Below, piece by piece: positions 1 through 64,000 of a stretch of DNA of 64,000 nt (its first letter is position 1; the number at the start of each line of letters is the position of its first letter). Both the position numbers and the translations under genes were made by a program. A model generated the notes under the pieces. That model made no database searches. It worked only from the letters and a program-made list of their open reading frames with translations, and was not told where the DNA came from. Source of the stretch: Cirrosporium novae-zelandiae (Eukaryota); the NCBI GenBank assembly GCA_026023565.1, contig JAPETS010000020.1, positions 248,001 through 312,000 on the forward strand. Reading direction: 5' to 3'.

Positions 1-2166
1 GTGAATTGCTTGGCGAGAATCTTCATCGGCTGATTCTCCTGGCACGTCAAAATTGGCCGGAGTACTTGGTTGCTCGTGTTTGATCTTCCGTGCCGCTATG
101 TCTCCTGCATGAGATGCAATCGACTGACTTCTGGTGGACCTTGTTGTCATGGCTGATGCAGTGCTGCCTCTCCTACCTCGACGAGATTTTGCAGGCGCCC
201 GACTAGGCGTCTTGCTTGGATGACCTATTTTGCCTTCTGCCTCTACTCCTAAAGACGTTGCCTTATTTGATGTTGGGGTTTGTATCTCGGATTGACTTTT
301 TCTAGACTTTTTCAATTTCGAAGCCTTGGGAATAACAACCTTTAATTCCTCGGGAGGGATTAGTTCTTCCATTGGATCAATGCCCTCCATCTCTGGGCGA
401 GAGGCCGGCGGCGGAAGTGGCATCCCAGCAGGGGCTTCTGGTGCCTTCCATTTTGCTGTTGAAGGAAGATACATTTCCCTAGGTGGTTGCTTTGGCAACT
501 CCTGCTGATCTACGAGCATAGGGGTTGGCCTAGGAGCTGGTGTATGCAGCTGTGGACGCTGAGCTGTATTATTCACAAATTGTGCCGGAGCTTGGTGTGG
601 AGAAGCTATAGTTTGTACGGAAGATCCGCGACCATGTTGCCAGGACTCCTGATTCGAGAGCAGCGGAAGAGTGCGTCCTTGGATATGTGAAGAATACGGT
701 AATGATGTGTTTGGGGGGAATTGGCCGAAGTTTGAAGACTGCTGGGGATATGGTAGTTGTTGATAATATTGATGCGGGGACTGAGAATGAACTTGATTAC
801 CCTGCCGTGGAGATTGATGTGGCTGTGGTTGACTTTGCTTGTTCCAGAACGGCTGGCCAATATTATCTGAGCGTGCATCTAAAGGTCTTGCAGGAGATCC
901 AGGAGCAAAATTCATGCCAGGTACAGGAGGTAGGATTACAGGAGATATTGGAGGTCGAGCGCTGTTTGAATTGGCTTGGAAATTGTTGAGACCGCTTGCC
1001 ATAGGTGGTCTGGGAGCATTTGGAGTGGTTTGGCCTAACTGGGGCGACCTTGAATGATACGCAGGCATGGGAGATGAGAGACGATAACCTGGCCCTGACT
1101 GCTGTGGTGGGGGCAGGTACATCCCCGGTTGCGAGGGAGGTCTATCTGGGGATCTAGCAACTGGAGGAATAGATGCTCCTGGTACTCCAGAAGTGGGTGG
1201 TAATTCAGAACCTGATGGAAATCGTTGATGTTGAATTTGAGGTGAATTACCGGATTGGGACATGCTCATTGAGTCTGATCGATATGGTCGAGACATGCCT
1301 GGAGCTGTTTCCTGTAAACCTTGGATATTTGTACTAGGATCTCTATGACCATGCCCATCTTGATATACTGGGGCTGTGAAACGTTCAGGTCTCGGCAGGA
1401 TGGAACCTGTCGTTGTATGTTGGAGATAAGGAGATGGACTTTGTAGAGGAGCACTACTGCTGCTTCCTTGTCTAGAATGTAAGCTGGTGGGAACATTGTT
1501 CGGACTATGCAAAGCTGTATATGGCCTCAGAGGACTTTGCTCTCCAGATTGACTGGTCTGGTTCATAGGATAGGTCCTAGATTCTGATGCCGACCTCTGA
1601 AGATCATGAGCCTGCTGTTGAAGGCGGGCATCCCATTCTCCTCCTTCGATCTCCCCAATCTCCTTCTGAATATTTTGGATTTTCCGCTCATCTTCGCGGA
1701 TCTCTGCTACCACATGGGCGCGAAATCTCGCATATAGCCTCCGAACAAGATCACCTAGCTTTTGTTCATGCTCTGTATTCTCGTAAGAAACTGGGGATGA
1801 CGACAGTTTTCTTTTTCTTGGAGGATGCTCAGCATCCGTTCCATCGGCACTTCGGCCATTTTGCGAGTCGAGGCGATCTCTATGTTCTTCCTTCAATAAA
1901 CTCAGGTAGAGATGCTTGAGAGCTTCAGGTTGTAAACGGTCGTCACGAAAGGTTGGATTTTCTCGGACGAGATTGTTGGTCATCAATAGTTCCGAAATCT
2001 TCGCAAATTTTGGAGTTTTCGAGCCGCTTAGACTGCGAAAAAAGAGCAGAGCCTCAAAGGGGGTATAACGCGACAGAGTGGCAGAGTTTGCTGGACTCCA
2101 TTGCGTAGCGTCCACGCTGTCGAAGGTGGGAAGGGGAGCCAGCTTGACGAGAACTTGAAAGGACAC
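1..2166 (-). CDS. Partial gene running off the window start: fungal bromodomain-containing protein (BRD8/Bdc1-like), N-terminal part
   Basis: Minus-strand frame absent from the ORF track, presumably because no stop lies in the window; both ends that I translated are in the same phase. It reads ...YTPFEALLFFRSL...FAKISELLMTNNLVRENPTFRDDRLQPEALKHLYLSLL...LVRRLYARFRAHVVAEIREDE...GGEWD, then Pro/Gln/Ser-rich sequence and RSQSIASH...IKHE. This matches my recollection of the N-terminus of Pezizomycotina bromodomain proteins. The bromodomain itself would lie outside the window. A CTAG acceptor at 2167-2170 suggests an unresolved upstream exon. Confidence 0.6.
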   Translation of the reverse strand, partial: MSFQVLVKLAPLPTFDSVDATQWSPANSATLSRYTPFEALLFFRSLSGSKTPKFAKISELLMTNNLVRENPTFRDDRLQPEALKHLYLSLLKEEHRDRLDSQNGRSADGTDAEHPPRKRKLSSSPVSYENTEHEQKLGDLVRRLYARFRAHVVAEIREDERKIQNIQKEIGEIEGGEWDARLQQQAHDLQRSASESRTYPMNQTSQSGEQSPLRPYTALHSPNNVPTSLHSRQGSSSSAPLQSPSPYLQHTTTGSILPRPERFTAPVYQDGHGHRDPSTNIQGLQETAPGMSRPYRSDSMSMSQSGNSPQIQHQRFPSGSELPPTSGVPGASIPPVARSPDRPPSQPGMYLPPPQQSGPGYRLSSPMPAYHSRSPQLGQTTPNAPRPPMASGLNNFQANSNSARPPISPVILPPVPGMNFAPGSPARPLDARSDNIGQPFWNKQSQPQPHQSPRQGNQVHSQSPHQYYQQLPYPQQSSNFGQFPPNTSLPYSSHIQGRTLPLLSNQESWQHGRGSSVQTIASPHQAPAQFVNNTAQRPQLHTPAPRPTPMLVDQQELPKQPPREMYLPSTAKWKAPEAPAGMPLPPPASRPEMEGIDPMEELIPPEELKVVIPKASKLKKSRKSQSEIQTPTSNKATSLGVEAEGKIGHPSKTPSRAPAKSRRGRRGSTASAMTTRSTRSQSIASHAGDIAARKIKHEQPSTPANFDVPGESADEDSRQAIH

Positions 2167-3325
2167 CTAGACACTTCACAGGCACAAGCATATCAGTAGT
2201 TAAGCGTAAATACTTGATCAGCAATCAAGGATGAATAAGTTAACGTGTTTTCAGGACTTGTTTCAGGTGTCAAGTTTTGATCTATTCACAGTCGTGGCCT
2301 TGACCGTTGGGATCGGGGCGTTTTGGAACGAAGAAAGGATTTAATTACAGGTTACAGGTAATTGCATGGTACAGCCGAGGTACTGCAGTTTTAATGATGA
2401 CTGTGAGGCCAAAATGAGGCCCTTCTTGGTCTATTGTGCTATTGTGTGTGTAAAGTATATAATGAATTTGCACTTTTCTACCGATAATTATGTTCCAGGG
2501 CTTCCTCTAGCCTATGTGGTGCCTGTCAAGTTGTCAACCATCGCACAAGATTCGATAACATATAATGAGTTTGGAGAGAGATGACATGTGGCTAATTATT
2601 TGCCATCCCCTAGATAACTGAACTACGGTCTACCTAGGAATGGATGATCTGGTTAATTAAAGGGAGTCCTCTGAAGCACGAGCTCTGTTTTTTTTTTTTC
2701 TTTTTCTTTTTAGTTATTCCTTCATTGCCCAGGAGAAGGTTAGAGGGAGGGTGAGAGAGGAGGGGATCGACAAGATAATTCATAAGTTATTATGATTTGG
2801 GCATCAAGTAATTCAAGTAATTTGGTACGTTACTTGTAATTTACTTGTACTTACAGGATAACGCCATACCAGAGACAGACCAACAAACCCAGCTCTCTGG
2901 CTTTCTTTGGGGCCCGCTCATACCATGGTGGCACCAATAATACGCAGTAATCTTAACAAACAATTTTAAACCCCTACTGATTCTGGGAAAGAGGAGTCCA
3001 TCCGGCCCCTCCTTTGCCCCTGACTCCCTGATACAGCTGCAAAAAGCGCAGGAATGACCTTTCCAGTTATGTCCTTTGCCAGCAGTTAATAATGAAGAGA
3101 TTGATCAACCTTCCATTCTTCATGGAAGCAACTTCTTCAGCCTTACTCTTACAACAAGCATCACCATCTTAACGAGCTTATTATCCGAGTATCAGTTACT
3201 TCTTCGCTACTGTTCTAAAGCTACTCGGCTGATCCTACCGCTCTTCCTCACGCTATCCGTGCTTCTAAAGACCCACCATCGCCTCAATCTGAACTTCTCT
3301 CACAACACTCTCTTACTATCTTACA

Positions 3326-3783
3326 ATGGCCACCCACGACAGCGAGTTCGACCCTGACGCCGACTGGAAGCCAAATGGGCGACCTCAATCCACCTTGGCC
3401 CGATCATTCGAGGCTTCACTGCACGACATCTTCAAGATTGATACTGGCGTAGAGAATCTAGCATCCACGGTGGATCAGAAGTATGTCTGGACCGAATGAA
3501 TGAGTCATGGTCTCAAATTACTGATAAGAATAGGAAGCAGGCTGTCACCACACAGAGTCAGGAGCTTGAAGCTCTGGAGAAGAAACTGAAGGAAACGGAA
3601 GAGCTGTTGAAGAGACGGCAGTCGAGACGAATCCCACCTCATCCACGGTCGCCATTGAATGGCAACTTCAGCAAGGGAGATGGTTCTCCTACCAGTCCCA
3701 TGGCCCCCGATGATCCATCACCTAGATCACGACCACCAACTAGCAAAGCATCAGGAAGTGCAGAAGAAAGCGCGTCGAAATAA
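3326..3783 (+). CDS. Small conserved fungal coiled-coil hypothetical protein (2 exons: 3326-3480, 3534-3783)
   Basis: ATG at 3326 in ACAATGG context. The intron GTATGT..CTGAT..TAG (3481-3533) joins the frames to give MATHDSEFDPDADWKPNGRPQSTLARSF...VDQKKQAVTTQSQELEALEKKLKETEELLK. Confidence 0.8.
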
Positions 3784-4525
3784 TTTGAAATTTCACGGCC
3801 TTTGTTACATGGCATAGTTGGTTTATAATGTTTCGCATCCCATAACGCTATTGCTGAAGTATAAGAATGACTGGATTAACGAAGAAAGTTGGTTGGAGAG
3901 AGGTGGAGTCAACACAATTCTTTGGGGGGGGGGGTTTGGTTGTGTTGGGTGGCATTGAGACAAGCTGACCTACTCTCTCTCTCTCTCAGCCTGAATTGAA
4001 TAGTAATGATGGCCCAAGTTGTTGTAAGAAAGGGAACCAACTGGCAGTGATACCCGTTCAGATATTATTGGAGTATTGTGGTGGATGATTGGCAATATTA
4101 AATGAATGGAGTGGAGATGATGCGCCTGTGGGGCTTTCGATACGTGCCTTGTTCCGACCTACCAGCAGCAACTGGGGCATTTTCCGTTTCCCGTTTTCTC
4201 TCATACTTGGCAAGCACAGGCTTTGGCTACAATGAAGCTGATTAGCAACATGTTTCTATGAATTGTAATCAAATGGTTATACAGTTGGCGATATTGTAAA
4301 AAAACAAGAATATTACTTAGGTGTTATCTATATGGGGTTGGAGGGGGGGGTTGTTGCATGTACTACTCGAGTAGGTGGTGAACCTTTCAACCTTTCAATA
4401 CCCCTCTCCGTTTAAGGACCCCCTAGTACATACATACATACTGGTAGTAAAGGTTAATGTGTGTGTGGTCTATCTGGAGCGACCAAGGGGGATGATGATC
4501 TGGGAATGCCCTTGTTGTTAGTTTG

Positions 4526-4592
4526 TGGGTAAAGTGGTAAAGTTGGTGGTAAAGTTGGTGGTAAAGTTGGTGGTAAAATCGGTGGTAAAGTT
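4526..4592. repeat. 12-bp tandem minisatellite (GGTGGTAAAGTT, about 5 imperfect copies); a (TGTACAT)n 7-mer run follows at about 4646-4672
   Basis: Directly visible in the sequence. Confidence 0.85.
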
Positions 4593-5184
4593 GTTGCAGG
4601 TTTTGGTTATTGACCGCCGTAAAAGTATGCTGATGATTTTCCCTGGTACATTGTACATTGTACATTGTACATTTCTTGCCAGTGATTGTAGATTGCTGTG
4701 TGTGTACCTTATGGATCCAGTGGCATGCATGCTTTTTTTTCTCCGCCATTCCGGTTACCTAGCCTTAACGGAAGAGACGCTAATTGGAGTTTAGTTGGTG
4801 TGGGACTTGGACCCGAAGGCCTTGACCGATGGAAAGTGAGTGGCCTCGCAGACAGACTCGCAGAACGCAGAAACTCGCAACCTCCAAGCTGTCGCTGACC
4901 CGCGTTCCTTTCTCATCTTTACCCGAATCCACAACCACCTCATCCCCCCCCCCATCCAAACAATATCCAACAATATCTACATCTTTACTCAAGTAATATG
5001 TCTTTTGTATCTTGACCATTTGATCCCTCCCACCCCATCTATTACGCCTACCGTTCTCCGTTGTTTCGAATTCTATCCTTGGCTCACTCAACAAATTAAA
5101 CTGCTCGCGAGAGTCTCTTGAACGAGTCTCTCCAGCGTGCGCACCTCAAACTGGATTACAATCACCCACTGGTCAAACCCTCCG

Positions 5185-8100
5185 ATGGAGTCGAGACTCC
5201 CTTTCTCAAGGCCTATGCCTTTTCAGAATCATCAAGATCCTCGAAATCCTCCATTACCCTCTCTCTCATCATACTCGACGGCTCCTTCTCCCTCCATTTC
5301 GGCTTATCCTTCTGCGCCCCGACGAGCAGACCCTTTCAACTTGAGAGACCTTTCTGGTCGTCAAGCACATACACCTCCCATCGTTTATCCCCAACCGAAC
5401 AATGCTCGAGATGACATGTTGTTCGGCAGAAGGCAATCTCCCATCGACCACAAGGTCCTATCGCATCCAAATCCAAATATCCCTCCTCAACGACGCCCGA
5501 GCTTTACACCAGGAATACTACGTGATGATGGACCGCCAAAAGAACAAAGTCGTGGATTAAAAGAAGGTATTTGTTTTTTTATTATTTATCTTAATGTCTG
5601 GGATGTTGAAGAATGCCTGAATAAGAAATCTCCAACTCCAACTGCCGCAAGAGTAGTTATTCTTCATTTTTGTTGAGTGAAGATTGGATTTTATGGGTGG
5701 TAGTTGGGAGAATCGATGGAACATTTTATGCGCCCCTGGTAGACGGTAACAACAGGGGCATAGCAGAGGATTGTTTCGTCCGTTCCTTCCCATGTTTTCT
5801 TGTGTCCCTCATCCTCTCAAATAATGATCGACAAATCGAGTTAGCCACCAAACATGCTTAATTTGCTAGCGTTGCACTAGCTAAATTTGGCTTTGGATTA
5901 CGTTGAAGCTATCATCCATGATGTACCTCATGCGAACCCTCCACGGCTGACTTACGATGGCAAGATCGTCGTTGGAGTTCCCCAAGGACATTTTAGAGAT
6001 AACCCAAACACGACCCAATTTTTCATCCTGCCATTTTAGATTTATCTATATGTTGATGTCAATCTCTTAATGAATTATCCTTTCTCATTGGTACTCTAAT
6101 ATACCCCCTTTGTTCAGAATGCTAACCTTGACCTCTCTAGGCTATGATTATTCGAACAGTCTTCAGCGTATGAATACGCCATCATCCTCATCCCCTTTGT
6201 ATGGAAGGAGGTTCCCACCAGACATTGAACAGACTCGCCGTCGTTCTCTTAGTGGTACAAGTCCACAACGATCATACTCTAGCAATGGTAGGTAATGTGC
6301 TGAAGGGCTTGCGAAATGCTTGGTTCTGTTGCTAATATCACTCCCACCATAAAGGCCCCTCCGAGATGCCCCAGCAACCACTTCCGTATAATTCGAATCG
6401 CCAAATGCTTCCCCCTTCATCCCCTCGCCAGTATCAGTCTACCCATAGCTCATCCTCTTATGGGGCCCGAATATCACAACCTCCACCTCCACCCCCTCCT
6501 TACTCAACGCCTCGAGATCTTCCCTCGTTGTCTTCGATTCATAGGCCAGGTAGCAGCATGTCAACGTCCTCGATGCCTATTTCTTCCATGCTGGGATCCG
6601 AACCTGAGCGGCCCCCACGTGAATCAATCCCTACTCTACCTCAACGGCCCGCTTCCAAAAATGGGCCTGCTCCTACTCCTTCTCCACCGATCTCGAGTAA
6701 CTTATCGCCCTATATGTCATGGAGATCTGGTTCAACTGAGCATCCCGGCCTCAAACGCGCTCACACCCCTGAAAGACCTTATGTGACGGAAAGCCAGCCG
6801 CAAAAGCATTTCCCAACCTTCTCCAGGGAATCACCTTCGAGCTCGCTTCCTCGCGACATCCCAAGGTCCTCCGACACTCTCCATAATACGCGCTCTCCAC
6901 ATATGCAGTCACCCTTCCCTTATTCTACCCCAAGGACCTCAAACCCTCCTATAGACCATCCTATGGAACATCCAAGTTTGTTTCCACGAAGTACTCCTGC
7001 CACCCCGAGTCAAAGACCTAGCAGCCAACCTTCAGGTAACACTACATCCGTTCGACCTTCTACCACATCCGCTTGGCAACGGCCAGCTAGCCTGTCCGAA
7101 GTCATGAATAATCCGACTGATGGTTTTGCTTCTGTGCATACAAGACCCAATTTCGTCGTCGACCATGACCCACAGAGTCGCCCTATAAATGGTGAGATCC
7201 AGAGGGATAGCTTTGGTGATCAAGGACAAGAGCGCAACCACAAATTCTCCCCAACCTCGGGAATTTTTCAGAGGAATTTGCAACCTAAACGAGATTCAGC
7301 AGATTCAGCGAAGACGGAGGTGAATCATATGGCCCAAGAACCTTCTGCAGGTGCAAAAAGTCCTCCCTTGCAGCAACGAACAATCTCCCATGCTTCCGGG
7401 AATACATTCAACAATCAGCCAACCCCGTCTATTTCTCCGTTTGGCTTTGGTCCGCCGGCGATTGGAAACCATCCTTTCGGACGTCCATCACTTTCTACAG
7501 GACAGCAACCATCCACCCAAGTGACGCCGGGGCCTACTGACAATAAGACGAATGGAAGTTCAGGTTCCGAACACAGCCAGAGCGGTTCGGCGCCCCCACG
7601 GAAAGAAGTTGATGATTCCCACCAGACTCAACATCACCGTGCCCTCCTTGGAATTGTTTCAGAAAGCCAAAGAGGTCGAGTGTCGCCACTTCCACAGGCT
7701 GTTCAGGGTGCTCAGGGACCAACCCATGGCCCCACTCCTGAGCCTGGGATCAAAAGTGAATTTGGTAGGATGTTTATCGGTCTTGGAACTGGTGTCGGAA
7801 GCACCATGGTTACTGCAGGCCCTATTAGCAGTGGTACCCAGGGTACCCCGCCGACATCCGCTGCCAAGGGGGAAGATTCTGATCATCGACAATTAGGCCT
7901 TGATTCTCGCGCATTTGAAGCCCAGACGTCTCGATCCAATTCCCGCGCTGGACGTCAAAATGCGAAGAGGAAAGACGATGACGACAAATTTGGTAACGAA
8001 AGTACAGACGGAAGATCTACACCAGCTGGTAGTGTCCGTGGTGGCAGAAGATCAAGATACGCACCTCATCATCACCATCATTATACACATCAGTATGTGC

Positions 8101-9110
8101 TTACCGCCATGGATCCTTCAAATGCCGCGGCTAACACTGCCAGCCATCACCACCACCACCATCACCCAACAGAGGATGGATTGTCAGCTGGAAGTCCTCT
8201 TCAGCCACTAAACCAAGCAGGGGCTATTGGTCGAGTATCAACACCAGCCGACCTTGCTTCGAACAGCACTACCGCAGCAATGCTTCTTCGCCAGCGTCAC
8301 CACCATCATCACCATCATGTGCCAATAGGGGCAGGAACCGCGATGGGGCCCACCTTCCCCAAAGCTGGCACAATAATTGATCTGAGGCCCCTCCTCGCAA
8401 GTGTTGCGGCCCTTCCTCGTTACCATCTAGGCTCGACCTTGTATCAGCCTCGGCTCGAACTGCCCACAGGTGATACAGCAAGCAAATTTAATTTGGTAAC
8501 GACACCTTTGCCTCTTCCGTGTTACAAGGACCGAGCAAATTGTACATTTACAGTGCGCGTTCCTCGCTCCTATCTGAGTCGTGATCATCGAGAAGCAGTC
8601 TGTTCTCGAAGAGCAGTCTGGGGTACAAGTGTCTACACAGATGATTCGGATCCTTTAGCTGCTGCCATTCACAGCGGCTGGGTCCGAGGCGAATGGGGTG
8701 AGGATATTGATATTTCTCTTCTCGATCTAGGAGATGGCGAAAATAAAGCGGCGTCGGAGCAAAGATCGTTGGACGCTCCCCCGGTGGCAGGTCCCATTCA
8801 ACCACCAGCAGGAAAGGACCTTCACCTTACTTTATTGGTACTTCCACCTCTTGAGAAGTACGATTCATCGACCGCGTTTGGGCTCAAGTCCCGAACGTGG
8901 GGTAATAATCATGACGGCATGAGTTTCAAAATCGAGAAAATGATGTGGGTTGACGAAGGAGCGGGGCGCAATGAGGAACGAGGGGGAGAATCCAGACGCA
9001 AAAGATTGCGAGCATTATTCTCTACCAGTCAGTTTACGGGACCAGGATTTACGTTAATGGGGGCGCCAAAGAATGGACAAGTGCTTCAGAAGGAAACAGC
9101 AGTGGCGTAG
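5185..9110 (+). CDS. RXT3: Rxt3-like subunit of the Rpd3L histone deacetylase complex (exons 5185-5566, 6141-6287, 6355-8092, 8144-9110)
   Basis: C-terminal Rxt3/LCCL-like motifs VWGTSVYTDDSDPLAAAIHSGW and LKSRTWGNNHDGMSF, plus GRVSPLPQAVQGAQ and poly-His tracts. The splice junctions keep phase: G|GTATTT..TAG|GC, G|GTAGGT..AAG|GC and CA|GTATGT..GCTAAC..CAG|C. Confidence 0.85.
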
Positions 9111-9900
9111 GCAAATGTGAGGATTATTTACGGATCTCCTTGTTTGAATAAGCCTGATATACCCGGATATGAAATGTATTGGAGAGTGAGTCTTGGCGAG
9201 TTATTGATGAGATGCACTATTATTAACCTGTTAGCATACTTTGGACATTCTATAATCAATATCAATATGATCAATAATTAACGACTGATTACCACAGTAG
9301 AGGGCCATAAAGCGTCAAGGTCAAACATTAAGGCTCAAAGCTGAGTTCAGGTACCAAGCAATAAGCTTTTAGACACCTGAGGTATTGAAAATTCATTCGC
9401 CGGAGAAACGAGAGGGTTAATGCCGAGGAATGTGAACCGAGGAGTTTATGCTTCACATCATCATCACATGCGAGGTCGGTATTGATGCTTTGGCACCTTC
9501 TTAGTAGTTCTTCAAAGGAAGTCAGAAGTAGTGAGAGTCAGTCGTGTCGGTCTGCCAGTCATCCAGTCCTTCTATTATACTAGACTAAAGTTTCTCCTTT
9601 CCTACTCTTCTCTACTCTTACATCTCTAACTCTCCTCTTCATCACACTCTCTCGTAATATCTATCGGTATTTCATTCTTGCTTTCTGTTCCCCGAGCAGA
9701 TTGGGAACACTTTTGTACATCCCGGTCATGCCGCCTGCTTTCCTACACATCCAGAACTTCACTCATCTGTCTATACGGCTTAAGTCTTGATTTATACTAG
9801 CGTCACATTGATGGCATCTAGTTGTGCTCTCTTTACACAGTCATTCCCTCCAGCGGACTGTCTAATACACAATTCACTCGGGGTTCTCTTGTTTTAGAAA

Positions 9901-12153
9901 ATGATAGGTATTCATCTGGTCACCGATAATATCGATCTTTAGAGCTTATGATGAAGATAGATCACGTTCTTGGACGGCCCTCGGTCCGGTTTCGCAAGAT
10001 TCAGGTGTTTGCAGTAATCTGCTTTTGGTCCCTCTACCTATGGAAGTAAGCATTCCTCGCCGACTAAGAACGCTCTGGGATTGATGCTAATCAGGCTAAC
10101 CAGGGGAAACCGAAATGGCCCTCCTGCCATTCGAAAGATATCTTCTCGACTTGGAAAACTTCTAACACCATGGCAAATTTTGGTCACAACCCTATTATGG
10201 TTATATCTCTCTCGTAATTTCGCAAAGCTAGTAGGACTCGAAACTCCAGAACCCTTAGCTAACCTCTACTCACGCTCTTATTTTCGGGCTACATGGGTGA
10301 CCACTGCGCTGGATGCTGGCTTTTGGACAGCAATGAGAATAAAACGAACCTGGCTGAGAGATATAGCTTCGATTATTTTCACGGGTTACTATTTGATCGC
10401 GGCAGAGCAGGCAGATGAGAAGGTTCGCAAAGTCCGAGGGACTTTAACCGTGGACCATCTGCGCGTTTCTTGGAACAAGGGAACTACTCCATATCTGCTA
10501 GCACTCAATCAATTCATGCGTCCAAAATTGACGCGATATTCACCAAGAGCTATTCGCATCCCTCGCCCCCCAGAGTCCTCGTACAAGGACCCCGTTATCG
10601 CATGGCTATATTTCGATGGCCCGCTTTCAGAGCTCGGAAGGCAGACCAATGTTGTGCTCGATATTCCTGGAGGAGGTTTCGTGGCAATGAATCCACGAAC
10701 CAGCGACGACAAGCTTCTCGCGTGGGCTGGTAAAACAGGTCTTCCGGTCCTGAGCCTCGATTATAAAAAAGCCCCCGAATATCCATATCCCTATGCGCTC
10801 AACGAGTGTTACGATGTCTACCGCACAATTATTGCGAGTCGGGGTCGCTGCCTAGGCTTAAGCGGAGACACCGTTCCTCGAGTCGTCTTGACTGGCGATA
10901 GCGCTGGAGGGAACCTTGCTACTGGTGTCGTTTTAATGGTATTACAATCAGCCGGATCGGATGCACGACGAAGACATGGCGAGAAGGTACTTCCCGTTCC
11001 AGATGGGTTGATCTTGATGTATCCTGCGTTGGATTGTAACATTGGAAACTGGATGACAGACGAACAAATGGCATTAATACAAGATCGCCAGATGCGGAAG
11101 ACGAACAAAAACATCCTACGCAGGAAGAGCGACGATTACTACAGCTTACGTCCAGAAACACCTCATCCTTCAGAAGATGAAGCAGAGGCAGCTCTAGCAC
11201 GACCCAAGTTTACCGAGGTGTTAACCAAATCTCCCTCATCCCCACTCGACCCTGATACTTCCCTGAGTAGATCTCATCCAACTAGTTTGCCCGATCGAAA
11301 AGAATCAATAAGTAGGGAAGTTGCCGAACAGACAGAAGCAGTAGTTAGCTCCAAACCAAGAGTATTGAGGACCAGACTAGCAATGTCTTCCATGATATCC
11401 TACTTCAACGATCGCATCCTCACCCCTGAGATGATGCGCGCGATGATCATCTTATATGTGGGACCTCACTACCGCCCAGACTTTAGCACAGACTTTCTTC
11501 TTTCGCCAGTCCTTGCCCCTGAAGCTTTGTTAGCGCGGTTCCCAAAGACTTATTTCCTTACTGGGGAGCGTGATCCTCTGGTTGATGATACAGTCATTAT
11601 GGCTGGGCGAGTCCGACAAGCGAAATTTAATAATTTCCGGGAGCGACAAGATCTTGGTCTCGAAAAAGCGAGTAGCCATTTTGATGAAAAGGATCATGTG
11701 CAGGTAACTTTGATACCAGGCATCTCGCATGGCTTTGTCCAATTCGTTGGGGTATTTCCCGAAGGGTGGAAGCATATATACCGGTGTGGTCGATGGATAA
11801 AAGATATCTTTGAAGATCATCCTGATGCTCGGCTTGGAGAATCCGAACCTGCATCTCTTGAACCGGTAGGGACTAGACAAATGCAACAGCGATATCACCG
11901 TCGCAAGTTTGAAGAAAGCTCGGCAGATGAAGACCACCCGCTCGAGATGAGTTCAATAAGACCAAATGACCAACAAACAAGTCCCAGGGGTCGACGAGGA
12001 AGGCCTTCGATAAGGGCAAGGAGAGCTCAAAATGACAGGAGAAGAGGAAGTTTGGTGAGTCTAGCGAGCGAGGAGGATTTATTAGGCAGGAGGATGAACG
12101 GTTTGGCCAGCGGATTGCTGGGGATGACACCTGAGAATGCAATAACGCCTTGA
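9901..12153 (+). CDS. Hormone-sensitive-lipase-type alpha/beta hydrolase (Abhydrolase_3); exons 9901-9907, 9961-10045, 10104-12153
   Basis: PGGGF oxyanion motif, nucleophile motif GDSAGG, DPLVDD and HGF. The spliced N-terminus is MIDHVLGRPSVRFRKIQV, with a 7-nt first coding exon. Confidence 0.9.
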
Positions 12154-12652
12154 GTGAAGTGGATGATATAATGGGATATTTATGAATGTATGAATATATT
12201 AACATGGAAGATGCAGATTATGATATCAATTATTCCGCATTTATAAAGGATGAAATTGGTAAATGGTGGAGTAGTTAGTGACCATGACATGGCGTGGACA
12301 GTCCCCATGCCGTATCTTATCTTGATCAATCTAAAGGATGGCTACTAATTATGGACCTATAGTATCTCAGGATAGAGCCATTCGGTTTTCATTTGCCCTC
12401 TACAGGCCAAGTGCGGTACTATTCCGATGAGCTCGGAATTAAAGCCATCCCTCTTCCTGGAAGAATGGAGACTGCTTCGGGTTCAACATGATGGATCCGT
12501 CATTATCCGTGTGGGGGAATGTGGACGTAAGAAGCCATCAGCCGAACGGAAGTGTTTGAGAAAAACAACATGGAGTTAAAAGCTAGGATTGTAATATAAG
12601 GAGTGCCGATATATTTTCCTTCTTATTCTATATGTATAGAGCGCAAGAAGAT

Positions 12653-14722
12653 ATGTCTGCCTCTGAACCTACGACACGCTCACTAGGAGCAGTTTATCGC
12701 AAATCAATTCACCCGCAAGAAGTATGATATTCCTGATCCGAACCCGTTCCTTTCCCTTCGCTAGACCAGCAGGGCTTCAACTTGACACTCATCATTCTCT
12801 CTACTCCACAGGTTCAGCCACCTCTCAAACCAGCACCAGACCTCGGTTTCGAGAGTCGAGTCCTCGATGGCGGCAAAGTTCTCTTTGAAAAAGACTACGC
12901 CATCCCCATGCGCGATGGAATTACCCTATACGCTGACGTATACCGTCCCATATCAATCCTCAAAACTCCCACCATCGTTCTCTTTGCTCCTTTTGGCAAG
13001 CATGGAGCCGTTCCCAGAGAAAAGTTCAAGAACATGGATGTAGATTTTTCAAAGCTGAGCAAATATACATATTGGGAGCTTCCAGATCCACTACTCTGGT
13101 GCGGGGAGTACGGGTATTCTCTGATATCTGTGGATCCGAGGGGTACATGGTGGAGTGAGGGCTCGGAGGCGAATTATCTGTCGCCGGAGGAGGGCAGGGA
13201 TGGGTATGATGTTGTTGAGTGGGTTGCGCGGCAGGAATGGTAGGTATACAGTTTGGGGTGCTCAAGTAATTTCTTAGTTGCGTTTATACCTTCCAATGAG
13301 TCCTCCCTCCCACTCAATAGCAGAGAAACGTTTTTTTCATTGTCAAGTACACAGTCTAACCCAGAACCAGGTCCACCGGTAAAGTCGGCTGGGGTGCAGT
13401 CTCTTACTATGCCATGTCAATCTATCAAACTGCAGTCCTCCGTCCCCCACACCTTGCGGCCATCATGCCCTGGGAAGGCATCTCGGACCTCTACCGCGAA
13501 GTCAATACCGTCGGTGGCATTCCCAACGTCCCTTTCCAACACCTTTGGATGGACATGACGGGAAACGGGCTCCGAGAAAGCGAGGACCACGCTGTTGCTA
13601 GCATCGAGCACCCGCTCTACGATGAGTGGTGGCAATCAAAAGTTGTGGATTGGAGTAAAATTGATGTGCCCGCGTTTTCGGTTACCGGGTGGTCGAGTCT
13701 AGGGCTGCATTTGAGGGGGACGATTGAAGCGTGGAAATATTTCTCATCGAAGAATAAGTACCTTCTGATCCACGTACGCAGCATCCTTGAATATTTTCAC
13801 TTCCAAATCTCGTTATCACCTAAACAAAGCTCAATCCAATAACCCTCAACATGGATGAACCGAAACTAACCCACCACTTCCCACCCTCCAGGCCGGCCGC
13901 GAATGGAGCGAGTACTACAAAGCGGAAAACATCCACAAACAAAAACTCTTCTGGGACCGCTTCCTCAAGTCCACACCCAACGAAGTCGACTCCTGGCCAC
14001 CGGTACAATACGACGTCCGCACGAACCTCACCAACTTCACCCGACACACCAGCCTCACCTTCCCTCCCCCCTCCACCCTAACCACCTTTACCCTATCCAA
14101 AAACACCTTAACACCGCTCAACGACCTAGCAGCAGCAACAAAAACACCACCAGCAAGCTACCAATCCTACCAATCCCACCGTCCCACCTCCTCAGTATCC
14201 TTCTCCCACACCTTCCAATACCGCACCGAAATAACCGGCCACGCCGCCGCAAAACTCCACATCCAATGCCTACACTATCCAGACACAGATCTCTATCTCA
14301 CCCTTCAAAAACTCGTTCCCATGTCCCCCCGTCATAATAACCACCAACCCCAACCCCAATACCAAGAAACAAAATTCCACAACCGAACCCAAACCGCCTC
14401 TGCTTCCGCCGCCCACGGCTGGCTCCGCCTCTCCCACCGCACTCTCGACCCCAAAGCCTCAACCCCATCCCTCCCAATCCACCTACATCAAAAACGCCTT
14501 TGGGTACGTCCTTGCGATGTTGTGGAGGTGCAGGTGGAGTTGTGGCCCAGTAGTACGGTTTGGGAAAGGGGGGAGGTGATGAGGTTGGTTGTTAAGGGGG
14601 CGGGGGACGAGGAAGGGGAGGATAGAACGGTGGTTAAGGGACCGAGACATGGGTTTGGGGAGGTTAGGGTTTGGTTTGGGGAGGGGTTTGAGAGTGGGGT
14701 TGTTGTGCCTGTTGTGGGGTAA
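12653..14722 (+). CDS. CocE/NonD family hydrolase (peptidase S15 / X-Pro dipeptidyl-peptidase-like); exons 12653-12721, 12812-13239, 13371-13773, 13892-14722
   Basis: IPMRDGITLYADVYRP, DPRG, DGYDVVEWVARQEWSTGKVG..SYYA (nucleophile Ser), LHLRGTIEAW and a C-terminal GWLRLSHR PepX_C-like region. Three GT-AG introns restore a single frame. Confidence 0.9.
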
Positions 14723-14779
14723 GGGGGAGGTAATAAAGAGGGGGAGGGTTTAGTTGGAGGTTAGAAGTAAAAAGAGTGG

Positions 14780-15445
14780 TGATGGATTGGTTTTTTTTTT
14801 GGAAGGGGAGGGATGGGAAGAAAAGGGGAGAGGAGAGGAGGGTCAAAGGAGAGGAGAAGGGAAAAAAAAAAAGGGAGGAAATATTTTTTCGACCTTGGAT
14901 ATTCCCCATTCTATCCTAGATTAGAAGTAAGTAAGTGAGTGAGTGAGTGAGTGTGTGGGTTCCTAATCCATACTTACATATACTCATAACCCATATTTAT
15001 ATCTATAGAAAAGCCTCCCCCCCCCTTTCCTCTTTCTTTCCCTCTCTCTCTCTAGATATAACCTTTTCTATTTTTTTTTTTCTTAAAGTCTCCCTATAAG
15101 TGTATTTAGTTTGTAGATTGTAAGAACTAGATAGATGAAAGATATAAAGGAAAGAAGGAAGGGGAAATCAGTTATTGATGTATGGAAAACGTTGGATGGA
15201 ATGTATAAATGGATAATTAGGTGGATGAGTATATATATATATATATATATCCTATATATAACATGAATCAAACAAACTACTATAAAAGATACCACAAAAA
15301 AAAAGGGACAAGGGAAAGGATTTGTTGGTTAGTTGGTTTAGTTGATCGGATTGGTTTTAGAAGAGGAAGAGGAAGAGGAAGAGGAACAAGTCGATATATA
15401 TATATATATATATACATCTACATCTATCTATCTATATATAAAAGG
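14780..15445. repeat. Low-complexity microsatellite block: (TA)n, (GAAGAG)n, (GAGT)n, poly-A/T
   Basis: Directly visible simple repeats. Confidence 0.8.
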
Positions 15446-16758
15446 GGCGCCATTTGTATCCTCCCGTATCCTCCATTTCATATCCTGTGTCTAAGCTTGA
15501 GCTGTCAGTGGTGTTTGGCAGTGGTAGTGGTGGTGATGGTGAAAACTATTAGAAAGTAACCCAGCACTCTTACCCATTTACCCAACCAATCCAATAACCC
15601 CCAATAGCCCAAAAAAGGGACATGCTACTTTGAGCAGATATGGATATCATACCCCAATACCCCAATACCCCATACCCAGTGTTAAGATATACAACGGAAC
15701 CGACCTAGATAGAATTAACCAACCCAGTAGAATGTTCAATGAGAGTTTTTAATTGCAAGCCCTCAGTTGTCACACTCTCTGGGTATGGTAATGGTATCCG
15801 CACGTTCCTTTTTAGCTTGCCTTCCCACACTGAGCTTCCGATTGAACTTGCAACCAAGGCTTGTTAAAATATAAATAATATATAAACCCGAGCTACGTAC
15901 GGCGTAACAAACAAGTTTTGATAAAAAAAATATTTTTTTAATCAGAAAACTCGGTAGAATAATACTTACTTGGTGCGAATTTTAGATCCAAGTCTTAAGG
16001 TGTGACCTTGGGGAGAAGCGTAGGTGGAAGGTCAGTCAGTGCAAGTTCAGTTAGAAGTTCAGTCACAATCTCAATCAGAATTGTAATTCATAATAATAGA
16101 AAAAATGGGGTTGGTGAAGTGAAGTGGCGTGGCGTGGAATGAATGAAGTGGGAAGGAGATTTTTGGTGGGTAACCAACTCAACTCTAGGAAGGTTACGTT
16201 ACGTTACGTTACCCTAGACGTTTTTTTTTTTTATAAATTATTATTTCTAGATTGAATGGATAAATGTAGAACCGAACCGGATTACTCGTCTGATTATCAA
16301 AAAGGCCACTTTACTACCTTGTACTTCCGAAAGATTTACCTAGAGTAGAGGAAAGTAAACCACACCACAACGCAACCAAATAGGTCATCCAATATAACAA
16401 ACCAACCTGAGCAGTTTTTACAAGTCTTATCGTCTACAAAGGCAAAAAAAAGTGTCAAAAAATTAATGTTATAGAATTCCACCAGACAAAAGTGGTTATT
16501 TGTCCCAATTATATACAGAGAAAAAGGCACATGTGTGTATCTAAAAAACCAAGAAACCGCAATGCTGTCCAAAACAACAACCCTAAAAAATGGCCTCCCG
16601 AGAGTGCGAAAAACACACCCCCTCTCTTGATCTCTGAAATAATGGAACACACTTTGAAAAACCACTTCGGGTGGCTTTTTAAAAAAAATCCACACACATC
16701 TTATCTTTCACAGATCAGATTCGGATATATAGGGATTTGAAAAGATTTTCCAATTCGT

Positions 16759-17703
16759 CTAGCTGCTGGACCAATCGATGACGGCATATAGGGTAACCGA
16801 GCCTGCAGCAAGGTTTCCACCGATACCACCCTCATCGGCGAGAGCAGCAGTGTAGGCGTTTGAGACGGTGCCGCTGGTGCCATCGATGGAGGAGCAAGTG
16901 TCACCGTCGGAAGTGCAGATCTTCATTCCCTGGACGGTGGCATCGGCGTTCTGGGCCTGGATGGCAGAGACATCAAAGCCGGACCACTCATCGTTGGAGG
17001 TGTTTCCGAAATCGAATTCACCCCATGTGCAGTCATATGAGCCGTAGTCGTTGGTGGGGAGGGAGTCGCCCTTGGCGGCACCCCAGCCACCTTGAGAGTT
17101 CTCGTCGAAGGCGACCCAGACGGTTTCGCCAGCAGAGAGGGTGAAGTTTACGGCGGAGTGGCCGTACCAGCCGTCCATGAGACCATCAGGACCGATCTTA
17201 TTCCAGATGGAGACGAACCAGTCTTCGCTGTTGGAGCCGGTGAAACGGACGGTGTATTTGTAGGAGCTTGCCTTCGCCGCGGTGACGGTGATGATGTTGG
17301 AGCCCCATGGGTCTCCGACGTTGCCGACATAGGTGTCAACGTCGCTGGTGGTGGTTGAGGAGGTACGGGATCCGAAGCCGTCAGTGCAATAAGAACCTGA
17401 GGAAGATCCAGTGGTGGAGGAGCCCGAGGAGGCAGTCGCATCGCTAACGATGGAGGCGGCGGCTGAGGTGACTTCGCTGACGACTGAGGATACAACTGAA
17501 GCAGCAACGTCTTCAACGACTGCGGCTGCGGTGACCTCGCCACTGTAGGAGTTTACCCAAGAGACTACTTCACCGTTGATGGTGGCGGTGACCATGTCGC
17601 CAACAGCACGTTCTTCATGGTGATGACGGTGCTTGTGGGAGCGGGCGACGGCGGTGCTGGCACCCAAGGCGGTGAGCACGAGGAGGGAGTTCTTCAACTG
17701 CAT
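16759..17703 (-). CDS. Secreted Asp f 4 allergen-like protein
   Basis: Signal peptide MQLKNSLLVLTALGASTAVA, a His-rich stretch, VTATINGEVVSWVN, a Ser/Thr linker, YVGNVGDPWGSN, WNKIGPDG, FDENSQGGW, TWGEFDF and SGFDVSAIQ. Single exon. Confidence 0.9.
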   Translation of the reverse strand: MQLKNSLLVLTALGASTAVARSHKHRHHHEERAVGDMVTATINGEVVSWVNSYSGEVTAAAVVEDVAASVVSSVVSEVTSAAASIVSDATASSGSSTTGSSSGSYCTDGFGSRTSSTTTSDVDTYVGNVGDPWGSNIITVTAAKASSYKYTVRFTGSNSEDWFVSIWNKIGPDGLMDGWYGHSAVNFTLSAGETVWVAFDENSQGGWGAAKGDSLPTNDYGSYDCTWGEFDFGNTSNDEWSGFDVSAIQAQNADATVQGMKICTSDGDTCSSIDGTSGTVSNAYTAALADEGGIGGNLAAGSVTLYAVIDWSSS

Positions 17704-20149
17704 AGTGATGGTTGTCTGATTAAGGGGTATCACTGTTTGGGATTCTCTGAGAAGTAACTGCGGAAGAATGGTACAACGAAGAGTACACTGCCGTTAATAT
17801 AGAGAGCGTGTGTGTGCTGTCAAAAGGAGTGACTGTTGAGCAATAAACAAAAAAAACCAATGCTCGGTGAAAAGCAATTGCCTTGAACTGATGGAGAAGG
17901 AAGGCCGGTGGAGTATGCAGTAAAGAGTGAGGCCAGAAAACAGTGGGGAGTTGGAGAGAAGAAAAAGGAAGAAGAGGTGAGGGTGAAAGGAGGGAATTGC
18001 GGCCTGGGGATTCGCCATCGAGGCCACGAAGCGTGCCCATGGCTTCTTTGCTAGTCGGCTTTCTGTACCTTCGCTGTAAGGCTATTTGGCCAATGCCAGT
18101 GCAAGAGAGAGCTGAGATCGCGGGTGCGGAGTGGAGAGCAGAATCAAAGAAGCCGAAATGGGTTTACTCCGTGGTTTCGACTTTGGGAGTGGGTTCCTAG
18201 TCCACGTAATTTATGGCCCTAGCAGGCTTAGCACAGACCAGCCAAGACGTGCTTTTAGAAGCTGTCGAGTAGAATCTTTTAAGATTGGGTCAGTCGTTGG
18301 CGACGACAGCAAGACAACATCTTTCTGCCATCAATCATACAACATCTGGGTCCATCTTGTTTGGAAAAGCTGAGAGAATGGCGGCTAGGGAAATGAAGGT
18401 GATGGGATTATCCTCTGAATTGTTGAGGGGGGAGAAGCATTGTCAGCCCGGGTTGTCTAAGAAAAGAAGTTCCAACTTCTGGAAATGAAGATTTCTATTC
18501 TCAAGGAAAGTCTCTCCAGTCGAAGGGTTAATCTCCAAATCTGCTGTTTCAAACAATGCAGAGTTTTAGTGTTCAGGGGTTAAAAGGTGCACTAATGTAT
18601 AAACAGGTAAAGTCAGGTACAACTTTGAAAGACTAAAGCATCAATAGCCTCGACTGAGAAATTAACACAAATGAAGATTGAGCAGGCTAGGCAGGGCCAT
18701 TGTCCAATCAGAACTGAAAACTCAAAGCAAATCCTTGTTGAGATTGTGACGCCCATGGTAATATTAGTCTTATCTTAAGAGAGATAAGTATAGAAGTATA
18801 TTGTTGTCCTGACCACACCAAGACAGCACCACAAAGAAAATGAAATGAGGGACGCGAAAAGAAGTCGACGAATCTTTGTTCACTGGAAGTAAAATCAACA
18901 ATGAAATTTCCGAATCACGAATCTCTCGACAACATGGCAACATAACTCTTTGTTGGTTGTAAATTGTAACTGTGTGCGTATACTACACGGTACTTGAGTC
19001 TTATTGTTAGTCCCGAATGGCTATTTACGCGGTAAATGGAACTTGGAAGCGACCGGTTGCGTTTTCTATGCCTGTACTATTGCACTGTGTGTTATGGACA
19101 GCCACATCAAGCATAAGACCAGGCATGGATTTCTTTCCCACAGTGCCACATCATGAAAAGGCGCGATGGAATGATCAAAACCTTACCGGCTGCCAGGGGG
19201 AAATTTCATCTCGAGCTAGAACAACCTAACAAGGCCCTTAGAGCATGTCATGCTATCGGCTTCATATCAGGGTTGGATATCACCCATGCACGCCCTTGAT
19301 TATTTTGACAATTCTGACAATTCTTGTATGACTTCGGGTCAAACTTGTCGTACAAATTTGTTGCAGATTCTAGTGACCCGATGCATGTTTCTTGCCTTGA
19401 TCATTCCATGCTTCGAGCTTCTTATGCTGTTCATCTATACAGAGATATATATATTGGGTAGAGCGGGGTCCCTCAGTGGGTAGATTATAAGAATGTATAA
19501 GAATAGTCGACTTTTAAATTGAAAGATCTTCCTGGATCTTTCAAACCTCTAAGAAGCGAACCATTTCGGTCGAGTCCTGACGAGGGTTTCGCCCTGGTCC
19601 CCTTCCCCAGCTTGCCCTGTTCTATCTATATCAGAGTGGTACTATACTCTAGAGTAACGGTAACCTTTATATATGTAGTACCTAAGTTGCAAGGTTATTG
19701 CTTTAGTAAATTAATCGATTAGTTAGTCATTCATCGATGCAATAGTAAGCTAAATATATCACCATCTTCCTTGTATTTCGTCCCTAGAAGAGCCTTGGGT
19801 GTAAATCACTTACTGGGTGCAGTAACCTGCAAAGGCCTACCTGGAACAATGTCTTTCTTCTATGCCACAGATGTATAATGATTGTGAGATCCGCGATAGT
19901 GGGGCCGATATAGGCATCTCGGGCGGGCAAGTAGTCTACAGTGTTGCAACGTCCAGCCAGTCTTTTCCTTGCTCCCGATAGATCCTTCAATCATCATGAT
20001 TGTAGACTTGTAGAATTTTAATATTTACCTGAACGTTCCTGAAGTAGCCGGTTTCCGCCCGCTGAATGCGTTTTTACTGTATATCTGCAACAGTGCATTA
20101 GGGTCCACTCTACAGTATAATCCTCAAACCAGACTCAACGTGACAAATT

Positions 20150-20665
20150 CTAGAAGTCTGTCACACGTCCATTATAGCTCCAGTCTCCACTAGATCCCCA
20201 TCTTAAAGGCTCATTCTTGGGTCCTCCAACCTCCCCCGTTTTGGGGTTCACCTCTCCTTCAAATTCCGGTGGTGCTCCTCTTCTAACATTTGGATGTAGT
20301 TCCTCTCCATCGCCTTCTGCAGCAAATTCTGGCGTCGCAGACTTCACTCCATCTTTCGACTTCGCAGATACAGAGGAGTTGGCCGGTGATTGATTGATTC
20401 TGCCGCCATCTGCTTCTTCGGTCGCCGAAGGGAGAGGTACATCTGGGGATTCATTGATTCCAGGAACAGCGTGCGGCGTACTGAATGCACCAGTGGATGA
20501 TTCTTGTAAACGTTCAAAAATTTCTTGTTCTTCTTTCGGAAGACGCGGGGGTGCCGGATGAGGGGCGAATGGGGGAGTTGAGTTAAGATAAGTGACGGAT
20601 GTAGAAAGATAACGTTGATGGAGAAAACGGCGAGAGAGACGAAGGTATGGACGAGGGAAAGACAT
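20150..20665 (-). CDS. SDH8: Succinate dehydrogenase assembly factor 4 (DUF1674), mitochondrial
   Basis: Arg/Ser-rich presequence, PPRLPKEEQEIFE and the C-terminal signature GEVGGPKNEPLRWG..GDWSYNGRVTDF. Confidence 0.92.
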   Translation of the reverse strand: MSFPRPYLRLSRRFLHQRYLSTSVTYLNSTPPFAPHPAPPRLPKEEQEIFERLQESSTGAFSTPHAVPGINESPDVPLPSATEEADGGRINQSPANSSVSAKSKDGVKSATPEFAAEGDGEELHPNVRRGAPPEFEGEVNPKTGEVGGPKNEPLRWGSSGDWSYNGRVTDF

Positions 20666-20829
20666 GATGAATCGTTAATGAAGTTAAAAATTATCAAGTC
20701 AAATATGATATTTATTGGAGTGAGTGATTAAAAGTAGGATGGAATGAATGTATTAGAACTTGAGTGGTGGAGGGGCTTTGATTTATGGGGGCAATTGGGG
20801 GGGTCTCCACCTATGAAGCAAAATCACGG

Positions 20830-20892
20830 GCGATAAGACGATAAAGGAAAGCTCCAAAAATTCCAAGGTGCCGACTTCGCAGTTATGACTCC
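20830..20892. promoter_or_regulatory. Putative GATA sites (GATAAG/GATAAA, about 20832-20845) and a Gcn4/CpcA-type site ATGACTC (20885-20891) in the SDH8-ARG8 divergent promoter
   Basis: The motifs are visible in the 314-bp intergenic gap. ARG genes are established cross-pathway-control targets. Function here is inferred. Confidence 0.5.
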
Positions 20893-20979
20893 ATCAGTCC
20901 TTGGCTTCATCCACTATTTATGTCTAATTATTTTGTCAATTGAGGTTCAAGTTCTGTAGTGTTTCTCTATATCTCTAAA

Positions 20980-22537
20980 ATGGCTATGCGACTTCCCTCT
21001 AGTCGTCTGGTGGCCTCCTTGACCTCCAAGCTTCCTGCGGTTGAGCATAGACTCATCAAGAGGTTTGCTTCTACCTCTCCGGCAGCGTCCGTCTCAAGTA
21101 ATCACCTTGGTGATAAAACTCGAGCGCAGACATCTGTATGTCGAATGTTGACTCTGCTCAAAGTTATCAAAGCTAATATTGGAATGTAGAATCAAGCTTC
21201 CATCTCCAACCCCGATCCTCTTTCCGGTTCACCATCTGCCCAATTATTAAACGAGCATGAAAAATATATGGTTGCTACATATGTCCGTCCCTCACCTGTT
21301 TTTACCAGTGGAGAGGGATGCTATTTATATGATCTTGAGAATCGAAAGTATCTGGACTTTACTGCCGGAATTGCAGTCAATGCTTTAGGCCATTGTGATG
21401 CAGAAGTGTCCAAGATACTTGGACAGCAGGTATACTTGACCTCGTTATCAGTTACTCGGTATAAGAGCTCTACTAACGTTTGATTCCTCTTCCTAGTCAA
21501 AAATCCTCGTACACACATCCAACCTCTACTATAACCCATGGACCTTGGCTCTTTCCAAGCTCCTCGTTGAGACCACTCTTGCCTCTGGTGGCATGCACAA
21601 TGCCTCGCAAGCTTTCATCTGTAACTCTGGTAGTGAAGCCAATGAGGCTGCTCTTAAATTTTCCCGCAAAGTAGCTCGCGTCATTGAACCCTCGGGCTCG
21701 AAATACGAAGTCCTTTCCTTCCATCACTCTTTCCACGGCCGTACTTTTGGCTCTCTTTCTGCAACTCCAACTGCTAAATATCAGAAACCATTTTCACCAA
21801 TGGTACCTGGATTCAACTATGCAGAGTTGAATTGTGGTGCGCAAGAGCTTGAACAACTTATCACAGACAAGACTGCTGCTGTAATAGTCGAACCCATACA
21901 AGGCGAGGGTGGTATTCATGTCGCCACCCCGGAATTCCTTACTGCTCTTCGTGCCCGCTGCACTGCAACAAACACTGTCCTCATCTATGATGAAATTCAG
22001 TGTGGGCTGGGACGCACAGGAAAGCTTTGGGCACACGGCTCCCTTCCCCCTTCGGCTCATCCCGACATTTTCACAACCGCCAAAGCCCTTGGGAATGGAT
22101 TTCCCATTGCTGCGACAATTGTGTCGGGAGATGTAGGCTCGAAGATTAAGCCTGGTGACCACGGAACCACTTTTGGCGGAAACCCGCTTGCTTGCCGTGT
22201 CGCTCATCATGTCTTGAACCGTCTCGCCTCTTCTGAACTGCAATCATCAGTCCTAAGTAGCGAGCAGATCTTCCGCTCTCGTTTTGAAAAACTCATGGAA
22301 AAATATCCCAATACTGTCACTGAAATTCGAGGAAAGGGCCTCTTGTTGGGTCTTCAATTGAGTTGTGATCCCAACCCCATAGTAGCAGCTGCCAGGGAAC
22401 GAGGCTTGCTGGTCATTACGGCTGGAACAAACACATTGAGAATCGTACCGCCATTAATTATTTCCGAAAAAGAGATCAATAAAGGATGCGAGATCTTAGA
22501 AGAGGCTTTGAAGGTGGTTTTGGAAGCACAGCAGTAG
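20980..22537 (+). CDS. ARG8: Acetylornithine aminotransferase, mitochondrial (exons 20980-21135, 21190-21429, 21497-22537)
   Basis: YLDFTAGIAVNALGH, NSGSEANEAALKF, SFHGRT, EPIQGEGG, DEIQCGLGRTG, the PLP lysine in TAKALGNG, and HGTTFGGNPLAC. Two canonical introns. Confidence 0.95.
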
Positions 22538-23563
22538 ATGGCTGAGATATAGGAATATGAAGTTAATGTATACCACTAAAAACGAGCCTCAATCCTTGTG
22601 CAGACAAACAGGTGGACCTTCATAAAACACCTCTGATGCAGAATTCACGGACGAACCAAAGCCATGCCGATATCTAAAACCCTCGTCCAGCTCTCACCTA
22701 TAGTTACGGCCATCCCCAAATCCGCCTTACTAGATGCCTATCACCTTTACAATCCATAGATTTACTATGCGCCTTGCCCCTTACACCCTGAAAATATTTC
22801 TTATTTACCAGAATTTCTTACAAGAATCGTCCTAAAAAGGACATTCGGGATTACATCCGCCCTCCAGACTAAACGCAGTTATGCCTACTTTGATAGCGAT
22901 AAAAGTTATTTTTCTTTTCCCCTAGTCCCCTTTTTAATAGAAATAGAGATATCTATTCTACCCGAAGCAATGTGATGATAAGAAGAGAGTACCCCCTCCA
23001 GAGTGTGAGGGGGTATATTATACTAATCTTACCAACGCAAAACAAATCCCAACTCTAATTCAAGGCATATATACCTATCTGTAAGTTGATTGCTGGTTCT
23101 ATCTCAACTATTACAACTACAGACACGGCCATTATACCCATCCAACCAACAAGCCACCCATATTATATCCCCAACAGAAGGGTGTACATGACAATGAAAT
23201 AGTAATGAAGAAGCAATAAACAAAAACAGTAATTGGGACGGATATGGGGAGGTAATGTGAATTGAAATTCCTTTGGTGGGGGAGGTGGGGGGTGCGTCTT
23301 GACTTGACTTGAGAAGGCCTACGGTAGTTAATTGATTGATTACTTACTAAAAAGAGGTAGACTATATTGAAGTTGGGTTCTTTTTCTTCTGGCTTTTTAG
23401 GAGGTTAGTTTGGAGATGGGATTTTACTTTCTTTGGGACCTGTGTGGGTTGAATGGTTTTTGATATACTATTTTAATGAGGCCTCATTATCGAGGACCCT
23501 TTTCCCTCAAATACTCCCTCTTTCACCGATCCTCTCCATCAATTCCCCTTCATCAAGTATGGC

Positions 23564-24070
23564 TTATGGGCGACTACCGCGGCCTGCTATCTCAAGAAGC
23601 ATCTGAATCAACACCCAGTCCCTGCTATAATTCTCCGCATGAAGAACAAAAGGGGATGGCGGACCATACGCCCCCAGATAAGACCCCATTGGAGGCCAGA
23701 TCTCACAGGACTTGCAACGCCTGTAAAGGGCATTCGCCGATCCACGAACCTTACGTCTATTCTCCTCTGAGAATTTATCGGCTGGGAGATTCTTCAGACA
23801 ATAATAACATGTCAATTTGTCATGTTCGTCTTCCTTTTGGATTTCTTTGGCGTAGGTTGGAAGCATCTCAGCATATCTAAGGTACATAAGTGTACCGATC
23901 GGATAAGGCTTCCTTGCGTCGGCGTATTCGTTGGTGACAATGGTATATAAATACCGGTTGGCTTGTTTTAGAGTCATCAGGACGACTAATGGGAGATATT
24001 TGAAGATCTTATATTGAATTTCGAGGGGTAGAGTGAGGAGACGGCTATTGTGAGGTTAAGCCTGAGACAT
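23564..24070 (-). pseudogene. F-box protein gene with an in-frame TAA at codon 5 (24056-24058)
   Basis: ATG TCT CAG GCT TAA CCT CAC... continues in frame into an F-box motif (LLTLPLEIQYKIFKYL...LKQANRYLYTIV) and CYYC...CKSC. The ORF track starts only at a downstream Met, which removes most of the F-box. Confidence 0.7.
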
Positions 24071-25682
24071 CTTTCTGATTGCGAGTGGTAGTGGAGATGT
24101 GAGCTGCGAGTTGATATGGGAAGTTAGTGGTGAGTTGAGCGGATAGAAGAGGGAAATCATACTTTTATCTGATTCTTGGATGAGTGTGAGAGCTTTGGTG
24201 ATTGCTATTTTGGTTTTTGCGTGGATATTGTTTGTGCGTGGGATGGGGGAGAGAGGAGAGAGGAGAGGAGCAGAGAGAGGAAAGAGATTTAAAAAAGCGA
24301 GTGGACGTAGGTCGGCGTACTGCTGCCTACTTTTGTTTACCTTGAATACATGTACGTATTAGACCTGCTCAATTTCATACCAAGTCCCAAATCTATTCAG
24401 CCCAATTCATCATTCACTAAGTCGTAGGACCTCTGAGATGAAAAAAATGCCAACTAACAAATAAACCATCTCTTAGTCGCTACAGAAAGCAAAAAAAAAA
24501 GGGGGGGGGGTATAAATCAAAATCATGACAAGAAAATGAATAAAAACGAACTACTTCTTCGAGAAATATGATATTTATTCAAAAGAACCCTTACTCTAAA
24601 GCAGCAAAAGTTCAGATACCTTTTAATTTCTCAAGTGTTCTTATGAAAAGCGTCAAAAGGAGGTTTCTTTCTTCGCCCAGCAGGAAACTGACAAGTGCTT
24701 AAGGCCAGATTCGAACCGATGTCTCTGTGGTCATTAATAACTGGGACATTACTTATGGGAGCAAAGCTAGTCGTGGATCTAAAGCTGGTGGGTATGATAA
24801 ACTATAGGAACTTGAGATGCAAAAATTACTGAAAAGTGTAAGGTTTCTTTATGGCCTGGCAAAAAAACGATGTTAATGTGTTAGAAGATGAATGAACAAC
24901 ATAAGTCTCTTATCTTCTCCTCTCTAAACCAAGTTGAGAATAGAAAAACAGTTTCAGCGGTTCGATTTTGCCCCAGGCCTTGACTTTCACAATGCCCATT
25001 GTACGACTCCCCTTTTTCTCTTTCTCTTTATCAACGATGACATTGTGCACGCTGGTCCTAAAATAAGCAGGACTCACAAAACTTGGATCTTCACTATTTG
25101 TGTTGGGGATTAAAAAAAGCATAATGTAAAAAAGGATGCAAGATTTGTAAGAGGAAAAGAGGCAACTAATTATATATTCCCAAAAAAGGTTCTCTGTGCT
25201 CAAAATTAATCCTAATAATGACAAATTACAATTAAACAGAAGAGACAACGACAACAACAACACAACAATTCTATACTTTTGCTCAAAAAATGTTTTTTTT
25301 TTCGGAGGCCGAAAGGTGAGTCGTATAATAATTTAATTTGAAAGCCTTTTTTAAAAGCCTAAAAAAATAAAAATTAATTTTGTTTCAAAAGCCTCCCCAG
25401 GAAAAAAAGAATTTGTGAGTCCTGCTTTATTTTGGGACCTACGTGATTGGTTATTATAAATTTCTTTGTTCTTAAAAAAATAAGTGCCTGCTTTCTTTCA
25501 TTAGAAATAATGCTATTGTTGTCGTAAATTCCTTTGAGGATTTGGTATCCTGTAATACAATGGCATTGTTTCCAAGGGATACCCGTACGCCTATAAGTAT
25601 CTTGCTTGCTTGCCTTTTCCAATATGTTTTTTTTTCTTCAGACACACTCACTCACACACACTTACACACACACACACTCACA

Positions 25683-26487
25683 ATGTATTCAGCATTTGAT
25701 CGTCTTCGGCCTCTCCCTCCCCCCCCACCCTGCGTCCCAGAAAGGGGGCGGCACCTTTTATCCTGCGGCCACAGCTACCGAACCCAGAATCCCAGCTCTT
25801 GCACAAGAGATTGTTGGATTCCAACTTCGATAGCACCAAGAGAGCCTTGCCCAAGGTGCTATCCACCCCCCAGGACCACCCGCCTGTTACAAAGGGCATC
25901 ATCGGTTCGCAACACACTCGGGGGGCTAGTAGGCAGGCGATCAACACGGGAGGAAGAGGAGAGGCGCTTTGAGAGCACCCAAAGGGTGAGACCAATAATG
26001 GAGTGGGACGGCCAGGGGTATGTCCGAAGAAGACCAAGGCTTGACCTTGACGAACCCCCACCGGCGCGGAGTCCCCCACCACCCAGGAGGAGAGCCACAG
26101 GGTGGGAAGGAGAGGGGTACTCGCAGCAGCGGAGGCCAGGGAGAGCAGCAAGGCTAGACCTTGACGAGCCTCCCTCGGTGCGGCGGCCCACCAGGAGGGT
26201 CACGGAGTGGGAGGAGGATGAGGGTTACACACGCAGGAGGGGGGCCACAGAGTGGGAGGGCGAGGGCTACACGCACCGGAGGAGGCCAAGGCTTGACCTC
26301 GACGAACCTCCACCTGCACGAAGCCCCCCCAGATGGCGGCGCCAATACAGGTAAGTTCATTCATCCATCGCCTTTTCTAGTTTTTCAAAAAAAAAATTCC
26401 TCACTCTAACCCCTGTCCTGCCTCTTTCTTTCTTTTTTTTTTTGTTTTGTATCTAATACCTCACAATAAAATTTTTTTAGGAATTAA
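25683..26487 (+). CDS. Orphan Arg/Pro-rich repeat protein with an N-terminal Cys/His cluster (exons 25683-26350, probably 26481-26487)
   Basis: GC-rich ORF in AT-rich flanks, ACAATG start, CGH..C...C...CPRC cluster, 3 LDLDEPP and 4 W(E/D)..GY repeats. Donor AG|GTAAGT at 26351 and acceptor TTTAG at 26480. Confidence 0.7.
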
Positions 26488-27708
26488 ATAATGAAAAAAA
26501 AGTTGAAAAAAAAAAACTTTGAAGAAATCTATTAGACTAGTGTTTTTTTGTAAATAAAGTATATTTCATTGACTAACAAACAAGTATTGCAACTAGATCA
26601 CCATGGGCAAAAGTCATTCAACGATGGGGTTGGGGTAGAGGAGTCCTTTTAAGACTTGCGCCTAGGGGTCCCAAAACCCCTGGAGAATAAAAGACTGAAA
26701 TATACGCCCTCTCCCCCGAGTAATAATTATCTAGAACCGTGGGTGGTTTCATTCCATTTCCAAAGCCCTTAGTCTAATTATCTAGTCTAATTAATAGAAG
26801 AATTCCATTTGCTAAGATTAGATTAGATTAGATTGGTATACTGTAGATACTATTATAAAACTAGGCCATAAAAAGAAATAATAAATGCATATAAAAATAA
26901 TGATTTATAGAATATTACAACAACTCTAACTCGAGTTAGAGATTCTATATTATAGTCCAAATGACTTTATTTGTTTTATCAAGTAGTTAGTTAGCTAGCG
27001 CTACTACTATCTAATTAACTAATTATCACATTAAAGATATTACTGTAGAATAAAAGAGCCATGAATCTATTAACAATCTATTTTAGGGTATTGTATACTG
27101 AGGGAAAATATTTTTTTGGCGAGGAGCTAAGCAACCCCAGTCGGAGCCCATCCAATCCTGGGTGGGTTTACTAGTAAGATTGAGATGATTAGATTCAAGA
27201 AAAAAAAAAAAGAAAATGATCAAAATATCAAATGAATTTGTCGCCTTGTATCAAATTATTCGTGATGGTGAGGCTGGACTTGGCATTAGTGGTAATACCT
27301 GCAGTTACACAAGCTCAAGCGCTCTTTAACCACGGGGTCTTAACGTCACAATTATTTATTTTAGTAATTACTTTACTTTATGCGTCTATGGTATGTTTCT
27401 AGAGGAATGAATGGACTTTGAGATACGGTTAGTAATGTGAATGTCAAACAAGTAGAGTAGCGTATATGGTAAAAAGCTAAATCGGCTCTTGATTAAAACC
27501 GAAAGCTGTATATTCATTTCATTATTCATCCCGTCGTTCACTTCATTCATTATCCATGCTTTCAACCGGGATAACCTGAGCCCTTCACCATATCCTCAGC
27601 AAGTCCCCTTCCAACAACGTGCAATAACCTGACTACACCTCTCCGCCTCTCACATCGTTATCAGGGAAAATCGATATTCCCTTTAGGTGGTGTAGTTTGA
27701 CAAGCATT

Positions 27709-28671
27709 TCAAAAAATGAAAGGTTGATCACCATTGATATATACCCACCATAAAACGGTATGCTTGGCCGTGAAGCTCATATAAACAACAAATGTGAAGT
27801 CGTTTATCATAATATAACCTTTCTGAGCATCGTCCTGGATATCGACAAGGAAACAAGCGTATGCGTTGGCAAAGGGATCATCATCAAGATATTCCAACCA
27901 TAAATCGAAATGCTTGAGTGCGAAGCCAACATAATTCGAAAGTACGGGGTTGTATCCTATGATATGACTCTGTTGAATATCGTCCCAGATAGCGAGAACG
28001 ACCTGGCCGGCCTTATCTGTGGAGGTAGAGGTGGGATTAGACTGCTGCGAAGGGGCAGGATCAGCCGCCCCAATGCCGTCGATCTGGGATGGCAATATAG
28101 TTGGAACATTGCTAGGTTCGCTAATAATCGATAAGGTTCCCGGGGAATGGGAGCTGCTTGAATTGCATGGATAGAGGTCATTTACTTTGGTCATTGATGC
28201 TGCATTTAACGCACTAGAGCTTTTAGGCTGTTCTAAGCTCGGGGATTCGACTTCTAAGCAGCAGAGTTTTTCTATCGGTTTTGTGACAGCAGATAAACCT
28301 TTCCAGTCGTTAGCTTGTGGTTATTCATCAAACACCTTTGAAACAATGTTTCTGCATGTAAGCAGCATCGGTATCAAGCCTGAGTGTATAATGGTATGTA
28401 TATGTGAATATAAAATTGAAAGCTAAGAGTATAGCTTACTTTTGAAATAGGCTTTGCACTCTTTGAGGGGTAGGATAGGATGTCGTTCCGTTATGTGTTC
28501 TCTAAAGACTTTGTGATTATTCCGGTGAAACTTGGAACTGCAATAAAAGCCCGGGCACGATATTTTGGGAGTGGTATGGCGTTTTAGATCTGCCTTGCTT
28601 GTAAACGTACTTGGGCAGTGCTCGCAAGTAACCCGGAAAGTAGAGTTTTTGGACATTGGCACAGGTAGTAC
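27709..28671 (-). pseudogene. Fragmented C2H2 zinc-finger gene (structure unresolved)
   Basis: CEHCPSTFTSKADLKRH and CPGFYCSSKF...FREHITERH at 28423-28662, then a GTAAGC donor. The downstream frame leading into the 27709-28194 ORF carries an in-frame TAA at 28321-28323 and is out of phase with the obvious splice. Confidence 0.4.
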
Positions 28672-30709
28672 CTAGGCTACTGGTATATGAAATAATGAAT
28701 GAAATAAGAAGTAGAACACTAGTAACTTGATAACAGTAAGAAGTGTTGGAAGGATAGAGGTCGGTGTTCAAACAGTGTATTTACTGTAAGTCGAAATAGA
28801 AAAAGTGCGTGCCTTGAAATATACAATTATAGACAGATTGATGAGATGCGTGTTGGCTTATCATGATCATTGGGACAGAGAAATGCTGAGAGGGCTAGCC
28901 CCGAACTGATGAGGAAGCCACGCCCCAAGCATACTAAGATAATACCTCTAGAGAAGTCATTACATGGGGAACATATGGTATCAGCAAAGTGTATTGGTCT
29001 ATGAGGAGAATCGAGAAAAAAATGGACTTCTGGATAGGATCTTTGTGACTGCAAGTGCAAGTAAGTCTTGCAGCAACATCTCATTCGATGACAAGGGGCT
29101 AGGATTAAATGAAAAACTTAGTGCCTCCCCAGTTCTTGCGGCTGACGAGGATCTTCAATCCTGAGCACCTTTGACCCACAACGCTGGATTTACCCCACAC
29201 ATACTCATGTCCACCGGCCAACCACATCCACGTTAATTAACACCCAGCCACCCCAGAGCTTATAAATTGATAAGAAATCTGACGCGCACTTTCATTATGC
29301 GAAGATCAACTAGCTTCACCACCGTTAGTAACAATAGTAGTAGTAGCAATATGAGAAATCCTATCGCCGACATCTTCATCGTTATCCTCTCCTCCCTCCC
29401 TCAATCACCCCCTAATATAATACCGTGGAAGAGTAGCTGTGTAAGGGGTGATAATTCGGAAAAAAATCACTGGGGGGTTGTGCCCTCAATGGCATAACCC
29501 GTGAGAAGGGCTTTCTCCATACAAATAAATATATGGGAACTCCCTCTCGTCTAGAGGAGAATTTTCTCACTTGACTTGTCCTTTTTACTTGCTTGCCTGT
29601 TTACACAGATAGGTTTCCTTGGAAAATAAAAATAGGGAATTTTCCGATCACACTTTTGTCTATTAGTCAATTACACCCCCCCTACTAGGATGCTAGCCTT
29701 TATCTTTCTACTGAGTATATGAATAAATTCCAGGACAATATCGATATAAATACTAGTAGTATTTAAAATCTGTTGAGTCTGTGCTCCTAACTTCACGATC
29801 CTCTCCCTTTCATTATTCATCTCTCTAACCCCATCGAATCCACTCACTCTTGAAACCCTCTCCTTTTTTAAAACACCACAAGGCCTAACAACCTCCCTCA
29901 CAAATCCCACACAATTGAGTCCACGATTCAATCCAAATTCCCTCGAGCTCTCCACCCCCGTGCCCTCCGCAACAAGGTCGGAATATATCCATCCCCCTTA
30001 CTTTTTATACATCCAAGGAGGATTAGGAAGCCTTTTTTGGGGAGGGAAGGAAAACAAGAAGAAAGAGAAAAGGAGAATACCACACTAATTTCATAGGATC
30101 GATCATATCTCTTATTAACTATTCATATCACCCAACCAAGCAGCAGCAGCAGCAGCAGCAGCAGGCGCCGGCAGAAGTGATTATGGAGGAGTGCTTGGGG
30201 ATGCCAACCCCCAACCTCTTATATAAAATCGAACGCTTTCCCGCCCTCGTAACTCTCGAGCAGTAATTCGACTTCTGCCTTCTGCATCAAGGTTAGGAGT
30301 CACTCCTAAGCTCTTGTCATCACCACCACCACCACCACCACTATCATCACCACTTGCATCTCTTCTACGAATACAACACAATACCACCCCATCTAATTTA
30401 CCATACCATACCATCCATTCACACTATCATCCCAATCACACTACACACTACACTACACCACACTAACCCCATAACCTAGATCTCCCCTTATAAGTTAGTC
30501 CTCCACCTCTCTACCCGAAATATAATTATTCCAAGTAGTCTAAACTAAACTAATATAATCAAACCATTCAGCGATTATCCTTGATACTTCATATCTAATC
30601 AACGGTAAACCACCACAATATATCTTAAATTCCCGCTCAGCGTTTGGGCGGATGGAGGAGCGTACGGGTTCAAACCGACCCGATCATTCGGAGTTTTTTT
30701 TCAATAAAG

Positions 30710-30963
30710 GAAAACCCCGACCGAGGTCGACCGAGTGTTTTTGTGGTGGTACGTAGGGAGGGACGTGCGTCAGGTCGTCCGAGTTTAGCGAGCGGTAAGG
30801 CCGACATTGTGTAATTACTCGTCTTAAAAATACTTTGTACCGTTTAAAAAAAACCCCCCCGAGGTCGACCGAGTACTTTGTGGCTCGTGCGTCCGGTCGT
30901 CCGAGCTATTATTTGTAGGTTGAAATGGGTCGTCCGAGCTAATGAAGCGAATGGTAGGCCGAA
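30710..30963. repeat. Degenerate direct repeat (period about 135-140 bp) rich in CCGAG: CCGAGGTCGACCGAGT x2, GGTCGTCCGAG x3
   Basis: Directly visible, about 600-850 bp upstream of the beta-mannosidase ATG. Confidence 0.75.
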
Positions 30964-31545
30964 CTCCCCTCTCCAGCTTCGCTTCTTCCGTATATATATA
31001 CTTCCTCCGTCTCTTCTCCGTTCTTAATTTGGTAATGAAGGCTATCGTCTTATGTAATTGACAATTGCTACATGAAAATTTTTTTTTTCTTGTTTTTTAT
31101 TTTGTTCTTTTTTAGGAAAAGGAGGGGGATGTGTGTGTGTATGGATGGAGGAAGGGAAAGAGGGAGGAGATGGATAAAGATGAGGATGTTTTTTTTTTTT
31201 TTTTTCTTTGTTGGTATGGGGTATTATAAGTGGAGTGGAGTGGATATGCGGGATACGGGATGTGGGATGCGGGATGGAAATCTTTAATAGGTAATTGGAT
31301 CGCCGGTAGATAATGGATGGTGGGATGGTGGGGTTGTTCACGTTTCCCTCATTCATTCATTCATTCATCCATCCATCTATCTATAAGTACGTATATATAT
31401 CCATATTCTATATACACTTATGATATAGTTATATACATGTACATGTTCAATAACAATAACAATTAACAGATCTATGCATAGATAAATATATCCATCCCTA
31501 CTTCCCTACTTTCTTCTCATCACTACCACCACCGCTACCGTCACA

Positions 31546-34396
31546 ATGTTAACAAAGCACCCCCTCAACAAAAACTGGTTCTTCAAGCAAACATCCCCAT
31601 CTCCATCTCCCTCTTCCCCCTTTTCCACCTTTCCCTCCTCCACCACTACCATCCCCACATCCACATCCAACACCTACCTCCCAACATCCCAATTCCCCAC
31701 AGTCGCACACCTCGACCTCCTCCACCACAACCTAATCCCCGACCCCTATATCGACCAAAACGAACTCGAGACCCTGTGGGTTAATGAAGCTGATTGGACG
31801 TATTTGAATCGTGATATTGAACCGTTATTGTCGTTGTCGCGCGATCTCGATCCCGATCCCACCGCCCCCGTCCCTAAAACGGTGCTCGTGTTCCGAGGTC
31901 TCGACACCTTCTGCACGGTGTATCTAAATAATAAAAAAATTCTCGAGACTAAGGATATGCATATGGAATATCGGGTTGATGTGAGTGATGAGGCGATTCG
32001 GGAACAAGGGGGCCCCAGTGAATTGCGATTGGAGTTTCGAAATGCGATTCAGGTTTCTAGGGAGGAGAGGGAGAGGATTGGGTATAAGGGGAATGGGGGG
32101 GAGGTGCATTTTGGAGGGAGTGAGAGGCTTTTTTTGAGAAAGGCGCAGTTTCATTGGGGTGAGTTTTTTTTTTCGTTTGGAGGTTTTTTTACGTGAGGGA
32201 ATGGACTACTGTATACTGAATGTAAATATTGGGAATGGTGGTTTGTAGGTTGGGATTGGGGACCTTCGATTAATACATGCGGGCCCTGGAAACCGATTTA
32301 TATCGAGACGTACGTATCGCGCGTGTCCTCGATGCTAGTGACGCAAGAAGTTTCCCAGGATCTAAAGACCGCGATTGTTTTGATCCGAGGCACTGTGGAG
32401 AATCCGGCCCAGGCGGCACGGCTGGAGATTGAGATTCTGGATCCGGAGGGTCAGAGCGTGCAAACGATAAATCCTGCGGTTGCGGTGACGGAAGCAACCG
32501 GCGCGTTCGAATGTACGTTTGAGATCTCGAATCCCAGGCTTTGGTATCCGTTCCTGTATGGATCGCAGCCGCTCTATACGGTCAAAGCTAGTCTTGAGAA
32601 TCAGCATGTCAGGACCCAAGCCCTTGGACTCCGGCGTCTCAAGCTCCTTCAACATCCGTTGAAAGATGCAAAGGGGCTTTCCTTTACTTTTCAGATCAAT
32701 AATATTTCTATTTTCTGTGGTGGATCTTGTTGGATTCCGGGAGACTTCATCTTGCCGCGCATGACGCCCCAGCGCTATTCAGATTGGGTTGCTCTTGCCA
32801 AGTCGGGAAACCAGACAATGATTAGGGTGTGGGGAGGTGGTATCGTGGAGGATGATGCATTCTATGATGCGTGTGATCGAGAGGGGGTGCTCGTTTGGCA
32901 GGATTTTTTGTTCGCATGTGGAAATTATCCTGCTAGTGACGACTTTTGTGAGTTGGTCAAGGCTGAGGCGGAGCAGCAGGTTAGAAGGGTGGGCTGGCAT
33001 CCGAGTTTGGTCATCTGGGCCGGGAATAATGAAGATTACATGCTGGCAAATCGGTGGGGTTGGTGTGTAAAAGTGACGCCCTGAATTACGGTGCTGGGGC
33101 TAATAATAGTGATTAGGGAGTGGGATCCGAGTGATGAAAAAGGACCTTGGGATCACACCAATTTTCCTGCAAGAAATATATACGAACGCATCTTGCCAGA
33201 CGTTTGCGAGAGACTTGCAGGGGATGTGCCATATTGGAGAAGCAGCCCGTACGGTGGAGCGTTTGCAAACGACCCAACAGTTGGGGATACGCATATATGG
33301 GACGGTAAGTCTTTCTTCCTCTTTAAGAATTTCAATTAATAAAAAGTATCTAGTATGGCATGGCAAGATGTCTCCATATCAGGACTATAAAGAGTACATG
33401 GGACGCTTCATCACCGAATTTGGCTTCGAGTCTGCTCCAGATTTGAGGACCATTAATAAAGGAATCACCGATCCACGAGAACGACATAGTCAGAGCCGCA
33501 CATTCGATGCTCACGACAAAGGACCGGGAAATGCGCGCCGCTATGGCATGTACATGAGCGAAAATTTTCGATACCGCATGCAACCCCTCCCAACCTATAT
33601 TTACTGTTCGCAATTTCTCCAGGCCCAAGCTATGCAATATGCATATAATCTCTGGAGACGTTGTTTCCGAGGTCCCGGCAACGAGATTTGTTCAGGTGCC
33701 CTTGTTTGGCAGCTCAACGACATATGGCCAAGTACATCTTGGGCTCTTGTCGATGTTGATTTGCATCGTAAAGCAGCTTTCTATGTGACAAAAAGAGCAC
33801 TCGCACCAGTAGTGGTGGGGATGGAACGCGTTGTCACAAAAAAGCCAAGTTATATTGTAAGCAGTTATCTACCCGAGAAGGGAGCCGTAGAGGTCTGGGT
33901 TGTTAATGGCACGGTGGAAACAATCGAGACGGTTCTCAAATTCAAAGCATTTGATATTGAAATGGGGGACGACGTTGCTTTGGCAAAGGGCGATATTGAG
34001 GTGAGGCTCCTTCCAAATCGCAGCACAGATATCGCCAAGGTCGATATCCCAAGGCCTGACACAACCGTAATTGTTGCCTATCTAGATGAAAAGTCAACTT
34101 CGAAGCGTCTGGCAAGATGGGTCTCATGGCCAGAACCACTGAAATATTTGCGTTTTAATCAAAAGTTGAATGTGACTGCGCGAGTGCAAGATGATAGGGT
34201 CATTCTGAGCACTAATGCGCCGGTTGTAGGCGTGGTCGCTTCCGTACCGATTGAAGAAGGAGAGGATGCTATTTGGGATGATAACCTGATAGACTTGGTA
34301 CCTGGAGAGGAGGTTGAAATTGCGGTGAAAGGGCTGAACGGGAGAAAAGTGATGACTAGGTTTCTATGCGATTGGGAGCTGGAAGATTCAAAATAA
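31546..34396 (+). CDS. GH2 beta-mannosidase, intracellular MndB-type (exons 31546-32158, 32249-33062, 33117-33304, 33354-34396)
   Basis: RKAQFHWG|WDWGP, GSCWIPGD, MIRVWGGG, WAGNNE (acid/base), ITEFG (nucleophile) and WQLNDIWP. No signal peptide. Three in-phase introns. Confidence 0.93.
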
Positions 34397-34707
34397 GATA
34401 TGAATAATCTGATCGTTGATGACCTGAGATGGTTGAGAAATATCTTGGTTGTTGATGATTGGCTTCCAAATAGCACTTTAGGGAGCCCTTGAGGAGCTGG
34501 TCCTGTTCCTTGTGGTTGGGATGGGCAAAGATTCCACGTAGTTGCGTTGTAGTTATAAATCTCCCCTGATTGCACTCTCATTCTCACAAGTGATGTATGT
34601 GCTTTGCTTGACTTCTCGTGAGCATCAGTCGCAGGGATCCTTGTACCTAAAGGTAGATAGGAAATGTCCCTGGAATTAACTGGGCCCTAACATTCAGCCG
34701 TTAAGCT

Positions 34708-35205
34708 TTAGAAAACCATGTCGATCACCTTCCACATCACGATACAGATAATTGGAAACACGAATATTATTATCATCAGGAAATCCTCATATAGTTCACC
34801 CTTTCCAAAACTAGACAATCCCCAATTGGAGGCCAAAACCCTGCCCAGCCTGATCCGATTCCCACAAAACAGACACTCAACCTCCTTCTCACCCGCCTTT
34901 TCTCCAAATCTGCTAAGCCTCCAATGTAGTCTCCGATGTCTCATCAAATATATGACCTCCTTGCTGCAAAAGGTTTCGTCGCTCCTGAAATCGCATTTCT
35001 CCTTCAGGCAACCGAGACCCTGTTTTTTGCGTTGAAGAAGCCAATCAACCTTTTTGAGAATGTCGGTGTCGACGAGATCATAAAAGTAGCGGGAGCTGTG
35101 CTTAAGGGCAAGGAGATCTGGGTAGGAGAGATTGGTCGTTATTAGCAGGTGGAGTTCGGGGGGTAGGGTGAGAAGGGTGGTCGGAGGGGTTGATTGGAGA
35201 GACAT
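34708..35205 (-). CDS. Small F-box protein with a C-terminal transmembrane segment
   Basis: LLTLPPELHLLITTNLSYPDLLALKHSSRYFY F-box, CDFRSDETFC motif and a hydrophobic C-terminus. Confidence 0.8.
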   Translation of the reverse strand: MSLQSTPPTTLLTLPPELHLLITTNLSYPDLLALKHSSRYFYDLVDTDILKKVDWLLQRKKQGLGCLKEKCDFRSDETFCSKEVIYLMRHRRLHWRLSRFGEKAGEKEVECLFCGNRIRLGRVLASNWGLSSFGKGELYEDFLMIIIFVFPIICIVMWKVIDMVF

Positions 35206-35904
35206 TTGGTATAGAGGTCAAGAGAACATTTATTTATCATTTAATTATTGAATAAGACAGTAAAGAATTAATGAATGAAATCGTTGAGATTTTATGGGGG
35301 TTGTTTTATCTCGTTGCCTCGACGGAAGTGGTTGCCTGACTAAAAAAGGCTTTTCAAGCTTTAAAGCCACATTGCGGCTAAGGATCATGGTAGAACGGCG
35401 TTGGATTGAGACAGTACCATTCCTATTATTGTCATATTTAAGCTCTCTAAGGAATAATAAATGAATTTAACAAGGGATCAATGTATTATGCTAATGATCA
35501 GCTTTGGCATAATGAGATGGATGAGCGGCATGTAAACAGAGCAAACAAACACCAATTGGCTCATTCCGGATTCTCGGAGAACCATTTCGCCGTGTATATA
35601 TCTTCTTATCTGCTTATGCGAAAGCTAACCCGGATCTTGAATTATGCTTGTAATGATTCTACTGTAAATGAGTATATTTAGACCACTAAGGGTGAAATGA
35701 TATAGATGGCTTCGATTATTACTCTTTTGTAACCTTGTCTCGTATCTATACAGTAAATATATCCGGTTTGTAACAAAAAAATCGGAGTCGAATTGGATAT
35801 ACGATGCTGCAATTCTGTGATTTAGAATAGTAAGAGGCGTTGTAGCTATCTCACGATTCTAACTTGAGGCCGAATCGATTGAGCTCATTTCGAAAGTGGT
35901 ACTA

Positions 35905-36316
35905 TTACAAAATTAGAGTGACCAAAGGTGAATACCAGTAGTCACCATCAGGATCAGAAGTGGTTGATGCAGTGGAAATGAACGTAAAATTTATATCATC
36001 CATATCCAACACATATGGACCTCCATCCACGTTCGTATCCGCAAAGTCTAGCTGTAATACTTGGGTTGTGTTTGTTGCTGTGATTGTTCCCGTTGTCGAT
36101 TGCCACACGTCGGTGTCATCGTAGAATGCTATCTTGGCCCCGGGTATAGGTCTTCCACTCAACATGCCCATGAAAATAGAGTCCTGGTCCTCTGTCGTCT
36201 GGACCTAGCGATAGTAAACCGTGAAGCTGTATGTGGCGCCTACAATTAGGCCTGAAATAGATTGACCGACGATTAGCTCTGGATCTAGTCCGATAGTACA
36301 GCGAGGATAATAGTCA
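35905..36316 (-). pseudogene. Decayed CBM4/9-like (galactose-binding-fold) coding segment downstream of the mucin gene
   Basis: QSISGLIVGATYSFTVYYR*VQ...WQSTTGTITATNTTQVLQLDF...LDMDDINFT lies in one frame with a TAG at 36205-36207 and is out of frame with the mucin ORF. Confidence 0.55.
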
Positions 36317-38261
36317 CCGCGGAGGTAGCTGCTGATGTTGAAGAGGTGGTCAAGGTGGATGAGGTGGAGGATGTCGAAGACGTGGACAACTCGGAGGTTG
36401 TAGACGACGACGAGGTTGTGGATGTTTGGGTGGCCGTATTCGAGACCAGGCATACACTGTCGTCAGTAACCGGAAGATACGAGATAGCTCCAGGAAGCCC
36501 CCCACTAGTGTCAAAGGCCACGCCAGAGGATTTAAATAGGCAATTGCTCTGGGTAACGCCGGTCAAATATGTGACTCCTCCACAAACATTAGCTGAGCCG
36601 TCACTAGGAGCATTGGCATTAGCACCATCGCAGACAGCAATGCAGTCAGCAAACTTTGAGACAGTTAGATAGTACATGGGGTTACCAGTTGTACTAGTTT
36701 CACTTTTTTCCTCATAGATTTTCCCTGCGACTGATGTGTAGCAGGTAGCAGAAGATGAAGGACTGCTGGAAGGTGAAGTTGATGTAGAGCTTGTGCTGAT
36801 GCTGGATGTCGAAGTTGAAGTTGAAGTTGTGGAGTCGGTGGTAGAATAGCTAGCATCGCTACTGGACGAAGAACTGGATGATGTAAGGGTGCTTAATGAG
36901 CTGGACGTGTCGGTAATCGAGCTGGTTGTAGTACTGTCAAAGGAAGTGGTACTAGTGGACGAGGTGGTAATACTTGAATCGGATGAAGTAGTACTAGTGG
37001 TTGAGGGAATAGTACTTGAATCAGACGACATGACACTAGTTGATGAGGTAATAGTATTTGAATCGAACGAGGCGTTCGAATCAGATGAAGTGGCAGTATT
37101 TGAATTAGATGAGGTCGTACTTGAAATGGATGAGGTAATAGTACTCGAATCAGATGAGGCGGTATTTGGGTCCGTTAGACTTGAGCTAGACGAGCTCGAT
37201 GTTGATGTGGCTAAATTACTCGCGGAGCTGCTTACCGAACTTGTTGATGAGCTAGAGGGGCTTATAGAGCTATCCATTTGAGTTGAGGAAATAATTGAAG
37301 AGCTATCGGTCGATGCGGATATAGAAGTTGTAGATGAAGTCATCGTTGAGCTATCAGATGAAACCGAGGAGATGGTTGAGGAGCTAGAAGTGTTGTCACT
37401 TGATGTAGATGTTAAACTTGTACTGGTTGTAGAAGTACTAGTTGAGGATGAAAGTGTCGACGAAACCGAAAAGCTTTGGCTAAATATAGAACCAGTAACA
37501 GAAGTATAGGTAGACGTCGTTGAAGGGCTACCCGAAGGGGCCGTCAATGATCCAGTCGGGGAGGTCTCCCCAATAGACGCGGAGCTAGATGTCGAACTGA
37601 GAATAGAGCTATCGGTGATTGAGGTAGAGCTTTGACTGCTCGATGTAGTTACCGAAGAAACCGTGGGAATGCTTGTTATGCTCAAAGAGGTACTGCCAAC
37701 GGAAGTAGAGCTCAACATTGAGGATATTGTCGTAGAAGAAGATGCTATCACATTTGAAGTGGATGATTGGCTAGCCAATAAAATACCAGTGGTGGATGAA
37801 ATTGTCACTATCAAAGTAGAGCCAGTCATGGACACGGAATTGGACACACCCATACTTGGGGATGCATTGGTATTCGATGATGCTGTTGTAATGGTAGAGG
37901 CTGATGTTTGAGACGTGAGACTCAAGCTAATAGTATTGGAGACAGATCCACCCATAGTGCTGAAGGAAGTGGAAGATATGCGGCCTGTGTCTGTAGTTTC
38001 CAGGAGACATGAGCAGGCTGACGAGAGACGATATTTCTTGTGATTTTTCCCGCCATGATCACCACATTCAAGGGAATAAGCAGAAAGGGGGGCATCATTA
38101 AAATGGCCTTGATATGTATCGCAGAACTGGGTGGCCTCCTCTTCATTTTGATTAAAAGACTGTAGACAACTGTCGGCGGAGTTGCATTTATTATAGCAAT
38201 GGGATGAAACAAATGAAAATAAAAGAAAGGTAGGAACTAGGTTCCTGAATGAAAGTAGCAT
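36285..38261 (-). CDS. Secreted Ser/Thr-rich (mucin-like) protein with an N-terminal Cys-rich module and a PAN/Apple-like domain
   Basis: Signal peptide, C..ADSCL...FC.TY...RLSSACSC module, a long S/T tract with internal SSDSSTITSSTS-like repeats, and FADCIAVCD...CGGVTY......CLFK (PAN/Apple-like). Confidence 0.8.
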   Translation of the reverse strand: MLLSFRNLVPTFLLFSFVSSHCYNKCNSADSCLQSFNQNEEEATQFCDTYQGHFNDAPLSAYSLECGDHGGKNHKKYRLSSACSCLLETTDTGRISSTSFSTMGGSVSNTISLSLTSQTSASTITTASSNTNASPSMGVSNSVSMTGSTLIVTISSTTGILLASQSSTSNVIASSSTTISSMLSSTSVGSTSLSITSIPTVSSVTTSSSQSSTSITDSSILSSTSSSASIGETSPTGSLTAPSGSPSTTSTYTSVTGSIFSQSFSVSSTLSSSTSTSTTSTSLTSTSSDNTSSSSTISSVSSDSSTMTSSTTSISASTDSSSIISSTQMDSSISPSSSSTSSVSSSASNLATSTSSSSSSSLTDPNTASSDSSTITSSISSTTSSNSNTATSSDSNASFDSNTITSSTSVMSSDSSTIPSTTSTTSSDSSITTSSTSTTSFDSTTTSSITDTSSSLSTLTSSSSSSSSDASYSTTDSTTSTSTSTSSISTSSTSTSPSSSPSSSATCYTSVAGKIYEEKSETSTTGNPMYYLTVSKFADCIAVCDGANANAPSDGSANVCGGVTYLTGVTQSNCLFKSSGVAFDTSGGLPGAISYLPVTDDSVCLVSNTATQTSTTSSSSTTSELSTSSTSSTSSTLTTSSTSAATSAVTIILAVLSD

Positions 38262-38737
38262 AACGAATGGATGTTATCCCATATAGACGAAAATGATAGA
38301 GGAAAGCAAAATAGCGGAAGAGAAAGACTTAATAACAGGGAGAATAGATAGCCATTGACCGAAAACATCATGGTCTGTCTGTCTACTCTCCTATTCATTG
38401 TCTAGTCTCGAAGGTCAACAAGTCCAGACAGCTGATTTATGAAGAGACTAGGAAAGTATTAACAATGGTACCTGAATTGGTGATGATAGTAACGATGATA
38501 TGTAGGGCCAGAAGGAAGTGGGGATGGTTAGACCAAAGCTTCTTTACAACAGGCTTCCTTAAGGTTAATTAATTATTCGGGAGATCCGAAGAAGAAGCGA
38601 AGGTGGGGTGTTCGCTTAGCCTTAGGTCACCACTAGTCACGATGGTCACTTAGGTCTTTAAACCAGCACATGACGAGACACCTAGCCACATCGGTACCTC
38701 GGCACTCTTCCCTCTTCCCTCTTAGACAATTCGTTAG

Positions 38738-39454
38738 TTACATGTTGAATATCATGACTTGCATCTGTAAATCTTTCGTTACCCTTATTACTCCAATATC
38801 CCTAAACCCTTTTTTCACATATAATTTGCTCGTGATCGTTGTACTTTCAAGTGTCACAGGAACTCCCTCCTCCTTGGCCGATTCCAAACCCCAGTCTATA
38901 AGCATTGCTCCAATACCTTGATTTTGGAACAATGGCGATACAGCTATGGTATTAAGATGCCAATGGTTATCACAAATATTGGCGCCTTTCATGATTTCTT
39001 CGGCCATTTCATGAAACCTTTGAGCATTTGGTGAAATGAATATTTCGTCTGAACCGCGCTTTTCGACATAGAAAGCTTCTGCACGAAGAAGAGACCTTTC
39101 TAGCTCTGTACCGTCATCTGGTTAATAATTGCATTGTAGGTTTTTCTCTCAAAAGGACCTACTATTTGTCAATGTGTCTTTGTGCCACTTTCGTGGTCCA
39201 CCGATTCTAATCCAGATGGCATACCCTGCAATCTTCATCTTCCCGTTTCCATCGTCTTCCTCTGCAACCATCACCACCTGTCCAGGAGTAGCGAATCTCT
39301 CCTTTATTTCTCTCAGCAAGACTGCTCGAAATTCATCCTTATGTTCAACATGCCTTGGGGCGAAATAATGATAAATCGGTTGGTTCGCGAAAGCTCGAGA
39401 AGCAACCGTCGCAATTGATTGTAGGTCAGATCGTTTTGCAAAACGAAGGTGCAT
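38738..39454 (-). CDS. GNAT family N-acetyltransferase (exons 39454-39163, 39105-38738)
   Basis: IAGYAIW, WHLNTIAVSPLFQNQGIGAMLIDWG (acetyl-CoA binding motif A) and LYVKKGF. A 57-nt intron GTAGGT..CAG joins the two ORFs in phase. Confidence 0.9.
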
Positions 39455-39755
39455 CTTGGTTCCTACTTGATCGTCATGGGGAAAAGAGAAATGAAACTAT
39501 TAATATCAAGGTCAAGATGGCAATACAAAAAGCTATGTACTGAATTTGCGGTTGCCTATTTCATGACTACGGTATAAGGTCTTGACGAGCGGAGAATGTG
39601 CGGAGTTAAAGATGGAACACTAGCCACCCGTGCCACACTACCCGCCTTACCCGACATCAGCCCTGACATCAGCCCCATGGCTGACTGTGTCAGAAAAGGA
39701 CTAATCAGGCTTAACTTCGGGGGCTATTCCCAAAATAGCTTAATCTTTTAATCAC

Positions 39756-39806
39756 AGTCAGGACCAGTCAGGACCATTTAGGACCAGTCAGGACTAGTCA
39801 GGAACC
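39756..39806. repeat. 10-bp tandem repeat (AGTCAGGACC, about 5 imperfect copies); also a GACATCAGCCC duplicate at about 39653-39676
   Basis: Directly visible in the divergent intergenic region between the GNAT gene and the 40259 gene. Confidence 0.8.
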
Positions 39807-40258
39807 AGGGGTTTCTAGTCGGGCACGTGACAACGCATATTTGCCAAGTCAAACCATTTTTAATTATCAAGGCCAAAATTTGAACATGTCTACTCGAGTA
39901 GTATGCAGAGTTCATTGACCTGATATTCTACTGCTCGAAAAATATGATTCGCCTTTCCATTTCCGGTTGTCTGTTTGACACAAATTCTAGGGTTAAAGCT
40001 TTGGGAAATTTTCTTTCTCTCTTGAGCGCTCCATTGTTCACCGTGGCCGGAAATAGCCAACCTACTCACCATGGACAATCATACGAGGAATAGACAAAGA
40101 TGAACTTTCAAAACATAAAGAATTCAAGATATAATAACCCATAATATAGATTCGTTCGAGGTTATTTGGGCGTGACAGTGGTATAAAGGCTTTGCTCCCT
40201 AGTTACCTCTACGATCAATGCTCAAGATATAATCAAATTAACAGGTTTTTTGACTATC

Positions 40259-42124
40259 ATGGCTCCTGTTGCTCCTGTGGCTCATGTAAAGCCTCCAATA
40301 AAATGGGCTAACAAACGAAAGAACCCTCCTCGTCATTATCATCCTCATTTCTTCTATCAATATAAAGAGAACGAGGGCACCCATAATCCTCTTGCTAATC
40401 TTTATTTTCAGTTTACGCCTCCTGATGAGGATGCTATTGTAGTTTCCGGTGAAGTTGCTGGTGGAAGTGTCGCCGCAGGCGGTGCCGGTGGAGGAGGTGC
40501 AGGTGGTGGTGCTGGTGCCGGTGCCGGTGCCGGAAGTGCTGCTGCTAGAGGTGCTGGCGGAGGTGCCGGTGCAGGTGCAGGTGGTGGTGCAGGAGGTGCT
40601 GCCGGCGGAGGTGCCGGTGGTGGTGGCGTCGGTGCAGGAGGTGCTGGTGTTTGGATTGTTCCTAGGTTTCTGCCCAAGATTACACCACCTGCTATGGCTA
40701 CTCCGCCGTATCCTCCAATCCCAATAGGTCCGGCGACGGCAGCCGATCCCGCAAGTGCATTTGAGGCAGCGGAACTTCAAGCAGCAAAAGTTTTTCAAAA
40801 TCCTGCCGGTGTTCCTGCACCTAACCTTGGCAATGCTATACATCCTATATTCGCCTTCGCTAACTGGACGGGAACAAATGTAGCAACGCATGCTGCAATA
40901 ACTCCAGCACTCCAGCTAGCAACGCGTTTCATTGAAAGGGAGGGTTTTTTAATATGGTGGAACCAACTTCTCAGAGGCGAGGGTCACTATGATGTTCTTG
41001 GAGAAGAGTACATAGCGAACACTCACTATAACAGATATGTAAGCGTCGATGCTAATAATATACCCTTTCAAACCTGGATACGGAACGCCCTGAATATACA
41101 TGCGATTGTCCCAACAACACATACGCATACCTTTGGATGGAGCACTCCTACGCTCAGCCTAATCTGGGGCGCTACTGCTGAAACACATCTAGACTATGTG
41201 CAAACTCGGACCTTAGGTCATTGTGTTACGGAAACACTACTACATCCCGACTTTAGAACTATGGTTACCGGTCCCAATTATGCCACATTTAGCCAAGATG
41301 AAAGAAATCGAATCCAATTCTGGATAGCGATAACACTGGTAATGGAATTGTCCAGAGCAATGCATATACCCACGAGAACGACAATAACTCCCGCTCACAT
41401 TGTGGTAGAAAACGAGCCTCGGTACGACTACCGTGATGCAGAAAGGAATATTGGTCTGGCGTGGTGTAACTCAATGTTTGGAGGTATCATCAGGTGCATT
41501 AACCTTGACGAGAATTTCTACACCGACACACGATGTGCAGATGGAATGCTGGTTCGACCTTGGAGGGACCGCGCTAATGTCATATGGCATCAAGGCCGAG
41601 GCGGCGCATTGCCGGCTTCATTTTTCAATAACCTATTTAGGGCGGCTTGGTGGGCTGATATTAATATTGAAACACCAAATCTAGTGAACCAAGTAAAAGA
41701 TGCACAAACTCCGATACAGGCCCGTCATAACTTCACCAGGGGCAGTGCCGAGTGGGTTCGAATTTACCCTACTCCCTTTGTACCACCGGTTGCACACATG
41801 CCTCACTACGATCACCAGTTCTATCGGTTCGCGAGAGAAAAGAAAAATCGTGGGTATACCTATACTTTCGATAGAGCCATGACTGCAGCAACACCGGGAG
41901 GTACAACGAACTATGGCAATGAGAAGGCAAGGAAAAGAATAGGGGACGAGTTAGTACAGAGATATAGGGCACGGATATGGGACCGAAAGGAGGCTGGGGT
42001 TGCTCAGTATAATACATTTCAAATGGCATTCATTACCATCCCAGAATTCATGTACAGACGCAACTTGTGGTGGGAATGGCCTGGCGTTAGCGTTCCGTAC
42101 CGTCCTCTCAGTCCCCCCTCATAG
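40259..42124 (+). CDS. Uncharacterised zincin-like fungal protein with a Gly/Ala-rich tract; the HExxH position reads MELSR
   Basis: Single 621-aa ORF from ATG 40259. It contains IHPIF...W, ITPALQLATRF, RIQFWIAITLVMELSRA, EP and G.AW...MFGG, in the order I recall for a fungal HExxH family. Confidence 0.75.
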   Translation: MAPVAPVAHVKPPIKWANKRKNPPRHYHPHFFYQYKENEGTHNPLANLYFQFTPPDEDAIVVSGEVAGGSVAAGGAGGGGAGGGAGAGAGAGSAAARGAGGGAGAGAGGGAGGAAGGGAGGGGVGAGGAGVWIVPRFLPKITPPAMATPPYPPIPIGPATAADPASAFEAAELQAAKVFQNPAGVPAPNLGNAIHPIFAFANWTGTNVATHAAITPALQLATRFIEREGFLIWWNQLLRGEGHYDVLGEEYIANTHYNRYVSVDANNIPFQTWIRNALNIHAIVPTTHTHTFGWSTPTLSLIWGATAETHLDYVQTRTLGHCVTETLLHPDFRTMVTGPNYATFSQDERNRIQFWIAITLVMELSRAMHIPTRTTITPAHIVVENEPRYDYRDAERNIGLAWCNSMFGGIIRCINLDENFYTDTRCADGMLVRPWRDRANVIWHQGRGGALPASFFNNLFRAAWWADINIETPNLVNQVKDAQTPIQARHNFTRGSAEWVRIYPTPFVPPVAHMPHYDHQFYRFAREKKNRGYTYTFDRAMTAATPGGTTNYGNEKARKRIGDELVQRYRARIWDRKEAGVAQYNTFQMAFITIPEFMYRRNLWWEWPGVSVPYRPLSPPS

Positions 42125-43215
42125 TTACCACCACGACCGTGACGCCGACGACGATTATAGGATGCTGACCCATTGTATCTGGGAAATATCATTCAGAACA
42201 AGCACGAATCTTTCTCACCTTCACAACCTACCCCATAAAATAGAAACCCAGATCAACTCAAGAGGATGTGGTTCGTAATCCCAAACGTTTTGATTCCGAC
42301 CGGAGTGGAGAGCCCTTTTTTGGACATCCCAGCTGCCAGAAAGCAATCGAGAGATTAGCTGTGACTTCTTCTTATCAACCACCTAGGGATCTACTTGCTT
42401 TCCGACTCCAACTAAGGGTCTCCACCCTTCTCTAACGCCGTGAACCCCATCCAACTTCTACAATTCCTGGATGATAATAATGATTCATTTTTTATCGTAC
42501 ATGTGTCGCTTCTAAGCTATGACGGACGTCTATAATTCCCGGAAACTTAAAAAAAGCCCATTTACTCATCGACCAAGGACCCTCACTTCACTTCATTTCA
42601 CTTACCGTAATACGATTAAGTATGACCATCTCAGATTCGGCCTCTCGTCTCCACCACCGACACCCAAAAAACAAACCCAAAAAACAAATATCCCCTTTTT
42701 CATTTTCCAACTCCAATCCTACAACTTCACACCAACACCGAACTCCGATTCTAGAAACCTCAGTATGTGCGTGCGTGTGTTTGTGCTAACTAAATCCTAT
42801 ATGCTTAAAATATGTCGTTATTATTGTATTGCTTTAATAAGTATTATTCTGCCTATAGTGATTTATTTATTTTCCTTGTGTAACGGATAATGTTGTTATA
42901 TTGCTTAGTGATTTTTTGGGGGGATGCGTGGTATGAAATTTGTGAGTCGACTAGATGATGGATGGATAGAAGGTTGATTGAAGGATGAGGATGAATGATT
43001 GGGGGAATGGATTGGTATTTTTTTTTTCATTACTTGAAGATGCTGGTGTTATTGGCTACTTAGGTGGCGATATGGCGTTTTCATTAATATAGAAAGATGA
43101 ACTTTTATTGGGTATAACTAAAGCTTTTTACAGCAATCCTTCCTGAAACTTAGACCTGGTATCCCAACATACACCATACGCCGACGCAAGCATGAACCGT
43201 ACTCCTAACAGACAT

Positions 43216-44229
43216 TTATAATTTACCACCCGCCTGACAGCTCCCAAATCTCGAACCAGAATACAACCACCCAGTCATCCTATTCGCAATATCATTGACA
43301 TAGCTAGCGGTTGAAGTGAAAGGGTAGTTCACGTCTGAAGAATCCACAGAGCCTGAGTTGTAGCAGCGAGCGGCCTCATAGATGTTTCCGTACCTGTTGA
43401 TGCATTGCACGAGTCCGTCGCCGCTCAAAGTTCCCTGGGTGCCATCCATCACCATCTGGATGATGGAGGCTTGCTGGGCGTACGGGGTGGCTGAGTTGCC
43501 GGCGAATACTGCACCGTCGTGTGCTTGCATGATGCCAGTGTTTCTGACCCCGTTGTCAGTGTTGATGACGTTGACACAGCCGATGGACTAGTTGTGGTGT
43601 TAGTTGCTTCTTGTAGATTGGGTGATGTTTATGGTGTTGGATAGGGAATGAGGGGGGAGGGAATGGTTACCTCTTGCAAAATAATGGCGAGGATGAATCG
43701 ATAGTCAACGTGTGAGATTCCGGAAATCAGTTGGATGGCCCCCCGGATCTGTTCGATTTGTTCATTCGAATCACCGGTATCTGTGGCACTCTGTCCGAGA
43801 TTGGTGCAGGAATTTCTCATGGCCCTTATGGCATGGTGGAACATGGCATCGAATGAGATCCAGGACGAGGAATTAGGGAAGTTCTCCCAACCGCCGTAGT
43901 AGCAATCTAAGAAAGTTAACCCATACTTTCAGTTATTAAGTAGGCTTCATAATAAGCATACTGTAATAATCCATTCCATAACTGCTGGTCTCGTTGTAGG
44001 CATTCGAGTTATTGTAGTTGCTAGCGCCCGTAGTAAAGGCTTTACTCGACGCAACTTGTGCGCTAGCGGGGTCATGTGTCAGGGTTTCAAGGGCATTCTC
44101 ACGGATTTTTATGTCATTTCTAGGGGAGATTGGAGAGTATTCGACCGATTTATTAGTAGTATGTAGAAAAGGTGCTGCAATAGTCCAAGAAACGAAAATA
44201 AATACGACGAAAAGCTTCGAGTAGAACAT
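43216..44229 (-). CDS. Secreted lysozyme-like (GH23/SLT-fold) protein (exons 44229-43962, 43906-43671, 43587-43216)
   Basis: Signal peptide, NFPNSSSWISFDAMF, VDYRFILAIILQE|SIGCV (putative catalytic Glu), GIMQ, AARCYNSGS and YVNDIANRMTGW. Two in-phase introns. Confidence 0.85.
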
Positions 44230-47172
44230 CTTAAGGAAGTAGCGACCGGTGAAATATAAACAGTAAGCCCTTGAATGGATAAGGAAGTGGCCTGCTGATA
44301 GACGTAGTTGAAGATAATATGATGGAATGCAGTATTGTCATTTCTCGTGAGTGAAAGGAGGAATGCATTATATATGAAAGGAATTCCAATTCGCAAATAA
44401 CCTTTGCCAGCTCAGGGGGGCTCAGGCCTTTCGGTGGCCTTTTGCTCTATGTTATAAGGTGTATCAACTTTAGGTGCTTGTTAAATCAACTGGCAATTGA
44501 TACAGAAACCGCGAGTTCACCACCGAAACTTTCATAGGCATAGACACGACCTTATAAATTTCTGAGTGTGGAGGTGGGGATATCAAAACCATCAAACGCC
44601 TAAGCTAAGGGTCGGCTACTAACGCAGGTCATGCATGTAACCTTATCTTTATAGAGTTCACCTGTCTGAATCTAAGCAAGAAATGCCTTGACAGAAAAGG
44701 GTTGTTATGAAAGGATTCTGCCCTGCCAGTGAGTGGGGACACGGGAAAACTTGGAGCATCGGAGGTTGACCGATTAGGTAATCAATGACCGTTAACACCC
44801 CTTCAACGTCATGCCAATGCAACATTCATTCCAGTTGCCCTTGGGAGTCTCGTACCTTACATGATTTGAAGCTTACCGTAAAGCTTTATCTTACTCACTT
44901 CTCGTGTCTTGGTTTGATAACTTTATATGTACTTCAATGAAATAATCAGCTAAATAGAGCTTTGGCATCCCCCCGCCCCGTCTTCAATATTTGCGGGAAA
45001 CAATCTGACAACCATCGAGCATATCAGCAAGAGCCGATGAGCTACAGGGGTTGAGAAAGGCTTGACACCCTATCTGGAATATTTAATTTAACATCTAATT
45101 AATATAAGGCCTGATACACGAATCAGACTTGGAGAGAGTGCAATAAGGCTGAACGATGGCTCGATTAGGGTCGGCACGAAGAGAAGGATTTTAGCTGGTA
45201 CCAAATCGGCTTAGAGATTCGAACCGTCTTTGCAGAACTAAAGTTTTGACACAGGAACATATCTCTGAGAAAACATCGATCCTATGGTTTCCCAACAATT
45301 CTCTTTCCGGCAATTATCTCGTCACGTTTTGATCTGAGCTATATTATTTGCAGCTTCTCGGCATTCGTTATGGTTTTTAGTGTCATCGTTACATTTCATT
45401 CTTCTCAATACCAGCAGCCGGAACTCGGTTGACGTTCTCCTGATGACTCAATCCTTCGGCAAGGATCTATCTCTTCCGCTGATACCCTGAGTGTTTTCAG
45501 CCTGTAGCGAAGCAGACCCTGGACCTTGTGACTTGGCATGAACGTTTCCATAACATGACTCTTGTGTATTGAAGTTATTGACCATTGTTCAGAACTTTAC
45601 ATCTAGTAGGCTATTCCCAGACCATAGTCACCGCTGCTAGTACCTATCCCATCAAGTTTGAAGCCCTCCCCAAGCGAATTGATGGCTTTTGGGGCCTTGG
45701 AAATATGCTTATATGCTTAGACGTGGAAAGAAGTAATACTAATGGCCCAGTGTTCTATCGATTGAGTGATTGCAATGCCCTAATCATAAACCTAATTCCA
45801 AACCACTAGGTTAGAGGTCCGTTCTGTGTGGTCGTGGAAACTTTTTGCTAAAGGGGCCAAGCTTTGCCGTTATCAGAGTACCAAATCCTTCAGGCTGATG
45901 GTCCTTGCTAATAGTCAACACCACCGCTAGAGCTTCTTCAAATTTATTCTCTCATGATTTTAGTATTTTGAGGCGGTACCCTCCGTTACTTTATTCTAGC
46001 TTGCAGAAAGAATACCAATGATGGTATGAATATCCATCTTGAGATTATGATAATCAAATCTAATGTCCAAAGAGTTTCTAACAGCACCTCACCCAAAGAA
46101 TTTTATAGGAACTGTCTATGATACCTCAAAACTACTAATAGCATATAGAATACCGAGGCTTGTTGAAATTCTTAATAGATGAAGCACAGCGTTGGTAGGC
46201 CGCTACTATATCGCTCTATCAAACAAGTGTCAAGGCAGTTGAAACTAATATTCCTTGCATATGCTTATTTATGAGAACGATATACCGTTGACGACTCCAC
46301 TTTTGGGTGTGATGAAACCTAAGGACAACTACTCTTATTTCCTTTGAATCCACCATGTTTTCGAGTCTGCTGTTCAACCGCACAATTTAATCTGCTTCAA
46401 CTAGACATGAGTTCTCCTTGACCCTGGTATCTCTACTTATTGGATGGCGGTAATTATCACCACAATCCTTCCAACTCACAATTCAACCGACGAGGCTTCT
46501 GCTTCTCGAAATGTTTGACTATCCAGCATAAGGAATAATATTATTCATAGCACTGCCGCTGAAATCGCAATGTCTATTAACCCTGGCATGCCCTTAAACA
46601 GCTTTGAACCCCTAACCCCCCATGCCATGTCGTTGTTACAATGCCGTCTTGCCTATTTGTATATACCAATTTCTCATAATGACACTAAGAGAAATGCACT
46701 CTGTCTTTCATAGTCGTTTCGAATGATATTTTTCCGTTTGAGCCGCGATTTTGCCTCAGATGTTAGATCACATCTTGACATGTCGTTCCATTCTTCCGTT
46801 TTTGTGATATTACTCTACGAGTCAATTAGCTGTCTTTCTTGTGAATGATGGATCGGTTATGGCCTCATCCCTCCCTATTCAGGAATACAACGTTGCATTA
46901 TCGGAGGGGGACACCCTAGAATAATATGATCGGAGTAGTTGAGAACGGCAAAAGAAAAAATTCCAATTGGCTGTTGATGAAAATTCCATACAGATGTGAC
47001 TTGGTGAGAAGGTCATAGTGAGATCAAAGGTGATTTCCTTGCTCTATAGCTTTATTAAAAAGCTATATAAGAATACTGATTTCAATCCAAAAGTAAAAAA
47101 AGGAACCACACAGTTCTAAATCTCCATTACGCAAAGCCGAAGCAGAATCCCAAACGGATCTATCTATTCAAG

Positions 47173-48022
47173 ATGTTTTTCACCCCAGCACTCACTAACC
47201 TACTGCTCGCGACATTGAGCCTCGCAGTCGCTCTACCAGCTAGTGTCCTAGACAAACGTTCAACGTACATCCCATCCCACCATGACCTCTCCCCCCCCCC
47301 CTCATCGCGAAATACACACTAAAGCCAATACTAATAAAAAAAACCTCTCAACAGCCAATGCGGTGTATCAACCTACTACGATCAACTTGGAGCCGCCGGT
47401 AGTTGCGGTATCTACCACAGTGTAAGCCTCTTCCCCTTTTCCCCATAACCAAAAAAAAAGCTCTAATCATCCATCCCTAATAGGACTCCGACATAATCGT
47501 CGCCCTCGGAAACGCCTGGATGGACAACGAATACCAATCCCCCTACTGCAGCCGTTACATAGAACTCACAAACGAAGGCGGCGGGTCCTCAAACTATGGT
47601 GTCGGAAACGTGGTTATCGCAAAGGTTCAGGATACCTGTCAGGCTTGTGATGAGAATCACGTTGGTAAGTGCATACCGCATATTCATTATAAATAACCAC
47701 CACCAAATCACAACAAGAACACCGTCACCGTCATATTTTCCCGCGATGACCTCCCTAAAAAACACTAAAAAGGCCACACCATAACACTTACATTTACACT
47801 AACTAACTTCCAACGATATAAAATATAGATCTAAGCGAAGGCACCTGGAACTCACTCTCAAGCAACACTCCCCTAAGCGTTGGTACTTTTAATATTTGCT
47901 GGTGAGTTTTTGATCCCTACCCTTAATACTATAAAGCGTACCTACCTACACCTATGCTAACACTTCCTCTTGGGAAAAGGCATTTCTGCGACGCTGATTA
48001 TGCTACTACTGGTGTGTGCTAA
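47173..48022 (+). CDS. Secreted RlpA-like double-psi beta-barrel (loosenin/expansin-like, Asp f 7-like) protein, 151 aa; exons 47173-47264, 47355-47421, 47484-47664, 47829-47901, 47980-48022
   Basis: Spliced product: MFFTPALTNLLLATLSLAVALPASVLDKRSTQCGVSTYYDQLGAAGSCGIYHSDSDIIVALG...YC...VIAKVQDTCQACDENHVDLSEGTW...FNICWHFC... All four introns are GT-AG and in phase. A TATATAA box lies at about 47064. Confidence 0.9.
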
Positions 48023-51000
48023 GTTTGAGTGGTTATGTGGTTATATGGTTTATGTGGTTTTGGGAAAGGGGGATGGGAGGATATAAGGTGGAGAATGAAG
48101 TGAAATGGGGCAGTGGAGCAGTGTAGTGCGGTGAAGAGGGGGGCAGATGAGTGACATTTATATATTCTATGTATATATGTATCTATATTGTATATATATC
48201 TCCACACACACATACATATACACACATGTACATACTTTTCAATTCATGATATATTTAAAACTCCTATATCATGGAAAAAAATTAATCTCGGGGTTATGGT
48301 ATTGGTTATATATACGGATATATATTTGGGTAGGACTCTATACTCACAAACAATCTATCTACCCCTCTTACTGTACCCCCCCCCATATCGCTAATCAAAT
48401 CAAATCAAATCATGTTCAAGCACAAATCAAACCACCCCTATCTCATCCCATCCCTTGCATAACAAAAATACCCTATCTATTATCCGTGCCTTACATACTA
48501 CCCACCCTCACCATCATCCTCAACTTAAAAGCGCAGTTTAATTATTAATTAATTATTGATTATAGAGAAATGGAATGGAAAGGAATAGTACATGTCTAGG
48601 TAAGCAAGACTTAGGGAGAAAGGATAAATGAGGTAGGTGCTGGTTCTAGCTGGGGATTATGGGTTTGGGTGCGTTGGGGATTGGGGAGTGGGATTACTGT
48701 GGGATTACTGTTAGGGAGGGGGGGAGGTCCTAGGTATAGTATAGTACAGTAGCTAGAACCTGTACTTGCTTACGCAAGGTGGTGGCGGTCCTGGGTGAGT
48801 TAATGGGGGTTGAGTGTTGATGTTGATATCCCAATATCCTCATCCATGATCAAGGAAGTTCAAACTACCCTTGAAAGAATCTCGTATGAATTTTTTATTG
48901 ATTGATAACAGTTAGTGGAGAAAGGAATAGTTGTCAGCGTTATTGGCCGATAGACTGGACTAAATAGATGGGCTACCTTAGACGGTCTATAGACCTTAGA
49001 CCGACTAGACCAAGGGGGGTCGGTCTGGTCGGTCTGATTGGTGTGGTTTATCGAGAACGCTGTAGTTGTTGTTGGTTCGTCGGAGCACTCCTTGTTAAGT
49101 TATCAAAAGGTGACTTGGGTTACTGAGTAACCTAGTATTTCATGTTATATTGAGGCATGGTGCAATGCGTAACTCAACACACCTTGGGCTATGTAAGTAG
49201 GATGGACAAAATAATTGCGGGTCTTGATTATTGGTTTACTGTAATGGAAAAAGTAGGAAATTAGTCTTTCAAGTAAAGATGGGTTGGGTGGGTGGATTTG
49301 CTTGATGGGTTTGGTTTGCCATTCTGAATGAAAAAAATATATCCTGAACTGTTGTTGGAGATTGCCCGTTGCACTAGCTTGCTTTGAATGAGTTGAGCAT
49401 AGGAGAGAATTAATGAAATGCTTGCGAAGAGGGATATATGTTGGATCGACGATTCATCCATGCTTGGAATATATCTATATATCTGGCTTACCTCACAAAG
49501 CTGAAGAGGTCCAAGATATATATCTGTGTGACTTGTCGCCAAGAACTTGTTAGTGGAATTTTCTTTCATGAGCATAATTTACTACAAGCAAGCAGAAATT
49601 CTGCTCCTGTCCCCTTTTTCGGATGCCATAAATACCAGGTTGGGTTCGATTCCCAAGAGCGTTAGTGATTGGTCAAACTGGTGTCAGTGTTCTTCTCCCT
49701 TCTCTTATGTTTCCCCAAACTAGTCAGAGCAACTTGCAGTTTAGAGCTACATGATGCAAAACGATGCAGAAGTGACTTGCATGGTGATACACCACAACTT
49801 GCAAAGGGCACCGTTTTTATCGATGCGAAGCAAGGACCACCAATCCCGTATGTCCAAGATCAACAGATCCATATGTAGTTAGTATAAAGGTTTATACTTT
49901 CTAGACTAGATGCGAAAATCGACTATATCGTGCATGAAGCAGGGCATATACAAGGAGTGAAAGGCCTATTAAATGTTATTTGCATTGCTGACATAGATGA
50001 CATGGTTATTTTTAGTCACGGAGGAGAGGATGGCCTATTTGGAGCTTCCTTGTTTGGCGTTGAGTATCCGTGATCTCACTACCGTGAACTATTCGTTGGT
50101 GGTCGGTGATGTCGCGCAGAGGGAGGTACTCGAGTAGAGTAAGAAGCAGAAGAAGCAGAGGAAGTAGGGGGGCCTGAGGGGGTAATTAAACTAAAATTAA
50201 GGTTATCGGAAGTGGCTGAAGTGGCTGAAATCGCTGAAATCACCCCCCTAATCAACCAAAACTACTGTACCACATCATGTTTATCATGCTGTCATGGGCG
50301 GATGTCGTGAGTAGATATCATGGGTAGATGCTGTAAACATCGTGTCTGTTCGCGTCATGTGTATCCAAATGACGTGCTCCTTTTTTCCTCATCCCGTTCC
50401 TCACCCTTGTGGCCTTGACAATAAAGATATATATTCATATTGCTTCATTCCCCCACGGAGCTTTCTAGACACTAAACAAAAACTTCATTTCCTGACTTTC
50501 TTTAAAGTTTGTTAGCAACCAGCACCAGAAACCCCTGGGTCACCACTGACAACCTGTCCGTGATTATCCACCGATGGGCGCCTCCTCGTCACTTAAAATT
50601 AACCGAGCTGATAACGAAATACCAATCAAATAATTTTCCCTATGGTTGAAACTTAGATACTTGCTTGTATCTTTGTATCTGTGCCCGATGACACAACGTT
50701 CTCTCCACTTGTTGCACTGTCGGGATTATGGTGGTGGTATCAGGAAATGTGAATCATCCTATCAATGCCGGCAAACGATTGATTTGTCCCACTGTTGATT
50801 TTCTTTCGGTTCATGGATCTAAAACGAGAATCCCTTTTCAGCATTGCTGATCCCTTGTCAGTGAACCCTTGGAGTGGACTTATTTTGTCGCTGGGGTGGG
50901 GAATATCGTTTCCTTGGGAGCACATCAATACTGTTTCTGGGAAAGACTCAGGTACCAGAAATGGGTTGAATGTGAATTCAATGTTTTACTGGTCTGTGCA

Positions 51001-52099
51001 AATAGTGACTTTGGAAACAGGGATTCTGATTGGGGGCATGGCCTAACTTTAAGCCAGGTTCAAGATAGGATTTGTCTAAACTTCGCCTGTCAATGTCTAA
51101 CGGAAAGCCATTTTCTATCTACCACCATTTTTTCAAATGTCTTAACGGGTGCTTCTCAAAACCCCAGCCCCCGAGTATATGCAGCACACAACAACCACCG
51201 ATGTTTTGCCCTTCCCGTAAACAAGAAAGAAACTTGCAGTTGCCACAGTATCCAAAGTCTGAACATTTGCTCGGGCACCGATCGGAATAAGGGAGCTCCT
51301 TATGTTTAAAGAAAAAAAAAATTAATCTCGTGTAAATCAATTAAAAAGATACTACCGAGAAATTAGAATTGATCCGATCGATTACCGCCGACCACGCTAT
51401 CATGAGCGACCGCAACCTAATATACTTGATATGAAATCACCTCCAAGATATTCCATTTAAGCTTTCCACATACAACCTCATTATGGTTGGAGGTGAACTG
51501 AAGGTCTTGCAGATCCCTCTAGTTTCCTACAGCAAACTCAGCAGCGAGAGAGACACTCAGGATGTCGTAAATTGCCGTGTGTTTTTCTTTTCACCTAACA
51601 GAGCCAATGGTCCGCTGCTAGAAACCCCGGAAATGGTTCGAACTACTTGTCGGACACTAAGCTACCTAGTATCTAAGTACCTTTCTCCCCCTGTCAGAGC
51701 CGAATGCTGCACGAGAGAAAAGATCTACAGTTGTGGTGATGATAGAGAAAGCGTTCAACCAAACAAGTTCAAGGAGCTTTGAATCAATTTGGGCGGGCAT
51801 GGTGATAAGATTGCATTAGTAAAACATCCCAACAACATGTGCAATCCCGACATCTTTTCCCGCCAGCCAGCCGGTTTGTTAACAAGACTATATAAGAAGT
51901 TCAATCCGGCCTAACAGTAAACTCATCCCCCATCCATCCACCCCCCAATCCATTGATCAATCCTAAGATTCATCCACCCAACAGAGTCACTCGTTTCTCT
52001 CTGCTTGTCAAACCTAGTCTCTCTTTACTTGACCAAAAACTAAACTTCACTTCACTTCACTTCAACCAACTCACCACTATTTTTAAAACCACATTCAAA

Positions 52100-52480
52100 A
52101 TGCATTTCACAACCACCGCCCTGCTCATCCCAGCAACATTCGTCCTCTCCGCCCTTGCGGCCCCATTCTCATACTCAACCGGCACCTCATACCCAACCGG
52201 CACCTCATACCCAACCGGCACCTCATACTCAACAGGAACCTCGTACCCAACTGCCGCCTCACTCTACGGCACTGTCATATCCTACTCTGTATCCGCGGGG
52301 CTTGACGCCTCCGTAGCAATCCCAAAGCGTTCCGCCGCACCATACCCACTCAGCAACAGCACGCTATTCGACGAGACAAAAATACTCCCAGCCGTCGCAT
52401 CTGGTCTACCTGCTATAGTAAAGCGTTCGCCACCTCTTAATGGACCTATGGTGTTTTATAACGTTACAGTTTCGGCCTAA
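52100..52480 (+). CDS. Small secreted protein (126 aa) with tandem SY(P/S)TGT repeats and two KR (Kex2) sites
   Basis: CAAAATG start, signal peptide ending in ALA-AP, about 5 copies of an 18-bp repeat, IPKR/SA and IVKR/SP sites, and a TATATAA at about 51889. Confidence 0.8.
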   Translation: MHFTTTALLIPATFVLSALAAPFSYSTGTSYPTGTSYPTGTSYSTGTSYPTAASLYGTVISYSVSAGLDASVAIPKRSAAPYPLSNSTLFDETKILPAVASGLPAIVKRSPPLNGPMVFYNVTVSA

Positions 52481-52849
52481 TAAGAGGGAGAGGATGTTTG
52501 AACGTTGGGGTGGAGGCTTTTGAAAGGGAAGGGTACTTTTTTTTGTATTGGATGGTGCGGGCTTACATATGGTGGGTGGCGGGGGTGGTTAACCCAAAAC
52601 CTCCCCTCCCCTCTCCCTCCCTCCCATCCCACCAAAAAAGGAAGGCAGGGACTTGGCGTGAATGGAAAAGGGGGGGCTGGAAACGTTGAACTTTTGAAGC
52701 CCAAACGGCGCAAGAGAAATGAAATGGAAGGGCAAGACAAAGGCAAAGGGCAAAGCAAACGAAGGGAAAGGAACTTTTTTTGTTGTGCCACGAATCCCCA
52801 CATTTTCACATTTTACATTCTACAATTCACATTCCCATGACATTTAACC

Positions 52850-55400
52850 ATTTACATTTTACAACTACAGAATCACACAACAATATGCTACACACACACG
52901 CATATGTCTTAGATAGATATATCCACACTTATATATTTCTTAATTTGTTTTTTTTCTTTTCTACTACCCCTTATTCTTTCAATGAAATGTTGAGTGATTG
53001 AGTGACGACGAGAGATGAGATGAGCAAGAAATAAAGTTATTTTTTTCCCTTCTACTTGGTGTTTTTCTTTTTTTCTTTCTTTGGTGGTTGATTGGGGTAA
53101 TTCGTATTTACGGAGAGCCAGGGGATGAGAGGTATTAAATTGATAATTTGAAGGTGGCATTAGTTCTTAGTTATGGAAGGAGGGGAATAGGGGGTTGGTT
53201 AGTTTTATAATTTCATAACTTGATTAGAAAAAAAAAAGGAGAATTTAAGAGAAAATATATCTAACATATTTCTTTGCTAAAAGTACTTTACCTTCCTTAG
53301 GTTTCCTAGGCTAACTACACTACCTTACCCACTTAACTTGTAACTTGTAGCTTGTTAACGGATAACGAGGTGGGAGAAAAAGCAAAAGGGAAACGGAAAC
53401 GGAAACGGAAACGGAAGGCATGGATGGATATAATTATAGTTCAGATGCTATAGTATTCCCTTCTACTACCCTCTTCAGATACCTTGATAGATACCCCGAT
53501 AGATACTTCGGTCTAGACAGAGGCAGGGGGGGCAGGGCAGGTAGAGACAGTGAGAGGGAGAGGGGGTAGGGAAAGGAATAGAGGGAGAGAATGATGATAG
53601 ATTATCGATACGCTACGATAAGATCAGACCCACCCACAACCGTAAATCATTCATTTTCTATCTATATCTATATTTCCAACAAATATAATAACAACAACAA
53701 CAACAAGATTTCATTTCATTCACCATCCATCCATCTATCCATCAAGGAGAAAAAAAGAATTCCTCAACCTCTTTATCCCTTATCTCCATCTATATATATA
53801 TATATATATATTTTCTGTTCCAAGGACAAAAGAAAAGAAAAGGAAATGAAACGAAAATCAAGGAAGAGGGGGTCGCGTCTTTCTCCTCTTTCTCTCTCTC
53901 TCCTAATTTTTTTCGGGGTCGGGAGGGGGGGGGTTGTGGGAGGTGTATATAGTGTGGTGGTGGTGGTTATTTACTCTATCTCTATCTCTATCTACTATAA
54001 TGATAATAATAATAATAATAATGCAATGGATATATACATGTGTTATGTGTATATGCATATTCAATCAAATTCAATCAACAAACATTTATGCATGTATCAA
54101 GACACCGCCCGCCTGTCTGCCTAGCTAGGTAGTTAAAAAACTAACTTCTACTTTTACTTCTAGTTCTAGAATATGGTATATGTATGTATAAGTGGTATAA
54201 GGACATCTTTACAGCTTCCTTGGTTTGTCGTAGGGGTAGGAAAGAGGACTTTTTTTTTGTTGTTGCTACCACCACCACCACCACTAGACCTTGATAGACC
54301 ATGAATAATAAATAATAAATAACCAATCGTCTTTTTCTTTTTCTCCTCTATCCTATATCTAATACCTAGAACATTCTTATTAACCTTCTATCATATCACA
54401 TGCCTGTAATTGTAATTTATCCCTGTTGTAATTTTTTACATTTATTAATTAAAAAGGATGATATCAGAGGTGAGGTATATATATACGTAGGTATATATAT
54501 CTTCATTTCGGAACATTATTATATACTATATATACTTTATATTTTATACTGTCACTGTTACTCATTGTAATTATTCGTGATGGTTTCTTGCTTGCCTTGC
54601 TTGCGAAGCTCTTCTCTTAAGCGGGTTTAGTAGAGTAGAGCTAGAGTAGAGGAGAGGAGAGCAAAAGACCCTTTCTTACCTATAGTCTATATAGTAGGTA
54701 AACTACTTAAGGACTATACCCTAAAAGCTAATTATCTAAAACAACAAACAAAAAAAAACAAGAGACAGAAAATCTACTTATACCTACCTATCTACCTACT
54801 TTATATATACCCAATCGGTCTTCGTGACCTGACCTGACCCTGACCCTGACCGTCCGTAATAGTTCCAACACAGTAACAATAAAAAATATTGTATTTATTT
54901 GTTATTGCCTTGCTGGCTTATTAGTAGAGTCATTATTTTTTTTTGTAAAAAATTGTAGAGCATGTAATGATTCCATAGTTTTTAACCCTTCGTCAATGAG
55001 GGTAATATATATATATATAGTTGTATGGTACGTAAGTAGGTACTGTATAAGGGGTACCTAGGTAAGTTAAGTGGTTTGAAAGTAAACTATACAAATCAAA
55101 CATACAAACCACCATACAAACACAAACTATTATAACCAGTTCCGTATTACCCCTTGGCCTACTCTTTCTTCCTTCCTTTCTTTCTTTCTTTCTTCTTCAC
55201 AACTTAGAGTACTCTATCCCTCAAACTCGTAATTTATCACTTCCGTTTCAGTTCTTGTTGGTACTCTATTCCTGTAATTGATTTGCTAATTACATCATTA
55301 ATTCAACCAAAAAAAAATTTTTTTTATCTCAATATAAATCTAATCCCCATCTATCCCCTTCAATTCAAGTAATTAAAAATAAACAAAAAATATATAAACA
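52850..55400. repeat. AT-rich microsatellite-dense intergenic block: (TA)n, (AAT)n, (GGAAAC)n, (AAC)n, (TGACC)n
   Basis: Directly visible. No credible ORF. Confidence 0.75.
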
Positions 55401-55484
55401 AAAATAAAGCATATTCAACTCCTCTATTCATTCATCTAATCAGTTTAGTGTGTTCGCTTCGTCAGCAACCTCCACATGAAATAT

Positions 55485-55952
55485 CCGCAACCCCGTCCAA
55501 ACTCCAAAACCCACGCTAAAACCCCACACAAACAAGGATCCTCCATACTCCATACCCTATACCCCACTCCCCACACTTTTTGTTTCCTCATTGCGGATCC
55601 GCCCATAGATGGATGATCTACATGGCGCAGTTCTCTCGAGATGCGAAATACGAAAAATGCGGGGGAAGATATGGGGGGATATGGGGATCTACAATTGAAA
55701 GCTAAACTAAAGCATATTGGGAATTATGAGGGAAATGTTCTGGAGTTCTTAGCTTGGATCCTTGGGGGGAGAGGTGCGGAACCGAGACTGATTGACTGGT
55801 TGACTGAGGTCGCTGAGGTAGTTCAGGCGGTTGTTTGCGATTGCGGTCGCAGTTGGGGATGCGTGCATTCAGCTGACCGTGCTATGCAATACTATGCTGT
55901 GCTACGCTATGCTGTGCTGTTCTGGGATGAGAATACCGCAACCGCAACCGCA
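55485..55952. promoter_or_regulatory. Cluster of 8 AlcR-type half-sites (WGCGG/CCGCW) plus CreA-type SYGGRG sites upstream of the BVMO
   Basis: CCGCA 55485; TGCGG-AT-CCGC 55592-55602; TGCGGGG 55658; TGCGG-AA-CCG 55775-55784; TGCGG 55842; CCGCA x3 at 55936/55942/55948. CCCCAC at about 55522, 55562 and 55569. Confidence 0.6.
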
Positions 55953-56209
55953 AGATGCATGCTACTATTGCTACTGCTGCCTTGCTTCCTCCTCCCCAGT
56001 TAATAATAAAAAAAAAAAAAAGAAAAGATGTAAAAATGGAGTTTGTCTTATCTATTTAGATCGGAGCGTTTCCCTTTTCTTACTCTCAAAAATCATCAAT
56101 TCCTAAAGCCTGGTTTCATTTTTCGGACTATACGCAAGCTTATCTTATTTTATTTCACCATTTTTTATAATCGAATTTCATAGCTTAACTCAGCATCAAG
56201 CAAGAAATC

Positions 56210-57868
56210 ATGAAAGCCGAACTCCGAGAATTCGCCCGTCGAAACGACACCACCGGCCCGTATGCCGATAACCTGGATGTCGATGTCCTGATAGTAGGAG
56301 CCGGCTTCGGTGGCGTCTTCTTGCTGTACCAGTTGCGCAAGCTCGGGTTCAAAGCTGTCATCTACGAAGCCGGAACAGATCTCGGCGGCACCTGGCGCTG
56401 GAACTGCTATCCGGGAGCGCGAGTTGACTCCGAGGTTCCCGAGTACGAATACTCGATCCCTGAGGTGTGGAAGGACTGGACGTGGACCACGAATTACCCC
56501 AACTACGAAGAGCTGCGGGCGTACTTCGATCATGTTGATAAGGTGCTTGATATCAAGAAGGATTGCGCTTTTGATAGCGTTGTTGTCGATGCCCAGTTCC
56601 ATGAGGGGGAGGGCAAATGGCACGTCAAGACCGCGGATGGGCGAACGGGCAAAAGCAAGTACTTCATCGTGGCTGCTGGCTTTGCAGCCAAGCGATATAT
56701 TCCCGACTTCAAGGGCCTCGATTCATTCAAAGGAGTCATCCACCATTCTTCCTTCTGGCCGGAAGAAGGTGTCGACGTCCGTGGGAAACGCTGCGCGGTC
56801 ATCGGAACCGGCGCCTCCGGCGTTCAAATAGCCCAGGAATGGGGCCCCATCGCAGGCTCCCTCAAAGTGTTCCAACGAACGCCCAACCTCGCTATCCCCA
56901 TGGGCAAGAAATCGCTTACGCATGCCGAGCAGCAAAATGCAAAGGTGCACTACCCCAAGCTGTTCGCGCTGCGAGAAAAATGCTTCGGCGGCTTCTTCTA
57001 TAGCTTCTCGGAAAAAAACACCTTCGACGACACGCCCGAGGAGCGGGAAGCTTTCTTTCAATCCCTCTGGGACCACGGCGGCTTCCCCTATTGGCTCGGT
57101 ACCTACAAGGACATGTTGTTCGACGCCGCTGCTAACCGTGAGGCCTACAACTTCTGGGCGAAAAATATCCGCAACCGGATCGGGGACCCAAAGAAACGCG
57201 ATCTCCTCGCCCCACTGGAGCCCCCGCATGCCTTTGGCGTAAAACGCCCCTGTCTGGAACAAAACTACTACGAACAATTCAACCGACCGACGGTCGACGT
57301 CATCTGCCTCAAGCAAACACCCATCAAGGAATTCAAACCCACGGGCATCCTCACCGCAGACGGCACACTCCACGAGTTCGATGTCATCGCTATCGCCACG
57401 GGCTTCGACATAACCACAGGCGGCATGACAAACATGGGCCTCCGTAGCATCCACAACACAAGCCTAAACTCAGAATGGAAAGCAGCAGCAAATACTTACC
57501 TCGGTACCACCATCTCAGGGTATCCAAACATGTTCCACCTGTACGGCCCTCACGGCCCCACGCTGCTCAGCAACGGGCCCTCTAGCGTCGAGGTCCAGGG
57601 CCGCTGGATTGTCGACGCTATCAAGAAAATCGAACGCGACGGCTTGAAGTATGTAGATCCCACGCCCGAGGCCACGAAGGAGTGGAAGAAGAGGATCAAT
57701 GAACTGTCAGATGCTTCATTGTTTCCAACAACGAGGTCCACGTATATGGGTGGCAGCTTGCCCGGGAAGGCGTTTGAGCAGGTTAATTATGCGGGGGGCA
57801 TTCCGACGTATGCGGTGGAGATTAGGGAGGTGTTGGAGGGGTGGAAGGGGTTTAGGACTGTGAAGTGA
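56210..57868 (+). CDS. Type I Baeyer-Villiger monooxygenase (FAD/NADPH), intronless
   Basis: Rossmann motifs VGAGFGG and IGTGASG, GGTWRWNCYPG, BVMO fingerprint FKGVIHHSSFWP (FxGxxxHxxxWP), FQRTP, KRP (catalytic Arg) and ATGFD. Confidence 0.95.
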   Translation: MKAELREFARRNDTTGPYADNLDVDVLIVGAGFGGVFLLYQLRKLGFKAVIYEAGTDLGGTWRWNCYPGARVDSEVPEYEYSIPEVWKDWTWTTNYPNYEELRAYFDHVDKVLDIKKDCAFDSVVVDAQFHEGEGKWHVKTADGRTGKSKYFIVAAGFAAKRYIPDFKGLDSFKGVIHHSSFWPEEGVDVRGKRCAVIGTGASGVQIAQEWGPIAGSLKVFQRTPNLAIPMGKKSLTHAEQQNAKVHYPKLFALREKCFGGFFYSFSEKNTFDDTPEEREAFFQSLWDHGGFPYWLGTYKDMLFDAAANREAYNFWAKNIRNRIGDPKKRDLLAPLEPPHAFGVKRPCLEQNYYEQFNRPTVDVICLKQTPIKEFKPTGILTADGTLHEFDVIAIATGFDITTGGMTNMGLRSIHNTSLNSEWKAAANTYLGTTISGYPNMFHLYGPHGPTLLSNGPSSVEVQGRWIVDAIKKIERDGLKYVDPTPEATKEWKKRINELSDASLFPTTRSTYMGGSLPGKAFEQVNYAGGIPTYAVEIREVLEGWKGFRTVK

Positions 57869-58667
57869 GTGGGTCTATAGATATATATTAGTATACATAT
57901 GAATGGTTGGCCGTATCCAGGAATAGTTGGTTTCGTTTTTTGTTTTCTTGGTAATTAATGGTAATCCTTACCGTTTGCCTCTTCCTTCGTAAGAAAAGAA
58001 GTCCCATACTTAAACTTCATCAGCTTCAATTAAACTCTATCTTCTATGCTGTTTTTTGGGGTAGAGGAAGATAAAAATATAGAAGATGATATTACGTGTA
58101 GGAGTAACTAAAAGAAGGAAACATGTATATATAGGATATGAGCGTGGGAGGAGGATGGATTATTTGTAGTATCGGTGAAGAGACGAAATTTATATACCTC
58201 GAAGATTTTTTTTTTAAAGAACTGGTTGAAGAATAAAGAGGGATTTTGGGAAGGATGAAATGGTGACGGTGGTACGATCGTGATGATGTGATGCCGTATG
58301 TACTGTGAAACCGTTTCTGAATAGCTATATATATTGTAGATGAAATGAACAATAATCAAATCAAGAAAAGCAATTAGCTTGATGGAAAAATAAAACTGAG
58401 AAGATGCAATAACGATAATCATCTATTTGTTTCATAGCAACAGAATATTCTTATGATATCAATCATTTATTGGTATAGCAAAACAGGAAAGCGCCTCCTT
58501 TTCTTATCGAATAGTGGTGGAACAGTTAGTTGTGTACAAGTATTTTTTTCTTTTTTTAATTAGTACTAGAAGTGGGCGGCGTACATGTATAGCGGGGGGC
58601 TATAGATACATTCTGGGAGATGTGTGGCGAGGGTGGTACAAATTATAGACATGCAAAGGGATGATTG

Positions 58668-61600
58668 CTATCCCCATGCGTGAAAGTTCTCTAGGGTGTC
58701 TAGAAAAGATTCGTTTGGAACGTCTGAGAGTGAGAACTGGAAAGGTTCTTCGGCTATAAAGTCCGTTCGAATGCTAGCATGCTGTGAAGAAGTAGTAGAT
58801 TCAATGCCTAGATTTAGAAAGTCTGCCCTGCAGGGACAGGGTGGATTGTTGGGAAAAGGTTCGGTGGATGAGGTGCCGGAGATATCCTGCAATGCGGACG
58901 AGAGGGCCGTGGCAGCCAGAAATGCCATGTCGGATTTTTTGCCCAAGTGCCATAGCGCTTCGATGCAATATTCACATCGGGCTTTTGCTTCCTTTATTTC
59001 TGCTTCAAGGTCCCCCATATTTTCTCTGGGTCCTGGTTGATGGAAGAAATGTACAGGGTCTAGGAGGGTAAACCCAGCTTTTCCAAACGAGCGGATGAGG
59101 ACCACAGTCCAGGGCTCTGTGAGTAGGGCACCTTTGTTCAGTGCAAAGTGAAATTCTGGGGCTTGGGGGAACGATGAATCGTGGCGAGGGCAGGAACATT
59201 TGCCTAAATCGGCCATGGCGTAAGCGTGTTTCTTCCTTAGGGTTGGAACAAGAGAGGATGATCCCCGGATATTTCGTTGTGATTCTAAGCCCAGCATTTC
59301 TTCGTCGATAGTTTCGATTATGTCGGCCAGGAGTAGGGCCGCGAGGTGCCAATGACCCACCAGAACAACATACCAGGATTGGATCCGGGGTGGTAGGTTG
59401 TTATGATTGCTGATGCAGTCGAGGATGAATTGGCCGTAGATCTTATTCCAGTGTTGGTAGACTTTCAATGCATCCTGGATGCCTTCCTCAAGTCTTTCGT
59501 GTCTCACTTTTCGGGATAGTAGCGTTTGCAAGTGCGTCACTTTACGGAAGAGCAAAACTTTCACTGGAGCAGCATCAGACAACGTAGCCGCTGCATCTTC
59601 GTAAGAACAAGGCCACCGAGGAATGTGTTCGCTGTGTCGAAGACGGTTTTGTTCTAAGAAAAACTTGCCCCATAACTTCGAGTCACCACCTTTTATAAAC
59701 GTGGAACGGTAGGACGAGGGAGCGCTATTGAAAAGGTGCTCGTCTACGTCTTTGTAGGTTGGTTGAGATGTGTTCCAAGGGTGGTCATCAAGTATATCGC
59801 TGTCTTCATCCGAAACAACTAGTGGCCGTTTGTGCATTGCTGCTGAGAGAGTATCAAACATAATGCCGAGCCAGAACAAAAGATCGAACGTTTTACGGTC
59901 TCCACGGCTGAGTAGACCTGATGTGACTGGTGTAGATGCTGAATGATTCATCATGCCATTGTCTTTCATATTTCTCGTCTTCGGTACGCTTTGTTTCTCA
60001 ATCCTCTCTAGTTTGTAACGGAATGAGAAGACTTGCCGAAGTGCTGTTTCGAGAAAGACTGGAGGTCCATCAATTTCAACGAGTTGGTCTAGTTCAGCGA
60101 GCTTAGATACAGTTGTATCTGGCCTAGAAGCCCTAGAAGTGAAGGTTGAATGATTAGATTGCACCCCGTGCATCGAAGGACAGCCAAACGCATGACGAAT
60201 TGCGTTTTCTGATTGAATAGAACGATTCCGATATCTCATCTTTATTGCTCGAATATGCAAGTCAATATTGACGGGTCGTTGTGTTAGAGAAAATACAAGA
60301 TGGGCAAAAATGACCCGGAACGATTCTATGTGAGCAGTGTCTTGTAAGGCTCGGCGCGCTTGATGCCAAAATGTCTCCTGGATCGACCGGTCAAACTCCA
60401 TAGACATATAAAAAGTGGCACTGTCTGGGTCGGATGCCGAATCCCTTCCACATGTAGGATCGCTGCCCATAGATGTAGCCGGTATACTACCAAATTGACC
60501 TATTGTAGCCATAAATGATGAAAATTCTGCTGAACTTCGCTGACTTGATTGAGCCCACTGGGTGGCAAAAGCCATAATAGCCATATGAAGTGCTCGCGAG
60601 GCTGCTCTATCCTCTGATTGAGTAAGAGACCGGTCACGAAAGGCCGAGGATGCTCGGTCGAGATGACATACACGCTGACAAATTCGATTTGACCAGTTGG
60701 GGCCCCATTCTTCCATCATAGGTTCGTTTGGATCCGGACCCGTATGGTTAAAGAGTGGAACCGGGTTGACATTATAAGGACAGGTTCTTTCTGTCAACCA
60801 ACAAGACAACGCGTTTTCCATACTATCATGGTAGATTCGAATGAGGCCGTCAGCCAAGAACGAGCGATTGGCAGACGTCGCTAAACGTTCTTGAAGAGCA
60901 TATGGTGATGGATCAATGAAGGCCCTAGGCACGTCAGGGGGATGGGTAACCCCCGACTCCAGTCGCTGTCCAAATCCGGATTGTGATGAAAGCTCGCCCG
61001 AGGTAGAGGACTGGGGTATAAGCGAACCCATTCGCTGGTGACTACTACATCTTCTAGACCTCGGGACGGGTAACTCTCTGTTATCTGACGCGAATGGGTT
61101 AGAGATTAGGTCGGGGAGAATCAATTCCGCCGAATATGCTTGTGATTTGTCCACGTCTTCGCGATAAGGGAAACCAGTTTCGCTCATGGTATCCTCCAGA
61201 TTGGTAACGTGTGTCATTGGGAGGTCCTCGGGATCTTTGGCCCAGGAGCTATTGGCATTGACTTGGGAATATACAAGAGATGGAGCATCAGATGAAATAG
61301 ATGGAAGCAAATCTTGATCATCGAGTGGTGGCGAGAGTGGATAGTTCAAGAATGACGATGGCGACAGCGGTATATTCTGAGAGAATTCAAGAGAACATAA
61401 AGGTGATCCAGAGGGGATAGTTGAAACAGGTTCTCTTGTTCCCCCATTCGATATAGCAGGCTCTTCAGAGCGTTCAGAGCGTTTCAGGGCCCTTTTTTCC
61501 ACACTATTTCGCTTCCGCCGCCGCGAAATTACGTCCTGCATGGATCGAAGCCATTCCAATGTGCAATTCTTCCCAGTCTTTGCACAGTTTGAACATGGAC

Positions 61601-61993
61601 CAAGAGAAACAACATTGTCGACGCTTTGCCTATCTATGTAATCGCTAAGCACCGATTTTTAGGGAACTTGAGCTATAAAATTGAACACTTTAGTGAAATA
61701 TGCATACCTATGTCTGTACCATCACTTTCATTTAATGGGTTGTTTTGGGGCCAAGACGGGGCTGAATCTGTAGACAAGTCTGGACGCTCAGAAATAACTA
61801 TATCAGTTCTAGGAGAAACCAGGCCATCCAGTACAACAACGTCGCACGCTCGTTTACCCTTTCGACACTGATCACAGCTGCGATGTTGACGACGGCGATT
61901 CCTAGATTTGACCTTCTCTCGCTGATGTTGATACTGTTGTGTCCCGAGTTGATGTGTCGCCTGATGCTTCCAAATAGTTGACTGAGCCATCAT
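58668..61993 (-). CDS. alcR: AlcR-like Zn2Cys6 transcription factor (exons 61993-61708, 61633-58668)
   Basis: RRRQHRSCDQCRKGKRAC...CSNCAKTGKNCTLEWL resembles the Aspergillus nidulans AlcR DNA-binding domain. AlcR-family blocks RIYHDSMENALSCWLTE..CPY, FWLGIMFDTLSAAM and LTEPWT are present. A 74-nt intron GTATGC..CATAG (61707-61634) is in phase. Confidence 0.85.
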
Positions 61994-62035
61994 TGTGTCT
62001 GTCTATTTGATTCTCCCGCCTTATTGGGATACATG

Positions 62036-62195
62036 TGCGGTCAAGTAATATGTAGGGTATAATGCCCAAATCGTGAATAGAAGCTTCATTGATTTATAAG
62101 AGAGGGCAGAGATAGAACAAGGGACAAGGGGAGAATACGACCAGTTCGGGAATTGGAAATTGCGGGGAAATAATGTGCGGGGAAAGCTTGTGGGG
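62036..62195. promoter_or_regulatory. Overlapping AlcR-type and CreA-type sites upstream of the alcR-like gene
   Basis: TGCGG at 62036; direct repeat TGCGGGGAAA at 62161-62170 and 62176-62185 (TGCGG overlapping GCGGGG); GTGGGG at 62190-62195. Confidence 0.6.
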
Positions 62196-62492
62196 ATCCT
62201 TTGATTCACCGTTAATTAAAGAAGTCTGTGTTGATCCTGATTTATAGTTCTTTTCTCAGAACCAATTCCCTGTGTAGGATATGATGAGGTAGAAGACTGC
62301 ACAAATAAAGATGCATCGTGGGCGTTGACTAATGGACTAACAACGAGCACGGACCAGAATGCCTTCTCCTCCCCAACAAGAGAGATGATCTACGGAAATA
62401 TGGAGCATTCTACAATAAACAATCATCCGTATCCAATTAACGTTAATCAATTCATATGGTATATATAAGGACCAAATACTAAATACTAGCCA

Positions 62493-63905
62493 CTATTCCA
62501 GTGCCTTGTACACGGTCGTTTCAATGTCAGCACATAACCGAAGTACTGGCATATCTACATATGGTAAAATCTGAGAGCAGATCATTCCTGCAACTCCCTT
62601 TTCCCTGTCACACCACCACCACAGGTTACATATTCCAGACCACATCGCAGTGCTAGTGGACCGTCCAGTAGCACCACCACCTGTAAGCATGAAAGTTAGA
62701 CCCCAACCTTGTGGTGGGTTTCCAGGGACAGGGTAGATTTCTGGGACAGGGTTTGTAATTGGAGGCTTAGACGCGGGAATTCCCTTCCGTCCAAAGTTGG
62801 GGAAGTCGGGGATTTGGTTGCGGAACATTTCATCCACAGTCGACTTCTTCAAGATCTGTACACCCTTTGTAGGCGAAGTTCCGTCATTGAGCAAGGTTGC
62901 TAGAATTTCTACAGTGCCGTTAGTTATATAATTAACCGGAATCGGTGGATGCTGATAGCTTACGGCAATATTCGCGTGGATTTGCAAAAGCGCCTGCTCC
63001 TCCGCTGTTGAAGCAAGACGCGATATCTTCCTTGCTCTCAACGATCAATGGGCGCCGCAAGAGGTGGTCATGGCGGCTGAGTTTGCCATCAGAGTCGCGA
63101 GCATTCATGTGGGCCAAATTGGCTTTCATCGATTTCGTAGGCAACATGGAAATATTCTCGAGACCGAGGGGCTGCAAAATATATTTTTGCAGATAGTCAT
63201 TCAACGATAAACCAGTAACACGTTCAAGAACGATACCGGCCCAATCGATATTAACCTAGCAAAGGCAGTTTAAGTAAACGAGGTATCTGCAAAGGTGTGC
63301 ATCTGGAAAGTAATTAGGACTTACTCCATATTCCCAATCCTCTCCTGGTTGATGGACCAGTGGTTGCAGCATGTCGTACATATGACCGGAGAATTCATCA
63401 TAGCTAATGGGTTTGCTATAATCTCGCAGGTTGTCGTGGAAAAAAGTATATCCAAATCCAGCTGTTATTTCAATCAGCTTATGGCCCTTCATCATTCATA
63501 TTCTTCTTTCTCACCTGTATGCGTAAGCAGCATCCTCAAGGTAATTGATCTCTTCTTTTCCACCAAAGTCCCATCATCCTGTAGGACTTTAACCGCCTTC
63601 AACTCTGGACACAACTTCTCAACCTGTTCCCCATCGTCCAGTGCCAATTTCCCCTGCTCTACTAGCTGCATGCAAGCAATACCTACTATCATCTTTGTGC
63701 AAGATGCAATCCAGTAAACGCTATCGAGTGTCATGGGCTCAGTAGAGCCATAACCACGCCGTCCTGCTGCATGTGCGAAAAGTTCTTTTCCATCTTTACC
63801 AACAACAACAACGGTCGCACCAGGAATGCCCTTGACGTTGTCCACGCAAGCTTCTTCGGTCCTTTGGCGAAGGCTGGAGACTGTTTCGGCAGAGAATTGA
63901 CCCAT
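62493..63905 (-). CDS. Beta-lactamase-fold serine esterase (family VIII / LovD-like); exons 63905-63515, 63461-63325, 63255-62964, 62908-62493
   Basis: SCTK (SxxK), LLTHTAG, PGEDWEYG|VNIDWAG, SGGAG and WSG. Three in-phase GT-AG introns. Confidence 0.92.
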
Positions 63906-64000
63906 GATGAGAGGAATATCTGTAATCTTTTCAGGAGGATATGTCAACAAATCCCAAAAATTCCTCTTTGGCTTGCGTTTCTTACGAATATATACTGCTG

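What the first reader, a model, noticed from the sequence alone, without database searches (positions are those of the whole stretch)
55485..63905. Candidate AlcR-controlled BVMO + esterase module for fungal ketone catabolism
Seen: three adjacent genes (a type I BVMO, an AlcR-type regulator and a family VIII esterase) and AlcR-type sites in two promoters. No alcohol or aldehyde dehydrogenase gene is in the window. Established: BVMOs convert ketones to esters or lactones, and esterases release alcohol plus acid. Bacterial BVMO-esterase pairs do this (mekAB in Pseudomonas veronii, acmAB in Gordonia). A. nidulans AlcR regulates alcA/aldA and responds to acetaldehyde and to methyl ketones such as 2-butanone. 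Inference: this is a fungal functional analogue of mekABR, which would give AlcR's ketone responsiveness a physiological role; for example 2-butanone to ethyl acetate to ethanol and acetate. I do not know of this arrangement being characterised, but I cannot check the literature.
Basis: partly seen in the sequence, partly recalled or inferred. Interest (0 to 1): 0.82.

Follow-up and report, generated by a model that had tools for sequence, protein, structure and literature searches.

The report
Ancestral AlcR ketone-oxidation module in fungi
Three neighbouring fungal genes, a ketone-oxidising enzyme, an ester-splitting enzyme and a switch protein related to the well-known ethanol switch AlcR, stay together in distant fungi and probably form a ketone-eating unit that is older than the ethanol switch itself.

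Summary
Confirmed and extended. The window holds an intact type I BVMO (56210-57868), an AlcR-family Zn2Cys6 gene (61990-58668) and a family VIII esterase (63905-62493). The trio has consecutive accessions in 5 of 5 genomes checked, plus A. fumigatus, and spans three Pezizomycotina classes and a Lipomycetes yeast. The AlcR inverted repeat GCGG-N2-CCGC lies upstream of the BVMO and, just beyond the window, of the esterase; it is 87-fold enriched in homologous promoters. Correction: the regulator's own promoter carries CreA-type GCGGGG boxes, not that repeat. The BVMO is 69% identical to A. flavus BVMO-AFL210 (PDB 6Y48), which also sits beside the esterase; the esterase's best curated family is Gordonia AcmB (below cut-off). 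This is the genome's only AlcR-type gene, and its alcA- and aldA-like promoters lack the site. In trees, ADH/ALDH-linked AlcRs form a small clade nested among BVMO/esterase-linked ones, so this module looks ancestral and the ethanol switch derived. Substrate and inducer are untested; 2-butanone is only one candidate. Ten literature searches found no description, but key papers were not held. The scan noted the same trio before in another genome (e1-7578695).

The parts
55591..55604 (.). AlcR-type inverted repeat (GCGG-N2-CCGC core at 55593-55602), 617 bases upstream of the BVMO start
   Evidence: Only perfect match in the window; same form as the AlcR site printed in PMC13606033; conserved in homologous promoters
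55774..55787 (.). Second inverted repeat with one mismatch, 434 bases upstream of the BVMO start
56210..57868 (+). Type I Baeyer-Villiger monooxygenase, 552 aa, intronless (P0001); orthologue of A. flavus BVMO-AFL210
   Evidence: Both fingerprints, two Rossmann motifs and the catalytic K-R stretch; PDB 6Y48 E 8e-281; 69% to P0366, which is 6Y48
58668..61990 (-). AlcR-family Zn2Cys6 transcription factor, 1082 aa (P0121); one intron 61707-61634
   Evidence: Six cysteines at 39, 42, 49, 108, 111, 118; top PDB hit AlcR DNA-binding domain 1F4S, E 0.008; about 42% over the C-terminal region to an A. fumigatus protein whose cluster holds entries named alcR; single copy in G000
62161..62195 (.). Three SYGGRG boxes (two GCGGGG, one GTGGGG) 177-205 bases upstream of the regulator start; probable CreA sites, the first two also holding an AlcR half-site
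   Evidence: GCGGGG in 20 of 21 homologous regulator promoters, 8-fold enriched; the CreA consensus is recalled
62493..63905 (-). Family VIII (beta-lactamase-fold) serine esterase, 411 aa, four exons (P0241)
   Evidence: S68-x-x-K71, Y175, W363-S-G; Pfam PF00144; best NCBIfam AcmB 249 bits, cut-off 550; model pLDDT 93, TM 0.78-0.82 to LovD, EH7, EstG
63906..64000 (-). Proximal part of the esterase promoter; it runs on beyond the window end, where a perfect 14-base AlcR-type palindrome lies 243 bases upstream of the esterase start (G000:C42:312137-312150, locus L013)
   Evidence: one of 12 perfect 12-base sites in 31.4 Mb

Best explanation
A self-contained catabolic regulon. The AlcR-family factor, whose own gene is held down by glucose through CreA-type boxes, senses a carbonyl compound and binds GCGG-N2-CCGC in the BVMO and esterase promoters. 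The BVMO (FAD, NADPH, O2) inserts oxygen next to the carbonyl of an aliphatic or cyclic ketone, giving an ester or lactone; the family VIII esterase hydrolyses it to alcohol plus acid, or to a hydroxy acid, which enter general metabolism. A zinc ADH elsewhere in the genome with two such sites may supply ketone from secondary alcohols. This BVMO/esterase link is the old state of the AlcR family; the ADH/ALDH-linked ethanol switch is a later branch in Aspergillaceae. Shown: genes, motifs, linkage, site conservation, tree shape. Inferred: binding, induction, substrate channel between the two enzymes, CreA repression, role of the remote ADH.
For: Consecutive accessions for all three genes in 5 of 5 genomes picked for a shared contig, in A. 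fumigatus and by locus tag in Claussenomyces; 17 of 25 metagenome regulator loci with at least 2 kb of upstream flank carry the BVMO and/or an intact esterase, 6 carry both. Perfect site 10 times in 13,562 promoter bases against 2 in 236,914 other bases, p about 1e-11, and with a 2-base spacer (10 against 1 for all other spacers of 0-8). In ADH/ALDH-type loci the same site sits upstream of ADH and ALDH instead (L034, L036). Own alcA-like and aldA-like promoters lack it. BVMO orthologue AFL210 lies beside the esterase in A. flavus; the paralogue AFL838 turns 2-alkanones into alkyl acetates (PMC4966971). AcmA + AcmB do ketone to ester to alcohol + acetate in Gordonia (PMC6215540), and AcmB is the esterase's best family. 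ADH/ALDH-linked clade nested at SH-aLRT 100 inside BVMO/esterase-linked lineages.
Against: No expression, binding or enzyme data. 10 of 16 homologous loci have no perfect site (7 have one-mismatch sites, 3 none). The BVMO is absent from 9 of the 15 loci with an intact esterase, although some of those contigs are short. The AcmB score is far under the cut-off and bacterial relatives at 33-36% identity lie beside no BVMO in 5 of 5 plasmid loci, so the match does not fix the substrate. The closest solved esterase folds are LovD and lovastatin esterase, which take large substrates. A Fusarium homologue is induced by chlorzoxazone and pyrrocidine B. The 11-base site is not enriched genome-wide (72 against 63 for the control), so the remote ADH site could be chance. 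Full-length A. nidulans AlcR was not in the tree; P0491 stands in for it.
Confidence: 0.7

Rival explanations
1. Same regulon and chemistry, but for detoxifying or remodelling larger natural ketones and lactones (steroid side chains, terpenoid ketones, antifungal lactones or lactams) and not for eating small ketones.
For: Closest solved esterases act on statins; orthologous BVMOs are auto-labelled steroid monooxygenase; the Fusarium esterase homologue FVEG_12457 is induced by chlorzoxazone and pyrrocidine B. Fungal progesterone side-chain cleavage by BVMO plus esterase is recalled, not looked up.
Against: The labels are automatic; identity to LovD is about 30%; the A. nidulans relative responds to acetaldehyde and 2-butanone (PMC5371717); the Fusarium gene's link to a regulator was not checked and its transcript stays low; no transporter is a steady neighbour.
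Confidence: 0.15
2. An ester-centred regulon: the core is regulator + esterase (ester hydrolysis to alcohols and acids), and the BVMO is an optional add-on.
For: The esterase is the steadier partner: 15 of 39 metagenome loci against 8 for the BVMO; 22 against 14 of 57 named regulators share a contig with it in the capped hit lists.
Against: The BVMO promoter carries the site as often as the esterase promoter, and in five loci both share one divergent promoter; L038 and L051 keep the BVMO without the esterase; an unlinked BVMO could still be in the regulon.
Confidence: 0.1
3. Tailoring genes of a secondary-metabolite pathway (BVMO ring expansion plus a LovD-like acyltransferase).
For: LovD is the top structural match; BVMOs such as MoxY act in biosynthesis (PMC6315744).
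Against: No PKS, NRPS or terpene-synthase domain in the window, 29 kb downstream or in the flanks of 23 homologous loci; neighbours change from genome to genome while the trio stays; high conservation across classes.
Confidence: 0.04
4. Chance neighbours with chance motifs.
For: One site in 64 kb is not rare (22 of 100 shuffles).
Against: Linkage in two different gene orders across four classes; chance of sites in two of three given promoters about 7e-6.
Confidence: 0.01

Closest known systems
AlcR and the alc (ethanol) regulon of Aspergillus nidulans
   Same: Same protein family (recognition segment C-D-x-C-R-K-G-K-R-x-C, long spacer between third and fourth cysteine), same inverted-repeat site, probable CreA control.
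   Different: Neighbours and site-bearing targets are BVMO and esterase, not alcA/aldA/alcP/alcS; spacer 58 residues against 16; lies outside the ADH/ALDH-linked clade.
acmAB of Gordonia sp. TY-5 (acetone monooxygenase + methyl acetate hydrolase)
   Same: BVMO + esterase pair; the esterase's best curated family is AcmB over its full length.
   Different: Score 249 against a cut-off of 550; separate eukaryotic genes under a Zn2Cys6 factor; BVMO is nearest to AFL210, AFL838 and 6JDK; its relation to AcmA was not tested.
mekABR of Pseudomonas veronii MEK700 (recalled; MekA named in PMC4966971)
   Same: Regulator + BVMO + esterase logic for methyl ketones.
   Different: Unrelated regulator and, from recall, a different esterase fold; no sequence test made.
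BVMO-AFL210 of Aspergillus flavus (PDB 6Y48)
   Same: 69% identity over 552 aa, same active-site loop, same position beside the esterase.
   Different: Studied as a biocatalyst; no gene context or regulation found in the papers read. Its activity on cyclic and linear ketones is recalled from papers that were not held.
LovD transesterase and lovastatin esterase PcEST
   Same: Same fold and catalytic Ser-Lys-Tyr.
   Different: About 30% identity; no polyketide synthase partner here.

Membership tests
Type I BVMO | Fingerprint FxGxxxHxxxW(P/D) | tested here: met
   Residues 173-184
Type I BVMO | Second fingerprint and two Rossmann GxGxxG motifs, catalytic Arg | tested here: met
   Residues 59-73, 30-35, 199-204, K345-R346; aligned to 6Y48 and 5J7X
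Type I BVMO | NADPH- and O2-dependent ketone to ester conversion | not testable with these tools
   Inferred from 69% identity to AFL210
AlcR family | Zn2Cys6 domain with long C3-C4 spacer and AlcR recognition segment | tested here: met
   Cys 39, 42, 49, 108, 111, 118; two segments match 1F4S
AlcR family | Conserved C-terminal region shared with proteins named AlcR | tested here: met
   About 42% to A. fumigatus P0205, whose cluster holds A. lentulus 'regulatory protein alcR'
AlcR family | Target promoters carry GCGG-N2-CCGC | tested here: met
   sequence evidence only, binding not assayed
alc ethanol regulon | Regulator in the ADH/ALDH-linked clade, linked to alcA-type genes | tested here: not met
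alc ethanol regulon | Sites upstream of alcA-like and aldA-like genes | tested here: not met
   None with up to one mismatch in 1.1-2.6 kb upstream of two ADH1-like genes and 1.4 kb upstream of the aldA-like gene
alc ethanol regulon | Induction by acetaldehyde or 2-butanone | not testable with these tools
   No expression data available
Family VIII esterase | SxxK, catalytic Tyr, WxG box, beta-lactamase fold | tested here: met
AcmB (NF052559) | Score above the curated cut-off of 550 | tested here: not met
   249 bits; 7 of 7 full-length homologues 242-281
acmAB / mekABR-type module | BVMO and esterase genes linked and co-regulated | tested here: met
   Linkage and shared site; co-regulation inferred from the site, not measured
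acmAB / mekABR-type module | Supports growth on short methyl ketones | not testable with these tools
   Needs deletion strains
Secondary-metabolite cluster | Backbone synthase nearby | tested here: not met

The most novel reading that the evidence does not exclude
The original job of the AlcR family across filamentous ascomycetes is to switch on a secondary alcohol to ketone to ester to alcohol + acid route (remote zinc ADH, AFL210-type BVMO, AcmB-like esterase), a fungal counterpart of Gordonia Adh/AcmAB. The A. nidulans ethanol switch is a recent duplicate that carried its DNA site over to ADH and ALDH, and its response to 2-butanone, called non-physiological, is a relic of ketone sensing. 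The whole trio may also have moved sideways into a Lipomycetes yeast.
Probability: 0.5. Interest if true: 0.75.

Novelty: new variant of a known kind. Interest (0 to 1): 0.62.

Why it matters
It would give a natural role to a crystallised fungal biocatalyst whose physiology is unknown (PMC4498894 says BVMO roles are widely unknown), name the genes for fungal ketone catabolism, and explain why the textbook ethanol switch answers to 2-butanone. It also warns that many genes annotated alcR, including that of A. fumigatus, probably do not control ethanol use. The regulator-promoter pairs are candidates for ketone-inducible expression systems.

Tried and rejected
Half-site counting: no enrichment. 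The CCGCAA triple at 55936-55952 was given no weight because the region is rich in short tandem repeats. Genome-wide regulon search: of the 11 other perfect 12-base sites and 18 of the 11-base sites that were fetched, most fall in coding frames; only the zinc ADH on C48 and a fragmented flavin-monooxygenase gene on C57 looked relevant; the rest of the 11-base sites were not fetched. Second BVMO (C45) and second esterase (C83) in G000: no perfect site within the 10 kb fetched. Bacterial origin as an operon: one prokaryotic genome hit at 41%, plasmid hits at most 45% for the BVMO and 36% for the esterase, no BVMO beside the esterase in 5 of 5 loci; not supported. RNA: no RNA holder listed. Single-sequence fold of the esterase failed (pLDDT 35); repeated with an alignment. 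A 74-row tree did not finish; a 42-row quick tree was used, with L058 a long branch. Sequence look-up in earlier findings returned nothing. Literature: searches listed no paper on this trio; three wanted papers were not held. No supplements were read; supplementary expression tables of PMC10832562, PMC10512309 and PMC7377494 may bear on co-induction.
Full report
Setting. The window is G000:C42:248001-312000 of a 31.4 Mb fungal assembly. The three genes are real and intact. The BVMO ORF 56210-57868 translates to P0001; one 74-base intron gives the regulator P0121; three introns give the esterase P0241. BVMO and regulator converge; esterase and regulator are in tandem, 502 bases apart. Pfam on 14 + 71 ORFs from the window, the next 29 kb and four control ORFs found no ADH, ALDH or biosynthetic backbone domain. 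The next gene downstream is a glutaminase A.

The proteins. P0001 has both BVMO fingerprints, two Rossmann motifs and the K345-R346 stretch. Its best solved relative is 6Y48 (E 8e-281), then 5J7X and 6JDK. 6Y48 is BVMO-AFL210 of A. flavus (one passage of PMC12015234) and equals P0366, 69% identical to P0001; the active-site loop is the same as in 6Y48 and differs from 5J7X (alignment). The paralogue AFL838 makes alkyl acetates from 2-alkanones and barely takes cyclic ketones (passages of PMC4966971); AFL210's wider range is recalled only. P0241 has S68-x-x-K71, Y175 and W363-S-G and folds like LovD, EH7 and EstG. Its best NCBIfam family is methyl acetate hydrolase AcmB, full length, 249 bits against a cut-off of 550; 7 of 7 full-length homologues score 242-281. 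AcmB follows the BVMO AcmA in Gordonia acetone use (passages of PMC6215540). P0121 has six cysteines with a 58-residue spacer and matches the AlcR DNA-binding domain in two segments. It is the only AlcR-type gene found in G000.

Linkage. Five trios chosen because they shared a contig length all proved to have consecutive accessions: Lophium, Lepidopterella, Dipodascopsis (order BVMO, regulator, esterase, as here) and Lineolata, Rhizodiscina (BVMO, esterase, regulator). A. fumigatus has regulator, esterase, BVMO in a row; Claussenomyces has tags 4939-4941 and Thermoascus 4209, 4211, 4212; A. flavus has esterase and AFL210 adjacent, its regulator not seen. These cover Dothideomycetes, Leotiomycetes, Eurotiomycetes and Lipomycetes. 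Of 57 named regulator hits, 10 share a contig length with both enzymes, 12 with the esterase only and 4 with the BVMO only; the 31 misses say little because each list stops at 120 hits. A scan of metagenomes with the regulator alignment gave 39 loci. Fourteen have under 2 kb of upstream flank and show no partner. Of the other 25, 6 have both enzymes, 9 the esterase only, 2 the BVMO only, 3 (identical) an esterase remnant, 3 an ADH and/or ALDH, and 2 none. Some loci are near-duplicates, so these are not 25 independent events.

Sites. The AlcR site printed in a figure legend of PMC13606033 is an inverted repeat of the form GCGG-N2-CCGC. The window has one perfect copy, 617 bases before the BVMO, and a one-mismatch copy at -434; a perfect 14-base palindrome lies 243 bases before the esterase, beyond the window. 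In 22 homologous promoters from 16 loci the perfect site occurs 10 times in 13,562 bases, against twice in 236,914 other bases (87-fold, Fisher p about 1e-11); spacers of 0, 1 and 3-7 bases never occur and a spacer of 8 once. The perfect sites come from 6 of the 16 loci; 7 have only one-mismatch copies and 3 none. In the ADH/ALDH-type loci L034 and L036 the site lies upstream of ADH and ALDH; L035 has none. The regulator's promoter has no inverted repeat but three SYGGRG boxes at -177 to -205; GCGGGG is found in 20 of 21 homologous regulator promoters, 8-fold enriched. This fits CreA repression, which is known for the alc genes (passages of PMC5371717); the CreA consensus itself is recalled, and the boxes also hold an AlcR half-site. 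Genome-wide, the 12-base site occurs 12 times (control 2) but the 11-base site is not enriched (72 against 63). The alcA-like and aldA-like genes have no site upstream; a zinc ADH on C48, whose structural neighbours include isopropanol dehydrogenases, has a perfect and a one-mismatch site about 750 and 870 bases upstream. That last link is a lead only.

History. A 150-row FastTree and a 42-row IQ-TREE agree that the ADH/ALDH-linked regulators (L034-L036) group with P0491 and P0445 from Aspergillus (SH-aLRT 100). P0491 matches the A. nidulans DNA-binding domain at E 2.5e-22, against 0.008 for P0121. This clade is sister to one that includes the BVMO-linked L051, and both sit inside successive BVMO/esterase-linked branches (support 99, 98, 85, 95, 98, 99, 97). 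Unless the root lies inside that small clade, the BVMO/esterase link is the older state. Limits: quick search without bootstrap, root set on an ingroup clade, metagenome rows built from alignment segments, one long branch, and no full A. nidulans AlcR.

Mechanism. Most likely the factor senses a carbonyl, switches on both enzymes through the inverted repeats, the BVMO makes an ester or lactone and the esterase opens it (0.70). 2-Butanone is described as a non-physiological inducer of the alc genes; a ketone-sensing ancestor would explain that. Which ketones matter in nature is open: larger xenobiotic or steroid ketones (0.15) and an ester-centred regulon (0.10) remain possible. Against a narrow small-ketone reading: the AcmB match is family-level, bacterial relatives are not beside BVMOs in 5 of 5 loci, and a Fusarium homologue is induced by chlorzoxazone and pyrrocidine B (passages of PMC10512309 and PMC7377494; PMC5610705 treats it as a lactamase candidate).

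Novelty. Ten searches listed no paper on the trio; passages of PMC4498894, PMC10832562, PMC4117967 and PMC6315744 added nothing on it. But the main alc and AFL210 papers were not held, and database names such as 'steroid monooxygenase (CpmA)' show that curators have looked at the BVMO; I put the chance that the link is already noted in print at about one in three. Verdict: real, conserved, a new variant of the bacterial BVMO + esterase scheme, with a testable claim about the origin of AlcR. Interest 0.62.

Noticed in passing
L022:4200-5258 (G000:C48:367549-368607): Zinc ADH of a bacterial-looking type (5YLN E 3e-109; then isopropanol dehydrogenases) with two AlcR-type sites upstream; possible remote member of the regulon.
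   Followed up: partly
L093:2541-3960 (G000:C57:273040 onward): Perfect site about 280 bases upstream of a fragmented flavin-monooxygenase-like gene with stops in the match.
   Followed up: partly
P0017, P0133, P0278: The Lipomycetes yeast Dipodascopsis has the trio in the same order, BVMO 79% identical, regulator grouped with filamentous-fungal ones; possible horizontal transfer of the cluster, not tested.
   Followed up: partly
P0400, P0402, P0404: Some A. fumigatus gene models fuse esterase and regulator into one 1306-1335 aa protein; probably annotation artefacts of the tandem pair.
   Followed up: partly
L037, L049, L055: 8752-8912: Only a 50-residue esterase remnant beside the regulator; two perfect sites remain, one upstream of an ABC transporter.
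   Followed up: no
G000:C35 and C47: The two contigs give identical hits at identical coordinates; the assembly looks partly duplicated.
   Followed up: no
L015:4964-6916: 651-aa frame with a prolipoprotein diacylglyceryl transferase (LGT) domain, a mostly bacterial family.
   Followed up: no
window 40187-42124: 645-aa open frame with a Gly/Ala-rich stretch and no Pfam hit.
   Followed up: no
window 12737-14722: CocE/NonD-type (Peptidase S15 + PepX_C) hydrolase gene in several exons.
   Followed up: no
L084:4950-5915 and L085:4809-6564: Second esterase (about 53%) and second BVMO (about 50%) in G000, unlinked and without a perfect site.
   Followed up: partly
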